A DNA stretch of 37,785 bases from Acidimicrobiia bacterium (GTDB lineage Bacteria; Actinomycetota; Acidimicrobiia; Spongiisociales; JAOTWH01). Below the pieces are notes generated by a model. That model saw only the letters and a list, made by a program, of their open reading frames with translations, did no database searches and had not been told where the DNA came from. Location of the stretch: positions 1-37,785 of the forward strand of contig JBFJZV010000001.1 of NCBI GenBank assembly GCA_041621915.1, written 5' to 3'. A program made the position numbers and the translations under genes. Below are positions 1-37,785 of the stretch, piece after piece (the stretch's first letter is position 1; every line of letters starts with the position of its first letter).

Positions 1-255
1 CTTCGCGCCGATCTCGTCGTGGCCGGCACCCCGGCGGCGCCACCGCAGCACACACCGCTCCAGCGGCCGCAGCGTGGCATCGTCGGTGGTGGGGCCGGAC
101 CGGCCGGGCAGCTCGGCGAACGCGATGATCCGGTCGATGTGTTCGGGGGAGCGGCGGAACATACGGCCGATCTCGGCTGCGTCGCGGCCCTCGGCACGGA
201 GCGCCAGCACCCGTCGCTCTATTGGTCGCAGTCGGCCTGGCGAGGTGTCGGGCAT
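1..255 (-). CDS. HTH DNA-binding protein with two tandem LuxR / sigma-70 region-4-like repeats (N-terminal part only; gene runs off the window start)
   Basis: Absent from the ORF track because it has no stop inside the window. Reverse-complement reading from ATG (255-253) gives MPDTSPGRLRPIERRVLALRAEGRDAAEIGRMFRRSPEHIDRIIAFAELPGRSGPTTDDATLRPLERCVLRWRRRGAGHDEIGAK, open to base 1 with GC-rich third positions. The LRPxERxVL...EIG unit occurs twice. Confidence 0.55.
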   Translation of the reverse strand, partial: MPDTSPGRLRPIERRVLALRAEGRDAAEIGRMFRRSPEHIDRIIAFAELPGRSGPTTDDATLRPLERCVLRWRRRGAGHDEIGAK

Positions 256-314
256 GCACCCAATCTAGCCGCGCCGCGTTTCGCCCCGGCGGGGGGCAAT
301 ACAATCGCACACGC

Positions 315-1931
315 ATGACCGACACCCACTACGAGCGCCTCTCGTTCCAGGACACCACGTACCTCGCGATGGAGCGCGGCAACAGCTACATGCACATCGC
401 CGCCGTGCAGGTCTTCGAGGCCGGCTCGCTGGCGAGACCCGATGGCGGCATCGACATCGACCGGGTGCGCGCGTACATCGCAGCGAAGCTGCACCACGTC
501 CCCCGGTACCGGCAGCGGCTGGCGTGGATCCCGCTCGATGGCTTCCCGGTGTGGGTCGACGACGAACGGTTCAGCATCGAGTACCACGTCCGCCACACCA
601 GCCTCCCCCGCCCGGGGGGCGACGCCGAGCTGAAAAGGCTGGCCGCCCGCGTGTTCGCCCAGCAGCTCGACCGCTCGAAGCCGCTCTGGGAGCTGTGGGT
701 GGTGGAGGGTCTCGACGGCGACCGCTTCGCAGTGGTCGTGAAGGTCCACCACTCGATGATCGACGGGATGGAGGGCGTCGACCTGCTGAAGGTGCTGCTC
801 TCGCTGTACCCCGACGAGGAGATGCCGGAGCCCGTGCCGTGGGAGCCGCGGCCGGCCCCGACCGCGACGGCGCTGGCGGTGGACGAGGCGGTCCGCATCG
901 CGACGCTGCCCCTCGAAGCGCTGAGGACGGCTCGCGACCTCGTCGGCGAGGACGGCGAGCAGGCCCGCGGGGCCTTGAGGCGCAGGGTGGTCGCCGCGCT
1001 GAAGGTGGCCCGCGCCGGCTGGTTCACCCGCAGCGCCGCCACGCCGGTCAACCAGAAGCTCGGCCCCAACCGCCGGTTCGAATGGCTCACCACCCCGCTC
1101 ACGGACGTCAAGTACGTGAAGAACCACCTGGGCGGCACCGTCAACGACGCCGTGCTGGCCGTCGTGGCGGGCGCGGTGCGCCGCTACCTGGGCGACGAGG
1201 ACGCCGACCGCCTCGCCGAGCCGTACCGGGTGATGGTGCCTGTGAGCGTCAGGCAGCCCGAGGAGCGCGGTCAGATGGGAAACCAGGTCGCGATGTGGCT
1301 GGTGGAGCTGCCGGTTTCGGAAGCCGACCCGGTCGGCCGGCTGGAGGTCGTGCGGGAAGCGACGGAGACCCTCAAGACCACCGACGCCGCCCTCGGCGCC
1401 ACCACCCTCACCCAGGCAGCCTCGTTCATGCCACTCGCGTTGCTGTCGCTGGGCGTGCGGCTGGCGTGGAGCGCGGTGCGCCCGTTCAACATGACCGTCA
1501 CCAACGTGCCCGGGCCGCAGATCCCGATCTACATGCTCGGGTCCAAGATGCTCGCCCAGTTCCCGATGGTGCCGCTGTTCATGGACCACGGCATCGGTGT
1601 TGCGCTGTTCTCCTACGACGGCGACATCGACTGGGGCCTCTCGGCCGACTACGACCTCGTGCCCGACCTCGACCGCATGGCGGAGGCGATCACGGCGTCG
1701 CTCGCCGAGCTGCACGCCGCGGCGGCGGCCGCCGAATCCGGCGGCGCGCAGATCGCCGGCCTGTTCGAGCTGACCGACACGGTGTCGGCGGCGCGGCTCG
1801 CCCGGGCGCTCGACCGGGACCCCGCTGCCGTCCGGGCCTACCTCGAGGAGGTGCACCCGAGCGCCAAGGACAACGGCCGCTGGAAGATCGACCGGAGCAC
1901 GGCCGCGGCGGTAGCCGCCCACTTCGCCTAG
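315..1931 (+). CDS. Wax ester synthase / diacylglycerol O-acyltransferase (WS/DGAT) family
   Basis: The ATG at 315 (MTDTHYERLSFQDTTYLAMERG...) is in frame inside track ORF 222..1931. The catalytic HHxxxDG motif HHSMIDG lies at 747-767. The NVPGP motif and overall length fit the WS/DGAT family. About 60-70 extra C-terminal residues follow the acyltransferase core. Confidence 0.9.
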   Translation: MTDTHYERLSFQDTTYLAMERGNSYMHIAAVQVFEAGSLARPDGGIDIDRVRAYIAAKLHHVPRYRQRLAWIPLDGFPVWVDDERFSIEYHVRHTSLPRPGGDAELKRLAARVFAQQLDRSKPLWELWVVEGLDGDRFAVVVKVHHSMIDGMEGVDLLKVLLSLYPDEEMPEPVPWEPRPAPTATALAVDEAVRIATLPLEALRTARDLVGEDGEQARGALRRRVVAALKVARAGWFTRSAATPVNQKLGPNRRFEWLTTPLTDVKYVKNHLGGTVNDAVLAVVAGAVRRYLGDEDADRLAEPYRVMVPVSVRQPEERGQMGNQVAMWLVELPVSEADPVGRLEVVREATETLKTTDAALGATTLTQAASFMPLALLSLGVRLAWSAVRPFNMTVTNVPGPQIPIYMLGSKMLAQFPMVPLFMDHGIGVALFSYDGDIDWGLSADYDLVPDLDRMAEAITASLAELHAAAAAAESGGAQIAGLFELTDTVSAARLARALDRDPAAVRAYLEEVHPSAKDNGRWKIDRSTAAAVAAHFA

Positions 1932-1937
1932 TGTTGT

Positions 1938-2083
1938 GAGTCGTGAGTCCGTGCTGATTTCGCCGAGTCATCGGCGTTCCTGGCAAGGACGCACGACGGA
2001 GGCGCATCGGTGGATGCGTCGAGGAGGAGGACGCCGCCAGGGGGGTCGAGGGCCGGCGAAATTCTGTGCATGACTTGCGACTC
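1938..2083. repeat. Long imperfect inverted repeat in the convergent intergenic gap (possible bidirectional terminator or structured RNA)
   Basis: Left arm 1938-1965 (gagtcgtgagtccgtgctgatttcgccg) pairs with right arm 2054-2083 (cggcgaaattctgtgcatgacttgcgactc). The inner stem is a perfect 9 bp (atttcgccg/cggcgaaat). The outer 12 bp pair with two G-U positions. The arms enclose about 88 nt that contain a smaller hairpin (cgcatc ggtg gatgcg, about 2003-2018). Local GC is lower than in the flanking genes. Confidence 0.35.
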
Positions 2084-2123
2084 GGGACACTAGAGCCGAG
2101 CGGCCGAGCAACCGATCAGCACC

Positions 2124-2933
2124 CTACGGCGCCGGCGCGGTCCTGAGCACCGGCGGGTCGTCCAGCTCGCTCCACAGGTACCAGGCGGCGAGCGCCAGGG
2201 CGACGGCCATCAGCACGTGCCATGCCGCATGCCCCTGCAGCAGGCTGTCGGGGTCACACCACGGCTGGCCGTCGCGCGAGAGCGCCCACAGGGGTACGGC
2301 GGCGGCCACCACCGGCAGGGCAGCGGCCAGCCGGCGCCATTCCCGGCCCAGCCTGGGACGGCTGACCTCCGACCAGGCGGCCACCCCGAGCCAGATCACC
2401 TGCAGCTCCACCGTCGCGCCCGGCGCCGCGGCGACCACCACGCCCGTCACGCCGGCGAGCACCAGGAGATCGAGCACCGGCGCCCGGACGCGGAACTTGC
2501 GGTGAAGGTTCCACATCAGCCACCAGATGGCGACCGCCGTCACCCCCCATGCGTCGAGGTTGCCCGACCACACAGTCGGCGACCGGTGGAAGGCGAAGCT
2601 GCCGGCGCCGACCGCCAGCAGCGCCCCGCCGTACAGCGCCCCCATGGTGCTGCCCATCGCCGGCCGGGGGGTGGCTCCCCGGCTTCGGCCGACCCCACCG
2701 AGCACGCCCAGCCCGACCGCCACGAACGCCAACGCCGACAGCGCGTTGGCAGGCTGGGCGAGTGCGCCGGCCCGCGGGCGCTCGCAGTCGGAGTGGGTGG
2801 CCGCCACCAGCTGCGCATCGTCGCGAAAGGCTTTGGGAGGGCGCGCGCCGCCATCGGACCAAAGGAACAGGGCCGCCCCGCCGACCACCAGCAGCACGAC
2901 CCCCGCCGCCAGCTCGCGATACCGCCACCTCAC
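2124..2933 (-). CDS. Polytopic integral membrane protein, function unknown
   Basis: Track ORF 2124..3026 (-). The sequence is strongly hydrophobic with multiple predicted TM helices (LLVVGGAALFLW, LSALAFVAVGLGVLGG, AVAIWWLMW, HVLMAVALALAAWYLW) and shows GC3 bias. The start is uncertain. I chose GTG at 2933 (VRWRYRELAAG...) to avoid overlapping the divergent polX start; alternatives extend up to 3026. Confidence 0.6.
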   Translation of the reverse strand: MRWRYRELAAGVVLLVVGGAALFLWSDGGARPPKAFRDDAQLVAATHSDCERPRAGALAQPANALSALAFVAVGLGVLGGVGRSRGATPRPAMGSTMGALYGGALLAVGAGSFAFHRSPTVWSGNLDAWGVTAVAIWWLMWNLHRKFRVRAPVLDLLVLAGVTGVVVAAAPGATVELQVIWLGVAAWSEVSRPRLGREWRRLAAALPVVAAAVPLWALSRDGQPWCDPDSLLQGHAAWHVLMAVALALAAWYLWSELDDPPVLRTAPAP

Positions 2934-2964
2934 GCCGAACGAATCTACCGGTAGATTCCCGCTC

Positions 2965-4707
2965 GTGGCCTCACCCACCAACGCCGAACTGGCCCGGATC
3001 ATGGGCGAATTGGCCCAGCTCACCAAGCTGGAAGACGGCAGCCCGCAGAGCTTCCGCGTCCGGGCCTACGAGAAGGCGGTGCAGGCCCTGCGGGACCTCA
3101 CCGAACCGGCCGTGACGATGAGCGCAGCCGAGCTGACCGCCGTGAGCGGCATCGGCAAGAGCATCGCCGCCAAGCTGCGCGAGTATGTCGACACCGGCAG
3201 CCTCGCCAAGCTCGACGAGCTACGCGAGAAGTTCCCACCTGCGTTCGTCGAGTTGACCCGCATCCCGGGCCTCGGTCCGAAGACCCTGGCGCTGCTTCGC
3301 TCCGAGCTGGGAGTGGAGAATCTCGCCGACTTGCGGTCGGCCGTTGAGCAGCAGCGGCTGCGTGACGTGCGCGGCCTCGGCGCCAAGACCGAGGAGAACG
3401 TGGCGCGCGCGATCGAACGGCTGGGCCTCCACGGCAAGGAGCGGCGCACCCCGGTGGGTGTGGCGCTGGCCGTCGCCTCCGAGATCGCCGCGGCGCTGCG
3501 GGACGTGCCGGGAGTGGAGCGGGTGCAGCACTGCGGCAGCCTGCGCCGGTTCCGGGACACGGTCGCCGACGTCGACATCGTGGTCGCCGCGACCGACGCC
3601 GCTCCGGTGATGGAGCGTTTCGTGGGCCTGTCGCTCGCCGCCGAGGTCGCGGCGCACGGGGAGACGAAGTCGGTGATCCACACCCGCGACGGGCTCCAGG
3701 TGGACCTGCGGGTGGTGACGCCCGGGGAGTTCGGCGCGGCCGTCCTCTACTTCACCGGGTCCAAGCAGCACAACATCGAGCTGCGGCAGCGGGCGCTGCA
3801 ACGGGGCTGGACGCTCAACGAGTACGCGCTGAGCGATGCGGAGACTGGCGAGGTGATCGCGGCCGTCGACGAGGAGGACGTCTACCGGGCGCTCGACCTG
3901 GCCTTCGTGCCACCGTCGCTGAGGGAGGGCCGCGGCGAGATCGACCTGGCGGCCCGGGACGAGCTGCCGCGCCTGATCACCGGCGAGGACCTGCGCGGCG
4001 ACCTCCACGTCCACACGACGCTGTCGGGGGACGGCCGCAGCCCGCTGGAGGCCATGGTCGCGGCCGCCGCGTCGCGTGGCCTCGAGTACATCGCCTTCAC
4101 CGAGCACGGCGAGGACCTGGCGGTCAACGGCGTATCCCGCGCCGGCATGCGGGCCCGCCGCAAGGAGCTCCGAACGCTGCAGGAGCGCTATCCCGACCTA
4201 CGGCTGCTGTACGGCTGCGAGCTGAACATCGGGCCCGACGGCACGCTCGACTACGACCTCGACTTCCGCCTCGAGTTCGACTGGTGTGTCGCCAGCGTCC
4301 ACTCGTACTTCGACCTCGAGCCGGCCCGTCAGACGGCCCGGTTGGTGGCGGCGATGCAGGACCCGGCGGTGGGTGCCATCGGGCACCTGAGCGGCCGCAA
4401 GATCGGGCGCCGCCCCGGCATCGAGTTCGATGCCGACATGGTGCTCGCCGCCGCCGAGCACACCGGCACCGCGATCGAGGTCAACGGCGCCATCGATCGC
4501 CTCGACGCCACCGAGGAGGTGCTGCGGCTGACCCGCGACACGGGCGTCCGCCTCACGATCAGCACGGACAGCCACCACGTCGACGAGTACCGGCGGGCCG
4601 AGTGGGGGGTGCGCCACGCCCAACGTGCCTGGGTCACCCCCGACCGGGTCGTCAACGCGCTGCCCGCCGCGGACTTCCTCGCGTGGGCCTCGGCCAAACG
4701 CCCCTGA
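2965..4707 (+). CDS. polX: Family X DNA polymerase with C-terminal PHP phosphoesterase domain (PolX)
   Basis: The GTG at 2965 gives (M)ASPTNAELARIMGELAQLTKLEDGSPQSFRVRAYEKAVQAL, a typical PolX N-terminus. HhH motifs are present (GIGKSIAAKL, IPGLGPKT, GLGAKT). The Pol-beta-like nucleotidyltransferase core has DVDIVV. The PHP domain has GDLHVHTTLSGDG and FTEHG. The upstream part of track ORF 2527..4707 is antisense to the membrane-protein gene. Confidence 0.9.
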   Translation: MASPTNAELARIMGELAQLTKLEDGSPQSFRVRAYEKAVQALRDLTEPAVTMSAAELTAVSGIGKSIAAKLREYVDTGSLAKLDELREKFPPAFVELTRIPGLGPKTLALLRSELGVENLADLRSAVEQQRLRDVRGLGAKTEENVARAIERLGLHGKERRTPVGVALAVASEIAAALRDVPGVERVQHCGSLRRFRDTVADVDIVVAATDAAPVMERFVGLSLAAEVAAHGETKSVIHTRDGLQVDLRVVTPGEFGAAVLYFTGSKQHNIELRQRALQRGWTLNEYALSDAETGEVIAAVDEEDVYRALDLAFVPPSLREGRGEIDLAARDELPRLITGEDLRGDLHVHTTLSGDGRSPLEAMVAAAASRGLEYIAFTEHGEDLAVNGVSRAGMRARRKELRTLQERYPDLRLLYGCELNIGPDGTLDYDLDFRLEFDWCVASVHSYFDLEPARQTARLVAAMQDPAVGAIGHLSGRKIGRRPGIEFDADMVLAAAEHTGTAIEVNGAIDRLDATEEVLRLTRDTGVRLTISTDSHHVDEYRRAEWGVRHAQRAWVTPDRVVNALPAADFLAWASAKRP

Positions 4708-4757
4708 ACCGTTCCAAAGACCTCATGGACCCTGCCCGGGCGGCCGATAGGCGTTGA

Positions 4758-4778
4758 GTGCCGGTCGGAGGCCGGCAC
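4758..4778 (+). terminator. Stem-loop downstream of polX (candidate intrinsic terminator, no U-tract)
   Basis: gtgccgg (4758-4764) pairs with ccggcac (4772-4778) across a 7-nt loop, 51 nt after the polX stop. Confidence 0.3.
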
Positions 4779-4805
4779 CTCCCTGCGACGGGACGAGGAC
4801 GAGGC

Positions 4806-6746
4806 ATGACGTCGGAGCCGGACGGCACGGTCGAACGGCGGGCGGGGGCGCCGGTGGCACAGCGCGGCGCGGCGCGCCTGTTCCTGGGCGGTGCGGTGCT
4901 CACCATCGGGGTGCTCTCTCTGGCCACCGTCGTGAATGCCACTGCGCGTGACGCCAGCGCCGCCACTGCGGCGGCCGTCGCCGCCGCCCGTCAGAACATC
5001 GTCGGCTACGACGTCATCGCCGCAGCTCGAGCCGTGGCCGGCGACGACCCGGTGGCCCGGCGTCGCGGGCTCGAAGCACTCGAGGAGTCCAGGCACGAGC
5101 TGTCCGCAGGGCCTCCCGCGGCGCTGAGCCAGGTGGCGGAGGGCTCGGGCCGGGCCGCCGGCGTCGCCGTCGCCTTCGATGCCCTGGCCGCCGCCGCCGG
5201 CGACATGGTGGGCGCGGCAGAGGCCGGCGCCCCCCTCGCAGCGCACCTCGCCGAGCTGGAGCGCCGCGCCGAGCTGTACCGGCTGGGCATCGATGCGCTG
5301 CTCTATGACGTCGGCATGGCCGCCGAGGCCGAGCTGGAGGCCGAGCGGCGGGTCCGGGTGGTCCTGCTCGCCGCCGCCGCGCTGCTGGCGGTGGCGCTCG
5401 CAGCCCTCGCGCTGCGTATCCGCCGCAACATGGAGCGGGATGGCTCGACCCTCGCCGCCGTGGCCGGCCACAACGGGAGGTCGCAGCTCGCTCATCGCCT
5501 CGGCAACACGATCGTGCGGGCGCAACGGTCGGGGGAGATGGCCGCGCTGCTGTTCGCCGACATCGACCTCTTCAAGGCCATCAACGACCGCCACGGGCCC
5601 GAGGTCGGCGACGCCCTCCTCCGGCAGGTGGAGACCCGCATGCGCGCCACCGTCCGTGACAGCGACACGGTGGCACACATGGGCGGCGACGAGTTCGCGG
5701 TCGTGATCGAAGGGGTGCATCGTCCGGAGGACGCCGGGAGGGTCGCCGAGAAGCTCCTCGACGACCTGGCCCGGGCGTTCGAGGTGGGCGGCCACCGGCT
5801 GCGGATCACCGCCAGCGTGGGGATCGTCCTCTACCCGCTCGACGGCCTCGACGTCGACGAGCTGCTTCGCACCGCCGACATCGCGATGTACGCCGCCAAG
5901 GAATCGGGCCGCAACGGCTACCAGTTCTCCACGCACGAACTGCGGGCGCGCACGTCGGAGCGGCTGTCGCTGATCGAGGGCTTGCGCCGGGCGCTGGAGC
6001 GTCCCGAGGAACTCGAGCTGGTGTACCAGCCGAAGATCAACATGGCCTCCGGCGAGCTGGTCGGCGTCGAGGCCCTGCTCCGCTGGCACCACCCCGAGCT
6101 GGGCACGGTGCTGCCCGACCGGTTCATCTCGGTGGCCGAGGAGTCCGATCTCATCGTCCCGCTCGGGCGCTGGGTCATCGAAGAGGCATGCACCCAGGCC
6201 GAGCAATGGCGGCGGGCCGGTCAGGACCGGTTGAAGGTGTCGGTGAACGTGTCGTCGCGCCAGTTCCGCCACGGCGACCTCGTGGAGACGATCACCGCCG
6301 CGCTCGCCGGTGCTGGCCTCGACCCGCACTGGCTGGAAGTGGAGTTGACCGAGGGCACGTTGGCCGAGGACACCGCCACGGTGCGCCGCACCCTGGAGCG
6401 CCTCAAGGCGATGGGGGTGCAGGTGGCCATCGACGACTTCGGCACCGGGTACTCGTCGCTGAGCTACCTGAAGCGGTTCCCGATCGACTCGCTGAAGATC
6501 GACCGCTCGTTCATCCGTGACGTCACCGAGGACCCCGACGACGCCGCCATCTCCCAGGCCATCGTCAGCCTCGCCCGCAGCCTCAGGTTGCAGGTGGTGG
6601 CCGAAGGCGTCGAGACGCCGGAGCAACTCGAGTTCGTCCGCGGCCTGGGCTGCGACACCGTGCAGGGCTTCCTCATCAGCGAGCCGCTGCCAGTCGACGG
6701 CGTGGATGCCTTCGTGGTGCGCCTCGACCAGCGCGCCGTGGTGTGA
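4806..6746 (+). CDS. Membrane-anchored GGDEF/EAL protein (diguanylate cyclase / c-di-GMP phosphodiesterase)
   Basis: The ATG at 4806 is preceded by ggacgaggacgagg. There is an N-terminal TM helix (LFLGGAVLTIGVLSLATVV) and a second TM helix (VVLLAAAALLAVALAALAL). GGDEF lies at 5682-5696 and the EAL motif (VEALLRW) at 6069-6077. The downstream DDFGTGYSSL and QGF motifs are typical of an active EAL domain. Confidence 0.9.
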   Translation: MTSEPDGTVERRAGAPVAQRGAARLFLGGAVLTIGVLSLATVVNATARDASAATAAAVAAARQNIVGYDVIAAARAVAGDDPVARRRGLEALEESRHELSAGPPAALSQVAEGSGRAAGVAVAFDALAAAAGDMVGAAEAGAPLAAHLAELERRAELYRLGIDALLYDVGMAAEAELEAERRVRVVLLAAAALLAVALAALALRIRRNMERDGSTLAAVAGHNGRSQLAHRLGNTIVRAQRSGEMAALLFADIDLFKAINDRHGPEVGDALLRQVETRMRATVRDSDTVAHMGGDEFAVVIEGVHRPEDAGRVAEKLLDDLARAFEVGGHRLRITASVGIVLYPLDGLDVDELLRTADIAMYAAKESGRNGYQFSTHELRARTSERLSLIEGLRRALERPEELELVYQPKINMASGELVGVEALLRWHHPELGTVLPDRFISVAEESDLIVPLGRWVIEEACTQAEQWRRAGQDRLKVSVNVSSRQFRHGDLVETITAALAGAGLDPHWLEVELTEGTLAEDTATVRRTLERLKAMGVQVAIDDFGTGYSSLSYLKRFPIDSLKIDRSFIRDVTEDPDDAAISQAIVSLARSLRLQVVAEGVETPEQLEFVRGLGCDTVQGFLISEPLPVDGVDAFVVRLDQRAVV

Positions 6747-6749
6747 CCG

Positions 6750-8009
6750 CTAACAGGCGCAGGTGAGGTCGATCTCCTCCAGGTAGCCCGCCGGCGGTCC
6801 GAAGCGGGCAACTGCGGCGCCGATCTGCAGGGTCGTGACCTCCTCGCCCGACTCGCGCTCCAGGACGCTCACCGACGAGCCGACCGCCACGCGCAGGTGG
6901 CGCCCGTCGCTGGTGACGTCCAGTGCACGCACCTTGGAATGGGCGCCGAAGTGGCGGAAGGAGCGGTCGGGAGCGATCGCGGCGACCATGCTGTCCTGGC
7001 CGACGTACACGGTGCCGTCGTCGGCCACGGCGACCGGAGTCTCGCTCACCCGCTCGCCGGGCCACAGCCCGGCCACTTCCTCCGAGCCGGCGACGTGGTC
7101 TTCGGTGTCGAACACCGCCAGCGTGCCCGTCGTCCGGTCGACGGCAGCCAGCGTCGTACCGTCCGGCGACAGCCCGAGCCCGTAGGCGTCGCCGCCGTCC
7201 CGCCCGAACGGCAGCGAGAGGAACACGCAGTGCGACCAGTCCTCGGTGAGGCTCAGCACGTGGATGAACGCACGGGTCGCGCCCCCGGCATGGTGGTCGT
7301 GCAGCGACGGCGACACGGTGTCGAGGGCGTAGAGCGTGTAGAGGAAATCCCCGTCGGGCGATATCGCCTGGCCGCGGGCCCGTCCCCGCATCTCGGGCTC
7401 CAGGCCCACTTCGGGGCTGAACACGTCGGCGACCTCGCCGGTGTCGAGGTGGAGCTGTCGTACGAAGTAGCGGTCCGGCGTACGGGGTGGCCAATACTCG
7501 ATGAGGAACAGCCGCTTCTCGTCGCGCGAGAAGGCCTCCGGCTGGAAGTTACCGGTTAGCCGGTAGGTGCGCCGCTCGGCGGTCTCGGCCTTGACCACCA
7601 CGAGAGTGGTGGAGTCGAGTTTGCCGGGTTCGTACCCGCTCCCGCCGGTGGCGTTCTGGCGCAGCGCCACAGCCCCGCCGCGGGGCGACACGGCGCGCAG
7701 CTCCAGCCATCCCTTGATCCGGGTGGTCTCTCGCACCTCGGCGGTGGCGGCGTCGATCACCTCGACGATCGTCTCCTGGTCGGCGATCCGGGCGCGGTAG
7801 AGGCGGGTCCCGTCGGCGGAGGCGACGGCCCCGGAGGCGACGTGGGTGGTCTCGCCCTTCTCGAAGTCCACGTGGACCACGTCCCCTTCGGTGGTGACCA
7901 GCAGGGACCGAGCGTCCCCGGCCGCCGCCTCGGGGCGGGCGACGTTCACCAGGGCGAGCGCGGCGGCCACCGCCAGGACCGTCACCATCAGCGCGGCGCG
8001 TTTGCTCAT
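6750..8009 (-). CDS. Secreted beta-propeller-like repeat protein, function unknown
   Basis: The ATG at 8009 has a GAGGAGG RBS 7 nt upstream on the minus strand. The signal-peptide-like N-terminus is MSKRAALMVTVLAVAAALALVNVARPEAAAG. The body has repeated S(P/A)DG...L/Y beta-strand patterns (ISPDGDFLYTLY, LSPDGTTLAAVD, VTSDGRHLRVAV). It ends in ...IDLTCAC. The extra 101 codons of track ORF 6750..8312 are Ala/Arg-rich with no support. Confidence 0.75.
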   Translation of the reverse strand: MSKRAALMVTVLAVAAALALVNVARPEAAAGDARSLLVTTEGDVVHVDFEKGETTHVASGAVASADGTRLYRARIADQETIVEVIDAATAEVRETTRIKGWLELRAVSPRGGAVALRQNATGGSGYEPGKLDSTTLVVVKAETAERRTYRLTGNFQPEAFSRDEKRLFLIEYWPPRTPDRYFVRQLHLDTGEVADVFSPEVGLEPEMRGRARGQAISPDGDFLYTLYALDTVSPSLHDHHAGGATRAFIHVLSLTEDWSHCVFLSLPFGRDGGDAYGLGLSPDGTTLAAVDRTTGTLAVFDTEDHVAGSEEVAGLWPGERVSETPVAVADDGTVYVGQDSMVAAIAPDRSFRHFGAHSKVRALDVTSDGRHLRVAVGSSVSVLERESGEEVTTLQIGAAVARFGPPAGYLEEIDLTCAC

Positions 8010-8100
8010 ACCGGCCTCCTCGTCGTCTGCAGGGGTACGACGACGGGGGTCGCCCGATCGTTCAAGGAACGAATCCGCAGGCACGCGGCGTTGCCGTGGT

Positions 8101-9498
8101 GTGCGCCGCCTCGCCGTCCTCGTGCTCCTGCTCGCTGCGTGCGGCGACGCAGCCGGCGGCACGTCGGCGCCCGCCACCACCGCCCCGGCCGTGACGACCA
8201 CGGTGGGCGCCCTGCCCCCGACCGCGGCCCCGGCGCCCGAAGCTGCCGAGGCGGTCGCGCAGGTGGTCGAAGACCCGTCGGTGCTGACCGTCGCCGCGGC
8301 GGCCGCAGCCATTCACGACACCGGCGACCCCCGGTGGGTGCCGTACCTCGTCGACATGCTGCGGCTCACCGGCGACGAGCAGGCGTTCGCCGCCATGCGC
8401 AACGCCCTCGCCGACCTCACGGGCGTGCCGCCGCCGGAGGAGTTCGGCGACGTCTACACGGTCTACGGCGGGTGGATGTACGACAACCCGGTCGACCCGG
8501 GCGCCGAGTACGTCGAGTGGAAGGCGCGGCTGTACGGGCTCATCGATGGCCCGTTCGAGGAGCTGATCCTCCAGATCGACGACCCCGTGCTGGCGAGCCG
8601 AGTCCAGTGGGGCGGCGTGGCCCGCGGCGGCATCCCCGAGCTGAACAACCCCACGGTGATCGACGCGGACGAGGCGAGTTACATGCAGCCGGACGAGCTG
8701 ACGTTCGGAGCGGAGGTGAACGGCGAGGCCCGCTCGTACCCGCACCGCATCCTCGACCACCACGAGCTGGCGAACGACACGCTCGGCGGCGAGCCGGTGG
8801 CGCTGGTCGACTGCACCTTGTGCCGAACCGGGGTCCTCTACTCGCGGCGGGTCGGAGACCAGGTCCTGCAGTTCCAGACGTCGGGGCTGCTGATCAACAG
8901 CAACAAGATCATGGTCGACGTCGCCACCGAGTCGCTGTGGGAGCAGCTCACGGGGGTGGCGATCGCCGGGCCGCTGGAGGGCACGGAGCTCGACCGCTTC
9001 TTCCTCACCGTCACCACCTGGGGCGACTGGGTGGCGGAGAACCCGGGCTCGGGGGTGCTGGCGATACCCGACGAGGGCATCTACGGCGCCCGCTACTCGT
9101 ACGCGCCCGGTGAGGCGTACGAGGCCTACTACGCCGGCGATGAGCTGTGGTTCCCGGCGTTCGACGCGCCCGACGTGCTCCGCGCCAAGGAGGAGGTCGC
9201 CACGCTCGATCTCGGCGAGGCGCAGCTCGCCGTGTCGGTGGCGGCGCTGGTGGAAGCGGGTCCGCAGCTGCTGGACGTGGGCGGGCGGCCGGTGGTGGCC
9301 GTGCCCACCGACGGCGGGGCCCGGTTCTACGACGCCGCAGACGCGGGCGACATCGGCGATCTGGCGGCGGCGACGGCCGGGCCGGAGGCGGTGGCTCTGG
9401 CGAGTGGTGAGCAGCTGCCCCGCCTGCAGTCGGGGCAGTCGTTCTGGTTCGCCTGGTACGGGGCGTTCCCCGACACGGCGTGGTGGCCGGAGGGCTGA
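8101..9498 (+). CDS. DUF3179-family lipoprotein
   Basis: The GTG at 8101 gives (M)RRLAVLVLLLAACGD, which has a lipobox (LAAC). The central region GGIPELNNP...VNGEARSYPHRILDHHELANDTLGGEPVALVDCTLCRTGVLYSRR...FQTSGLLINSNKIMVDVATESLWEQLTG matches the conserved DUF3179 core as I remember it. Confidence 0.8.
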   Translation: MRRLAVLVLLLAACGDAAGGTSAPATTAPAVTTTVGALPPTAAPAPEAAEAVAQVVEDPSVLTVAAAAAAIHDTGDPRWVPYLVDMLRLTGDEQAFAAMRNALADLTGVPPPEEFGDVYTVYGGWMYDNPVDPGAEYVEWKARLYGLIDGPFEELILQIDDPVLASRVQWGGVARGGIPELNNPTVIDADEASYMQPDELTFGAEVNGEARSYPHRILDHHELANDTLGGEPVALVDCTLCRTGVLYSRRVGDQVLQFQTSGLLINSNKIMVDVATESLWEQLTGVAIAGPLEGTELDRFFLTVTTWGDWVAENPGSGVLAIPDEGIYGARYSYAPGEAYEAYYAGDELWFPAFDAPDVLRAKEEVATLDLGEAQLAVSVAALVEAGPQLLDVGGRPVVAVPTDGGARFYDAADAGDIGDLAAATAGPEAVALASGEQLPRLQSGQSFWFAWYGAFPDTAWWPEG

Positions 9499-9525
9499 CA
9501 GCGTCCCGGGCGGTAGATTCGCCCG

Positions 9526-10293
9526 ATGCACAAGCTTCGCGACTGGGTGTGCACGATCCCGCTGCTGCTGGCGATCGCGCTGATCCTGCTCGTGCTCGAC
9601 CCCGTCGTGCGGGTGGCGGGACGGATCTCCTATGCCGCGATGGGGCGGGTGATCGTGCTCCTGGAGCGGGGGCTGGTGGGGTCCTTCCGGGTGTTCTGCC
9701 GGGTGCGCATCGAAGCAGAGATGGCCGAGAGCTACGAGGCCGGCAAGCCGTACGTCTACGTCGGCAACCACCAGAGCAACTTCGATATCCCGCTGATCGG
9801 CGCGTTCACCGGCGTCCCCGCTCCGAAGTTCACGCCCCACCACCGGCTGCGGCGCTGGATCCCTTTTGTGTCGTATGTGATCCGCCGCGGCGGCTACCCG
9901 CCGATCGACCGGGACAGGCCCCGTGAGACGCTGCGGGCGATCCGCGACATGGCACGCGAGTCGGCGGCAGCGGGCATCGGCATGGTGATCTTCCCCGAGG
10001 GCAAGCGGGCCCGTGCCGGCGAGATGCTGCCGTTCCAGCCGGCCGGCACGTCGACGATCCTCCAGGCCGCGCCGGAGATGCCCGTGGTGCCGGTGGCGAT
10101 CGACGGCGCCTGGAGCCTGATGGAGCACGGCCTCTTTCCGACCCCATTCGGGCACCGGGTGCGGATCCGCTTCCACGACCCGATCTCCCGCCAGCCCGGC
10201 GACGCCGCCGACGCCCTCGCCCAGGCGCGGGAGGTCATCGCCTCGACGCTGGAGCAATGGCGGACGGCCGGGGTCGTCGGGTACCGGCGGTAG
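9526..10293 (+). CDS. plsC: 1-acyl-sn-glycerol-3-phosphate (lysophospholipid) acyltransferase
   Basis: Starts at ATG 9526. The HX4D acyltransferase motif NHQSNFD lies at 9766-9786, the FPEGKR motif is present, and there is an N-terminal TM helix. Confidence 0.85.
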   Translation: MHKLRDWVCTIPLLLAIALILLVLDPVVRVAGRISYAAMGRVIVLLERGLVGSFRVFCRVRIEAEMAESYEAGKPYVYVGNHQSNFDIPLIGAFTGVPAPKFTPHHRLRRWIPFVSYVIRRGGYPPIDRDRPRETLRAIRDMARESAAAGIGMVIFPEGKRARAGEMLPFQPAGTSTILQAAPEMPVVPVAIDGAWSLMEHGLFPTPFGHRVRIRFHDPISRQPGDAADALAQAREVIASTLEQWRTAGVVGYRR

Positions 10294-10333
10294 GGCGCTC
10301 CCCCAGCCCGTCGGCTCGCGGGCGGAGCTGCCG

Positions 10334-11011
10334 CTACGTCCCGGCGGCCGCCTTCAGGCGGTCGCGGTCGACCACGGTGATCACCCGGTAGCCGGTCTCC
10401 ACGGCGCCCGTCTCCCGCAGCTCGCCCAGTGCCTCGTTGACCGACTGGCGGCTGGCTCCGAGCAGCGTCGCCAGGCTCGCCTGGGACAGGTGCACCTCCC
10501 CGTAGCGGTCGGCCTCGTCCAGCAGCAGCTCGGCCACCTGCTCCCGGACGGTCCGGTGCATGAGCCGCAGCATGCGCCGCTGGGTCGCCTCGAGCTGCGA
10601 CAGGCCGGCGACCAGCCACCGGAGCGTGATCACCGGGTGCTCGACCAGCAGCGGCAGCAGCCGGTTGCGGGTGAATCGGAGCGCAGTGACCGTGTCGACG
10701 GCGCGGGCCGAGGAAATGTAGGGCTCGCCGCGGAACATGGCGATGTCCCCGAGCACCGCCCCCTCGCCGACCCGGGCCACCACCCGCAATCCCGCTTTCG
10801 GGCCCCTGTAGAGCTCGGCGGTGCCGCGCTGGACGACGTAAGCGGCTTCGGCCGGCTGGCCCTCCCGGAAGAGGTGGGTCCCGGGGTACTTCTCCACGAA
10901 CTCGCCGGCATCCGACAGTGCCCGCAGGTCGTCGGGGCTCAGCGGCAGGTAGTCGGTGCGGCCGAAGGTGCGTGCCAGCCACGCGAAGTGCTGCTGGTCG
11001 GCGACGTTCAT
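10334..11011 (-). CDS. Crp/Fnr-family transcriptional regulator (cNMP-binding domain + C-terminal HTH)
   Basis: The ATG at 11011 has a GAGGAA RBS. The cNMP-binding-like beta-roll is LFREGQPAEAAYVVQRGTAELYRG...GDIAMFRGEPYISSARA. The C-terminal HTH is SQASLATLLGASRQSVNEALGELRETG. The first 72 codons of the track ORF are unsupported. Confidence 0.85.
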   Translation of the reverse strand: MNVADQQHFAWLARTFGRTDYLPLSPDDLRALSDAGEFVEKYPGTHLFREGQPAEAAYVVQRGTAELYRGPKAGLRVVARVGEGAVLGDIAMFRGEPYISSARAVDTVTALRFTRNRLLPLLVEHPVITLRWLVAGLSQLEATQRRMLRLMHRTVREQVAELLLDEADRYGEVHLSQASLATLLGASRQSVNEALGELRETGAVETGYRVITVVDRDRLKAAAGT

Positions 11012-11193
11012 CGTGTTCCTCGTAGGTTCGGTTGGTCGGCAGTCGCTACACAGCCAGCAGTCGTGGGAGCCGCTGACCTCCACCTTTGTCGCCCACCCGA
11101 CACTACTGCGCTGAAGCAACTGTCGCCCCTCTGACAATGGGATGTCTCGCCGGCGCCGCTTCCTGGTTGCTCTCGGTGAGGAGGTAACAATTA

Positions 11194-11673
11194 ATGGAGC
11201 TCTTGCACGCACTGCTCGCGGCGGCACTCGGCACGGCGCTGATGAGCCGTTCGAGTTTCACCGAGATGTTCTGGGAGGGCCGTGAGGCCAGCACGGTGCC
11301 CGGCCAGGCGCTCGGGCAGCTCCTCAAGCCCTTTGGCGTCCAGAAGATCGAGGGCCGCATGCTCTCGATCCTCTCCGACTACATGCACTGGGTCCTCGGC
11401 GTGTCGTGGGGCGTGGCGTTCTGGCTGCTTCACCCGGTGCTCGGGCTCGACCTGTGGCTGGCCGGCATCGCGTACTTCATCGTCGTGTGGGGCGCCGAGC
11501 AGATCTACCTGCCGCTGCTCGGCCTCGGGATCCCCTGGCCGTGGAAGTGGGGCGCCAACCCCGACGGGCGGTACATCTGGCGGTACAACCTGTCCGACAT
11601 GTGGCACCACGTCGTCTACGCCGGCGGCACCACGCTCGGCTGGCTGCTGATCGACTTCACCCAGCGGGGATGA
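11194..11673 (+). CDS. Small integral membrane protein (about 4 TM helices), function unknown
   Basis: The ATG at 11194 has a strong RBS (gaggagg, about 8 nt upstream). Hydrophobic helices are LLHALLAAALGTALM, WVLGVSWGVAFWLL, LWLAGIAYFIVVWGA and VVYAGGTTLGWLLI. Third positions are GC-rich. It lies 63 nt upstream of, and on the same strand as, the TIR-NB-ARC-WD40 gene. Confidence 0.75.
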   Translation: MELLHALLAAALGTALMSRSSFTEMFWEGREASTVPGQALGQLLKPFGVQKIEGRMLSILSDYMHWVLGVSWGVAFWLLHPVLGLDLWLAGIAYFIVVWGAEQIYLPLLGLGIPWPWKWGANPDGRYIWRYNLSDMWHHVVYAGGTTLGWLLIDFTQRG

Positions 11674-11736
11674 GGCCCCCGCTGCTTTCAGCGGCGGCTC
11701 CGTGTACGGTTGGGGGAAGTCACGGGGGAGCGACGA

Positions 11737-14700
11737 GTGACGAATCGCGGGCACGTGTTCATCTCCTACGCACGCGCCGACGACGCCGAATTCGTAGACC
11801 GGTTGCGAACCGACCTCCAAGCGGGCGGCCTGCACGTTTGGTGGGACGAGTCCGCCATGGAGAGTCGCGGGGCGGGTTTCCTGCAGGAGCTCCAAGATGC
11901 CATCCGCAGCGCCGACCGCGTGGTGCTGGTTACTGGCCCGGCGGCCGGCCGCTCCGACTACGTGGAAGCGGAATGGCGGTTCGCGCTCGACGAGGCCTGC
12001 ACCGCAGTCACCCCGGTGTTCCGGTCGGGCGGGGTAGACGAGGCCCCACCCGGTGTGCAGCACCTGCACGGGGTGGACTTCGGCGACGACGGGCGCTATC
12101 GAGAGGCGCTCTACGAGCTGATCCGACTCCTGCGTAGCCAGCCGGCGGCGCAGGGACCGTTGTGGGGCGTCGACGCCCTCCCTCCGTATCACGTGCGCCG
12201 GCCTGACGTCGAGCGTGACCTGGCCGCCGCCGTGATGCCAGATCTCGGCGGCCCCGTCGCCGTGCCCGGGGAGCAGAGCGTGACCAGCCTCGTCGGCATG
12301 CCCGGCTCCGGGAAGTCCGTTGTCGCCGCTGCGTTCGCCCGCCTCTGTGCCACCCGTTGGGCATTCGGCGACGGCATCGTGTGGGCGCGGGTGGGGGAGT
12401 CGGCTTCGGCGCCGGCCGTGCTGCAGCGCGTCGCTCAGCGGCTTCAGGTCCCAGCCGCCGCCCTCTCCGAGCACCTGTCCGATCGAAGATGCCTGATCGT
12501 CCTGGACGACGTGTGGGACCAGAAGGTCGTGGAGCATGTGGCCGACGCCCTGGGACCTGTCTGCCGAGTGCTGCTGACGACCCGCCGCGGCGACCTGGCG
12601 ATCGCGGCCCGCAGCCTCCACCTGGACGTGATGGCCGGCGGGCTCGCCTTGCAGTTGCTGACCAGAGCCGCCGGCCGCGTCGACGCCGCCGAGCTACCGG
12701 GATCCGCCGAAACGATCATCGACGAATGCGGCGGGCTGCCGCTGGCGCTCGCGATGGTCGGTGCAGCTCTGGCGGGCAAGCCGGAGGACCGCTGGGCCAC
12801 GATGCTCGACCGGCTGCGCGGCGCCCGCCTCGGCGACATCCGCCACAGGCTGCCCCGCTACGACCACCCGACCCTGCTGGCCGCAATGGAGGCTGCTACG
12901 GCTGCGCTCGACTCCGATCCGGACGTGCCGGACCATGCTCGCGCCCGCTACGAGGACCTTGCCGCGTTCGAGCGTGACGGAGAGATACCCGAGCCGGCGC
13001 TGGCTGTCGTGTGGGCGGCCACCGGTCTCGACCCGGGCGGCACGCAGGACCTCTGCGACCTCCTCGTGAGCAGGTCGCTACTCCGCCGGAGCGTTTCCGG
13101 GCGGTACACGCTCCACAACCTGCAGGCCGACTACCTCCAGGGCACGCATCCCGACCTCAGCGGCCTGCACGGCCGGGTCGTGGCGGCGTATCGGGAATGC
13201 TGCGACGGTGATTGGGCAGCCGGTCCCAACGATGGTCATTACTTCCAGCAGCTCCCGGTGCACATGCGCGACGCCGGCCTCACAACGGAGCTGGCGGAGC
13301 TGCTGGGCGACCCGGATTGGATCGTCGCCAAGTTGGCGGCCACCGACCCGTGGACGCTGGCCGCCGACGAGGTGCTGGTCCCCGGAAACGCCGACGAGCA
13401 GCGGCTGCTGTACGAGGCGCTGCGGCGATCGGTGCCTGCCCTGGCGGCGGAAGCCCGTCAGCTCGCCCCCCAGCTCCTGGGCCGGCTCGGAGGCGTCGAC
13501 GTACCGGCGCTCGCCGTCGTCCTCGGCCGCATGAGGGAACAGGTCGACGGCACCTGGCTGGAACCGGTATGGGCAACCCTCGACCAACCGGGTGGCCCGC
13601 TGCGATGGACGCTCGAGGGGCACGTGGGCGCCGCCCATGGCGTGGCCGCAACCCCCGACGGCCGGCATGCCGTGGTTGGCACCACCGAGGGCCACGTGGT
13701 GCTCTGGGACCTGGCCACCGGGCGCCGCCGGATCGCCTTTCACAGACCCGACGCGCACGTCTGGGGCGTGGCGGTCACCGACGACGCCCGGCGGGTGGCG
13801 GCCGCGCTCGACGTCGACGGCGTCGCGGTCTGGGACGTGGCATCCGCCCAGGAACTGCCGACCGCATGGGAGCCCGGCGTGGCCGTGCGCGGCGTGGCCT
13901 TCGTCGACGGTGGAGCGCGGCTGGCGATCGGAACCGGCGAAGGTGAGGTGGCGGTGCTCGCGCTTGATGGGAGCCCGCTCGACCCGCTCGCCGGCCGCCA
14001 CGTCGAAGGCGTGCAGTCGCTGGTGGCGGCGCCGGGAGGGCGGATCGTGGTGACCGGCGACCAGGGCGGCGCGGTCGCGGCCTGGGACGTGCAAGCTCGC
14101 CGCCAACTGTGGTGCATGCCGGCCCACGACTCGGGCGTCTGGTCCGTCGCGTGTGATCGCGACGGCGCCCGCTGCCTGTCCGTGGCCAATCACAACACGG
14201 TTGTGCTTAGCGCATTGGAAACGGGGGAGACGCTCGCTTCCTTCGCCACGGGCGTATGGTCATTCGGGTGCTGCCTGCTCGACGACGGCCGGGCCGTGAC
14301 CAGCGACGCAGACGGAGAGCTGAAGATCTGGAAGCTGCCCGAGGGCGAGCGGATCGGCGGGCTGCGCGCCCACGACGCGATGGCCGATCGGGTGGCGGCG
14401 GCGGGTGGGGCGCGGGTGGTCTCGGTGGCGCGAGACGGCACCGCCCGGGTCTGGGACCTCGACGCACCCACGGGCACCGAGGTTTCCGCGCACGGGGGAC
14501 CCGTGTACGGCGTGGCCGTCTCGGCGGAACTGCAGGGAGTGATGGCGGCGTCGGAGGACCGGATGGCCACAGCGTGGGGTTTCGACTCCGGCGCGCGCCT
14601 ACTGAATATCGAGCTGAAACGCTGGGGCCGCCGGGTGGCGTTCGTGCCCGGCACGACGCTGATCCTCGTCGGCGACGCAGACGGGATCGTCCACCTCGTG

Positions 14701-15486
14701 AATCTGCGCGGGCCCGAGATGCTCCGCTCGCGTCAGCTGCACGTGCCGGCGGTCGACTCGACGCCCGAGGGCGGGACCGGCTTCGGCCTGGGCGGGGTGA
14801 CAGGCCTGGGTGTCTCGCCTCCGGTTGCGTGGTCATTCGGCGCCGACGGCGACCTCGCCCTCTGGCACCTGGAGCGGGACGAGATCGACCGCTCGTCGAC
14901 GGAGCTGGAGCCCCCCGTCGTCGGGGCGGTGGCCACCCGCTCCGATCGGGCCGTCGTCGGCGCCGGCGACGGCCTCCTGCGAGCGGGCCCGCTGTCGGGC
15001 GGTCTCGAGGCCAGGAGCCCCCCGGAGCCGGCCGCGGCCTGCGTGGCCGTGGCCATCGACGCAGTGGGGGCGATCGCCGTGTCGTCGCACGTTGACGGCG
15101 CCGTCATCGCCTGGCGCCTCGACGATCGCAAGGCCGGGTACCTCGAGCTCGGCGGCACCGCCGACGCCACGATCATGCACCTCGAAAGCGGCATGAAACT
15201 CCCGATCGGAGGTTCGTTGCAGGCGCCCGTCATGGCCCGCGGCTTGGCCGTCTCGGCCGATGGGCGGCTCGCCGTCGGCGCGTTCAGCGACGGCTGGGTC
15301 CGGGTGTGGGAGCTGGCTCGACTCGCCCAGGTGGCTGCCTTCCGCTGCGACGAGGCCTTGTTCTCGTGTGCGATCGACGGGAAGATGATCGCGGCCGGCG
15401 GGGCCCGCCGGGTGCACCTCCTTGAGCTGCACGAGGAAACCGGTCAGGACGCGGAGCGCCCCGCCTCGTCCTTGGCCATGAGGTAG
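11737..15486 (+). CDS. TIR - NB-ARC (AP-ATPase/STAND NTPase) - WD40-repeat protein, Apaf-1/NLR-like architecture
   Basis: The GTG at 11737 sits 6 nt after gggggag; the alternative TTG at 11710 is the track start. TIR domain: [11 protein letters not shown] (from 11752), LHVWWDE, VVLVTG, and SDYVEAEW with the catalytic-position Glu codon at 11971-11973. NB-ARC: Walker A GMPGSGKS at 12295-12318, Walker [10 protein letters not shown] at 12493-12519, LLTTR at 12571-12585, GGLPLAL at 12730-12750. Winged-helix segment [12 protein letters not shown] at 13102-13137 resembles the Apaf-1 YYLHDLQVDFL sensor-His region. About 14 WD-like blades span about 13597-15483 (VLWDL, AVWDV, AAWDV, KIWKL, RVWDL, LALWHL, VIAWRL, VRVWEL). 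It is a single uninterrupted ORF. Confidence 0.9.
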
Positions 15487-15950
15487 CCGCGGGCCCGCTC
15501 CGTCCGGGGGTAGCGGTCGACCAGCGCCCAGAAGCGGGGCCCGTGGCCGGGGACCACGAGGTGGGCCAGCTCGTGGACGATGACGTAGTCGAGCACCCAG
15601 CCCGGGCACTCGGCCAGGCGGCTCGACACCCGGATGCGGCCCGACTCGACGCTGCACGACCCCCACCGCGATTGCTGGCGGTCGGACCAGGCGATCTCGG
15701 CCGGCTCCGGGAGGCCGTGACGTCGGGCCAGCCCGGTGGCCCGGGCAAGGAGGTCGATGCCGGCCGCCGAGCGCTTCCGCATGACCCTCTGCCGCATCTC
15801 CCGCACCCACCGCTCCTCCTCGGCCGTCGAGAGGTGGGCGGGGAGGTGCACCCGCAGCACGCCGTCGACCAGCCTGGCCTGGACGGTCTTGCGGCGTCTG
15901 GTGCTGCGAATCACTTCGACGGGCACGGCGGTGTCGCTCATGTCGGGCAT
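15444..15950 (-). CDS. DUF45 / YgjP-like (M48-related, SprT-like) zinc metallopeptidase
   Basis: The ATG at 15950 gives [37 protein letters not shown]; the alternative ATG is at 15941. The HExxH motif is [17 protein letters not shown]. Layout is typical of DUF45. Its 3' end overlaps the convergent TIR-NB-ARC-WD40 gene by 43 nt. Confidence 0.85.
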
Positions 15951-15982
15951 CCTGCCATGCCCCTGTGACGAGAACTGGCAGT

Positions 15983-17215
15983 TCAGCCCCGGCCGCCCGC
16001 CAGCGACGCCGCCAGCGGCGAGCGGCGCAGCCGCACCATCGCAGCGACCCCGAGGGCCGGGCCGATCGCCAGCACCGGGAACGCCCACTGCCAGCTCCAC
16101 GCGTCGGCGAGCACCGGCACCCCCCGGATCGTGACCAGCGTCAGCAGGAACCCAAGCGCGGTCTGCAAGGTGAGCGCAGTGCCGCGGGTGGCGTCGTCGG
16201 CGGTCTCGGTGACCATCGTCGAGAACTGCGCCGAGTCGGCGACCACGGTGAAACCCCAGATCAGGAACAGCGGCATCACCACCAGCGGCGACCGGCCGAA
16301 GACGACCGGGCTAGCCAGCGCGCACGCGCCCGACACCACCATCGCCCCGCCGGCCACCGTCGTGCGGCCGAGCCGGTCCGCTCCCACGCCGGCCAGCCAG
16401 GCGCCCGCCCCGCCGATGGCGATCACCGCGAAAGTCGCCGCCGGCACCCAGCCGTCCCCGCCGCCCGCCGCCAGCGCGGAGGCCGACAGGAACGCCGCGG
16501 TCCAGGTCCACATGGCGTACAGCTCCCACATGTGGCCGAAGTAGCCGTAGGTCGCCAGCCGCACCCCCCGGTTGCGGACCACGCTGCCGACGTGCCGTAA
16601 CGAGAATGCCTGGGTGGCCGTCTCGTACGGGCCGTCGGGCACGCGTGCCATTGCCGCTGCCCCGGTGACGGCGAGCAGCGATGCCGCCGCCACCACTCCC
16701 TGCCAGTCAAAGCCGACGCCGCGGATGAGGTGTGGGCCAGCCGAGCCCACCGTCAACGCGCCGACCAGCACCCCGAGTGCCATGCCCCGGCGTTCCCGGT
16801 ACCACCCGGCCATCACCTTCAGCCCGGCCGGGTAGACGCCGGCCAGTGCGGCCCCGGTGGCGAGTCGCAGGCCGAAAGCCTGCCCGTAGTCGCCAGCGTC
16901 CAGGAGGAGCAATGCGCCGTTGGCTGCCGCGCCTGCCAGGGCGGTGACCAGGAACAGCCGGCGGCTGGGCACCGCGTCGGGAATGCCGGCCATCGCCAGC
17001 CCCAGTGCGCCTGCCACGAAGCCGATCTGGACGGCCAGCGTGAGCCCAGCGGTCTGCCCGCCCGACAGCTCCCACAGATCCTCGAGCTGTGGCGCCACTG
17101 CCGATGCCGAGAACCACAGAGTGAGGACCAGCAGCTGGCTGCCTGCGATGGTCGCCAGCGCCCGCCGCTGCTGCGACGGGTCGAAGCCGAGCGGCCTGGC
17201 TTCAGTCCCCCCCAC
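15983..17215 (-). CDS. MFS transporter
   Basis: The 410-aa ORF starts at GTG 17215. It has about 12 hydrophobic segments and Gly/Ala-rich helices typical of MFS. It overlaps the ccdA stop by 14 nt and ends 32 nt upstream of the DUF45 gene on the same strand. Confidence 0.85.
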
Positions 17216-18089
17216 CGGTCAGGGCTCCGACCGGTGCGGGGTCCGGCTCGTCGGCGGGACGCAGCAGCAGGTACACCACGGCGCCCACGACGATACCGCC
17301 CAGCAGCAGCCCCCACAGTGCGACGTTGCCGTCGACCGCCTCGAAGGCTCGCTGCGAGAGATCCTCCAGGAACCGGAACGCTCCAGACTCGCCGAGGCCC
17401 TCCGGGCCGGTCGACAGGTTCGTCACCCAGAACCACACGATGTAGGCGCCGGCCGCCACGAGGATCGCCCCGGCCACCCGGTTGACGTGCCGCACGGCAC
17501 CGCGCAGCCACCGGACCAGCGACTGCTGGCCCAGCGCCAGCGCCAGGGTCAGCACCATCAGAACCAGCGACATGCCCAGCCCGTAGGCCAGGAACGTGGC
17601 CAGGCCCTCGACGAAGTTGCCGGTGGTGAGCTGGGAGGCCACCACCGTGAGGAACACGGGCAGCGTGCAGGACAGCGAAGCCGCCGCGTAGGACATGCCG
17701 AACACGAACATCGCGCGCAGGCCGCGCCCGGTGCCTGCCCGGGAGGCCTTCGGCAGCGACACCACCGGTGTGAAGCCCGCCAGCATCGCCACCCCGAGCA
17801 GGAGCACCGCGGCGCCCACCAGCAGCGCGATCCAGGGGATCCAGTCGATGACGGCCCGGAACCCTGCCGAGATCACCAGCCCGGTGACGCCGAACACCAC
17901 CATGAACGCAGCCGCCATCACCACGCCGACCACCAAGGCGCGCCGCACCGCGGCCGGCCCACCCGCCTCGCGCTCGTCACCCAGGCCGACGAAGTACGAC
18001 ATGTACGCCGGCAGCATCGCGAAGCCGCACGGGTTCACGGTGGCGACGAGGCCGGCCCCGAAGGCAAGGGCCAGCGGCGCGTCGATCAT
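17202..18089 (-). CDS. ccdA: Cytochrome c biogenesis / thiol-disulfide transporter CcdA (DsbD-family transmembrane protein)
   Basis: MIDAPLALAFGAGLVATVNPCGFAMLPAYMSYFVG has the CcdA-type Cys in the first TM helix, and a second conserved Cys lies in AAASLSCTLPVFL. The ATG overlaps the upstream tlpA-like stop (ATGA at 18086-18089). Confidence 0.9.
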   Translation of the reverse strand: MIDAPLALAFGAGLVATVNPCGFAMLPAYMSYFVGLGDEREAGGPAAVRRALVVGVVMAAAFMVVFGVTGLVISAGFRAVIDWIPWIALLVGAAVLLLGVAMLAGFTPVVSLPKASRAGTGRGLRAMFVFGMSYAAASLSCTLPVFLTVVASQLTTGNFVEGLATFLAYGLGMSLVLMVLTLALALGQQSLVRWLRGAVRHVNRVAGAILVAAGAYIVWFWVTNLSTGPEGLGESGAFRFLEDLSQRAFEAVDGNVALWGLLLGGIVVGAVVYLLLRPADEPDPAPVGALTGGGD

Positions 18090-18649
18090 GCGGAGACGCC
18101 GAAGAGCTCGGCGATGCGCTCCTCGAGCTGGCTCTGGGTGAGCGGGCCGTTGTGCTTCTCGACGATCTGGCCGTCTGCCGACACGAACACGGTGAACGGC
18201 ATGCCCAGCCCGCCGAGCTCGGCATAGAGGTCGCCGGCCGGGTCCTCCCCGAGGTCGAACAGCACGCCGGTGTCGTCGACCAGCCGCAGCGCGGCGTCAC
18301 GGGTGTCCTGGATGTTCATGCCCAGGAACGCCACCTCGCTGCCCAGGTCCTCCTGCACGGGACGGAATGCCGCCGACATCTCAGCGACGCACGACGGGCA
18401 CCAGGACGCCCAGAAGTTCACGACGAGCGGCCGGCCCTCGTAGTCGGCGAGCGTGGCGGTCGACCCGTCGAACATGGCAAAGGCCAGCTCCGGCACCGGC
18501 GGGCCGGCCGGCTTCGGCATGGCGGCCACGTCGTCGCCTGCGGGCGCCTCATCACCCGAGCTGCCGAAGAACACTACGAACCCGGCGACCACGAGGAAGA
18601 CGACGACGAGCGCGGCGGCGAGGATGCGATTGCGGGTCTGGCCGTCCAT
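18086..18649 (-). CDS. TlpA/ResA-family membrane-anchored thioredoxin-like thiol:disulfide oxidoreductase
   Basis: The ATG at 18649 gives MDGQTRNRILAAALVVVFLVVAGFVVFF (TM anchor). The WCPSC CxxC active site sits in VVNFWASWCPSCV. The remaining upstream part of track ORF 18086..19147 is antisense to bpa. Confidence 0.9.
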   Translation of the reverse strand: MDGQTRNRILAAALVVVFLVVAGFVVFFGSSGDEAPAGDDVAAMPKPAGPPVPELAFAMFDGSTATLADYEGRPLVVNFWASWCPSCVAEMSAAFRPVQEDLGSEVAFLGMNIQDTRDAALRLVDDTGVLFDLGEDPAGDLYAELGGLGMPFTVFVSADGQIVEKHNGPLTQSQLEERIAELFGVSA

Positions 18650-18832
18650 CGTGATAGAGAACGGCGGCGGGGTGGCTGCCGTTCGCAAGACTGTCGGACT
18701 TCCGACACTCAGGCCCCGACGCCGAAGAGCGTCTCGAGCTTGCCGAGCAGGGTCGTGGCGCTCATGGGGCGGGCATTCCTCACCCGGCCGCCGATACACT
18801 GCGCGCCCGATCGACAGGAAAGGACCACCACG

Positions 18833-19297
18833 ATGCCCGACGACGTACCGGCTCCCGATGCCGTGGCCGCCGAGGTCGTCGAGGCCAGCGGCGACGAGGG
18901 CATGTCTCTCGACGGCTCCAAGCTGATGCGCATCGGCGCCATGACGCGCGCAATGCTCAACGAAGCCCGCCAAGCTCCGCTCGACGAAGCCGGGCGCCGC
19001 CGCCTCCAGGAGATCCACACTCGCTCGATCCAGGAGATGTCCGGCGTCCTCCCGGAGGAACTGCGCGACGAACTGAACGAGATCTTCGTCCCGCTGGCCG
19101 GCGGCGAGGTCGCCACCGAGTCCGAGCTGCGCATCGCCCAGGCCCAACTCGTCGGCTGGCTCGAGGGGCTGTTCAACGGGATCCAGGCGGCGCTGTTCAC
19201 CCAGCAGATGGCAGCCCGGTCGCAGCTCGAACAGATGCGGTCGCAGAAAGAGCTCGACCGTTCTCGGGACGATCGGGTGGGGGGCGTCTACCTCTGA
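18833..19297 (+). CDS. bpa: Bacterial proteasome activator Bpa/PafE family
   Basis: The ATG at 18833 follows caggaaaggacc. KLMRIGAMTRAMLNEARQAPLDEAGRRRLQEIH...ELRIAQAQLVGWLEGLFNGIQAALFTQQMAAR closely parallels the mycobacterial Bpa (Rv3780) sequence as I recall it. The C-terminal ...GGVYL (19280-19294) corresponds to the GQYL 20S-docking tail. Confidence 0.9.
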   Translation: MPDDVPAPDAVAAEVVEASGDEGMSLDGSKLMRIGAMTRAMLNEARQAPLDEAGRRRLQEIHTRSIQEMSGVLPEELRDELNEIFVPLAGGEVATESELRIAQAQLVGWLEGLFNGIQAALFTQQMAARSQLEQMRSQKELDRSRDDRVGGVYL

Positions 19298-19320
19298 GCC
19301 GTGGCGCTCTGCTGCGCGCG

Positions 19321-20070
19321 GTGCCCGATTCGTTCGCAGCCGCCATCACCATGGACGGCTCCGACCCCGGCATCGACGCGGCACTCGCCCGTCACCAGCA
19401 CGACGGGTACCGGAAGGCGCTGGAGGCCGCCGGATACGAGACGGAGGTGCTCCCGGCCGACGAGGCGCACCCCGACAGCCCGTTCGTCGAGGACACCGCG
19501 GTCCTACTGGCAGGCGTCGCGCTGCTGACGCGGCCGGGGGCCGCGCCGCGCCGGGGTGAGGTGGCGGCGGTGGCCGCGGCGCTGGCCCGGCGATTCCCAA
19601 CCGTGCAGATGGCGGCTCCGGCCACGCTCGACGGCGGCGACGTGCTGCAGGTGGGCGGCACGGTGTACGTCGGCCGCAGCTCTCGCACGAACGACGCGGG
19701 GATCGACGAGGTGAGGGACGTGTGCTCCGGCGCCGGGCTGCGGGTGGTGCCCGTCGGCGTGTCGGGCGTCCTCCACCTGAAGTCGGCTGTCGTGCCCATC
19801 GGCGAGTCCGCAGTGCTGGGTCGCGCCGACGCCGTGGACCCTGGGCCGTTCGCCGGCATCTCGTGGCACGAGATGCCGGCCGGGGAACGGGGGCGGGCCA
19901 GCGCGCTCGACCTCGGGAACGGCACCGTGCTCGTCCCGGCAGGGTGCCCCCGGACCGCCGCCGTGGTGGCCGGCGCTGGAGCGGCTCCGGAGATGGTGGG
20001 CGTGACCGAGTTCGCCAAGGCGGACGGCGGGCTGACGTGCCTGTCGATCCGGTGGCTCGACGAGGTTTGA
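19321..20070 (+). CDS. Dimethylarginine dimethylaminohydrolase / amidinotransferase-superfamily enzyme
   Basis: PDSFAAAI...HQHDGYRKALEAAGYE...PDSPFVEDTAV...GGDVLQVGGTVYVGRSSRTN...HLKSAV... and the C-terminal catalytic-Cys motif GGLTCLSIRW fit the DDAH-like fold. GTG 19321 is the first canonical start. The family N-terminus usually begins a few residues earlier, so the start is uncertain. Confidence 0.8.
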   Translation: MPDSFAAAITMDGSDPGIDAALARHQHDGYRKALEAAGYETEVLPADEAHPDSPFVEDTAVLLAGVALLTRPGAAPRRGEVAAVAAALARRFPTVQMAAPATLDGGDVLQVGGTVYVGRSSRTNDAGIDEVRDVCSGAGLRVVPVGVSGVLHLKSAVVPIGESAVLGRADAVDPGPFAGISWHEMPAGERGRASALDLGNGTVLVPAGCPRTAAVVAGAGAAPEMVGVTEFAKADGGLTCLSIRWLDEV

Positions 20071-20123
20071 GGTTTCGGGAGCGCGGGTATGGGCACTCTT
20101 TGAGCCCGAGGAGGCGGAGGAAC

Positions 20124-20396
20124 ATGGTCACGGAGGCACTCGAGACGGCGATCTCCTGGCGCGAAGAGGCAGCGTGCCTGGGGGCGGATCCCGATCTGTT
20201 CTTTCCGGTAGGCGAAGGCGACCTGGAGTCGATCAGCGCCGCCAAGGAAGTGTGCGCGATCTGCCCGGTGAAAGAGGACTGCCTCGCATACTCGCTGGAG
20301 ACCAATCAGACCGACGGCATCTGGGGCGGCCACACGGCCACCGAGCGCCGCAGGATTCGCCGCCGGTGGCTGCGCGAGCTCCGCGAAGCGAGCTAG
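20124..20396 (+). CDS. whiB: WhiB-family Fe-S transcriptional regulator
   Basis: The ATG at 20124 follows ggaggcggagg. Four Cys are arranged in the WhiB pattern (AACLGADPDLFF...CAICPVKEDC). The GIWGG turn and a basic C-terminal tail (RRRIRRRW) are present. Confidence 0.9.
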   Translation: MVTEALETAISWREEAACLGADPDLFFPVGEGDLESISAAKEVCAICPVKEDCLAYSLETNQTDGIWGGHTATERRRIRRRWLRELREAS

Positions 20397-21040
20397 GACC
20401 CTTCGTCGTCCGGCTCGACCAGCGCGGCGAGCCGGCTGGCGTAGGCCGCCGCCTCGCTGCGGTTGCTCATCTCCATCTTCGCCAGCATGTTCGACACGTA
20501 GTTCTTGACGGTCTTCTCGGCGAGGAAGATCTCGTCGGCGATCTGGCGGTTGGTCTTTCCCTCTGCGATCAGGTCGAGCACCCGGCGTTCCTGGGGTGAC
20601 AAGCGGCTGAGCAGCGGGTCGCCGTGGTCGGCAGATTCCACTCTGTGCCGCATCCTGGCGGTCAGCTCGGGCTCCAGCAGCGACTCGCCGGCCGCCGCCC
20701 GCCGCATCCCGTCGAGCAGCTCGTCGGCCTGGATGCGCTTGAGCAGGTAACCGGCGGCGCCGGCCATGACCGCCGCCACGAACGCCTGCTCGTCGGCGAA
20801 GGCGGTGAGCATCACCACCGCAGTGCCGGGACTGCGCGACCGGATCTCCCGGCACGCCTCCACGCCGCTGCCGTCGGGCATCTGCACGTCGAGGATCGCG
20901 AGCTGGGGCTGATGCTCGACTGCGGCGGCCACAGCCGCCGTCACGCCCGCCGCCTCCGCCACGACCTCGAACTCTCCGGTCGACTCGATCAGGTCGCGGA
21001 GGCCGGCCCGGACGACATCGTGGTCGTCGGCGAGCACCAC
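20393..21040 (-). CDS. NarL/FixJ (LuxR-type HTH) response regulator, no adjacent histidine kinase
   Basis: The receiver domain has VLADDHDVV and the phospho-acceptor Asp in AILDVQMPDGSG, then MLTAF. The C-terminal LuxR HTH is LSPQERRVLDLIAEGKTNRQIADEIFLAEKTVKNYVSNML. The start is uncertain: GTG at 21040, or CTG at 21061 overlapping the thiolase stop. The upstream 150 codons of the track ORF are antisense or out of frame with the thiolase gene. Confidence 0.85.
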   Translation of the reverse strand: MVLADDHDVVRAGLRDLIESTGEFEVVAEAAGVTAAVAAAVEHQPQLAILDVQMPDGSGVEACREIRSRSPGTAVVMLTAFADEQAFVAAVMAGAAGYLLKRIQADELLDGMRRAAAGESLLEPELTARMRHRVESADHGDPLLSRLSPQERRVLDLIAEGKTNRQIADEIFLAEKTVKNYVSNMLAKMEMSNRSEAAAYASRLAALVEPDDEGS

Positions 21041-21057
21041 CCGGATGGGCTCGGTGC

Positions 21058-22224
21058 TCAGCTCAGCCGCTCCACGATCATGGCCATGCCCTGGCCACCC
21101 CCGACGCACATGGTCTCGAGCCCGATGGTCTGGTCCAACGACTCCAGGTCGTTGAGGAGGGTGGTCATGATGCGGGCGCCGGTCATGCCGAACGGATGGC
21201 CGAGCGCGATCGCGCCGCCGTGGGGGTTGAGCTGGTCTTCGACGTCGATGCCGAGCTCGTCGCACACCGGCAGCACCTGAGCGGCGAAGGCCTCGTTGAG
21301 CTCCACGACGTCGACGTCGCCGATCACCATGCCCGCCTGGTCGAGCACCTTGCGCACCGCGTCGATGGGGCCGACGCCCATGATCTCCGGCGCCAGTCCC
21401 GACACCGACGATGCGATGATGCGCGCCTTCGGCTCCAGCCCGAGCGCCCGGGCCCGATCCTCGGCCATCACCAGCACGGCGGCGGCGCCGTCGTTGAGGG
21501 GGCACGAGTTGCCGGCGGTCACCTTGCCGTCCGGCACGAACGACGGCGCCAGCTCGGCGAGGCGCTCCAGCGTGGTGTTGGGGCGGGGGCCGTCGTCGTC
21601 GTCGGCGACGTCGCCATCGCCGATCGGGTAGGGGGTGATCTCGCGGGCGAAGAACCCGTTCTTCTGCGCCTCGACGGCGCGATCCTGCGACAGCTTGGCG
21701 AACTCGTCCATGGCTTCACGGCTGACGCCGAACTTCTCGGCGACGTTCTCGGCGGTGTTGCCCATCGGGATGTACACGTGGTTGATGAAGTCGTCGCGGT
21801 CCTCGTCGACGAAGCGCCGGTTGAGGTCGTCGGCGGAGAAGCCCTTGCCCATGGCCCGGGTGACGCTCTCGACGCCGCCGGCCACGTACGCGTCGCCCTC
21901 CCCGGCCTTGATGGCGTGGAACGCCATGCGGATGGTCTGCAGCGACGAGGCGCAGAAGCGGTTGACGGTGGTGCCCGGGACGGTGTCCGGCAGCCCGGCG
22001 AGCAGGGCGGCGTTGCGGCCGATGTTGTAGCCCTGTTCGTGGTGGGTGAGGCCGCAGCCGATCATGACGTCGGCGACCGACGCCGGGTCGACGGCGGGCA
22101 CCTTGCCCATCAGCGACTTGATGATGAAGCCGGCCATGTCGTCGGGCCTGACGCCGATCAGCGAACCCTTGTACGCCCGCCCGATCGGCGTGCGGGCGGT
22201 GGCGACGATGACGGCTTCGGCCAT
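21058..22224 (-). CDS. Acetyl-CoA C-acetyltransferase (thiolase II)
   Basis: MAEAVIVATARTPIGRAYKGSL..., the active-site Cys in NRFCASSLQ, and the C-terminal NEAFAAQ, GHPFGMTGAR and CVGGGQGMAMIVERL motifs are all present. Confidence 0.95.
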   Translation of the reverse strand: MAEAVIVATARTPIGRAYKGSLIGVRPDDMAGFIIKSLMGKVPAVDPASVADVMIGCGLTHHEQGYNIGRNAALLAGLPDTVPGTTVNRFCASSLQTIRMAFHAIKAGEGDAYVAGGVESVTRAMGKGFSADDLNRRFVDEDRDDFINHVYIPMGNTAENVAEKFGVSREAMDEFAKLSQDRAVEAQKNGFFAREITPYPIGDGDVADDDDGPRPNTTLERLAELAPSFVPDGKVTAGNSCPLNDGAAAVLVMAEDRARALGLEPKARIIASSVSGLAPEIMGVGPIDAVRKVLDQAGMVIGDVDVVELNEAFAAQVLPVCDELGIDVEDQLNPHGGAIALGHPFGMTGARIMTTLLNDLESLDQTIGLETMCVGGGQGMAMIVERLS

Positions 22225-22308
22225 GGTGGGCTCCTCCGGGTGAGAAGCCGAGGGTAGTGGCAGTGGTTTCTTCCGCTGTGCGGGTTCCCCCGCCGCGCGG
22301 GGAAGTGG

Positions 22309-22327
22309 CTCGGCCCGCAGGGCCGAG
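22309..22327 (-). terminator. Stem-loop downstream of the M23 peptidase gene (candidate terminator)
   Basis: ctcggccc (22309-22316) pairs with gggccgag (22320-22327) across a 3-nt loop, about 76 nt beyond the M23 stop on the minus strand. There is no clear U-tract. Confidence 0.3.
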
Positions 22328-22402
22328 ACGAGGGGGTGCGGATGTTCGGAGGGTGCAACTCACGGCCGACAGCCGGTGAGCAGCGTCGGCGCGGTCCGAG
22401 CC

Positions 22403-23110
22403 CTACGGTAGCCGCGGTGTGACGTCGTCGCCGGTCGTCCAAGCCTGGAGGTATTGGTACGGCGGCACGACCCCTCTCCGGACCACCCAGTCGCCTGGGA
22501 ACGTGGGTCGTGAGATCCCGAAGTGCACGTGTGGTGGGGTCGGGGCGGCGTTGCCGGTGCGGCCCACCTGCCCGATCACCTGGCCGGCCCGCACCCGGTC
22601 GCCCGCGTCGAGGCGGGCGACGACGCTCCGCAGGTGCGAGTAGTAGTACCGCACGCCGTCGTCGCCGACGATGCTCACGTAGAGGCCGCTGCGGGTCGCC
22701 GGGTCGTTGACGTCGGGGTCCCACTCGTCGACCCGCCCGACCTCGTCGACGACCCCGGCGGTCACCGCCACCAGCGTGCTGCCCTCGGCCGCGAAGATGT
22801 CGGTGGCCGGGTAGTCGTGGTGGTCGGGCCCGTAGTCGGCCGCCCCGGGCGGCTGGACCGGGAAGTAGTAGCGCCGGCCGGGCACGTGCCACGGCTCGGG
22901 CGGCGGAGCGGTGGTCGTCGGCGCCGCCGTCGTGGGGGCAGGCACCGTCGTGGTGGTCGTGGTCGTCGGCGCCGCCACCGACGCCGGTGGAGCCGGGGTG
23001 GCGGAAGTGGTCGGCGGGGGGACGGAGGACGTCGCCGGCGCAGCGACGTCGCTGCAGGCGGCGACGGCCAGCAATCCCGCGGCTACGAGGGCGAGGCGGG
23101 CGACTCCCAC
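22403..23110 (-). CDS. M23 (LytM-type) peptidoglycan metalloendopeptidase, lipoprotein
   Basis: The GTG at 23110 gives (M)GVARLALVAAGLLAVAACS (lipobox); the alternative GTG is at 23152. A Pro/Thr-rich linker follows. M23 motifs are HHDYPATDIF, YYYSHL and GRTGNAAPTPPHVHFGI. Confidence 0.85.
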   Translation of the reverse strand: MGVARLALVAAGLLAVAACSDVAAPATSSVPPPTTSATPAPPASVAAPTTTTTTTVPAPTTAAPTTTAPPPEPWHVPGRRYYFPVQPPGAADYGPDHHDYPATDIFAAEGSTLVAVTAGVVDEVGRVDEWDPDVNDPATRSGLYVSIVGDDGVRYYYSHLRSVVARLDAGDRVRAGQVIGQVGRTGNAAPTPPHVHFGISRPTFPGDWVVRRGVVPPYQYLQAWTTGDDVTPRLP

Positions 23111-23145
23111 GATGTGCGGAGCATAAGGTCGGGGGTGGAGTACCG

Positions 23146-23688
23146 ATGACACGCCTCGACGACCTGATGCCCGACTACCAGCAGCGGACCCGCAACTGCC
23201 GAGCCGTGGTCGGCGCGCCCGAGGCGGCCGTGGCCGCGGCGCGCCGCCTGGAGGTGCGGGACGTGCGGGGGCTACGACTGCTGCTCGGCGTGCGTGCCCT
23301 GCCGGGCGTGGCCCGCGGCCGCTCGCCCATTGCCGCGGGCGGCCTCGTCGACCTCGCGCTCCGCTACGGGTTCGGCATCCTTGCCGATGAGCCGGGCGAG
23401 CTGGTGGTGGGGCTGATCGGCCAGCCGTGGAAGCCGGTGGGCGGCGAGGTGGTCCGGTTCGACGGTCCCGCCCGGTTCACCGCCTTCAACCGTCCCGGGT
23501 TCGTGAAGGTGGCGGCCGACGTCCGGGCCGAGCCGACCGGGCCGGGGTGCGTGGTGTGCACCGAAACCCGGGTGGCCGCCACCGACGCCGGCGCGGCGCG
23601 CCGGTTCGCCAGGTACTGGACCGTGATCCGCCCCTTCGGCGGCGTGGTGCGGCGGTCGCTCCTCGCCGCGGTCGCCAGGTCAGTCTGA
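23146..23688 (+). CDS. Hypothetical protein (possibly SRPBCC/DUF2867-like ligand-binding fold)
   Basis: The ATG at 23146 is in frame within track ORF 22987..23688. Third positions are GC-rich. The C-terminal pattern CTETRVAATDAGAARRFARYWTVIRPFGGVVRRSLL resembles a conserved actinobacterial family. I cannot confirm the family assignment. Confidence 0.65.
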   Translation: MTRLDDLMPDYQQRTRNCRAVVGAPEAAVAAARRLEVRDVRGLRLLLGVRALPGVARGRSPIAAGGLVDLALRYGFGILADEPGELVVGLIGQPWKPVGGEVVRFDGPARFTAFNRPGFVKVAADVRAEPTGPGCVVCTETRVAATDAGAARRFARYWTVIRPFGGVVRRSLLAAVARSV

Positions 23689-23689
23689 G

Positions 23690-24117
23690 TCAGGGCGCCT
23701 GCAAGTGCACCGGGCCGAAGCCGCGTGTCGACAGCTGCTCGGCGGCCACCCCGACCAGGACCGGCACGATGACGACCGGGACGCCCACGGCCCGCATCCA
23801 CGTGAGGATGGTGGCCTCCTTGAGCACCCAGTCGGACTCGACGGCCTGCTCGCTCAGCAGCAGCACCGCTCCGTCGGACTTGGCGAGCGCGAAGTGCAGG
23901 CCGTCACGCCACTCGGCGGGGGGGTCGAACCCGGCGCCTCGAGCCGGTCGACCAGCTCCTCGCGGAGCCGGTGGAGGGCGTCGGCTCGCCTCCATGTGGC
24001 CCGCTCCCCGGCGCTCGCCCCGGCCGGCTCCGGGCCGGGATCCCGGATGCTGTGGCTTATGAAGATCGACGGCGCGCTCGTCGGCCACCCCCTGCTCGTT
24101 CCCGCTCGCCGAATCTA
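23690..24117 (-). pseudogene. Small standalone TIR-like domain gene, frame-disrupted (pseudogene, or indel errors in homopolymer-rich sequence)
   Basis: The 3' two-thirds are track ORF 23690..24088: ...FDPPAEWRDGLHFALAKSDGAVLLLSEQAVESDWVLKEATILTWMRAVGVPVVIVPVLVG..., which carries the TIR alphaC SxWVxxE motif and an hhPVL beta-D strand. The expected beta-A strand IFISHS (24066-24049) and the helix ADALHRLREELVDRLEA are encoded in a different minus-strand frame that also has the better GC3. The two frames meet at 23918-23940, which includes a G7 run (23918-23924 on the plus strand). The upstream frame is closed by TAG at 24117-24115 and has no canonical start. Confidence 0.55.
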
Positions 24118-24142
24118 GTTGGCCGGCCGCCGCCGGTCTCGG

Positions 24143-26134
24143 TCACCGATCGAAGAACAGCACCGACTCGATCTCCACCTCCGGGTAGACGGTCTCGCAG
24201 GGGATCCCGTTCAGGTCGGCGTCCATCTGTGCCGGGCCGCCGTAGAACACCCAGTACGCCAGGGCGCTGATGAAGTCCCAGCCGCGGGCCTGCAGGTCGC
24301 GACAGAACAGCCCTGGAGGCTCGACCGTCGTGACGAAGTACTGGGTCTCGAGGTCGGTGATCGGGTAGACGGTCTCGCAGGGGACGCCGTCGAGGTCGGC
24401 GTCCATCCGATCCGGCCGTCCCTCGCGGACGTAGTACGACACGGCGGCCGAGTAGTTGAGGCCGCGGTCGGCCAGGTCGCGACAGAAGAGCCCCGGTGGC
24501 AGCGAGCTGTCAGGCGGCGGCGGGATGTCGATGACCATCGAGTAGGAGCCTCCCGTGCCCAGCGCGGCGACGCTGACCTGGTAGTCCTGCTCGAGCGTCA
24601 GCGGTCCGGCCACCAGCCCGTTGAGGCCGCTGGCCAGGGAGCCGTCGGCGAATCCCTCGACGCAAACCAGGAACGGCAGATCGGCTGCGCCCGGGTCGAG
24701 GGTCAGCGTCATGAACTGCCCGGGCAGCGCCCCGATCACGTATTGGTCGAGCCCGCCGGCGCCGAGCGACCCGTCCACCTCCCCGGCGGTGCCGCCGGGC
24801 GCGAACCGGATGCGCTCGCCTCCGGGGTCGAGCGGGTAGGCGAGGCAGGCCGCCTGGAGGTCGGCCGGGATCGTCCCCACGACGGCCTGGAGCGTCGTGT
24901 CGGGCGGCCTGGTCGTTGGCGGCGGGTTGGTGGTCGTCGTGGTGGCCGCCGTGGTGCCCGGCCCTCCGGTAGTCGGCGGCGGAGCGGTCTGGGTAGGCGG
25001 TGGCGGCTGGGTGAGGTTCGCGATGGTCGGCTCCGTACCGTTGCCGGCGAACGCGAAGAAGGCCCCGACGGCGGCGACGGCGGCGACGGCGGCGAGACCG
25101 AGCCCGGCGTACAGGCCCGTCCGCGAGCCCTGCGCGGGTGCCCGTTCCGGTGGCGGTGGAGGCGGTGGAGGCGGAGACGGCGGCACGGCGCGGGTCGCTC
25201 CTGCCCCGGCAGGCGGGCCACCGGCGGTCACGACCCTGGTCGTGTCGCCGACCGCGCCGGGCGTCCGCTCCCCTCGGAGCGCAGCGGCGAACGCTGCGGC
25301 CGACGGGGGACGCGCCCCCGCGTCCATCTCCATCGCCCACAGGATCGCCGCCTCCACATGGGGACTGAGGGTCGGGACGATCTGGCGGGGAAGCACGAGC
25401 TCGTGGCCCACGCCGCGGTCGATGGACCCCATCGGCATCTGCCCCGTCAACAGCTCGTAGAGCGTCGCGCCCAGCGCGTAGACGTCGATCGCGGGACCGA
25501 AGTGGCCCCGCTCGCTGTACTGCTCGATCGGCGCGTAGCCGGGACTCAACGTCTGCGACATGACCGATGAGCCCTCCCCGCCGAACTGGCGGGCGGTGCC
25601 GAAGTCGACGACCACCACGCTGCCGTCGTCGAGGACCAGCACGTTGTCGGGCTTGATGTCGCGGTGCAGCAGGCCCTCGCCGTGCACCGCTTCGAGGGCG
25701 TCGGCCACCTGGAGCACGTAGGCCACCGCCTGCTCCTCCTGGATCATGCCGCCAGCCATCCGGGTTACCTGGCGCAGGCTCCGCCCCTCGAGGTACTCCA
25801 TCACCATGTAGACGGTGTTGTTCTCGTCGAAGAACTCGAATACCTGCACGATCCCCGGGTGGCGGAACCTGGCGAGCGTGCGAGCTTCCTCGCGGAAGCG
25901 CTCCTTGCGGTCCCGGAACTGGTCGGCGATCGTCGGCGACGGCTGCACGGTGACGCCGGCCCGGGTGCTGCCGGCCAGGAAGAACTCCTTGATCGCCACC
26001 GGCCGGCCCAGCTTGGTGTCGGTGGCCCGGTAGGTGATGCCGAACCCGCCCTGGCCCAGCACCCGCTCCAGCACGTAGCGGCCGCCGTCGAGCGTCGTCT
26101 GCGGGCCGAGCGTGAACTGCTGCGGCGTCGTCAC
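24143..26134 (-). CDS. Transmembrane Hanks-type Ser/Thr protein kinase with extracellular beta-sandwich-like domain and two Excalibur-like Ca-binding repeats
   Basis: The GTG at 26134 has a GGGGGTGG RBS. Kinase motifs are GQGGFGITY, VAIKE, HRDIKPDNVLV, DFGTAR and SPGYAPIEQ. A poly-Pro linker and a TM helix (GLYAGLGLAAVAAVAAVGAFFAFAG, about 25043-25117) follow. The ectodomain has a Pro/Thr-rich linker and two copies of PPGLFCRDL...MDADL(D/N)G(V/I)PCETVYP, matching DxDxDGxxCE. Confidence 0.92.
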   Translation of the reverse strand: MTTPQQFTLGPQTTLDGGRYVLERVLGQGGFGITYRATDTKLGRPVAIKEFFLAGSTRAGVTVQPSPTIADQFRDRKERFREEARTLARFRHPGIVQVFEFFDENNTVYMVMEYLEGRSLRQVTRMAGGMIQEEQAVAYVLQVADALEAVHGEGLLHRDIKPDNVLVLDDGSVVVVDFGTARQFGGEGSSVMSQTLSPGYAPIEQYSERGHFGPAIDVYALGATLYELLTGQMPMGSIDRGVGHELVLPRQIVPTLSPHVEAAILWAMEMDAGARPPSAAAFAAALRGERTPGAVGDTTRVVTAGGPPAGAGATRAVPPSPPPPPPPPPERAPAQGSRTGLYAGLGLAAVAAVAAVGAFFAFAGNGTEPTIANLTQPPPPTQTAPPPTTGGPGTTAATTTTTNPPPTTRPPDTTLQAVVGTIPADLQAACLAYPLDPGGERIRFAPGGTAGEVDGSLGAGGLDQYVIGALPGQFMTLTLDPGAADLPFLVCVEGFADGSLASGLNGLVAGPLTLEQDYQVSVAALGTGGSYSMVIDIPPPPDSSLPPGLFCRDLADRGLNYSAAVSYYVREGRPDRMDADLDGVPCETVYPITDLETQYFVTTVEPPGLFCRDLQARGWDFISALAYWVFYGGPAQMDADLNGIPCETVYPEVEIESVLFFDR
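24182..24499 (-). repeat. Tandem intragenic duplication (period 180 nt) encoding the two Excalibur-like modules of the kinase
   Basis: Unit 24182-24319 and unit 24362-24499 are visibly similar at the DNA level. Compare gggtagacggtctcgcaggggatcccgttcaggtcggcgtccat with gggtagacggtctcgcaggggacgccgtcgaggtcggcgtccat, and the shared gtcgcgacagaa(c/g)agccc(t/c)gg(a/t)gg. Confidence 0.8.
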
Positions 26135-26179
26135 GTTGCCACCCCCATCCTGAGGCGCACCCTACCCCCGGGCGCGGGA

Positions 26180-26719
26180 TCAGTCCGGCTCGGGGCCGTC
26201 TTCGTGCTGCACCAGCAATCGGTGCAACGCATCGGTGAGCGCGTGCCGGTCGATGGGCTCGAGGCGGGCGAAGAAATCACGTTGAGAGCGGTGGAGAGCC
26301 CGGAAGGCTCGGTCGGCGACCCTGCGACCGGCGCCGGTCAGTGCGACTTGCCGCTTTCGCCCGTCCGACTTGTCTCCGTCCATGCGGATCAGCTGGTGTG
26401 CTTCGAGCCGCTTCAGGCGTCCCGTGATGCCGGCTTTCGTCACGTGCAGCCGCTTCGCCAGTGCTCCAGGGGTGACCGGCTTGCCACGGCGCCGGAGCAG
26501 CGACAGCACCTCGTAATCGCCGAAGTTGTCGAGGTGAGGGACATCCCGCAGGCTGCCGCGCAGGTGCTCTTCGAGCAGGATGCAGGCGCGGCGCAGCCGC
26601 AGGGTCGCCTCCAGCGCCGACACGTCCACCTCGTCTGGCATCAGTCGTTGCCAGGCGAACACGGCCTCGGCCGTGTAGTCGGTATCGGGCTCTGGTCGCA
26701 AGGTCCTGGTCGAGACCAT
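26180..26719 (-). CDS. MarR-family transcriptional regulator
   Basis: The ATG at 26719 lies 5 nt after AGAGGGG; the alternative GTG is at 26725. The winged-HTH is VTPGALAKRLHVTKAGITGRLKRLEAHQLIRMDGDKSDGRKRQVALTGAGRR. It ends 45 nt upstream of the kinase gene on the same strand. Confidence 0.88.
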   Translation of the reverse strand: MVSTRTLRPEPDTDYTAEAVFAWQRLMPDEVDVSALEATLRLRRACILLEEHLRGSLRDVPHLDNFGDYEVLSLLRRRGKPVTPGALAKRLHVTKAGITGRLKRLEAHQLIRMDGDKSDGRKRQVALTGAGRRVADRAFRALHRSQRDFFARLEPIDRHALTDALHRLLVQHEDGPEPD

Positions 26720-26740
26720 GTGCACCCCTCTTGGATCCTC

Positions 26741-26780
26741 TTGACAATGGATCGTACGTTAACTAACTTTTATGGTTAGT
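26741..26780 (+). promoter_or_regulatory. Candidate sigma-70-type promoter (TTGACA-17-TAACTT) overlapped by an inverted repeat (possible MarR operator)
   Basis: TTGACA lies at 26741-26746, then a 17-nt spacer, then TAACTT at 26764-26769. The inverted repeat is AACTAAC (26761-26767) / GTTAGT (26775-26780) with a 7-nt AT-rich spacer. This is the most AT-rich stretch of the window and lies immediately upstream of the divergent marR. Confidence 0.35.
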
Positions 26781-26821
26781 GCGCTTACAAACAGAGCGGG
26801 ACCTACGGGCACGTCGGCTGG

Positions 26822-26992
26822 GTGACGGCGGTTCGTCGGGACGGCGGGAAGTTGCTCATCGACTTCGTCGACATGAACGGCGGGACCTACCTCGCCGGAA
26901 CCGATGCGAAGACGACCGACTTCGGGGTCTTCAAGAACCGCACGAGGACCTGGGACCCGTCCATCCACCGCTTCATCCTCGCTACCCCCTGA
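26822..26992 (+). CDS. Small orphan ORF (56 aa) or 3' remnant of a truncated gene
   Basis: Not in the track (<60 aa). GTG 26822 gives VTAVRRDGGKLLIDFVDMNGGTYLAGTDAKTTDFGVFKNRTRTWDPSIHRFILATP. GC3 is high. The coding-like frame continues upstream (AYKQSGTYGHVGW) to a TAG at 26777-26779 with no canonical start, which suggests truncation. A perfect hairpin follows. Confidence 0.3.
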   Translation: MTAVRRDGGKLLIDFVDMNGGTYLAGTDAKTTDFGVFKNRTRTWDPSIHRFILATP

Positions 26993-27006
26993 TCCGCCCC
27001 AGCACC

Positions 27007-27031
27007 GAGCGGCCGGCCCTGCCGGCCGCTC
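27007..27031. terminator. Perfect 11-bp stem / 3-nt loop hairpin between convergent genes (candidate bidirectional terminator)
   Basis: gagcggccggc (27007-27017) and gccggccgctc (27021-27031) flank the loop cct. The hairpin lies 15 nt after the small ORF stop and 9 nt beyond the DUF1059 gene stop. There is no U-tract, which is common in high-GC actinobacteria. Confidence 0.5.
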
Positions 27032-27039
27032 GCCCGCGT

Positions 27040-27192
27040 TCAGTCGGGCTCGGGCCGGGCCAATGCGAGGACCCGCTCGCGGGTCGTCTCCATGTTGTGC
27101 ACGTCGCGGCCGTGAGCCTGGGTCTCGGCCACCACCTCGTCCTCGGGACCGGACGCCTGCCACCCGCACACGCACGTCACCTCGATCGTCAT
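27040..27192 (-). CDS. DUF1059-like small metal-binding protein (50 aa)
   Basis: The ATG at 27192 follows an AGGAGG RBS. The product is MTIEVTCVCGWQASGPEDEVVAETQAHGRDVHNMETTRERVLALARPEPD, with the CxC...H...H pattern. Its start overlaps the stop of the upstream gene (ATGA at 27189-27192). Confidence 0.7.
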   Translation of the reverse strand: MTIEVTCVCGWQASGPEDEVVAETQAHGRDVHNMETTRERVLALARPEPD

Positions 27193-27692
27193 GTCGCCTC
27201 CTGCTTCTGGAGCTGCTCGAACGGCGCCGGAACGTAGCCGCGGAGCACGGCGTGCCAACCTTCGTCGAGCGCTTCCGCCACCACTTCGTCTTCCTGCGCC
27301 AGCCACGCCAGGTGCCGCAGCGCGTGCTCCAGCACTTGTGTCGAGCCGATCACGGCCGGGGCTCGGGTCGCCCCGCTGCGGGCCAGCTCGGCACGCCCGA
27401 TGGGCAGCCCCGCCGTCACAGCGGACGGCGGGATCACCGCCAGGAAGGTCAACACCACCGACCCATGGTCCCACCGCCACGACGTCGAGTGGAACAGCGC
27501 CAGGTCGGGGAGCGCCCGCTCGACCACCGCCCGCACCTCGTCCATCGGGTGGCTGCCGCCGTGGGTCTGCACGTGCCAGGCCTGGGGGCCGTCGGGCCCG
27601 GTGAGCACGATGCCACCATCGGCGCACGCCACGACGAACACCTCGGCCCGCACCGGGCCCTCGACGTCGAACGGCAGTCCCATCCCGCTCAT
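27189..27692 (-). CDS. Hypothetical protein (167 aa)
   Basis: The ATG at 27692 gives MSGMGLPFDVEGPVRAEVFVVACADGGIVLTGPDGPQAWHVQTHGGSHPMDEVRAVVERALPD.... Third positions are GC-rich. I do not recognise a family. It is translationally coupled to the DUF1059 gene. Confidence 0.65.
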   Translation of the reverse strand: MSGMGLPFDVEGPVRAEVFVVACADGGIVLTGPDGPQAWHVQTHGGSHPMDEVRAVVERALPDLALFHSTSWRWDHGSVVLTFLAVIPPSAVTAGLPIGRAELARSGATRAPAVIGSTQVLEHALRHLAWLAQEDEVVAEALDEGWHAVLRGYVPAPFEQLQKQEAT

Positions 27693-27759
27693 CGTACGTG
27701 AGCCGCCGGCGCGGTCACCGCTACAGTGAGCGGCGCCTCCCCTGCACCCTCGTCCAGCC

Positions 27760-28497
27760 ATGACCCTCACCTCCTACCAGCGCGGCACCGTGTTCGCGAG
27801 CCGCTACGGCAGCGGCCAGGTCCCCCGCGTCCTGGCGCTGCATGGCTGGGGTCGGGACCGCACCGACTTCGACGCCGTGCTCGCCGGGTGGGATGCCGTG
27901 GCGCTCGACCTGCCCGGCTTCGGCGTCTCGCCGGCGCCGCCGGAGGCCTGGACGCCTCGTGACTACGCCGAGCGGACGGTGGCCCCGATCCTGGCCGGCC
28001 TGCCGGAGCCGGTGATCGTCGTCGGCCACTCGTTCGGCGGGCGGGTCGCCGTCCACGCCGCGGTCGCGGCACCCGAGCAGGTGGCCGGGCTCGTGCTGGT
28101 CGGCGTGCCGCTGCTGCGACACCGCGCACCCGGGAAGTCCCCGCGCAGCTACCGCATGGTCCGCGCCCTGCATCGCCTGGGGCTGGTGTCCGACGATCGC
28201 ATGGAGGCAGCCCGCCGCCGCCACGGGTCGCCCGATTACCGGGCGGCATCCCCCTTGATGCGTCAGGTGCTCGTGCACGCCGTGAACGAGACCTACGAGG
28301 AGCCGCTCGCCCAGGTCGGCTGCCCCTCCGAGCTGCTGTGGGGCGAAGACGACCGGGAGGTGCCGGTGGCAGTCGCCGAGGCGGCCCATCGCCTGATGCC
28401 GCTCGCCCGGCTCACCGTCGTGGTGGGCGCCGGGCATCAGCTTCCGGTGACCCACCCGGAGGCGGTGCGCGCCGCCGTCGAGCGGGTGGCGGCGTGA
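27760..28497 (+). CDS. Alpha/beta-fold hydrolase
   Basis: Starts at ATG 27760. The HGWG oxyanion region, the nucleophile elbow GHSFGG (VVGHSFGGRVAV) and the C-terminal GAGHQLP (catalytic His) are present. The stop overlaps the next gene's GTG (GTGA at 28494-28497). Confidence 0.85.
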   Translation: MTLTSYQRGTVFASRYGSGQVPRVLALHGWGRDRTDFDAVLAGWDAVALDLPGFGVSPAPPEAWTPRDYAERTVAPILAGLPEPVIVVGHSFGGRVAVHAAVAAPEQVAGLVLVGVPLLRHRAPGKSPRSYRMVRALHRLGLVSDDRMEAARRRHGSPDYRAASPLMRQVLVHAVNETYEEPLAQVGCPSELLWGEDDREVPVAVAEAAHRLMPLARLTVVVGAGHQLPVTHPEAVRAAVERVAA

Positions 28498-29999
28498 CCG
28501 CTGTGCTGCTCGCCGTCGTGACGCTGGCTGGGGCCGCCCCGGCGGCATTGCGGTGGTTGAGGGTGGCGCAGCGTGAGCACTACCTGGCCGGCAGCGGGCT
28601 CCGGTTCGCGGCCCGCTGGGCGCGCAGCGGGCCACCCAACGGGATGCTGGTGGCCGCCATCGCCGCCGACGTCGTGGTGGCGTTCTGGGTGCCACTCGTG
28701 GCGCTCGCGGGGACCGCGCTGCTGGCGATCTGGCCCGTGGGGTTGTCGCTGCGGGGCCGCACGTCGCCGCTGCGATGGACGGCCCGGCTGCGCCGGCTGG
28801 CCGGGGGCGTCGCCGTGCTGTACGGCGCAGCCGTGGGACTTGCCCTGGCCGCCGGCGCCCCGGTGGCGCTGTCGCTCGCGGCGGCGTTCGCCATGCCGGC
28901 GCTGGTCGACCTGGCCCTGGCCGCGCTCCAACCGGTGGAGCACCGGCTGGCGTCGAAGTGGGTCGACCGGGCGCGCCGGAGGCTGGCGGAGGTTGCCCCG
29001 CTCGTGGTGGCGATCACCGGCTCGTACGGCAAGACCACGACCAAGGAGTACGTCCGCCACCTGCTGGCTGGCACACATGCCGTGGTGGCCAGCCCGGCCA
29101 GCTTCAACAACCGCCTCGGGCTGGCCCGTACCGTCAACGAGCAGCTGGCGCCGGGGACGCAGGTGCTCGTCGCCGAGATGGGCGCGTACCGCCGCGGCGA
29201 GATCGCCGAGATGTGCGCATGGGTCCGGCCCCGAATCGGCGTCATCACCGCGTTGGGACCCGTCCACCTGGAGCGGTTCGGCAGCCTGGAGAACGTAGCG
29301 GCCGCCAAGGCCGAGATCCTCGACGGTGCAGAGGTGGCGGTCCTCAACGTCGACCATCCGGAGCTGGCCGAGCTGGCCGGCCGGCTGCCCGGCGGGACGC
29401 GGGTGTACCGCTGCTCTGCGGCCGATCCGACAGCCGACGTGGCGGTGATCGGTGGCGAGGTACACGTCTCGGGCCGCCGGCTGGGCACGGTCGAGGGCGA
29501 CGGCGCCCACCCGGGCAACGTCGCCTGCGCAGTGGCCGCGGCGCTGGCGTGCGGAGTGCCGGAGGGCATGCTGGCGGGCCGCCTGGCCGGCCTACCCCAT
29601 CCCGATCATCGGGCGAGCGTGGTCACCGGCGGCAATGGCGTGCTGATCATCGACGACACCTACAACTCCAACCCGGCCGGCGCGAAGGCCGCCCTCGACC
29701 TGGTTGCGTCGCTCTCCGGGCCCGACGCCCGCAGCGTGGTGGTGACCCCCGGCATGGTGGAGCTGGGACCCCGCCAGCACGACGAGAACGTGGCGTTCGC
29801 CAAGGAGGCCGCCGGCGTGGCCGACGATCTCGTCGTGGTGGGGCGCACCAACCGGGGTGCACTGCTGGAGGGTGCCGGCGGCGCGGTGGCCGTCACCGTG
29901 CTCGACGACCGGGATGCGGCCGTGGCGTGGGTCGGCAGGGAGGTCGGCGCCGGCGACGTGGTCCTGTACGAGAACGACCTGCCCGACCATTATCCGTGA
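28494..29999 (+). CDS. MurF-type Mur ligase (UDP-MurNAc-tripeptide--D-Ala-D-Ala ligase-like) with an N-terminal polytopic membrane domain
   Basis: Starts at GTG 28494. The first ~170 aa are hydrophobic with about 5 TM helices (VLLAVVTLAGAAPAAL, MLVAAIAADVVVAFWVPLVALAGTALLAIWPVGL, GGVAVLYGAAVGLALAAGAPVALSLAAAFAMPALVDLALAAL). Then come the Mur ligase P-loop TGSYGKTT (29016-29039), EMGAYRRGEI, and DDTYNSNP (29652-29675), which is characteristic of MurF. Confidence 0.85.
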   Translation: MTAVLLAVVTLAGAAPAALRWLRVAQREHYLAGSGLRFAARWARSGPPNGMLVAAIAADVVVAFWVPLVALAGTALLAIWPVGLSLRGRTSPLRWTARLRRLAGGVAVLYGAAVGLALAAGAPVALSLAAAFAMPALVDLALAALQPVEHRLASKWVDRARRRLAEVAPLVVAITGSYGKTTTKEYVRHLLAGTHAVVASPASFNNRLGLARTVNEQLAPGTQVLVAEMGAYRRGEIAEMCAWVRPRIGVITALGPVHLERFGSLENVAAAKAEILDGAEVAVLNVDHPELAELAGRLPGGTRVYRCSAADPTADVAVIGGEVHVSGRRLGTVEGDGAHPGNVACAVAAALACGVPEGMLAGRLAGLPHPDHRASVVTGGNGVLIIDDTYNSNPAGAKAALDLVASLSGPDARSVVVTPGMVELGPRQHDENVAFAKEAAGVADDLVVVGRTNRGALLEGAGGAVAVTVLDDRDAAVAWVGREVGAGDVVLYENDLPDHYP

Positions 30000-30018
30000 G
30001 CCATCGACGAGGAGCCCT

Positions 30019-31119
30019 GTGACCCAACCTGCGATTGTCTTCGGCGGACCGTCCCCGGAGCACGACGTCAGCATCTTGACCGCGCTCCAGTGCGCGCGGG
30101 CGCTCGTCAACGCCTCCGTGGACGTCACCGCGATCTACTGGACCAAGACCGGCGACTGGTTCGAGGTCGACCCCGGCCTGGAAGGCGCCGACTTCGCCGA
30201 GGGCCCGCCCCGCAAGGCTCGGCCCCTGCGGTTCGAGATCGGGCCAGGCGGCGGCTTCTTCGCCAAGCGCAAGCGGCTCGACGCCGGCGTCGTCGTCAAC
30301 TGCTGCCACGGCGGCCCCGGCGAGGACGGCACGCTGCAGGCCGCGTTCGATCTCGCCGGCCTCCGCTACACCGGGCCAGCGATGACCGACGCCGCACTCG
30401 CGATGGACAAGCTCGCCTTCGGTGCCGTCATGGCGCAGGCGGGGTTGCCGACGATCCCCCGGGAGGCACTGGATCCGGAGGGCTTGGAGCCGCCCGACTT
30501 CATGGCGCCGTACATCGTGAAGCCGCGGTTCGGCGGGTCGTCGATCGGCATCGAGGTGGTCGGCGACCACGAAACCGCCCGGGCGTTGGCCCGCACCTCG
30601 CAGCACCTGGCCGCCGGCGCCGTGATCGAGCCCTACCTGGCCGACAGTCGCGACGTGCAGATCGCGGTGCGGACGCACCCGGAGCTGGAGCTGTCGGCGA
30701 TCGAAGCCCCGCTGCGGGAGGCCGGCAAGCCGGAGATCTACTCGTATGCAGACAAGTACCTCGCCGGTGGCGAGGGGATGGTGAGCGCGGCCCGGGAGCT
30801 GCCGGCCAATCTCGAGCCTGCGGCTGAGCAGCGACTGCGCGAGCTGGCCGGCGACGTGGCCCGGGTCGCCGGGCTGCGATCGGTGGCCCGCATCGACTTC
30901 CTGCAGGACGGCGCCCGTCTGGTCGTCAACGAGGTCAACACGATCCCCGGCAGCATGGCCTCGTACCTGTGGCTCGACCCGGCGATCCCCCTCCACCGCC
31001 TGCTGGGCGACATGATCGACGAGGCCGCCGCCGGCCCGGCTCGCCGGTTCTCGGCGGCGGGTGCCGACGGCCGGGTGCTGCGCAGCGCGGCGAGCATCGC
31101 TCAGAAGCTCGGCGGCTGA
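30019..31119 (+). CDS. ddl: D-alanine--D-alanine ligase (ATP-grasp)
   Basis: The GTG at 30019 follows gacgaggag. (M)TQPAIVFGGPSPEHDVSILTA is a typical Ddl N-terminus. Also present are HGGPGEDGTLQAAFDLAGLRYTG, KPRFGGSSIGI and ARIDFL...VNEVNTIPGS. Confidence 0.9.
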   Translation: MTQPAIVFGGPSPEHDVSILTALQCARALVNASVDVTAIYWTKTGDWFEVDPGLEGADFAEGPPRKARPLRFEIGPGGGFFAKRKRLDAGVVVNCCHGGPGEDGTLQAAFDLAGLRYTGPAMTDAALAMDKLAFGAVMAQAGLPTIPREALDPEGLEPPDFMAPYIVKPRFGGSSIGIEVVGDHETARALARTSQHLAAGAVIEPYLADSRDVQIAVRTHPELELSAIEAPLREAGKPEIYSYADKYLAGGEGMVSAARELPANLEPAAEQRLRELAGDVARVAGLRSVARIDFLQDGARLVVNEVNTIPGSMASYLWLDPAIPLHRLLGDMIDEAAAGPARRFSAAGADGRVLRSAASIAQKLGG

Positions 31120-31148
31120 CCAACCAGGCCGCCGCGTAGGCTGCCCGC

Positions 31149-31937
31149 ATGGCGAAGCTCACCGCCGCCGAGCGGGCCCGGCTCCCCGACCGCGCCTTCG
31201 CCTACGTGGACTCGAAGGGCAGCCGGCGCCTGCCGATCCACGACGCCTCGCACGTCCGCAACGCCCTTGCCCGGTTCAACCAGGTCCGGTTCGAGGACGA
31301 CGCCGCCAGGGAACGGGCCCGGCTCCGGGTGCTGCGCGCCGCCAAGAAGCACGGCATCGTCCCGGTCGGCTTCATCGCCGGCCAGCTCGAGGCGGAGCGA
31401 AGCTATGTCCCCGCAGGCCTCCCCACGGGGCTGGTCACGCTGCTCCTCACCGACATCGAGGGCTCGACCGGCATCCTGTCCCGCCTGGGCGACCGGTACG
31501 CCACCGTGCTGCGGGACGTCCGCGACCTGCTGCGGCGAGCGGTGCGGGGCGCAGGCGGGCGGCAGGTGGACGTGCGCGCCGACGAGTACTTCGCGGCGTT
31601 CGAGGAACCCGCAGACGCCATCCGGGCGGCGGTGGCGGCGAGCCGGGCGCTCGCAGCGCGGCATTGGCCGGACGGCGAGACCGTGATGGTGCGGGCCGGG
31701 ATCCACAGCGGACGGCCCACCCTCACCGCCTCGGGCTACATCGGGCTCTCGGTGCACACCGCCGCCCGGGTCTGCGCCGCCGCCCGCGGCGGCCAGATCC
31801 TCGTCTCGTCGGGCACACGCGACGCGCTGGAGCGGCTGCCGGACGGCATCGAGCTGCGGCGCCTGGGGCCGTTCGAGCTGAAGGGGCTCGCCGAGCCCGA
31901 GGTGCTCTACGAGGTCGCTCCGGCCGGCGAGCCCTGA
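31149..31937 (+). CDS. Class III adenylate/guanylate cyclase with N-terminal DUF6582-like domain
   Basis: The N-terminus is MAKLTAAERARLPDRAFAYVDSKGSRRLPIHDASHVRNALARFNQVRF. The cyclase core is VTLLLTDIEGSTGI...DEYFAAFE...VRAGIHSGRP...GYIGLSVHTAARVCAAARGGQILVS...ELKGL. Confidence 0.85.
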   Translation: MAKLTAAERARLPDRAFAYVDSKGSRRLPIHDASHVRNALARFNQVRFEDDAARERARLRVLRAAKKHGIVPVGFIAGQLEAERSYVPAGLPTGLVTLLLTDIEGSTGILSRLGDRYATVLRDVRDLLRRAVRGAGGRQVDVRADEYFAAFEEPADAIRAAVAASRALAARHWPDGETVMVRAGIHSGRPTLTASGYIGLSVHTAARVCAAARGGQILVSSGTRDALERLPDGIELRRLGPFELKGLAEPEVLYEVAPAGEP

Positions 31938-31961
31938 GCGTGCGCCACCAGGCGCCCCGGC

Positions 31962-33242
31962 CTACTCGAGCGGTGTCGGGGCCCCCAGTTTGCCGAGCTG
32001 GGAGACGTCTCGGGGGAACAGCAGGCTCATCGTCCAGTCGCTGACCACCCTCGCCTTACGGCCTATGCCGGGCATCATCAGCAGGTGGTAGGAACGGCCC
32101 ATCCACCACGCCAGCGGGCCGGTGAAGGTCCACCGCCGCACCTGAGCGGTACCCTGCCACTTGCCCAGCGTCACGGCCAGGCCGCGGGTGCGGTAGTCGA
32201 ACGTCTCGGGCTCGCCGACCCCGAACACGGCGGCGGCGTTGGCGGCCGCGACGTGCCCCTGGCGGAGCGCATGCTGGGCCGTGTTGGGGGCCAGCCCGCC
32301 CTCCGGGTCCGGCACCGCCGCGAAGTCGCCGACGCAGAACAGCTCGTCGTAGCCGTCGACCCGAAGCTGGTCGTCGACCGTGACGAAGCCGCGGTCGTCC
32401 ACCGGGAGGCCCCAGTCGGCCGCCGCCGGGTTGGGGCGCTGCCCGGCCGTCCACACGATCGTGCCCGAGTGATACGGGGCCACCCGGCCGTCCGACAGCT
32501 CCACGCGCTGGTCGGCGCACGACTCGAGCTTCGTCTCTAGGTACACCTCGACGCCTCGCTTGCGCAGCACCCGCTCGCTGAAGGAAGCGAGCTCGGGATG
32601 GAGGCCGGGCAGCAACGAGTCCTGCGCCTCGACGAGCACCCAGCGCATGTCGGCACGTGTCAGCGCGGGGTAGAACTTCAGCGCGTCGCGAGCCAGCGAT
32701 TCGAGCTCTGCGACTGCCTCGACGCCGGCATAGCCACCGCCGACGAACGTGAACGTGAGCAGGCGGCGTTGCTGGTCGAGCGACCGGGCGGCGTCGGCCG
32801 CGTCGAGCTGGTGGAGTACCCGGTTGCGCAGCCATATGGCATCGGCGAGCGTCTTGAATCCCACCGCGTGCTCCTCGAGCCCGGGGATGGGCAGGGTGGC
32901 CGGCACCGAGCCGGGCGCCAGCACGGCGACCCGGAACTCGACGTCGTGCTCGTCGCCGTTGACGTCCGTGACCGTTGCCGTGCGGCCCTGCGGGTCGAAG
33001 CCGGTCACCCGGCCGGCCAGCAGCGTGGTCCGGTCGAGCAACTCCCGCAGCGGGATCACTGCGTGGCGGGGCTCGAGGGTGCCGGAGGCCGCCTCCGGCA
33101 GCAGCGGCGAGAACAGCATGAAGTTGTCGGGGGCGACCAGCAGCGTCCGCTCGGAGCGGCCCCGCAGGAGCCGCTCGAGGCGGTGGGCGCAGAACGCCCC
33201 GCCGAACCCGCCGCCCACGATGAGGGTGTCGTACCAGGCCAT
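31962..33242 (-). CDS. ndh: Type II NADH dehydrogenase (NDH-2) / FAD-dependent pyridine nucleotide-disulfide oxidoreductase
   Basis: MAWYDTLIVGGGFGGAF is the first Rossmann GxGxxG. The second dinucleotide fold is FTFVGGGYAGVE. GDFAAVP is present, and the length is about 426 aa. Confidence 0.88.
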   Translation of the reverse strand: MAWYDTLIVGGGFGGAFCAHRLERLLRGRSERTLLVAPDNFMLFSPLLPEAASGTLEPRHAVIPLRELLDRTTLLAGRVTGFDPQGRTATVTDVNGDEHDVEFRVAVLAPGSVPATLPIPGLEEHAVGFKTLADAIWLRNRVLHQLDAADAARSLDQQRRLLTFTFVGGGYAGVEAVAELESLARDALKFYPALTRADMRWVLVEAQDSLLPGLHPELASFSERVLRKRGVEVYLETKLESCADQRVELSDGRVAPYHSGTIVWTAGQRPNPAAADWGLPVDDRGFVTVDDQLRVDGYDELFCVGDFAAVPDPEGGLAPNTAQHALRQGHVAAANAAAVFGVGEPETFDYRTRGLAVTLGKWQGTAQVRRWTFTGPLAWWMGRSYHLLMMPGIGRKARVVSDWTMSLLFPRDVSQLGKLGAPTPLE

Positions 33243-33286
33243 GAGGGCGCGAGCCTACGGCGGCCGGGAACGCGTAGTGTCGGCGC

Positions 33287-33886
33287 GTGATCGTCGAGCA
33301 TGCCGGCCGCTCTCCCCGCGTCGACCCCACCGCATGGGTGGCGCCCACCGCCACGCTCGTGGGCGACGTGGAGGTGGGCCCGGAGAGCCGGGTGCTCTTC
33401 GGGGCGGTGCTCACCGCCGACGGCGGGCCGGTGCGGATCGGTGCCCGCTGCGTGGTGATGGAGAACGCCGTGGTCCGGGGAACCCGCCGGCACCCGTTGC
33501 ACGTCGGGGACAGGGTGCTGGTGGGGCCGCGCGCCTACCTCAGCGGCTGCACCGTCGGCGAGGAGTGCTTCCTCGCCACCGGCGCCACCGTGTTCAACGG
33601 CGCTCGCCTCGGGCGGCGGGTGGAGGTGCGCGTCAACGGCACCGTGCACCTGAAGACCCGGCTGGACGACGGGTCCCTGGTGCCGATCGGGTGGGTCGCG
33701 GTCGGTGATCCGGCCCGCCTCCTGCCGCCCGACCGCCACGACGAGATCTGGGCCGTGCAGGAGCCCCTCGACTTCCCCGGAGAGATCTTCGGCGTGGAGC
33801 GCTCGCCCGCCATGATGACCGAGATCATGGATCGCTATACCCGCGGGCTGGCCCGCCACTGCGACGACCGCGTCATCGACGGCTGA
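33287..33886 (+). CDS. Gamma-carbonic-anhydrase-like / hexapeptide-repeat (LbH) family protein
   Basis: Starts at GTG 33287. PRVDPTAWVAPTATLVGDVEVGPESRVLFGAVLTADGGPVRIGARCVVMENAVVRG shows the left-handed beta-helix hexapeptide periodicity typical of the YrdA/PaaY family. Confidence 0.82.
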   Translation: MIVEHAGRSPRVDPTAWVAPTATLVGDVEVGPESRVLFGAVLTADGGPVRIGARCVVMENAVVRGTRRHPLHVGDRVLVGPRAYLSGCTVGEECFLATGATVFNGARLGRRVEVRVNGTVHLKTRLDDGSLVPIGWVAVGDPARLLPPDRHDEIWAVQEPLDFPGEIFGVERSPAMMTEIMDRYTRGLARHCDDRVIDG

Positions 33887-34430
33887 GCCAGGCAACGACG
33901 TCGGCCGCGTTGCGGTCGGGAGGAAAGACCGGGTACCAGACCCGCTTCACGCGACCGCCCCGCGCGATCAGGGTCACCCGCCGGTAGAGCCTCGTACCCC
34001 CGGAGGTGAAGACCGGGAGCCGCGGCGGCTCGCCCGCCAGCCGCAAAGCCTGGTCGTTGAGCAGTGGGAACGGGATGTGCATCCGGGCGGCGAACACCTG
34101 CTGCTCGGCCGCCGGCTGGGCGCTGAGACCCCACACGGTGGCATCGAGCGCCGCCAGCTCGCCGTGGTGATCGCGGAACTCGCACGCCTGCGGCGTACAG
34201 CCGCGGGCGCCGGGTATCAGGTCCCAATCGTCCGGCAGGTCGATGCCGGGACCGCCCGTCCGCGGGTACACGTACAGCACCAGCCAGCGGGTGGGGACGT
34301 CGCGTAGCCGGCGCGGGCCCTGGGTAGACGGGAGCTCTACGTCGGGCAGCTCGATACCGGGGAGGTGGCTGCACGCACCGTCGTCGACCGGTGCCGGCAG
34401 GTCGGGCGGGAGGGCGGTCAGGTCGGGCAC
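33873..34430 (-). CDS. Peroxiredoxin / AhpC-TSA (BCP-like) family redoxin
   Basis: Starts at GTG 34430. WLVLYVYPRTGGPG...PGARGCTPQACEFRDH carries the peroxidatic Cys context. The 3' end overlaps the convergent LbH gene by 14 nt. Confidence 0.78.
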   Translation of the reverse strand: MPDLTALPPDLPAPVDDGACSHLPGIELPDVELPSTQGPRRLRDVPTRWLVLYVYPRTGGPGIDLPDDWDLIPGARGCTPQACEFRDHHGELAALDATVWGLSAQPAAEQQVFAARMHIPFPLLNDQALRLAGEPPRLPVFTSGGTRLYRRVTLIARGGRVKRVWYPVFPPDRNAADVVAWLSRR

Positions 34431-34453
34431 GAGGCGAGCGTAGGCTGCCGCCG

Positions 34454-34885
34454 ATGAGCTCGTGGGCAGATTTCACGGCCGCCGCCCCGGGACTGGCCGC
34501 GGCGATCGAGGAACGCTTGGCAGCCAGCCGGTACGCGCTCGTGGGCACGATCCGGGCCGACGGCTTCCCCCGCATCAGCGGCATCGTGGCCCGGGTCGAG
34601 GGCGGCGAGTTGTGGCTGTCGACCAAGGCGGGCTCGGCGATCGCCGGCGACCTGCGCCGCGAGCCGCGCTGCTCGCTGCACAGCGGGCCGGTGCACGGGG
34701 GCCAGCCGAGGCGCGACGTCAAGATGCAGGGCCGGGCCGTCGAGGAGCCGGGCGAGGGCGGCCTGACCCGGTTCCGGGTCGACGTGGTCGACGCCTCCAC
34801 CATTCGCCTCGGCGACCCACCCGACCACCACGTGCTGGAGACATGGCGGGAGGGCGAGAGAGGGTCGCAGATCGCGCACCGCTGA
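34454..34885 (+). CDS. Pyridoxamine 5'-phosphate oxidase-like (split-barrel FMN/F420-binding) family protein
   Basis: The ATG at 34454 is in frame in track ORF 34391..34885. ALVGTIRADGFPRISGIVARVEGGELWLSTKAGSAIAGDLRREPRCSLH fits the PPOX-like barrel pattern. Confidence 0.7.
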   Translation: MSSWADFTAAAPGLAAAIEERLAASRYALVGTIRADGFPRISGIVARVEGGELWLSTKAGSAIAGDLRREPRCSLHSGPVHGGQPRRDVKMQGRAVEEPGEGGLTRFRVDVVDASTIRLGDPPDHHVLETWREGERGSQIAHR

Positions 34886-35025
34886 CTTCGCCTCTCGGTG
34901 CGGCCGCCCACTGACAGGCCCTGCCGGCTACGAGGCGCGTCCGGCCGTACCGGCATGCGCGCCAAGTGGCCAGCCAAGCCCGGCCGTTGCGCCCTGGTGG
35001 GGGACAGCCGATCCGGCGCACACTG

Positions 35026-35667
35026 TTAGAGATGAGCAGTCGCTCCCGGGCTCAGATGTGCCCCGGATCGCTCGGTGCTTGCCACCGTCGGGGCGGCGAC
35101 GCGGATGAGGCCGCCGATCGCCAGGCCCAACCCGGCCCCACCGATCACATCGAGCGGCAGGTGGGCCGCGGTGTACATCCGCAGTATGCCGGCGAACGCG
35201 GCGGCGGCCCACAGCACCGCCCGCCACGGCCGCCGCAGGTGAGGGGAGATCACGGCCGCCATTGCGAACGCCACGGCGGCGTGCCCGGACACGAACCCCA
35301 GGCCAGCCCACTCTGGCCGCAGGATCACGTCCTCGAGGAGCGCCTGCGGCCGGCCCCGCTCCACGAAGGCCTTCACGACCTTGGCGAGGACCCAGGCGGC
35401 GGCACCGGCACCGAAGACCGCCACGGCGACGTCGCGGCGGCGCCACGCGACGTAGACGACGAGGGCCGCCACGGGGATCATCGCCGCCGCGCCCAACTGC
35501 ATCATCGGCCACGTCGGTGCCTGCAGCCAGTCGGGCCAGCGGTTCACCCACCGGAAGGCCTCCTCCTCGAGCCGACTCACGGTGGGCTCCATGGCGAGCA
35601 GCGACGTGATGGCGAGCACGATGCCGCCCACTGCTGCGAGCCAGAGGCCGGAAGTCCGATGGGTCAC
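35026..35667 (-). CDS. PAP2-superfamily lipid phosphatase
   Basis: Starts at GTG 35667. It has multiple TM helices and the three PAP2 motifs: KVVKAFVERGRP, SGHAA, and RMYTAAHLPLDVIGG. Confidence 0.85.
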   Translation of the reverse strand: MTHRTSGLWLAAVGGIVLAITSLLAMEPTVSRLEEEAFRWVNRWPDWLQAPTWPMMQLGAAAMIPVAALVVYVAWRRRDVAVAVFGAGAAAWVLAKVVKAFVERGRPQALLEDVILRPEWAGLGFVSGHAAVAFAMAAVISPHLRRPWRAVLWAAAAFAGILRMYTAAHLPLDVIGGAGLGLAIGGLIRVAAPTVASTERSGAHLSPGATAHL

Positions 35668-35696
35668 GACGGGTCCCCTCCCCGCAGGGGCCGCCG

Positions 35697-36779
35697 GTGA
35701 GCCCTCCGAACCCTGCCCGGGGCGAGCGCAGCCGGCGGCGGCAGGTGATCAGGTCCGCGGCCTCGCTGGCGATCGTGGTGGCGATCTTCGTCGGGGTCAT
35801 CCCCCGGATCGCCAGCTACGGCGACGTGTGGTCCACGCTCCGCGACATGACCTGGCTCGAGATCACGTCGTTGGTGGTCGTGGCGATCTGGAACATGGTG
35901 ACGTACTGGTTCCTGCTCGTGGCGGTCCTTCCCGGCCTCACCTATCCGCAGGCGGCGGTGGTGAACCAGGCGTCCACGGCGGTGGCCAACACCGTGCCCG
36001 GCGGCGCGGCGGTGGCCGTGGGCGTCAGCTACGCGATGTACTCGTCCTGGGGGTTCTCCAAATCGGAGTTCGTGTTCGCTGCCGTCGTCTCGGGACTGTG
36101 GAACAACTTCGCCAAGCTGGGCCTGCCGGTGGTCGCCCTGGCGCTGTTGGCGGTGACCGGCGACGTCACTCCGGCGCTGCTGACCGCCGCCGTAGCCGGC
36201 GTGGCCGTCCTGGCCGGCGGGGTGGTCGTGTTCGGGGCGATGCTGCGGCACGAGGGCGTGGCCAGGGCGGTCGGCAGCGCCGCCGGGCGGGGGGTCTCCT
36301 CCCTGCGCCGGCTCTTCCACAAGCCGCCGGTGACCGGCTGGGGCCGGGCGGCGGCCGGGTTCTGCGCTCGCACCTCTGCGGTGCTGCACCGCCGGCATGT
36401 GCGGATCACGGTCGCCACGCTCGTCAGCCACCTGTCGCTCTACCTGGTGCTGCTGACGGCCCTGCGCCATGTGGGCATCTCGGAGGAGGAGGTGAGCTGG
36501 ATCGCGGTGCTGGCCGCGTATGCGTTCGTGCGCCTGATCTCCGCGCTGCCGATAACGCCCGGCGGCGTCGGAGTCGTCGAGCTGGGCTACACCGCTGCGC
36601 TGGGGATCGGCCTCGGGAGCGCGGCTCAGGCGCAGATCGTGGCGGCGGTGCTGGCGTTCCGGTTCATCACGTTCGTGCTCCCGATTCCGCTCGGCGCCGC
36701 CGCCTACCTGTTCTGGCGGCGCAACACGAGCTGGCGGGCGCAGGGCGCGGGCACCCCCGCGGTGCCGGCGCCTTCGTGA
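35697..36779 (+). CDS. Lysylphosphatidylglycerol-synthase-TM-region / flippase-like membrane protein (no synthase domain)
   Basis: Starts at GTG 35697; the alternative GTG is at 35745. It has about 8 TM helices and the conserved ITPGGVGVVE motif. Confidence 0.8.
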   Translation: MSPPNPARGERSRRRQVIRSAASLAIVVAIFVGVIPRIASYGDVWSTLRDMTWLEITSLVVVAIWNMVTYWFLLVAVLPGLTYPQAAVVNQASTAVANTVPGGAAVAVGVSYAMYSSWGFSKSEFVFAAVVSGLWNNFAKLGLPVVALALLAVTGDVTPALLTAAVAGVAVLAGGVVVFGAMLRHEGVARAVGSAAGRGVSSLRRLFHKPPVTGWGRAAAGFCARTSAVLHRRHVRITVATLVSHLSLYLVLLTALRHVGISEEEVSWIAVLAAYAFVRLISALPITPGGVGVVELGYTAALGIGLGSAAQAQIVAAVLAFRFITFVLPIPLGAAAYLFWRRNTSWRAQGAGTPAVPAPS

Positions 36780-36790
36780 CGCGGCCGGGT

Positions 36791-37639
36791 TCATGGGTCG
36801 AGCCGCAGCCCGACGTGTACTTGCGTGAAGCGGTCGAGCGTGGTGCGGGCCACGAACGACAGCCCCGCCGGGATCTCTTCCCCCAGATCGGCTGCGCCGG
36901 GACCCGTCGCGTCGACCACGTACGTCGCGCAGCCGCCGTCGAACCGGAACTGCCACGTGCCGCGGTACGACTGATCCTCCCAGGCCTCCTTGACGTCCCG
37001 CAGCTCGGCGGCCACGTCGTCCCACTCGACCGCCAGGGAGCGGTGGGCGCTCGGCACGTGCACGTGCACGACGGCGTCGGCGAGGCTGAGGTCGTCGACG
37101 ACCACCGCGAAGTCGCCGGCCTGAAGGGCGGCGGCGACGCGCTCGCTCGCCGATGCCCCGGCCGGGACGACGAGGGCCGTGAGGCCGCTGGCGGCGAGCT
37201 CGGCGGCCAGGGCGTTTGCCGTGGCGATGTGCCGGCTCGCCACCGGAACGACTGCGATGTCCGAGTCGGGGGGAGCGGTGACGACCACGTCCTGCGACAA
37301 CCGGGCGGACCCGCCCGGCACCAGCACCAAGCTCTCGTCCGCCGCGGCCCGACAGGAGTCGCCGAGGCGGACGTCCAGGAAGTCGCTGCCCATCGACGGC
37401 GAGTCGAACCACAGCCGAGCTGCGCCGCGACCGGCATCGAGGCCGCCGAAGCGCCAACCCGGCTGAAGATCGGCGACGCACGGGACCAACTCCGCAGTGG
37501 GCACCGCCTGCGCCAGCAGCAGGACTGCGCTGCCGTTGTCGAGCGCGCAATCGGGCAGCGCGTCGTCCTCCACCGAGGTGCTGCAAGAGGCGGCGAGGAC
37601 GCTCGCCGCGACGAGCACGAGCAGCGGGTGGGCCTTCAC
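36791..37639 (-). CDS. Hypothetical lipoprotein
   Basis: The GTG at 37639 gives (M)KAHPLLVLVAASVLAASCS (lipobox LAASC). Third positions are GC-rich. I do not recognise a family. The start overlaps the stop of the upstream partial gene. Confidence 0.7.
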   Translation of the reverse strand: MKAHPLLVLVAASVLAASCSTSVEDDALPDCALDNGSAVLLLAQAVPTAELVPCVADLQPGWRFGGLDAGRGAARLWFDSPSMGSDFLDVRLGDSCRAAADESLVLVPGGSARLSQDVVVTAPPDSDIAVVPVASRHIATANALAAELAASGLTALVVPAGASASERVAAALQAGDFAVVVDDLSLADAVVHVHVPSAHRSLAVEWDDVAAELRDVKEAWEDQSYRGTWQFRFDGGCATYVVDATGPGAADLGEEIPAGLSFVARTTLDRFTQVHVGLRLDP

Positions 37640-37785
37640 AGGATTCCCGTCCGGCGCAGGGTGTCGAACCCGATGTAGGCGAGGGCCGTCGCCGCGCCGG
37701 CACCCCCGACGAGCAGACCCGCCCGGCGGGTGCTCCAACGCTGGATGTGGATCGGCTCCCGGTGCGGGGCGAGTGCCCGGAAGGC
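37636..37785 (-). CDS. C-terminal fragment of an unidentified protein with a terminal TM helix (gene runs off the window end)
   Basis: Reverse-complement reading from 37785 gives AFRALAPHREPIHIQRWSTRRAGLLVGGAGAATALAYIGFDTLRRTGIL then a stop (TGA at 37638-37636). It is open to the window edge and has high GC3. Confidence 0.5.
   Translation of the reverse strand, partial: AFRALAPHREPIHIQRWSTRRAGLLVGGAGAATALAYIGFDTLRRTGIL

Follow-up and report, generated by a model that had tools for sequence, protein, structure and literature searches.

We analysed a window of 37,785 nt from an Acidimicrobiia bacterium (GCA_041621915.1 JBFJZV010000001.1:1-37785), to which all coordinates below refer. The window carries a large gene encoding, on one polypeptide, a TIR domain, an Apaf-1-type NB-ARC switch module and a tandem beta-propeller (Table 1). 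The reading frame (11710/11737..15486, plus strand) contains zero internal stops over 1249 codons, in line with the single uninterrupted ORF of about 1250 codons described in a sequence-only reading of this DNA. Gene callers report the same 1249-aa length in related NCBI assemblies (MAGs), in which we found nine full-length copies of the identical gene and a tenth that is truncated where its contig stops. Translation probably begins at GTG 11737, as judged from the sequence, since it is preceded by GGGGGAG at 6 nt, whereas the alternative TTG 11710 has no ribosome-binding site upstream and was rejected.

Table 1. Features of the TIR-NB-ARC-WD40 gene and its immediate surroundings in the window.
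Feature	Coordinates	Strand	Basis or remark
Shine-Dalgarno-like GGGGGAG	11724..11730	+	6 nt upstream of GTG 11737; read from sequence
TIR - NB-ARC/WHD/HD2 - 14-blade tandem beta-propeller gene	11737..15486	+	complete ORF, 1249 aa + stop
TIR domain (aa 6-133)	11752..12135	+	Pfam TIR_2, AF2, family profile
Glu79, catalytic-position glutamate of TIR	11971..11973	+	profile alignment with SARM1, AbTIR
NB-ARC NBD+HD1 (aa 179-366)	12271..12834	+	Pfam NB-ARC; Apaf-1 alignment
Walker A	12295-12318	+	within NB-ARC
Walker B	12493-12510	+	within NB-ARC
Sensor-1 Arg283	12583-12585	+	in LLTTR
GxP motif	within 12730-12750	+	within NB-ARC
Winged-helix domain, WHD (aa 402-467)	12940..13137	+	Pfam APAF-1-like_WHD
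LHN motif, His460	13114-13116	+	equivalent of Apaf-1 LHD / plant MHD
HD2 / APAF1_C helical domain (aa 474 to about 602)	13156..13542	+	Pfam, AF2, Apaf-1 alignment
First beta-propeller, blades 1-7 (aa 622-907)	13600..14457	+	AF2 strands, blade sequences, Pfam
Second beta-propeller, blades 8-14 (aa 923-1232)	14503..15432	+	AF2, blade sequences
17-residue C-terminal tail and stop	15433..15486	+	beyond last blade
Lineage-specific segment (3787 bp), TIR-NB-ARC-WD40 gene alone	11678..15464	+	blastn against sister loci
159-aa predicted membrane protein (unk159)	11194..11673	+	resident gene directly upstream; context only
YgjP/SprT-like metallopeptidase gene	15444..15941	-	resident, convergent; context only; Pfam YgjP-like E=7e-25

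The N-terminal domain matches Pfam TIR_2 (PF13676) over aa 7-127 with 77.1 bits (E=2e-21; curated cut-off 28), and the AlphaFold2 (AF2) model of this region shows alternating beta strands and alpha helices over aa 6-133 (pLDDT ~75-98). With E 1e-11 to 1e-9, a family profile further matched the solved TIR structures BtTIR, AbTIR, TIR-STING and SARM1 TIR, placing Glu79 opposite SARM1 E642 ('HKE') and the Glu of AbTIR 'NYELDG'. E642 is the catalytic residue of SARM1, whose E642A mutant is inactive, and Glu79 is invariant in one set of sequences (21/21) and reaches at least 90% conservation across 80 homologues. The alignment and this conservation bear out the proposal, made from the sequence, that Glu79 occupies the catalytic position. 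A conserved Glu is nonetheless no guarantee of activity in isolation, since no NADase activity was seen in vitro for three TeTIR (TIR-like) domains taken from prokaryotic NACHT proteins. Among the PADLOC defense models, the TIR part matched SAVED-TIR, TIR-pAgo and ThsB. Its matches to ThsB and to Thoeris type III were weak. All PADLOC matches were confined to the TIR domain, and none of the PADLOC system models fitted the protein over its full length.

The central part of the protein is an NB-ARC switch of the Apaf-1 type. Pfam NB-ARC covers aa 179-366 with 87.8 bits (E=9e-25; cut-off 23.5), followed by the APAF-1-like WHD (WHD_APAF1; aa 402-467), whose 27.2 bits are barely over the cut-off of 27, and by APAF1_C (aa 474-544; 29.3 bits, cut-off 22.8), the helices of HD2 continuing to aa ~602 in the AF2 model. 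The AP-ATPase/NB-ARC signature, made up of Walker A GxxxxGK[ST], Walker B hhhhDD and a sensor-1 Arg in TTR, is present as [14 protein letters not shown] and LLTTR, with conserved key residues: K193 and D257 are invariant across 70-80 homologues, 68/70 homologues carry R283, and for P335 the counts are 68/70 and 80/80. The motif positions given in the sequence-only reading all proved exact, namely HVFISY (11752), SDYVEAEW with Glu79 (11971-11973), GMPGSGKS (12295-12318, with Lys193 at 12313-12315), LIVLDDVWD (12493-12519), LLTTR (12571-12585), GGLPLAL (12730-12750) and [12 protein letters not shown] (13102-13137). The last of these had been likened to the sensor-His segment of Apaf-1 and indeed aligns to 'yylhdlqvdfl', with His460, invariant in 80/80 homologues, opposite the LHD His. 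Two substitutions stand out in this module. The Walker A Gly189 is replaced by Pro, and the Asp of the MHD-type motif is replaced by Asn461, a change that we counted against a role in conflict or regulated death. Asp is found at this position in 61/70 homologues, and the Asn is common to this protein and its two nearest relatives. As relatives only 50% identical carry LHN too, the motif is a conserved feature of the clade rather than a sign of decay.

Among solved structures, Apaf-1 is the closest to this module. Apaf-1 was the best sequence match (E=2e-28; aa 178-542 against Apaf-1 145-523) and, in its closed ADP-bound form (3sfz/1z6t), the best Foldseek match (TMq 0.60, rmsd 4.1 A) of a confident AF2 model (pLDDT 93, pTM 0.90). 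In the same comparison the active apoptosome superposed poorly (rmsd ~22 A).

Fourteen blades follow, formed by 55 strands in the AF2 model of aa 541-1249 (pLDDT 88.6). Most of blades 1-7 keep WD-like ends, and Pfam WD40 and many beta-propeller models match from aa 622 on. Blades 8-14 are degenerate and interrupted by two inserted loops, one of aa 1001-1020 and a second of aa 1136-1166 that is modelled with low confidence over aa 1141-1161. The highest Foldseek TM-scores of the propeller model were obtained with HD2-WD1-WD2 of Apaf-1 (5juy/3j2t; TMq 0.67-0.68). The earlier reading, which saw enough blades for a pair of 7-bladed propellers on the model of Apaf-1, is right on the 14 blades of this protein and inexact on the parallel, since Apaf-1 arranges 15 WD40 repeats as 7+8 (PMC4691890). 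Altogether, Pfam, AlphaFold2 and Foldseek recovered the three modules that had been claimed: a TIR, an Apaf-1-type NB-ARC and a tandem propeller.

We then compared the locus with those of sister Acidimicrobiia lineages. Homology between the window and a sister locus (L095) stops at 11677 and restarts at 15465, and a second one (L091) shows the same break pattern. Among the four lineages compared (A-D), the TIR-NB-ARC-WD40 gene is found only in lineage A, where all copies are at least 99.95% identical; a ~1.0-kb segment with a DUF3179 paralogue fills the same slot in B and C; D lacks the slot altogether. The gene thus sits in a variable accessory slot and is a lineage-specific accessory gene that lineage A gained recently. 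The right-hand breakpoint falls within coding sequence on both strands. The last 22 nt of the TIR gene ORF (15465-15486, ~7 codons) match host DNA and run antisense to the YgjP-like gene, which overlaps it by 43 nt. Conversely, the last ~7 codons of the YgjP-like gene (15444-15464) lie within the inserted DNA, and its product has 165 aa here versus 161-162 aa in sister lineages. The nearest relatives of the TIR protein stop 2 aa past the last blade, and aa 1242-1249 are modelled with pLDDT <50; the C-terminal tail thus reads as a junction artefact.

Codon usage also sets the gene apart from its neighbors, with a GC3 of 0.866 against 0.931 +/- 0.029 in 140-codon windows of 24 other genes. An excess of A/T-ending codons had been noted in the TIR-coding part. 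This excess is real, but it is gene-wide and not specific to the TIR (0.829 versus 0.871 in the remainder of the gene; Fisher p = 0.19). The nearest relatives sit on lower-GC contigs. A GC3 that is not adapted to the host, together with the artefactual tail, the lack of any consensus promoter or terminator found for the gene and the substitutions at the MHD-type Asp and Gly189, could indicate a TIR that serves only as an interaction scaffold, or a gene that is not expressed or not functional in this host. We regard this as very unlikely, because 1249 codons are maintained without a stop and with all catalytic and switch residues, the ribosome-binding site is good, the AF2 models are confident and LHN is shared with such distant relatives.

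The protein belongs to a broad family. At least dozens of full-length homologues combine TIR_2, NB-ARC, APAF1_C and WD40 at 27-52% identity, with a patchy distribution over many phyla and some archaea; such patchiness is typical of defense genes, and we counted it in favor of a role in biological conflict. The protein described here falls in a small divergent subclade; its nearest relatives share just 50-52% identity with it and have come from metagenomes alone. That the architecture is not new, as the sequence-only reading stated, agrees with published surveys (PMC7159879, 10.1101/2020.01.06.895854, PMC13581612). Fusions of TIR and AP-ATPase have long been known (Leipe 2004, as cited in PMC7159879), earlier surveys of bacterial NB-ARC/WD proteins are cited in 10.1101/2020.01.06.895854, and bioinformatic descriptions of AP-ATPase/WD40 proteins are credited by citing papers to Koonin & Aravind 2002, Leipe 2004 and Urbach & Ausubel 2017. 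A 2026 survey of STAND proteins highlights bacterial Apaf-1 orthologues with beta-propeller sensors and includes an immune-related effector domain among its criteria for a defense-associated clade (PMC13581612). In the literature searched, we found no functional study of any bacterial TIR_2-NB-ARC-WD40 protein, and no report of a trigger, oligomeric state or reaction product for bacterial TIR/Apaf-1-like/WD40 proteins.

We further investigated whether the gene has partners. No conserved partner gene was found, any one neighbor being common to at most 4 of the 41 TIR-type loci, and the neighbors present in the window were absent from all 81 homologue loci. The TIR-NB-ARC-WD40 gene is thus a stand-alone unit, which strengthens the earlier idea of a self-contained system. 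This bears on the nature of the TIR product. In Thoeris and in plants, TIRs with the same catalytic Glu make isomers of cADPR, and, given the weak matches to the ThsB and Thoeris type III models, the protein could produce a cyclic-ADPR-type or related nucleotide messenger that turns on an effector whose gene lies at another genomic site, instead of depleting NAD+. Such signaling is unlikely here: no neighbor is conserved across the 41 TIR-type loci, the inserted segment consists of a single gene, and the vicinity is free of SLATT, SAVED, SLOG and macro-domain genes. We accordingly favor NAD+ depletion as the output, as there is no conserved partner gene to read a nucleotide signal.

The surroundings of the gene raise the question of whether its trigger is viral. 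As had been noted from the sequence, the gene does not lie in a defense island: it has no PADLOC-positive neighbors, and its chromosomal neighbors are housekeeping and redox genes. Neither an integrase, a tRNA nor terminal repeats flank it, which weighs against a conflict or death switch. The upstream unk159, which had no family match above cut-off in a profile search, forms with the TIR gene a pair from which a Crp-like cNMP regulator gene diverges. The protein might therefore respond not to phage but to a signal from the cell itself, much as Apaf-1 does to cytochrome c, and serve as a switch for regulated cell death, dormancy or stress, perhaps under the transcriptional control of the Crp-like regulator. 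Kaur et al. link CRP-like factors to some AP-ATPase systems (PMC7159879), and NLR-like proteins are described as enriched in multicellular bacteria in 10.1101/2020.01.06.895854. We nevertheless consider a purely endogenous role improbable. As resident genes, unk159, the redox genes and that of the Crp-like regulator also occur in sister lineages without the TIR gene, and they never accompany the family elsewhere, unk159 being absent at the 81 homologue loci. Moreover, a recent gain in a single lineage and a patchy spread across phyla better fit an accessory conflict gene than a switch of core physiology.

On balance, we consider it probable that the gene encodes an Apaf-1-type STAND (NLR-like) receptor with a putative TIR NADase, horizontally acquired by lineage A and acting as a stand-alone conflict switch (anti-phage or anti-mobile-element) or regulated-death switch. 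By analogy, its most likely function would be that of a ligand-triggered, oligomerization-activated NADase for abortive infection or cell death. From homology to Apaf-1, plant TNL resistosomes, Avs/bNACHT proteins and bacterial TIR NADases, we infer the following mechanism. At rest, ADP would be held in the NB-ARC by Walker A Lys193, sensor-1 Arg283 and WHD His460, with the propellers folded back onto the NBD as in closed Apaf-1. Capture of a protein ligand by the tandem propellers may then allow nucleotide exchange and rearrangement of NBD-HD1 and WHD, so that the NODs assemble as a ring or other oligomer. The N-terminal TIRs would thereby be forced together, creating composite NAD+-cleaving sites centered on Glu79, and the resulting depletion would probably lead to growth arrest or cell death.

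Bacterial TIR/Apaf-1-like/WD40 proteins, which are believed to be related by descent to the animal apoptosome and plant TNL immune receptors, have been approached only by comparative genomics in the literature searched. The present example leaves knowledge of the protein class unchanged, and its uncultured host is a less convenient experimental entry than homologues of cultivable cyanobacteria, Streptosporangium or Rubrimonas. What it adds is an evolutionary snapshot: a single-gene cassette in one uncultured Acidimicrobiia lineage, with base-pair-level breakpoints and no partner. This organization supports the view of these proteins as autonomous, horizontally mobile conflict modules. A bolder reading, which we find decidedly unlikely, is that of a minimal prokaryotic hybrid of apoptosome and resistosome, in which the two-propeller clamp would grip a specific protein, like Apaf-1 with cytochrome c, whether of phage origin or signaling damage or redox state of the host, and ring assembly would directly activate the TIR NADase. 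Were it true, the protein would be a living model of the ancestor state behind the animal apoptosome and plant TNL resistosomes and, if the trigger were endogenous, a case of bacterial programmed death in the strict sense.

Among known systems, Apaf-1 is homologous to this protein end to end over NBD-HD1-WHD-HD2, shares the LH(D/N)LQxD(F/Y)L sensor-His segment, superposes on the AF2 model in its closed ADP-bound form and likewise carries two C-terminal propellers after HD2. It differs by its CARD N-terminus, replaced here by a TIR, so that no caspase recruitment is expected, by LHD instead of LHN, and by its fifteen blades against fourteen here, with a second propeller that in our protein is degenerate and contains inserted loops. 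Bacterial Apaf-1 orthologues and AP-ATPase-WD40 proteins share the architecture class and, by sequence, the family, but published emphasis has been on cyanobacteria and caspase-like N-termini, whereas this one belongs to a divergent subclade in Acidimicrobiia. The plant TNL resistosomes RPP1 and ROQ1 also combine TIR, NB-ARC and a repeat sensor on one polypeptide, were among the Foldseek matches of the AF2 model, and would follow the same expected logic of ligand-induced oligomerization creating TIR NADase sites. They use an LRR and C-JID sensor instead of a WD40 propeller pair, their NOD is more distant (E 1e-5 to 1e-13, versus 2e-28 for Apaf-1), and there is no EDS1-type downstream pathway here. 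Avs and bNACHT proteins are likewise single-gene combinations of effector, STAND NTPase and repeat sensor with an accessory, patchy distribution. They belong to another STAND clade, none of their PADLOC models matches our protein, EfAvs5 is a remote structural match (Foldseek rank 50), and their sensors are mostly TPR-like, not WD40 (PMC13581612). Finally, TEP1/NWD-type TeTIR(DUF4062)-NACHT-WD40 proteins and Swarozyc resemble it in joining a TIR-like head to a STAND ATPase, with WD40 repeats and a helical domain like that of Apaf-1, and deplete NAD+ through Glu-dependent hydrolysis, but they do so with an extended TIR-like domain (DUF4062) and a NACHT, whereas the protein described here pairs a canonical TIR_2 with an NB-ARC.

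The TIR-NLR protein is encoded by one open reading frame that runs unbroken from 11710/11737 to 15486 on the forward strand of the 37.8 kb window (~72% G+C). GTG 11737 is the likely start codon, since GGGGGAG lies 6 nt upstream, whereas TTG 11710 has no ribosome-binding site, and since the 1249-aa product is also called independently on related assemblies. All nine motif coordinates of the sequence-only reading translate exactly as given. Its central observation, a TIR, NB-ARC and WD40 protein in a single ORF, is confirmed by the reading frame, AlphaFold2, Foldseek and Pfam, which recovered TIR_2, NB-ARC, the Apaf-1 helical domains and WD40 with domain scores above the cut-offs.

Coordinates of the TIR-NLR gene, its domains and the features around it (aa, residues of the protein; other positions, nucleotides)
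Feature	Position	Strand	Remark
GGDEF-EAL protein	4806-6746	+	
Crp-like cNMP-binding regulator	10334-11011	-	divergent from the unk159/TIR-NLR pair
Crp-DsbD interval	~11012-17201		
unk159	11194-11673	+	159-aa predicted membrane protein
New segment	11678-15464		3787 bp; TIR-NLR gene alone, with own RBS
Hairpin	11680-11695		CCGCTG-cttt-CAGCGG
TIR-NLR gene	11737-15486	+	
TIR_2	aa 7-127		Pfam 77 bits, cut-off 28
Glu79	11971-11973		
NB-ARC	aa 179-366		Pfam 88 bits, cut-off 23.5
Walker A aa 189	12301-12303		Pro
APAF-1-like WHD	aa 402-467		Pfam 27.2 bits, cut-off 27
MHD-type motif	13111-13119 (aa 459-461)		LHN
APAF1_C	aa 474-544		Pfam 29.3 bits, cut-off 22.8
WD40 and many beta-propeller models	aa 622 onward		Pfam
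TIR-NLR / YgjP/SprT-like overlap	15444-15486		convergent, 43 nt
YgjP-like metallopeptidase	15444-15941	-	
MFS gene	~15992-17198		
DUF6582-adenylate/guanylate cyclase fusion	31149-31937	+	

In a search of solved structures, Apaf-1 residues 145-523 aligned end to end with aa 178-542 (E = 2e-28), with far lower scores for plant helper NLRs and AfsR. The 12-residue segment picked out earlier for its likeness to Apaf-1 fell opposite (R/C)YYLHDLQVDFL. We modelled the protein with AlphaFold2 as two overlapping parts. The model of aa 1-620, based on 80 homologues, was very confident (pLDDT 93, pTM 0.90); closed, ADP-bound Apaf-1 structures (3sfz, 3shf, 1z6t) were its top Foldseek matches (TMq 0.60, rmsd ~4 Å), followed by RPP1, NRC, CED-4, Roq1 and Dark, and the active apoptosome superposed poorly (rmsd ~22 Å). 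The model of aa 541-1249 (pLDDT 88.6, pTM 0.88) arranges 55 beta-strands into 14 blades, with a 15-residue linker joining blades 7 and 8. The Nostoc double propeller 2ymu gave the lowest E-value and Apaf-1 HD2-WD1-WD2 the top TM-scores (0.67-0.68). The proposal of two 7-bladed propellers as in Apaf-1 is slightly wrong, because the 15 repeats of Apaf-1 split 7+8, with cytochrome c clamped between both propellers (PMC4691890). Blades 1-7 mostly keep WD-type ends; blades 8-14 are degenerate and carry inserted loops at aa 1001-1020 and aa 1136-1166, the latter with low model confidence over aa 1141-1161. We rejected recent amplification of the repeats, or a hypervariable WD40 array of the kind known from fungal NLRs or Nostoc 2ymu: no tandem repetition was seen at the DNA level, which marks the blades as old and diverged, and the similarity between two blades amounts to a weak 45-nt match.

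A TIR family profile of 21 sequences matched BtTIR, TIR-STING, AbTIR, the SARM1 TIR and PdTIR (E 1e-11 to 4e-9). In this profile Glu79, previously placed at the catalytic position, does line up with the Glu in AbTIR NYELDG and in SARM1 HKEIV, the latter being E642 by the numbering in the profile output; the Ala mutant of SARM1 E642 is inactive. Three alignments show Glu79 conserved in 25/30, at least 90% of 80, and 21/21 sequences. The homologue alignments show no variation at Walker A Lys193, Walker B Asp257 or WHD His460. The MHD-type motif is LHD in 61/70 homologues, and its Asn here is common to the two nearest relatives; Walker A aa 189 is Thr in these two and Gly in 61/70. LHN and the non-Gly residue are clade-specific oddities.

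By homology to Apaf-1, plant TNLs, Avs/bNACHT and bacterial TIR NADases, we consider it fairly probable that the protein undergoes ligand-triggered NOD oligomerisation and depletes NAD+ through its TIR domain. The resting protein would be closed and ADP-bound, its propellers folded back. Once the propeller pair had captured a ligand, nucleotide would be exchanged and the NODs would oligomerise, and the TIR domains would cluster around Glu79 and cleave NAD+, the resulting depletion leading to abortive infection or cell death. The interpretation made from the sequence is reasonable and partly supported, with a functional core that is a prediction. That the TIR domain is only a scaffold, or the gene a non-functional recent acquisition, seems to us the least likely outcome, given the unbroken frame and the conserved Glu79. 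The parallel TEP1 proteins (TIR-like/NACHT/WD40) have Glu-dependent NADase activity; three prokaryotic TeTIR homologues are inactive in vitro.

The neighbouring genes (WS/DGAT, PolX, GGDEF-EAL, DUF3179, acyltransferase, Crp-like regulator, MFS, DsbD, redoxin, Bpa, WhiB, thiolase, Ser/Thr kinase) are housekeeping. Among them, WhiB and Bpa indicate Actinomycetota; the thiolase is ~80% identical to its nearest named relatives, from Acidimicrobiia/Acidimicrobiales MAGs. No neighbour in the window gave a meaningful match to defence models, and neither tRNA nor integrase was found near the gene, in agreement with the earlier remark that no integrase or classical defence genes flank it. Homologues of the window neighbours, sought at 81 family loci, were found at none, and in all-against-all clustering of flanking ORFs the most-shared neighbour occurred at no more than 4 of 41 TIR-type loci. 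The TIR-NLR gene is a stand-alone unit. With no conserved read-out partner, NAD+ depletion is the likeliest output; that the TIR domain instead produces a signal for an unlinked effector is improbable. We hold it equally improbable that the protein is a death or stress switch outside antiviral defence, answering to an endogenous trigger.

Two nearby genes were also considered as components and rejected. As a SLATT-like pore partner, unk159 has no SLATT family match, its sole match being DUF1440 (E = 0.085); it is resident in sister lineages devoid of the TIR gene, absent from the 81 homologue loci and older than the insertion. The Crp-like regulator is a resident gene, unlinked to the family elsewhere. 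All cyclic-nucleotide signalling genes in the window (Crp-like, GGDEF-EAL and DUF6582-cyclase fusion) appear resident.

Among related Acidimicrobiia MAGs (loci L091, L095, L103), the Crp-DsbD interval is a small variable region. From Crp to DsbD, lineage A (that of the window) carries unk159, TIR-NLR, YgjP and MFS; lineage B, with flanks of ~85-90% DNA identity, unk159, DUF3179 and YgjP; and lineage C, with flanks 75-83% identical, patatin, unk159, DUF3179 and YgjP. In lineage D, DsbD adjoins Crp directly. The same DUF3179 paralogue hence fills the TIR-NLR position, between unk159 and the YgjP-like gene, in both B and C. The unk159 identities (A-B 91%, B-C 87.7%, A-C 85%) indicate that A and B are sisters and the DUF3179 state ancestral, with the TIR-NLR gene gained by replacement in A. 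The MFS gene is likewise lineage-A specific. In both sister lineages the slot DUF3179 is called as two pieces (L095:6477-7502, 128+194 aa; L091:8544-9602, 120+225 aa), which could reflect a frameshift conserved in both, a pseudogene or a real pair of genes. The intact TIR-NLR locus occurs in ten NCBI MAGs; because identity among the copies is 99.95% or higher, they count as one lineage without selection signal, and dN/dS is uninformative, no copies differing by more than 2 SNPs across 3750 nt.

Homology to lineage B ends at 11677, 4 nt beyond the upstream stop codon, and restarts at 15465. In its last 22 nt the TIR-NLR ORF crosses into host DNA and reads antisense to the YgjP-like gene, which itself ends within inserted DNA, so that the last ~7 codons of each gene are encoded in the other's DNA. 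The overlap and the 17-residue C-terminal tail are therefore junction products; model confidence in the tail is low at aa 1242-1249, and the nearest relatives lack it, ending 2 residues past the last blade. The junctions show no tRNA, terminal direct or inverted repeats, or integrase. Where the inserted segment begins, immediately 3' of the unk159 stop, a short hairpin has no T-run after it and was not called in a terminator scan.

Base composition also sets the gene apart, with GC3 of 0.866 vs 0.931 ± 0.029 across 24 other genes taken in 140-codon windows. The A/T-ending codon bias of the TIR part, taken in the sequence-only reading as a hint of foreign origin, is real and in the right direction, but it is gene-wide and not confined to that part (0.829 vs 0.871 in the remainder, p = 0.19). 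The two closest homologues sit on contigs of lower GC (gene GC3 0.76-0.77). Taken together, these findings support the view that the gene as a whole was acquired horizontally.

The exact protein is present in a public collection, where its nearest relatives, from two metagenome contigs, are 50-52% identical, followed by dozens of full-length TIR_2 + NB-ARC + APAF1_C + WD40 proteins at 27-38% identity and by variants with TPR or other C-termini or trypsin-like N-termini. With the single protein as query, a genome-contig search found no relative, and GTDB species representatives yielded nothing above 35% identity. When one genome per species was scanned under a profile, 389 relatives were found. 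Those bearing TIR came from Alpha- and Deltaproteobacteria, Planctomycetota, Acidobacteriota, Myxococcota, Verrucomicrobiota, Chloroflexota, Actinomycetes and one Methanospirillaceae archaeon; those with non-TIR N-termini came from Nostocales and Methanothrix/Methanocrinis. Full-length relatives occur in methanogenic archaea (L002, L023, L056 and L062; Methanocrinis, Methanothrix, Methanospirillaceae), and in L023 at least the match begins at the TIR. At 16 cyanobacterial Apaf-1-like loci (L009, L015, L016, L018, L019, L020 and 10 others), a common ORF segment of ~200 aa directly 5' of the NB-ARC match is probably a shared non-TIR N-terminal effector domain. Among 2.9 million IMG/VR contigs, viral carriage was limited to 3 loci; two of these contigs (L099:5001-8372, L100:5001-6890) hold TIR-NB-ARC-WD40 relatives of ~30% identity and could represent carriage by a prophage or host sequence wrongly classed as viral.

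As previously stated from the sequence, the architecture is not new. TIR/AP-ATPase fusions in actinobacteria, cyanobacteria and deltaproteobacteria were established by comparative genomics (Leipe 2004, cited in PMC7159879), and NB-ARC/NACHT proteins bearing WD or TPR repeats have been reported repeatedly from Actinobacteria and Cyanobacteria (10.1101/2020.01.06.895854). The portion of a STAND survey dealing with bacterial Apaf-1 orthologues with propeller sensors describes no experiment on them (PMC13581612), and the searchable literature, which excludes most subscription journals, yielded no study reporting experiments on a bacterial TIR_2-NB-ARC-WD40 protein. Altogether, the TIR-NLR protein is a divergent member of a bioinformatically described, experimentally uncharacterised group, for which this locus offers clean evidence that the gene stands on its own and was recently gained by horizontal transfer.

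Follow-up and report, generated by a model that had tools for sequence, protein, structure and literature searches.

A TIR-like sequence divided between two reading frames

Positions 23690 to 24117 of the DNA analysed here (a stretch of 37,785 nt with a G+C content of 72%, called the window) carry what looks like a TIR gene written in two frames, next to a run of seven G residues. The question this locus raises is whether it is a gene that the assembly has broken, a gene switched on and off by its homopolymer, a small protein kept in its own right, a fragment that arrived as such, or the remains of a gene that once stood here entire. Our analysis favors the last of these. The region is very probably a non-functional relic, the 5' third of a TIR-X gene, whose cassette between a kinase gene and a 180-aa gene was destroyed in situ.

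23690-24117, minus strand: TIR-X relic region, with TIR-like sequence in two frames
23690-24088, minus strand: open reading frame in frame 1, 132 aa, with a GTG start at 24088 and ending ...AVLLLSEQAVESDWVLKEATILTWMRAVGVPVVIVPVLVG...LQAP and stop

The final 80 residues of the frame-1 ORF are GFDPPAEWRDGLHFALAKSDGAVLLLSEQAVESDWVLKEATILTWMRAVGVPVVIVPVLVGVAAEQLSTRGFGPVHLQAP, followed by the stop codon. Frame 0, read from the TAG at 24117-24115, gives IRRAGTSRGWPTSAPSIFISHSIRDPGPEPAGASAGERATWRRADALHRLREELVDRLEAPG... and contains IFISHS at 24066-24049 (minus strand), followed by ADALHRLREELVDRLEA. The position-specific GC profile changes phase at about 23900 to 23940, so that below 23930 the GC3 of frame 1 is about 0.97 to 1.0, and above that position the GC3 of frame 0 is about 0.9. 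Neither the translation nor the ORF list gave an ATG, GTG or TTG in frame 0 downstream of the TAG, and the G7 run lies at 23918-23924 (C7 on the minus strand); on both counts the original prediction was correct.

Gene callers annotate a 101-aa ORF at this locus (P0001; ATG at 23995). Against the Pfam TIR_2 profile (PF13676), the frame-1 ORF scores 24.1 bits as it stands. Comparison with TIR profiles had been proposed as a check on the repaired protein: intact homologues reach 37.3 to 54.6 bits, above the cut-off, and the conceptual repair reaches 27.0 bits, so that both it and the relic ORF fall slightly below the gathering threshold of 28 bits. Scans for Rfam families and for promoter and terminator consensus sequences across 23300-24400 gave no match.

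An intact homologue at the same junction

A HMMER search with the in-frame C-terminal 80 aa identified 309 relatives at E ≤ 1e-3, nearly all of 410 to 470 aa and matching at residues ~40 to 140. The best of these, P0122 (472 aa), is 81% identical. A word-indexed protein search with the repaired protein returned only the window's own 101-aa ORF; this negative result is misleading, since it missed a protein as close as P0122, and the exhaustive HMMER search was needed to find it.

Both halves of the window sequence match P0122 by BLASTP. The frame-0 peptide aligns to residues 1 to 45 (53% identity, E 5e-12) and the frame-1 ORF to residues 59 to 136 (79% identity, E 8e-29). Together with the translations, these matches bear out the prediction of a TIR-like sequence split over two minus-strand frames, and as sequence alignments go the similarity to P0122 is beyond chance.

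The upstream surroundings of P0122 resemble those of the relic. Two features of the window are needed for this comparison:

24143-26134, minus strand: Ser/Thr protein kinase gene, 663 aa; the conserved upstream neighbor and left anchor of the variable site
24082-24142, minus strand: leader, from the kinase stop to the former TIR start, with the TAG at 24117-24115 and an AGGGGG Shine-Dalgarno-like motif

The contig that encodes P0122 (L021) comes from run SRR29257408, which belongs to the same accession series as the runs with the window sequence. It opens with ATCGAGTCGGTGCTGTTCTTCGA, the 3' end of the kinase gene, and continues with a homologous leader and then the TIR gene; its first 23 nt are the last 23 nt of the window kinase gene. 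The same intact TIR gene is found on another contig (L088), which is 98.6% identical to L021, and there it is followed, with a 4-nt overlap, by a gene for a 341-aa AAA+ ATPase. The Walker A motif of this ATPase is GEPGTGKS, and LIDELD, read by eye, is a candidate for its Walker B motif. The leader is conserved with both contigs and missing from four relatives without the island, as seen in alignments, blastn comparisons and junction sequences. Judged by these contigs, a complete TIR-X gene is present at the same locus in a related lineage. The gene had been described as standalone, a description that does not hold for its intact form, which is a two-part protein of 420 to 470 aa heading an operon with an AAA+ ATPase.

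To relate the relic to the protein fold, we used an alignment of 51 family members and an AlphaFold model of P0122 (pLDDT 82.8, pTM 0.81). D55, W65 and E97 are invariant in the alignment, and F7, S9, H10, S91, W93 and V94 nearly so, with F7, S9, H10 and W93 conserved in at least 90% of the 51 members. The TIR part of the model has βA at residues 5-9, αA at 22-47, βB at 51-54, αB at 65-75, βC at 78-84, αC at 92-106, βD at 112-118 and βE at 141-143; a helical domain (164-305) and an α/β domain (313-470) follow. In Foldseek, the N-terminal domain matches solved TIR domains at target-normalised TM-scores of 0.55 to 0.69, among them RPS4, RUN1, L6, SARM1, AbTir, PdTIR, TcpB and SPARTA, and outside the TIR domain the search gave no convincing match.

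Lesions in the window copy

Alignment to intact homologues had been suggested as the way to locate the lesions, and P0122 and L021 placed three of them: loss of the start codon, a net 28-nt deletion and a 3' deletion. The resulting map of the relic is as follows:

24079-24081, minus strand: former start codon, ACG opposite the ATG of the intact gene
23935-24078, minus strand: frame-0 relic, residues 2 to ~48, with βA IFISHS, an acidic/Pro-rich insert and αA
23934/23935: frameshift point, where 1 base of GCGGCCGG is missing (GCGCCGG in the window), or the left edge of a single 28-nt deletion
23918-23928, minus strand: junction of the 27-nt deletion between TCGACCCC direct repeats, containing the G7/C7 run
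23693-23934, minus strand: frame-1 relic, residues 49-51 and 61-136, with αB, βC AVLLLS, αC SDWVLKE and βD VVIVPVLVG
23816-23818, minus strand: Glu of WVLKE (GAG), equivalent to E97 in P0122 and invariant in family alignments
23692-23690, minus strand: new stop TGA, which with the preceding few codons is sequence created by the 3' deletion
23680-23700: right breakpoint; TIR homology stops after ...GFGPVHL (possibly after QA), near 23700
23146-23688, plus strand: convergent gene for a 180-aa protein that matches no Pfam family; it anchors the variable site on the right

The frame-0 part was delimited from the translation, BLASTP, a tblastn HSP at 24081-23920 and the secondary-structure map that AlphaFold gives for P0122.

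At the 5' end, the ATG of L021 aligns without gaps to ACG at 24081-24079 (from CAGGGGG to TCTTCAT; AATGGCC in L021, GACGAGC in the window), and BLASTP places a window Thr opposite Met1 of P0122. A second frameshift near the start is unnecessary, because the ancestral ATG is now ACG. The second lesion predicted for this end is therefore real as the loss of the start codon (ATG→ACG), and the additional frameshift is not seen there. On this alignment the GTG at 24088, which belongs to the other frame, is fortuitous. A conceptual repair reading MADERA-PSIFISHS, with a second frameshift after GTG 24088, was considered and is ruled out by the gap-free ATG→ACG alignment. Two smaller differences from the intact gene keep the frame: one of 6 nt in the variable loop after βA, and a 3-nt deletion in the window copy that removes one Gln.

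The frame is lost at a net 28-nt deletion at about 23921-23935. Here the intact gene reads GCG GCC GGC TTC GAC CCC TGG CTC GAC CAG CGC AAG CTC GAC CCC CCG GCG GAA TGG and the window reads GCG CC GGG TTC GAC CCC CCC GCC GAG TGG. Over the 14 nt upstream of the run, one of two possible alignments has 1 mismatch and the other has 4; the better one implies, as far as alignment can tell, a 27-nt deletion between two TCGACCCC repeats and a separate loss of 1 nt in GCGGCCGG. Both alignments, whether they imply one event or two, put the frame break at 23934/23935. The junction had been placed within 23918-23940, which is right as an interval, but it falls outside the G7 run, about 10 nt upstream. The 27-nt deletion takes out WLDQRKLDP, that is, strand βB including the family-invariant Asp55. 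A deletion of this kind between direct TCGACCCC repeats is a signature of replication slippage.

The C7/G7 run itself encodes Pro-Pro in the downstream frame, the sole difference from the CCC CCG of the intact gene being a synonymous CCG→CCC change. Being in frame with the downstream codons, the run is, by this comparison, not the lesion, and a homopolymer beside a frame break need not be one. Alignment to L021 also rules out a C7→C8 change or −1 slippage at the run as the lesion.

At the 3' end, everything beyond codon 136-140 is absent, amounting to about 1 kb of the gene plus its partner genes, and homology to the relatives' convergent gene begins again at 23679. By tblastn, only residues 1-52 (24081-23920) and 59-136 (23929-23699) of P0122 match the window; residues 137-472 (the X region), the AAA+ partner and the third gene of the cassette (G3, below) have no match anywhere in its 37.8 kb. 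The relic TGA ends 1 nt from the stop of the convergent gene, and the last 2 to 5 residues of the 180-aa protein are unlike those of its orthologues.

Comparison with the intact copy at the same locus thus bears out, lesion by lesion, the suggestion that this is a decaying TIR gene. The βA motif and the αC W-x-x-x-E motif with its catalytic-position Glu are both kept, in frames 0 and 1, respectively, and the complete βA-βE fold in a single translatable ORF is absent from the window copy. From the P0122 model, we infer that the relic cannot form a TIR fold, as it would have neither βB with D55, nor βE, nor either C-terminal domain, nor a start codon in the βA frame. Nor should it yield an active TIR protein, because there is no start in the right frame, βB and its Asp are gone, and βE and everything downstream are gone.

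The site in related lineages

Kinase orthologues at 82, 81, 76 and 64% amino-acid identity led to syntenic contigs (L015, L016, L020 and L017-L019, respectively), in all of which the kinase stop abuts or overlaps the stop of a homologue of the convergent 180-aa gene. In blastn comparisons with these contigs, window positions 26194-24141 and 23679-22416 align, and the ~460 nt between them (24140-23680) stand opposite only 9 to 14 nt in the four related lineages. A neighbor-joining tree of the kinases has the topology (((window,(L015,L016)),L020),L017), which nests the window among lineages with an empty site; the L021 lineage is outside this tree, as only 23 nt of its kinase are known. A scan of contigs with the 180-aa protein returned only distant, non-syntenic homologues. 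Among the gene calls and junction sequences, we noted no mobile-element genes, no tRNA and no clear target-site duplication.

An empty site in four relatives would also be expected if the stub had never been a full gene here and a TIR-X fragment of ~460 nt had been inserted by illegitimate recombination or horizontal transfer; in line with this, a TGACC pentamer stands at both edges of the extra DNA in the comparison with L015. A 5-nt repeat could be chance, however, and the comparisons with the other three relatives do not show it. The intact gene of L021 and L088 sits at the same junction behind a homologous 60-nt leader. We therefore consider fragment insertion unlikely, with only an outside chance of being right, and since the intact gene occupies this very junction, a full cassette followed by deletion is the simplest history.

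By that history, a full TIR-X cassette would originally have had the Ser/Thr kinase gene on one side and the convergent 180-aa gene on the other. A deletion running from TIR-X codon 136-140 to the 3' end of the convergent gene would have cost TIR-X about 1 kb and the cassette all its partner genes. Slippage between the TCGACCCC repeats, deleting 27 nt and with them βB, and a 1-nt loss would have produced the frameshift at 23934/23935, and an ATG→ACG change would have abolished the start codon. The site may have seen a single gain followed by decay, or several losses or exchanges between lineages via the conserved flanks. The locus is a record of how such cassettes come and go at one precise intergenic position, here in an uncultured, high-GC bacterium that is probably an actinobacterium.

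Other genes nearby also vary between lineages. Lineage-specific insertions include a MarR gene and a CHAP gene, the latter itself truncated in this strain. The MarR protein is not a counterpart of the MarR found upstream of TIR-X at another family locus (L022), a relationship ruled out by 28% identity over 65 aa at E 3.5. The window encodes a second TIR protein about 8 kb from the relic, a TIR-NB-ARC-WD40 protein; a recent duplication of its gene as the source of the relic is ruled out by a BLASTP E value of 1.3.

Timing of inactivation

Relative to the intact gene, the C-terminal 78 codons of the relic have a dS of 0.77 and a dN/dS of 0.16, and the N-terminal 44 codons, in a region that is variable across the family, have a dN/dS of 0.59. 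Overall dS is 0.73, next to 0.49 to 0.68 for the kinase between the window and the empty-site relatives. Because dS is about 0.7, the intact copy belongs to a related species-level lineage and not to a sister strain. These rates suggest that the divergence accrued mostly under purifying selection, so that inactivation would have come late relative to the split from the intact lineage.

The same numbers have a second reading. A GC3 of about 1.0 and a dN/dS of 0.16 in frame 1 fit a retained small ORF and a recently inactivated gene alike, and the relic ORF, as 101 or 132 aa, might be kept as a small protein that, for example, modulates the TIR-NB-ARC-WD40 protein 8 kb away. Its frame is open, its codon signature is strong, its C-terminal 78 codons carry the low dN/dS, and a second TIR protein is close by. 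Against this, the first 30 to 55 residues of such a product are out-of-frame sequence rich in Arg, Pro and Gly, and without βA, αA, βB and βE the fold predicted by the model would be impossible. Recent inactivation alone would give the low dN/dS, and the relic has no sequence relation to the neighboring TIR. Among the relatives examined we saw no homologous short ORFs, and HMMER matches below about 200 aa may be fragments on short contigs. A retained small protein is thus very unlikely, and a dead gene is the better account of the open frame; the relic should be annotated as a pseudogene and not as a 101-aa "TIR domain protein." As a finding about the window, it is an ordinary one.

Invariance across assemblies

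Two of the earlier suggestions, an error in the assembled homopolymer and a slippage-prone switch, concern the length of the G tract. P0001 is recorded in 90 sample blocks, and the 601 nt around the relic are identical at all 10 places compared, drawn from the 24 longest contigs. That first look-up depended on the tract itself, and it was repeated via the neighboring 180-aa protein. The 466-nt relic, G7 run included, is identical in 16 of 16 independent assemblies, six of them NCBI MAGs and ten Logan assemblies, each of a separate run. Ten of the 16 were retrieved through the neighboring gene and are thus independent of tract length. Elsewhere, these same assemblies differ from the window by SNPs and a 656-nt indel. 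Identity over 466 nt in 16 assemblies therefore argues against both assembly error and phase variation.

As a phase-variable or recoding switch, the run would fuse the frames by changing from G7 to G8, or by −1 frameshifting on C_CCC_CCG, and so toggle a toxic TIR. Formally, frames 0 and 1 would be joined by one extra base in the run, and C CCC CCG fits X_XXY_YYZ when read in frame 0. The GFDP encoded just upstream of the run is already in frame 1, however, which puts the run inside the downstream frame and the heptamer downstream of the true junction, and frame 0 has no start codon from which to reach it. The intact gene has C6 followed by G at this point, making the run a synonymous change. 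A fused product would still be without βB/D55 and about 330 C-terminal residues, and a run of any length would leave the start codon, βB and the 3' two thirds missing. The check for tract-length polymorphism that had been called for found none: the tract is G7 in 16/16 assemblies, ten of them reached via the neighboring gene, as read from assembly consensus sequences. With the tract in frame, invariant in length and incapable of repairing the gene, we regard a switch as highly improbable.

That the gene is intact in the organism and split by homopolymer indel errors in sequencing or assembly, as a G7 run near the frame junction of a metagenome-assembled contig might suggest, is next to inconceivable, given that the lesions are not of the homopolymer type (the start codon carries a T→C substitution, a net 28 nt have been deleted 10 nt upstream of the run, and more than 1 kb is missing at the 3' end) and that the 466 nt are identical in 16 separate assemblies whose flanks carry SNPs and the 656-nt indel.

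The parent cassette

The intact relatives of the relic belong to a conserved three-gene cassette. TIR-X proteins of 420 to 470 aa have an N-terminal TIR domain followed by a helical domain and then an α/β domain. At every family locus examined (L021, L022/L023, L024/L025, L026 and L027), a gene for an AAA_5/MoxR-like ATPase follows TIR-X. Of 50 further loci from metagenomes, 31 offer 500 nt or more of room for the AAA+ partner, and all 31 carry it; 15 offer 1.9 kb or more, and a third gene, G3, is present in all 15.

G3 had no significant match in Pfam or in a PDB profile search. Its conserved C-terminal domain carries D-x-G-x-x-M and T-D-L-G motifs, and one of 14 members gave a weak match to VWA_CoxE (E 0.029). 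As a speculation from these motifs and this match, G3 might be a divergent vWA protein.

In PADLOC 2.0 and NCBIfam, the TIR and P-loop parts are the only ones of the cassette to be recognised. The X and G3 parts have no match in Pfam or NCBIfam, the whole cassette matches no PADLOC defense system, and our literature search found no published description of a TIR-X/AAA+/G3 cassette.

We infer that the parent cassette is probably an NAD+-consuming defense or conflict system controlled by the ATPase. A more specific proposal is that it is a new ATPase-gated, NAD+-depleting anti-phage or conflict system, with the relic as the marker of a small variable site between the kinase and 180-aa genes; we hold this tentatively, as a possibility with somewhat more against it than for it. 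If it is true, the intact lineage (L021 and L088) and the dead lineage (the window), from the same sample series, form a natural with/without pair. The parent cassette, tightly conserved and with 309 representative relatives, is a reasonable candidate for testing as a defense system and a more interesting lead than the relic itself.

Relation to known systems

The relic shares its FISHS-type βA and its SxWVxxE motif with NADase-type TIR domains (TIR_2, PF13676), which include AbTir, PdTIR, TcpB/BtpA, Thoeris ThsB and SPARTA as well as plant TIRs and SARM1. The catalytic-position Glu is invariant in the TIR-X family, whose NADase activity is putative. Unlike those proteins, the relic is a fragment with no start, a deleted βB and invariant Asp, a frameshift, an end before βE and a sub-threshold Pfam score.

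The nearest described logic is that of the MoxR-vWA-centred ternary conflict systems, which use TIR and other effectors (Kaur, Burroughs, Iyer and Aravind, eLife 2020, PMC7159879). Like them, the cassette pairs a TIR effector with a MoxR-like AAA+ protein (AAA_5, with weak bpMoxR matches) and a third conserved protein; it likewise occurs in high-GC contigs from soil-type metagenomes, and a SLATT gene adjoins one locus. Unlike them, it has no VMAP, iSTAND or clear vWA component by Pfam, and the third components that the paper names are far longer than TIR-X (~430 aa) and bear no recognisable relation to it. Membership of the cassette in this class is unproven, and we do not file it there because the diagnostic third components were not detected.

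The relic also resembles decayed genes in "defense islets": the site is filled in some lineages and empty in others, the gene carries several lesions and a partial deletion, and lineage-specific insertions adjoin the site. Unlike the named systems in PADLOC 2.0 and NCBIfam, the parent cassette has no entry there as a named system.

Additional genes accompany the cassette at some family loci. At one, genes for LmuA/Avs1a-like proteins with a metallo-β-lactamase fold have been added, and at another the SLATT gene lies upstream.

TIR-X genes belong to a conserved three-gene cassette

A word-indexed homology search with a conceptually repaired protein of the TIR relic, the pseudogene stub at ~23690-24117 (minus strand), returned the query's own ORF as its sole match and missed P0122, an intact 472-residue TIR-X homologue on contig L021. 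This protein, 81% identical over 77 residues, was recovered afterwards by exhaustive search. A negative result from a word-indexed search should not be taken to mean that homologues are lacking.

Across the cassette loci (L021; L088, from a second strain with an intact gene; L022; L024; L026; L027; and L038-L086), three genes are conserved: TIR-X (~430 aa), a MoxR-like AAA+ ATPase (~340 aa), and a third gene, here called G3 (310 to 370 aa). The AAA+ gene was found in all 31 loci with enough room and G3 in 15 of 15. Comparison of the cassette with the named systems in PADLOC 2.0 and NCBIfam gave no match. G3 likewise had no family match, apart from a weak VWA_CoxE match for one member (E 0.029); it may be a very divergent vWA protein.

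The window also encodes a second TIR protein, the first TIR locus of the original prediction:

11710-15486, plus strand, TIR STAND gene

Its 1,258-aa product carries TIR_2 (77 bits), NB-ARC, an APAF-1-like winged helix and helical domain, and WD40 repeats. The possibility that its TIR domain is a recent paralogue of the relic was ruled out (BLASTP E 1.3).

The kinase gene is flanked by a species-specific insert and a second gene loss

On the other side of the Ser/Thr protein kinase gene that adjoins the TIR relic (24143..26134, minus strand) lie two further features:

26180-26725, minus strand, MarR-family regulator gene
26822-26992, plus strand, CHAP relic, a 56-aa ORF

Only in this species do the two separate the DUF1059 gene from the kinase gene (26180-27000); in relatives (L015-L020), DUF1059 directly adjoins the kinase, with no MarR or CHAP gene between. 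The kinase gene therefore has insertion sites on both flanks. GC content across this interval is 0.62 to 0.64, versus 0.72 overall, which suggests a foreign origin.

At 26795/26796, 656 nt present in L002 and L003, same-species strains of >99.6% identity, are missing from the window, which reduces a 267-aa CHAP-domain gene of the cell-wall hydrolase type to its present remnant. Lying 3 kb from the TIR relic, this truncation represents a second recent loss of a gene and is polymorphic between MAGs.

The C terminus of the kinase (24150-24500) consists of a ~60-aa module in two tandem copies (PPGLFCRDL...MDADLDG[VI]PCETVYP), with faint Excalibur matches in precomputed Pfam annotation; the copies cross-match each other in blastn comparisons with relatives.
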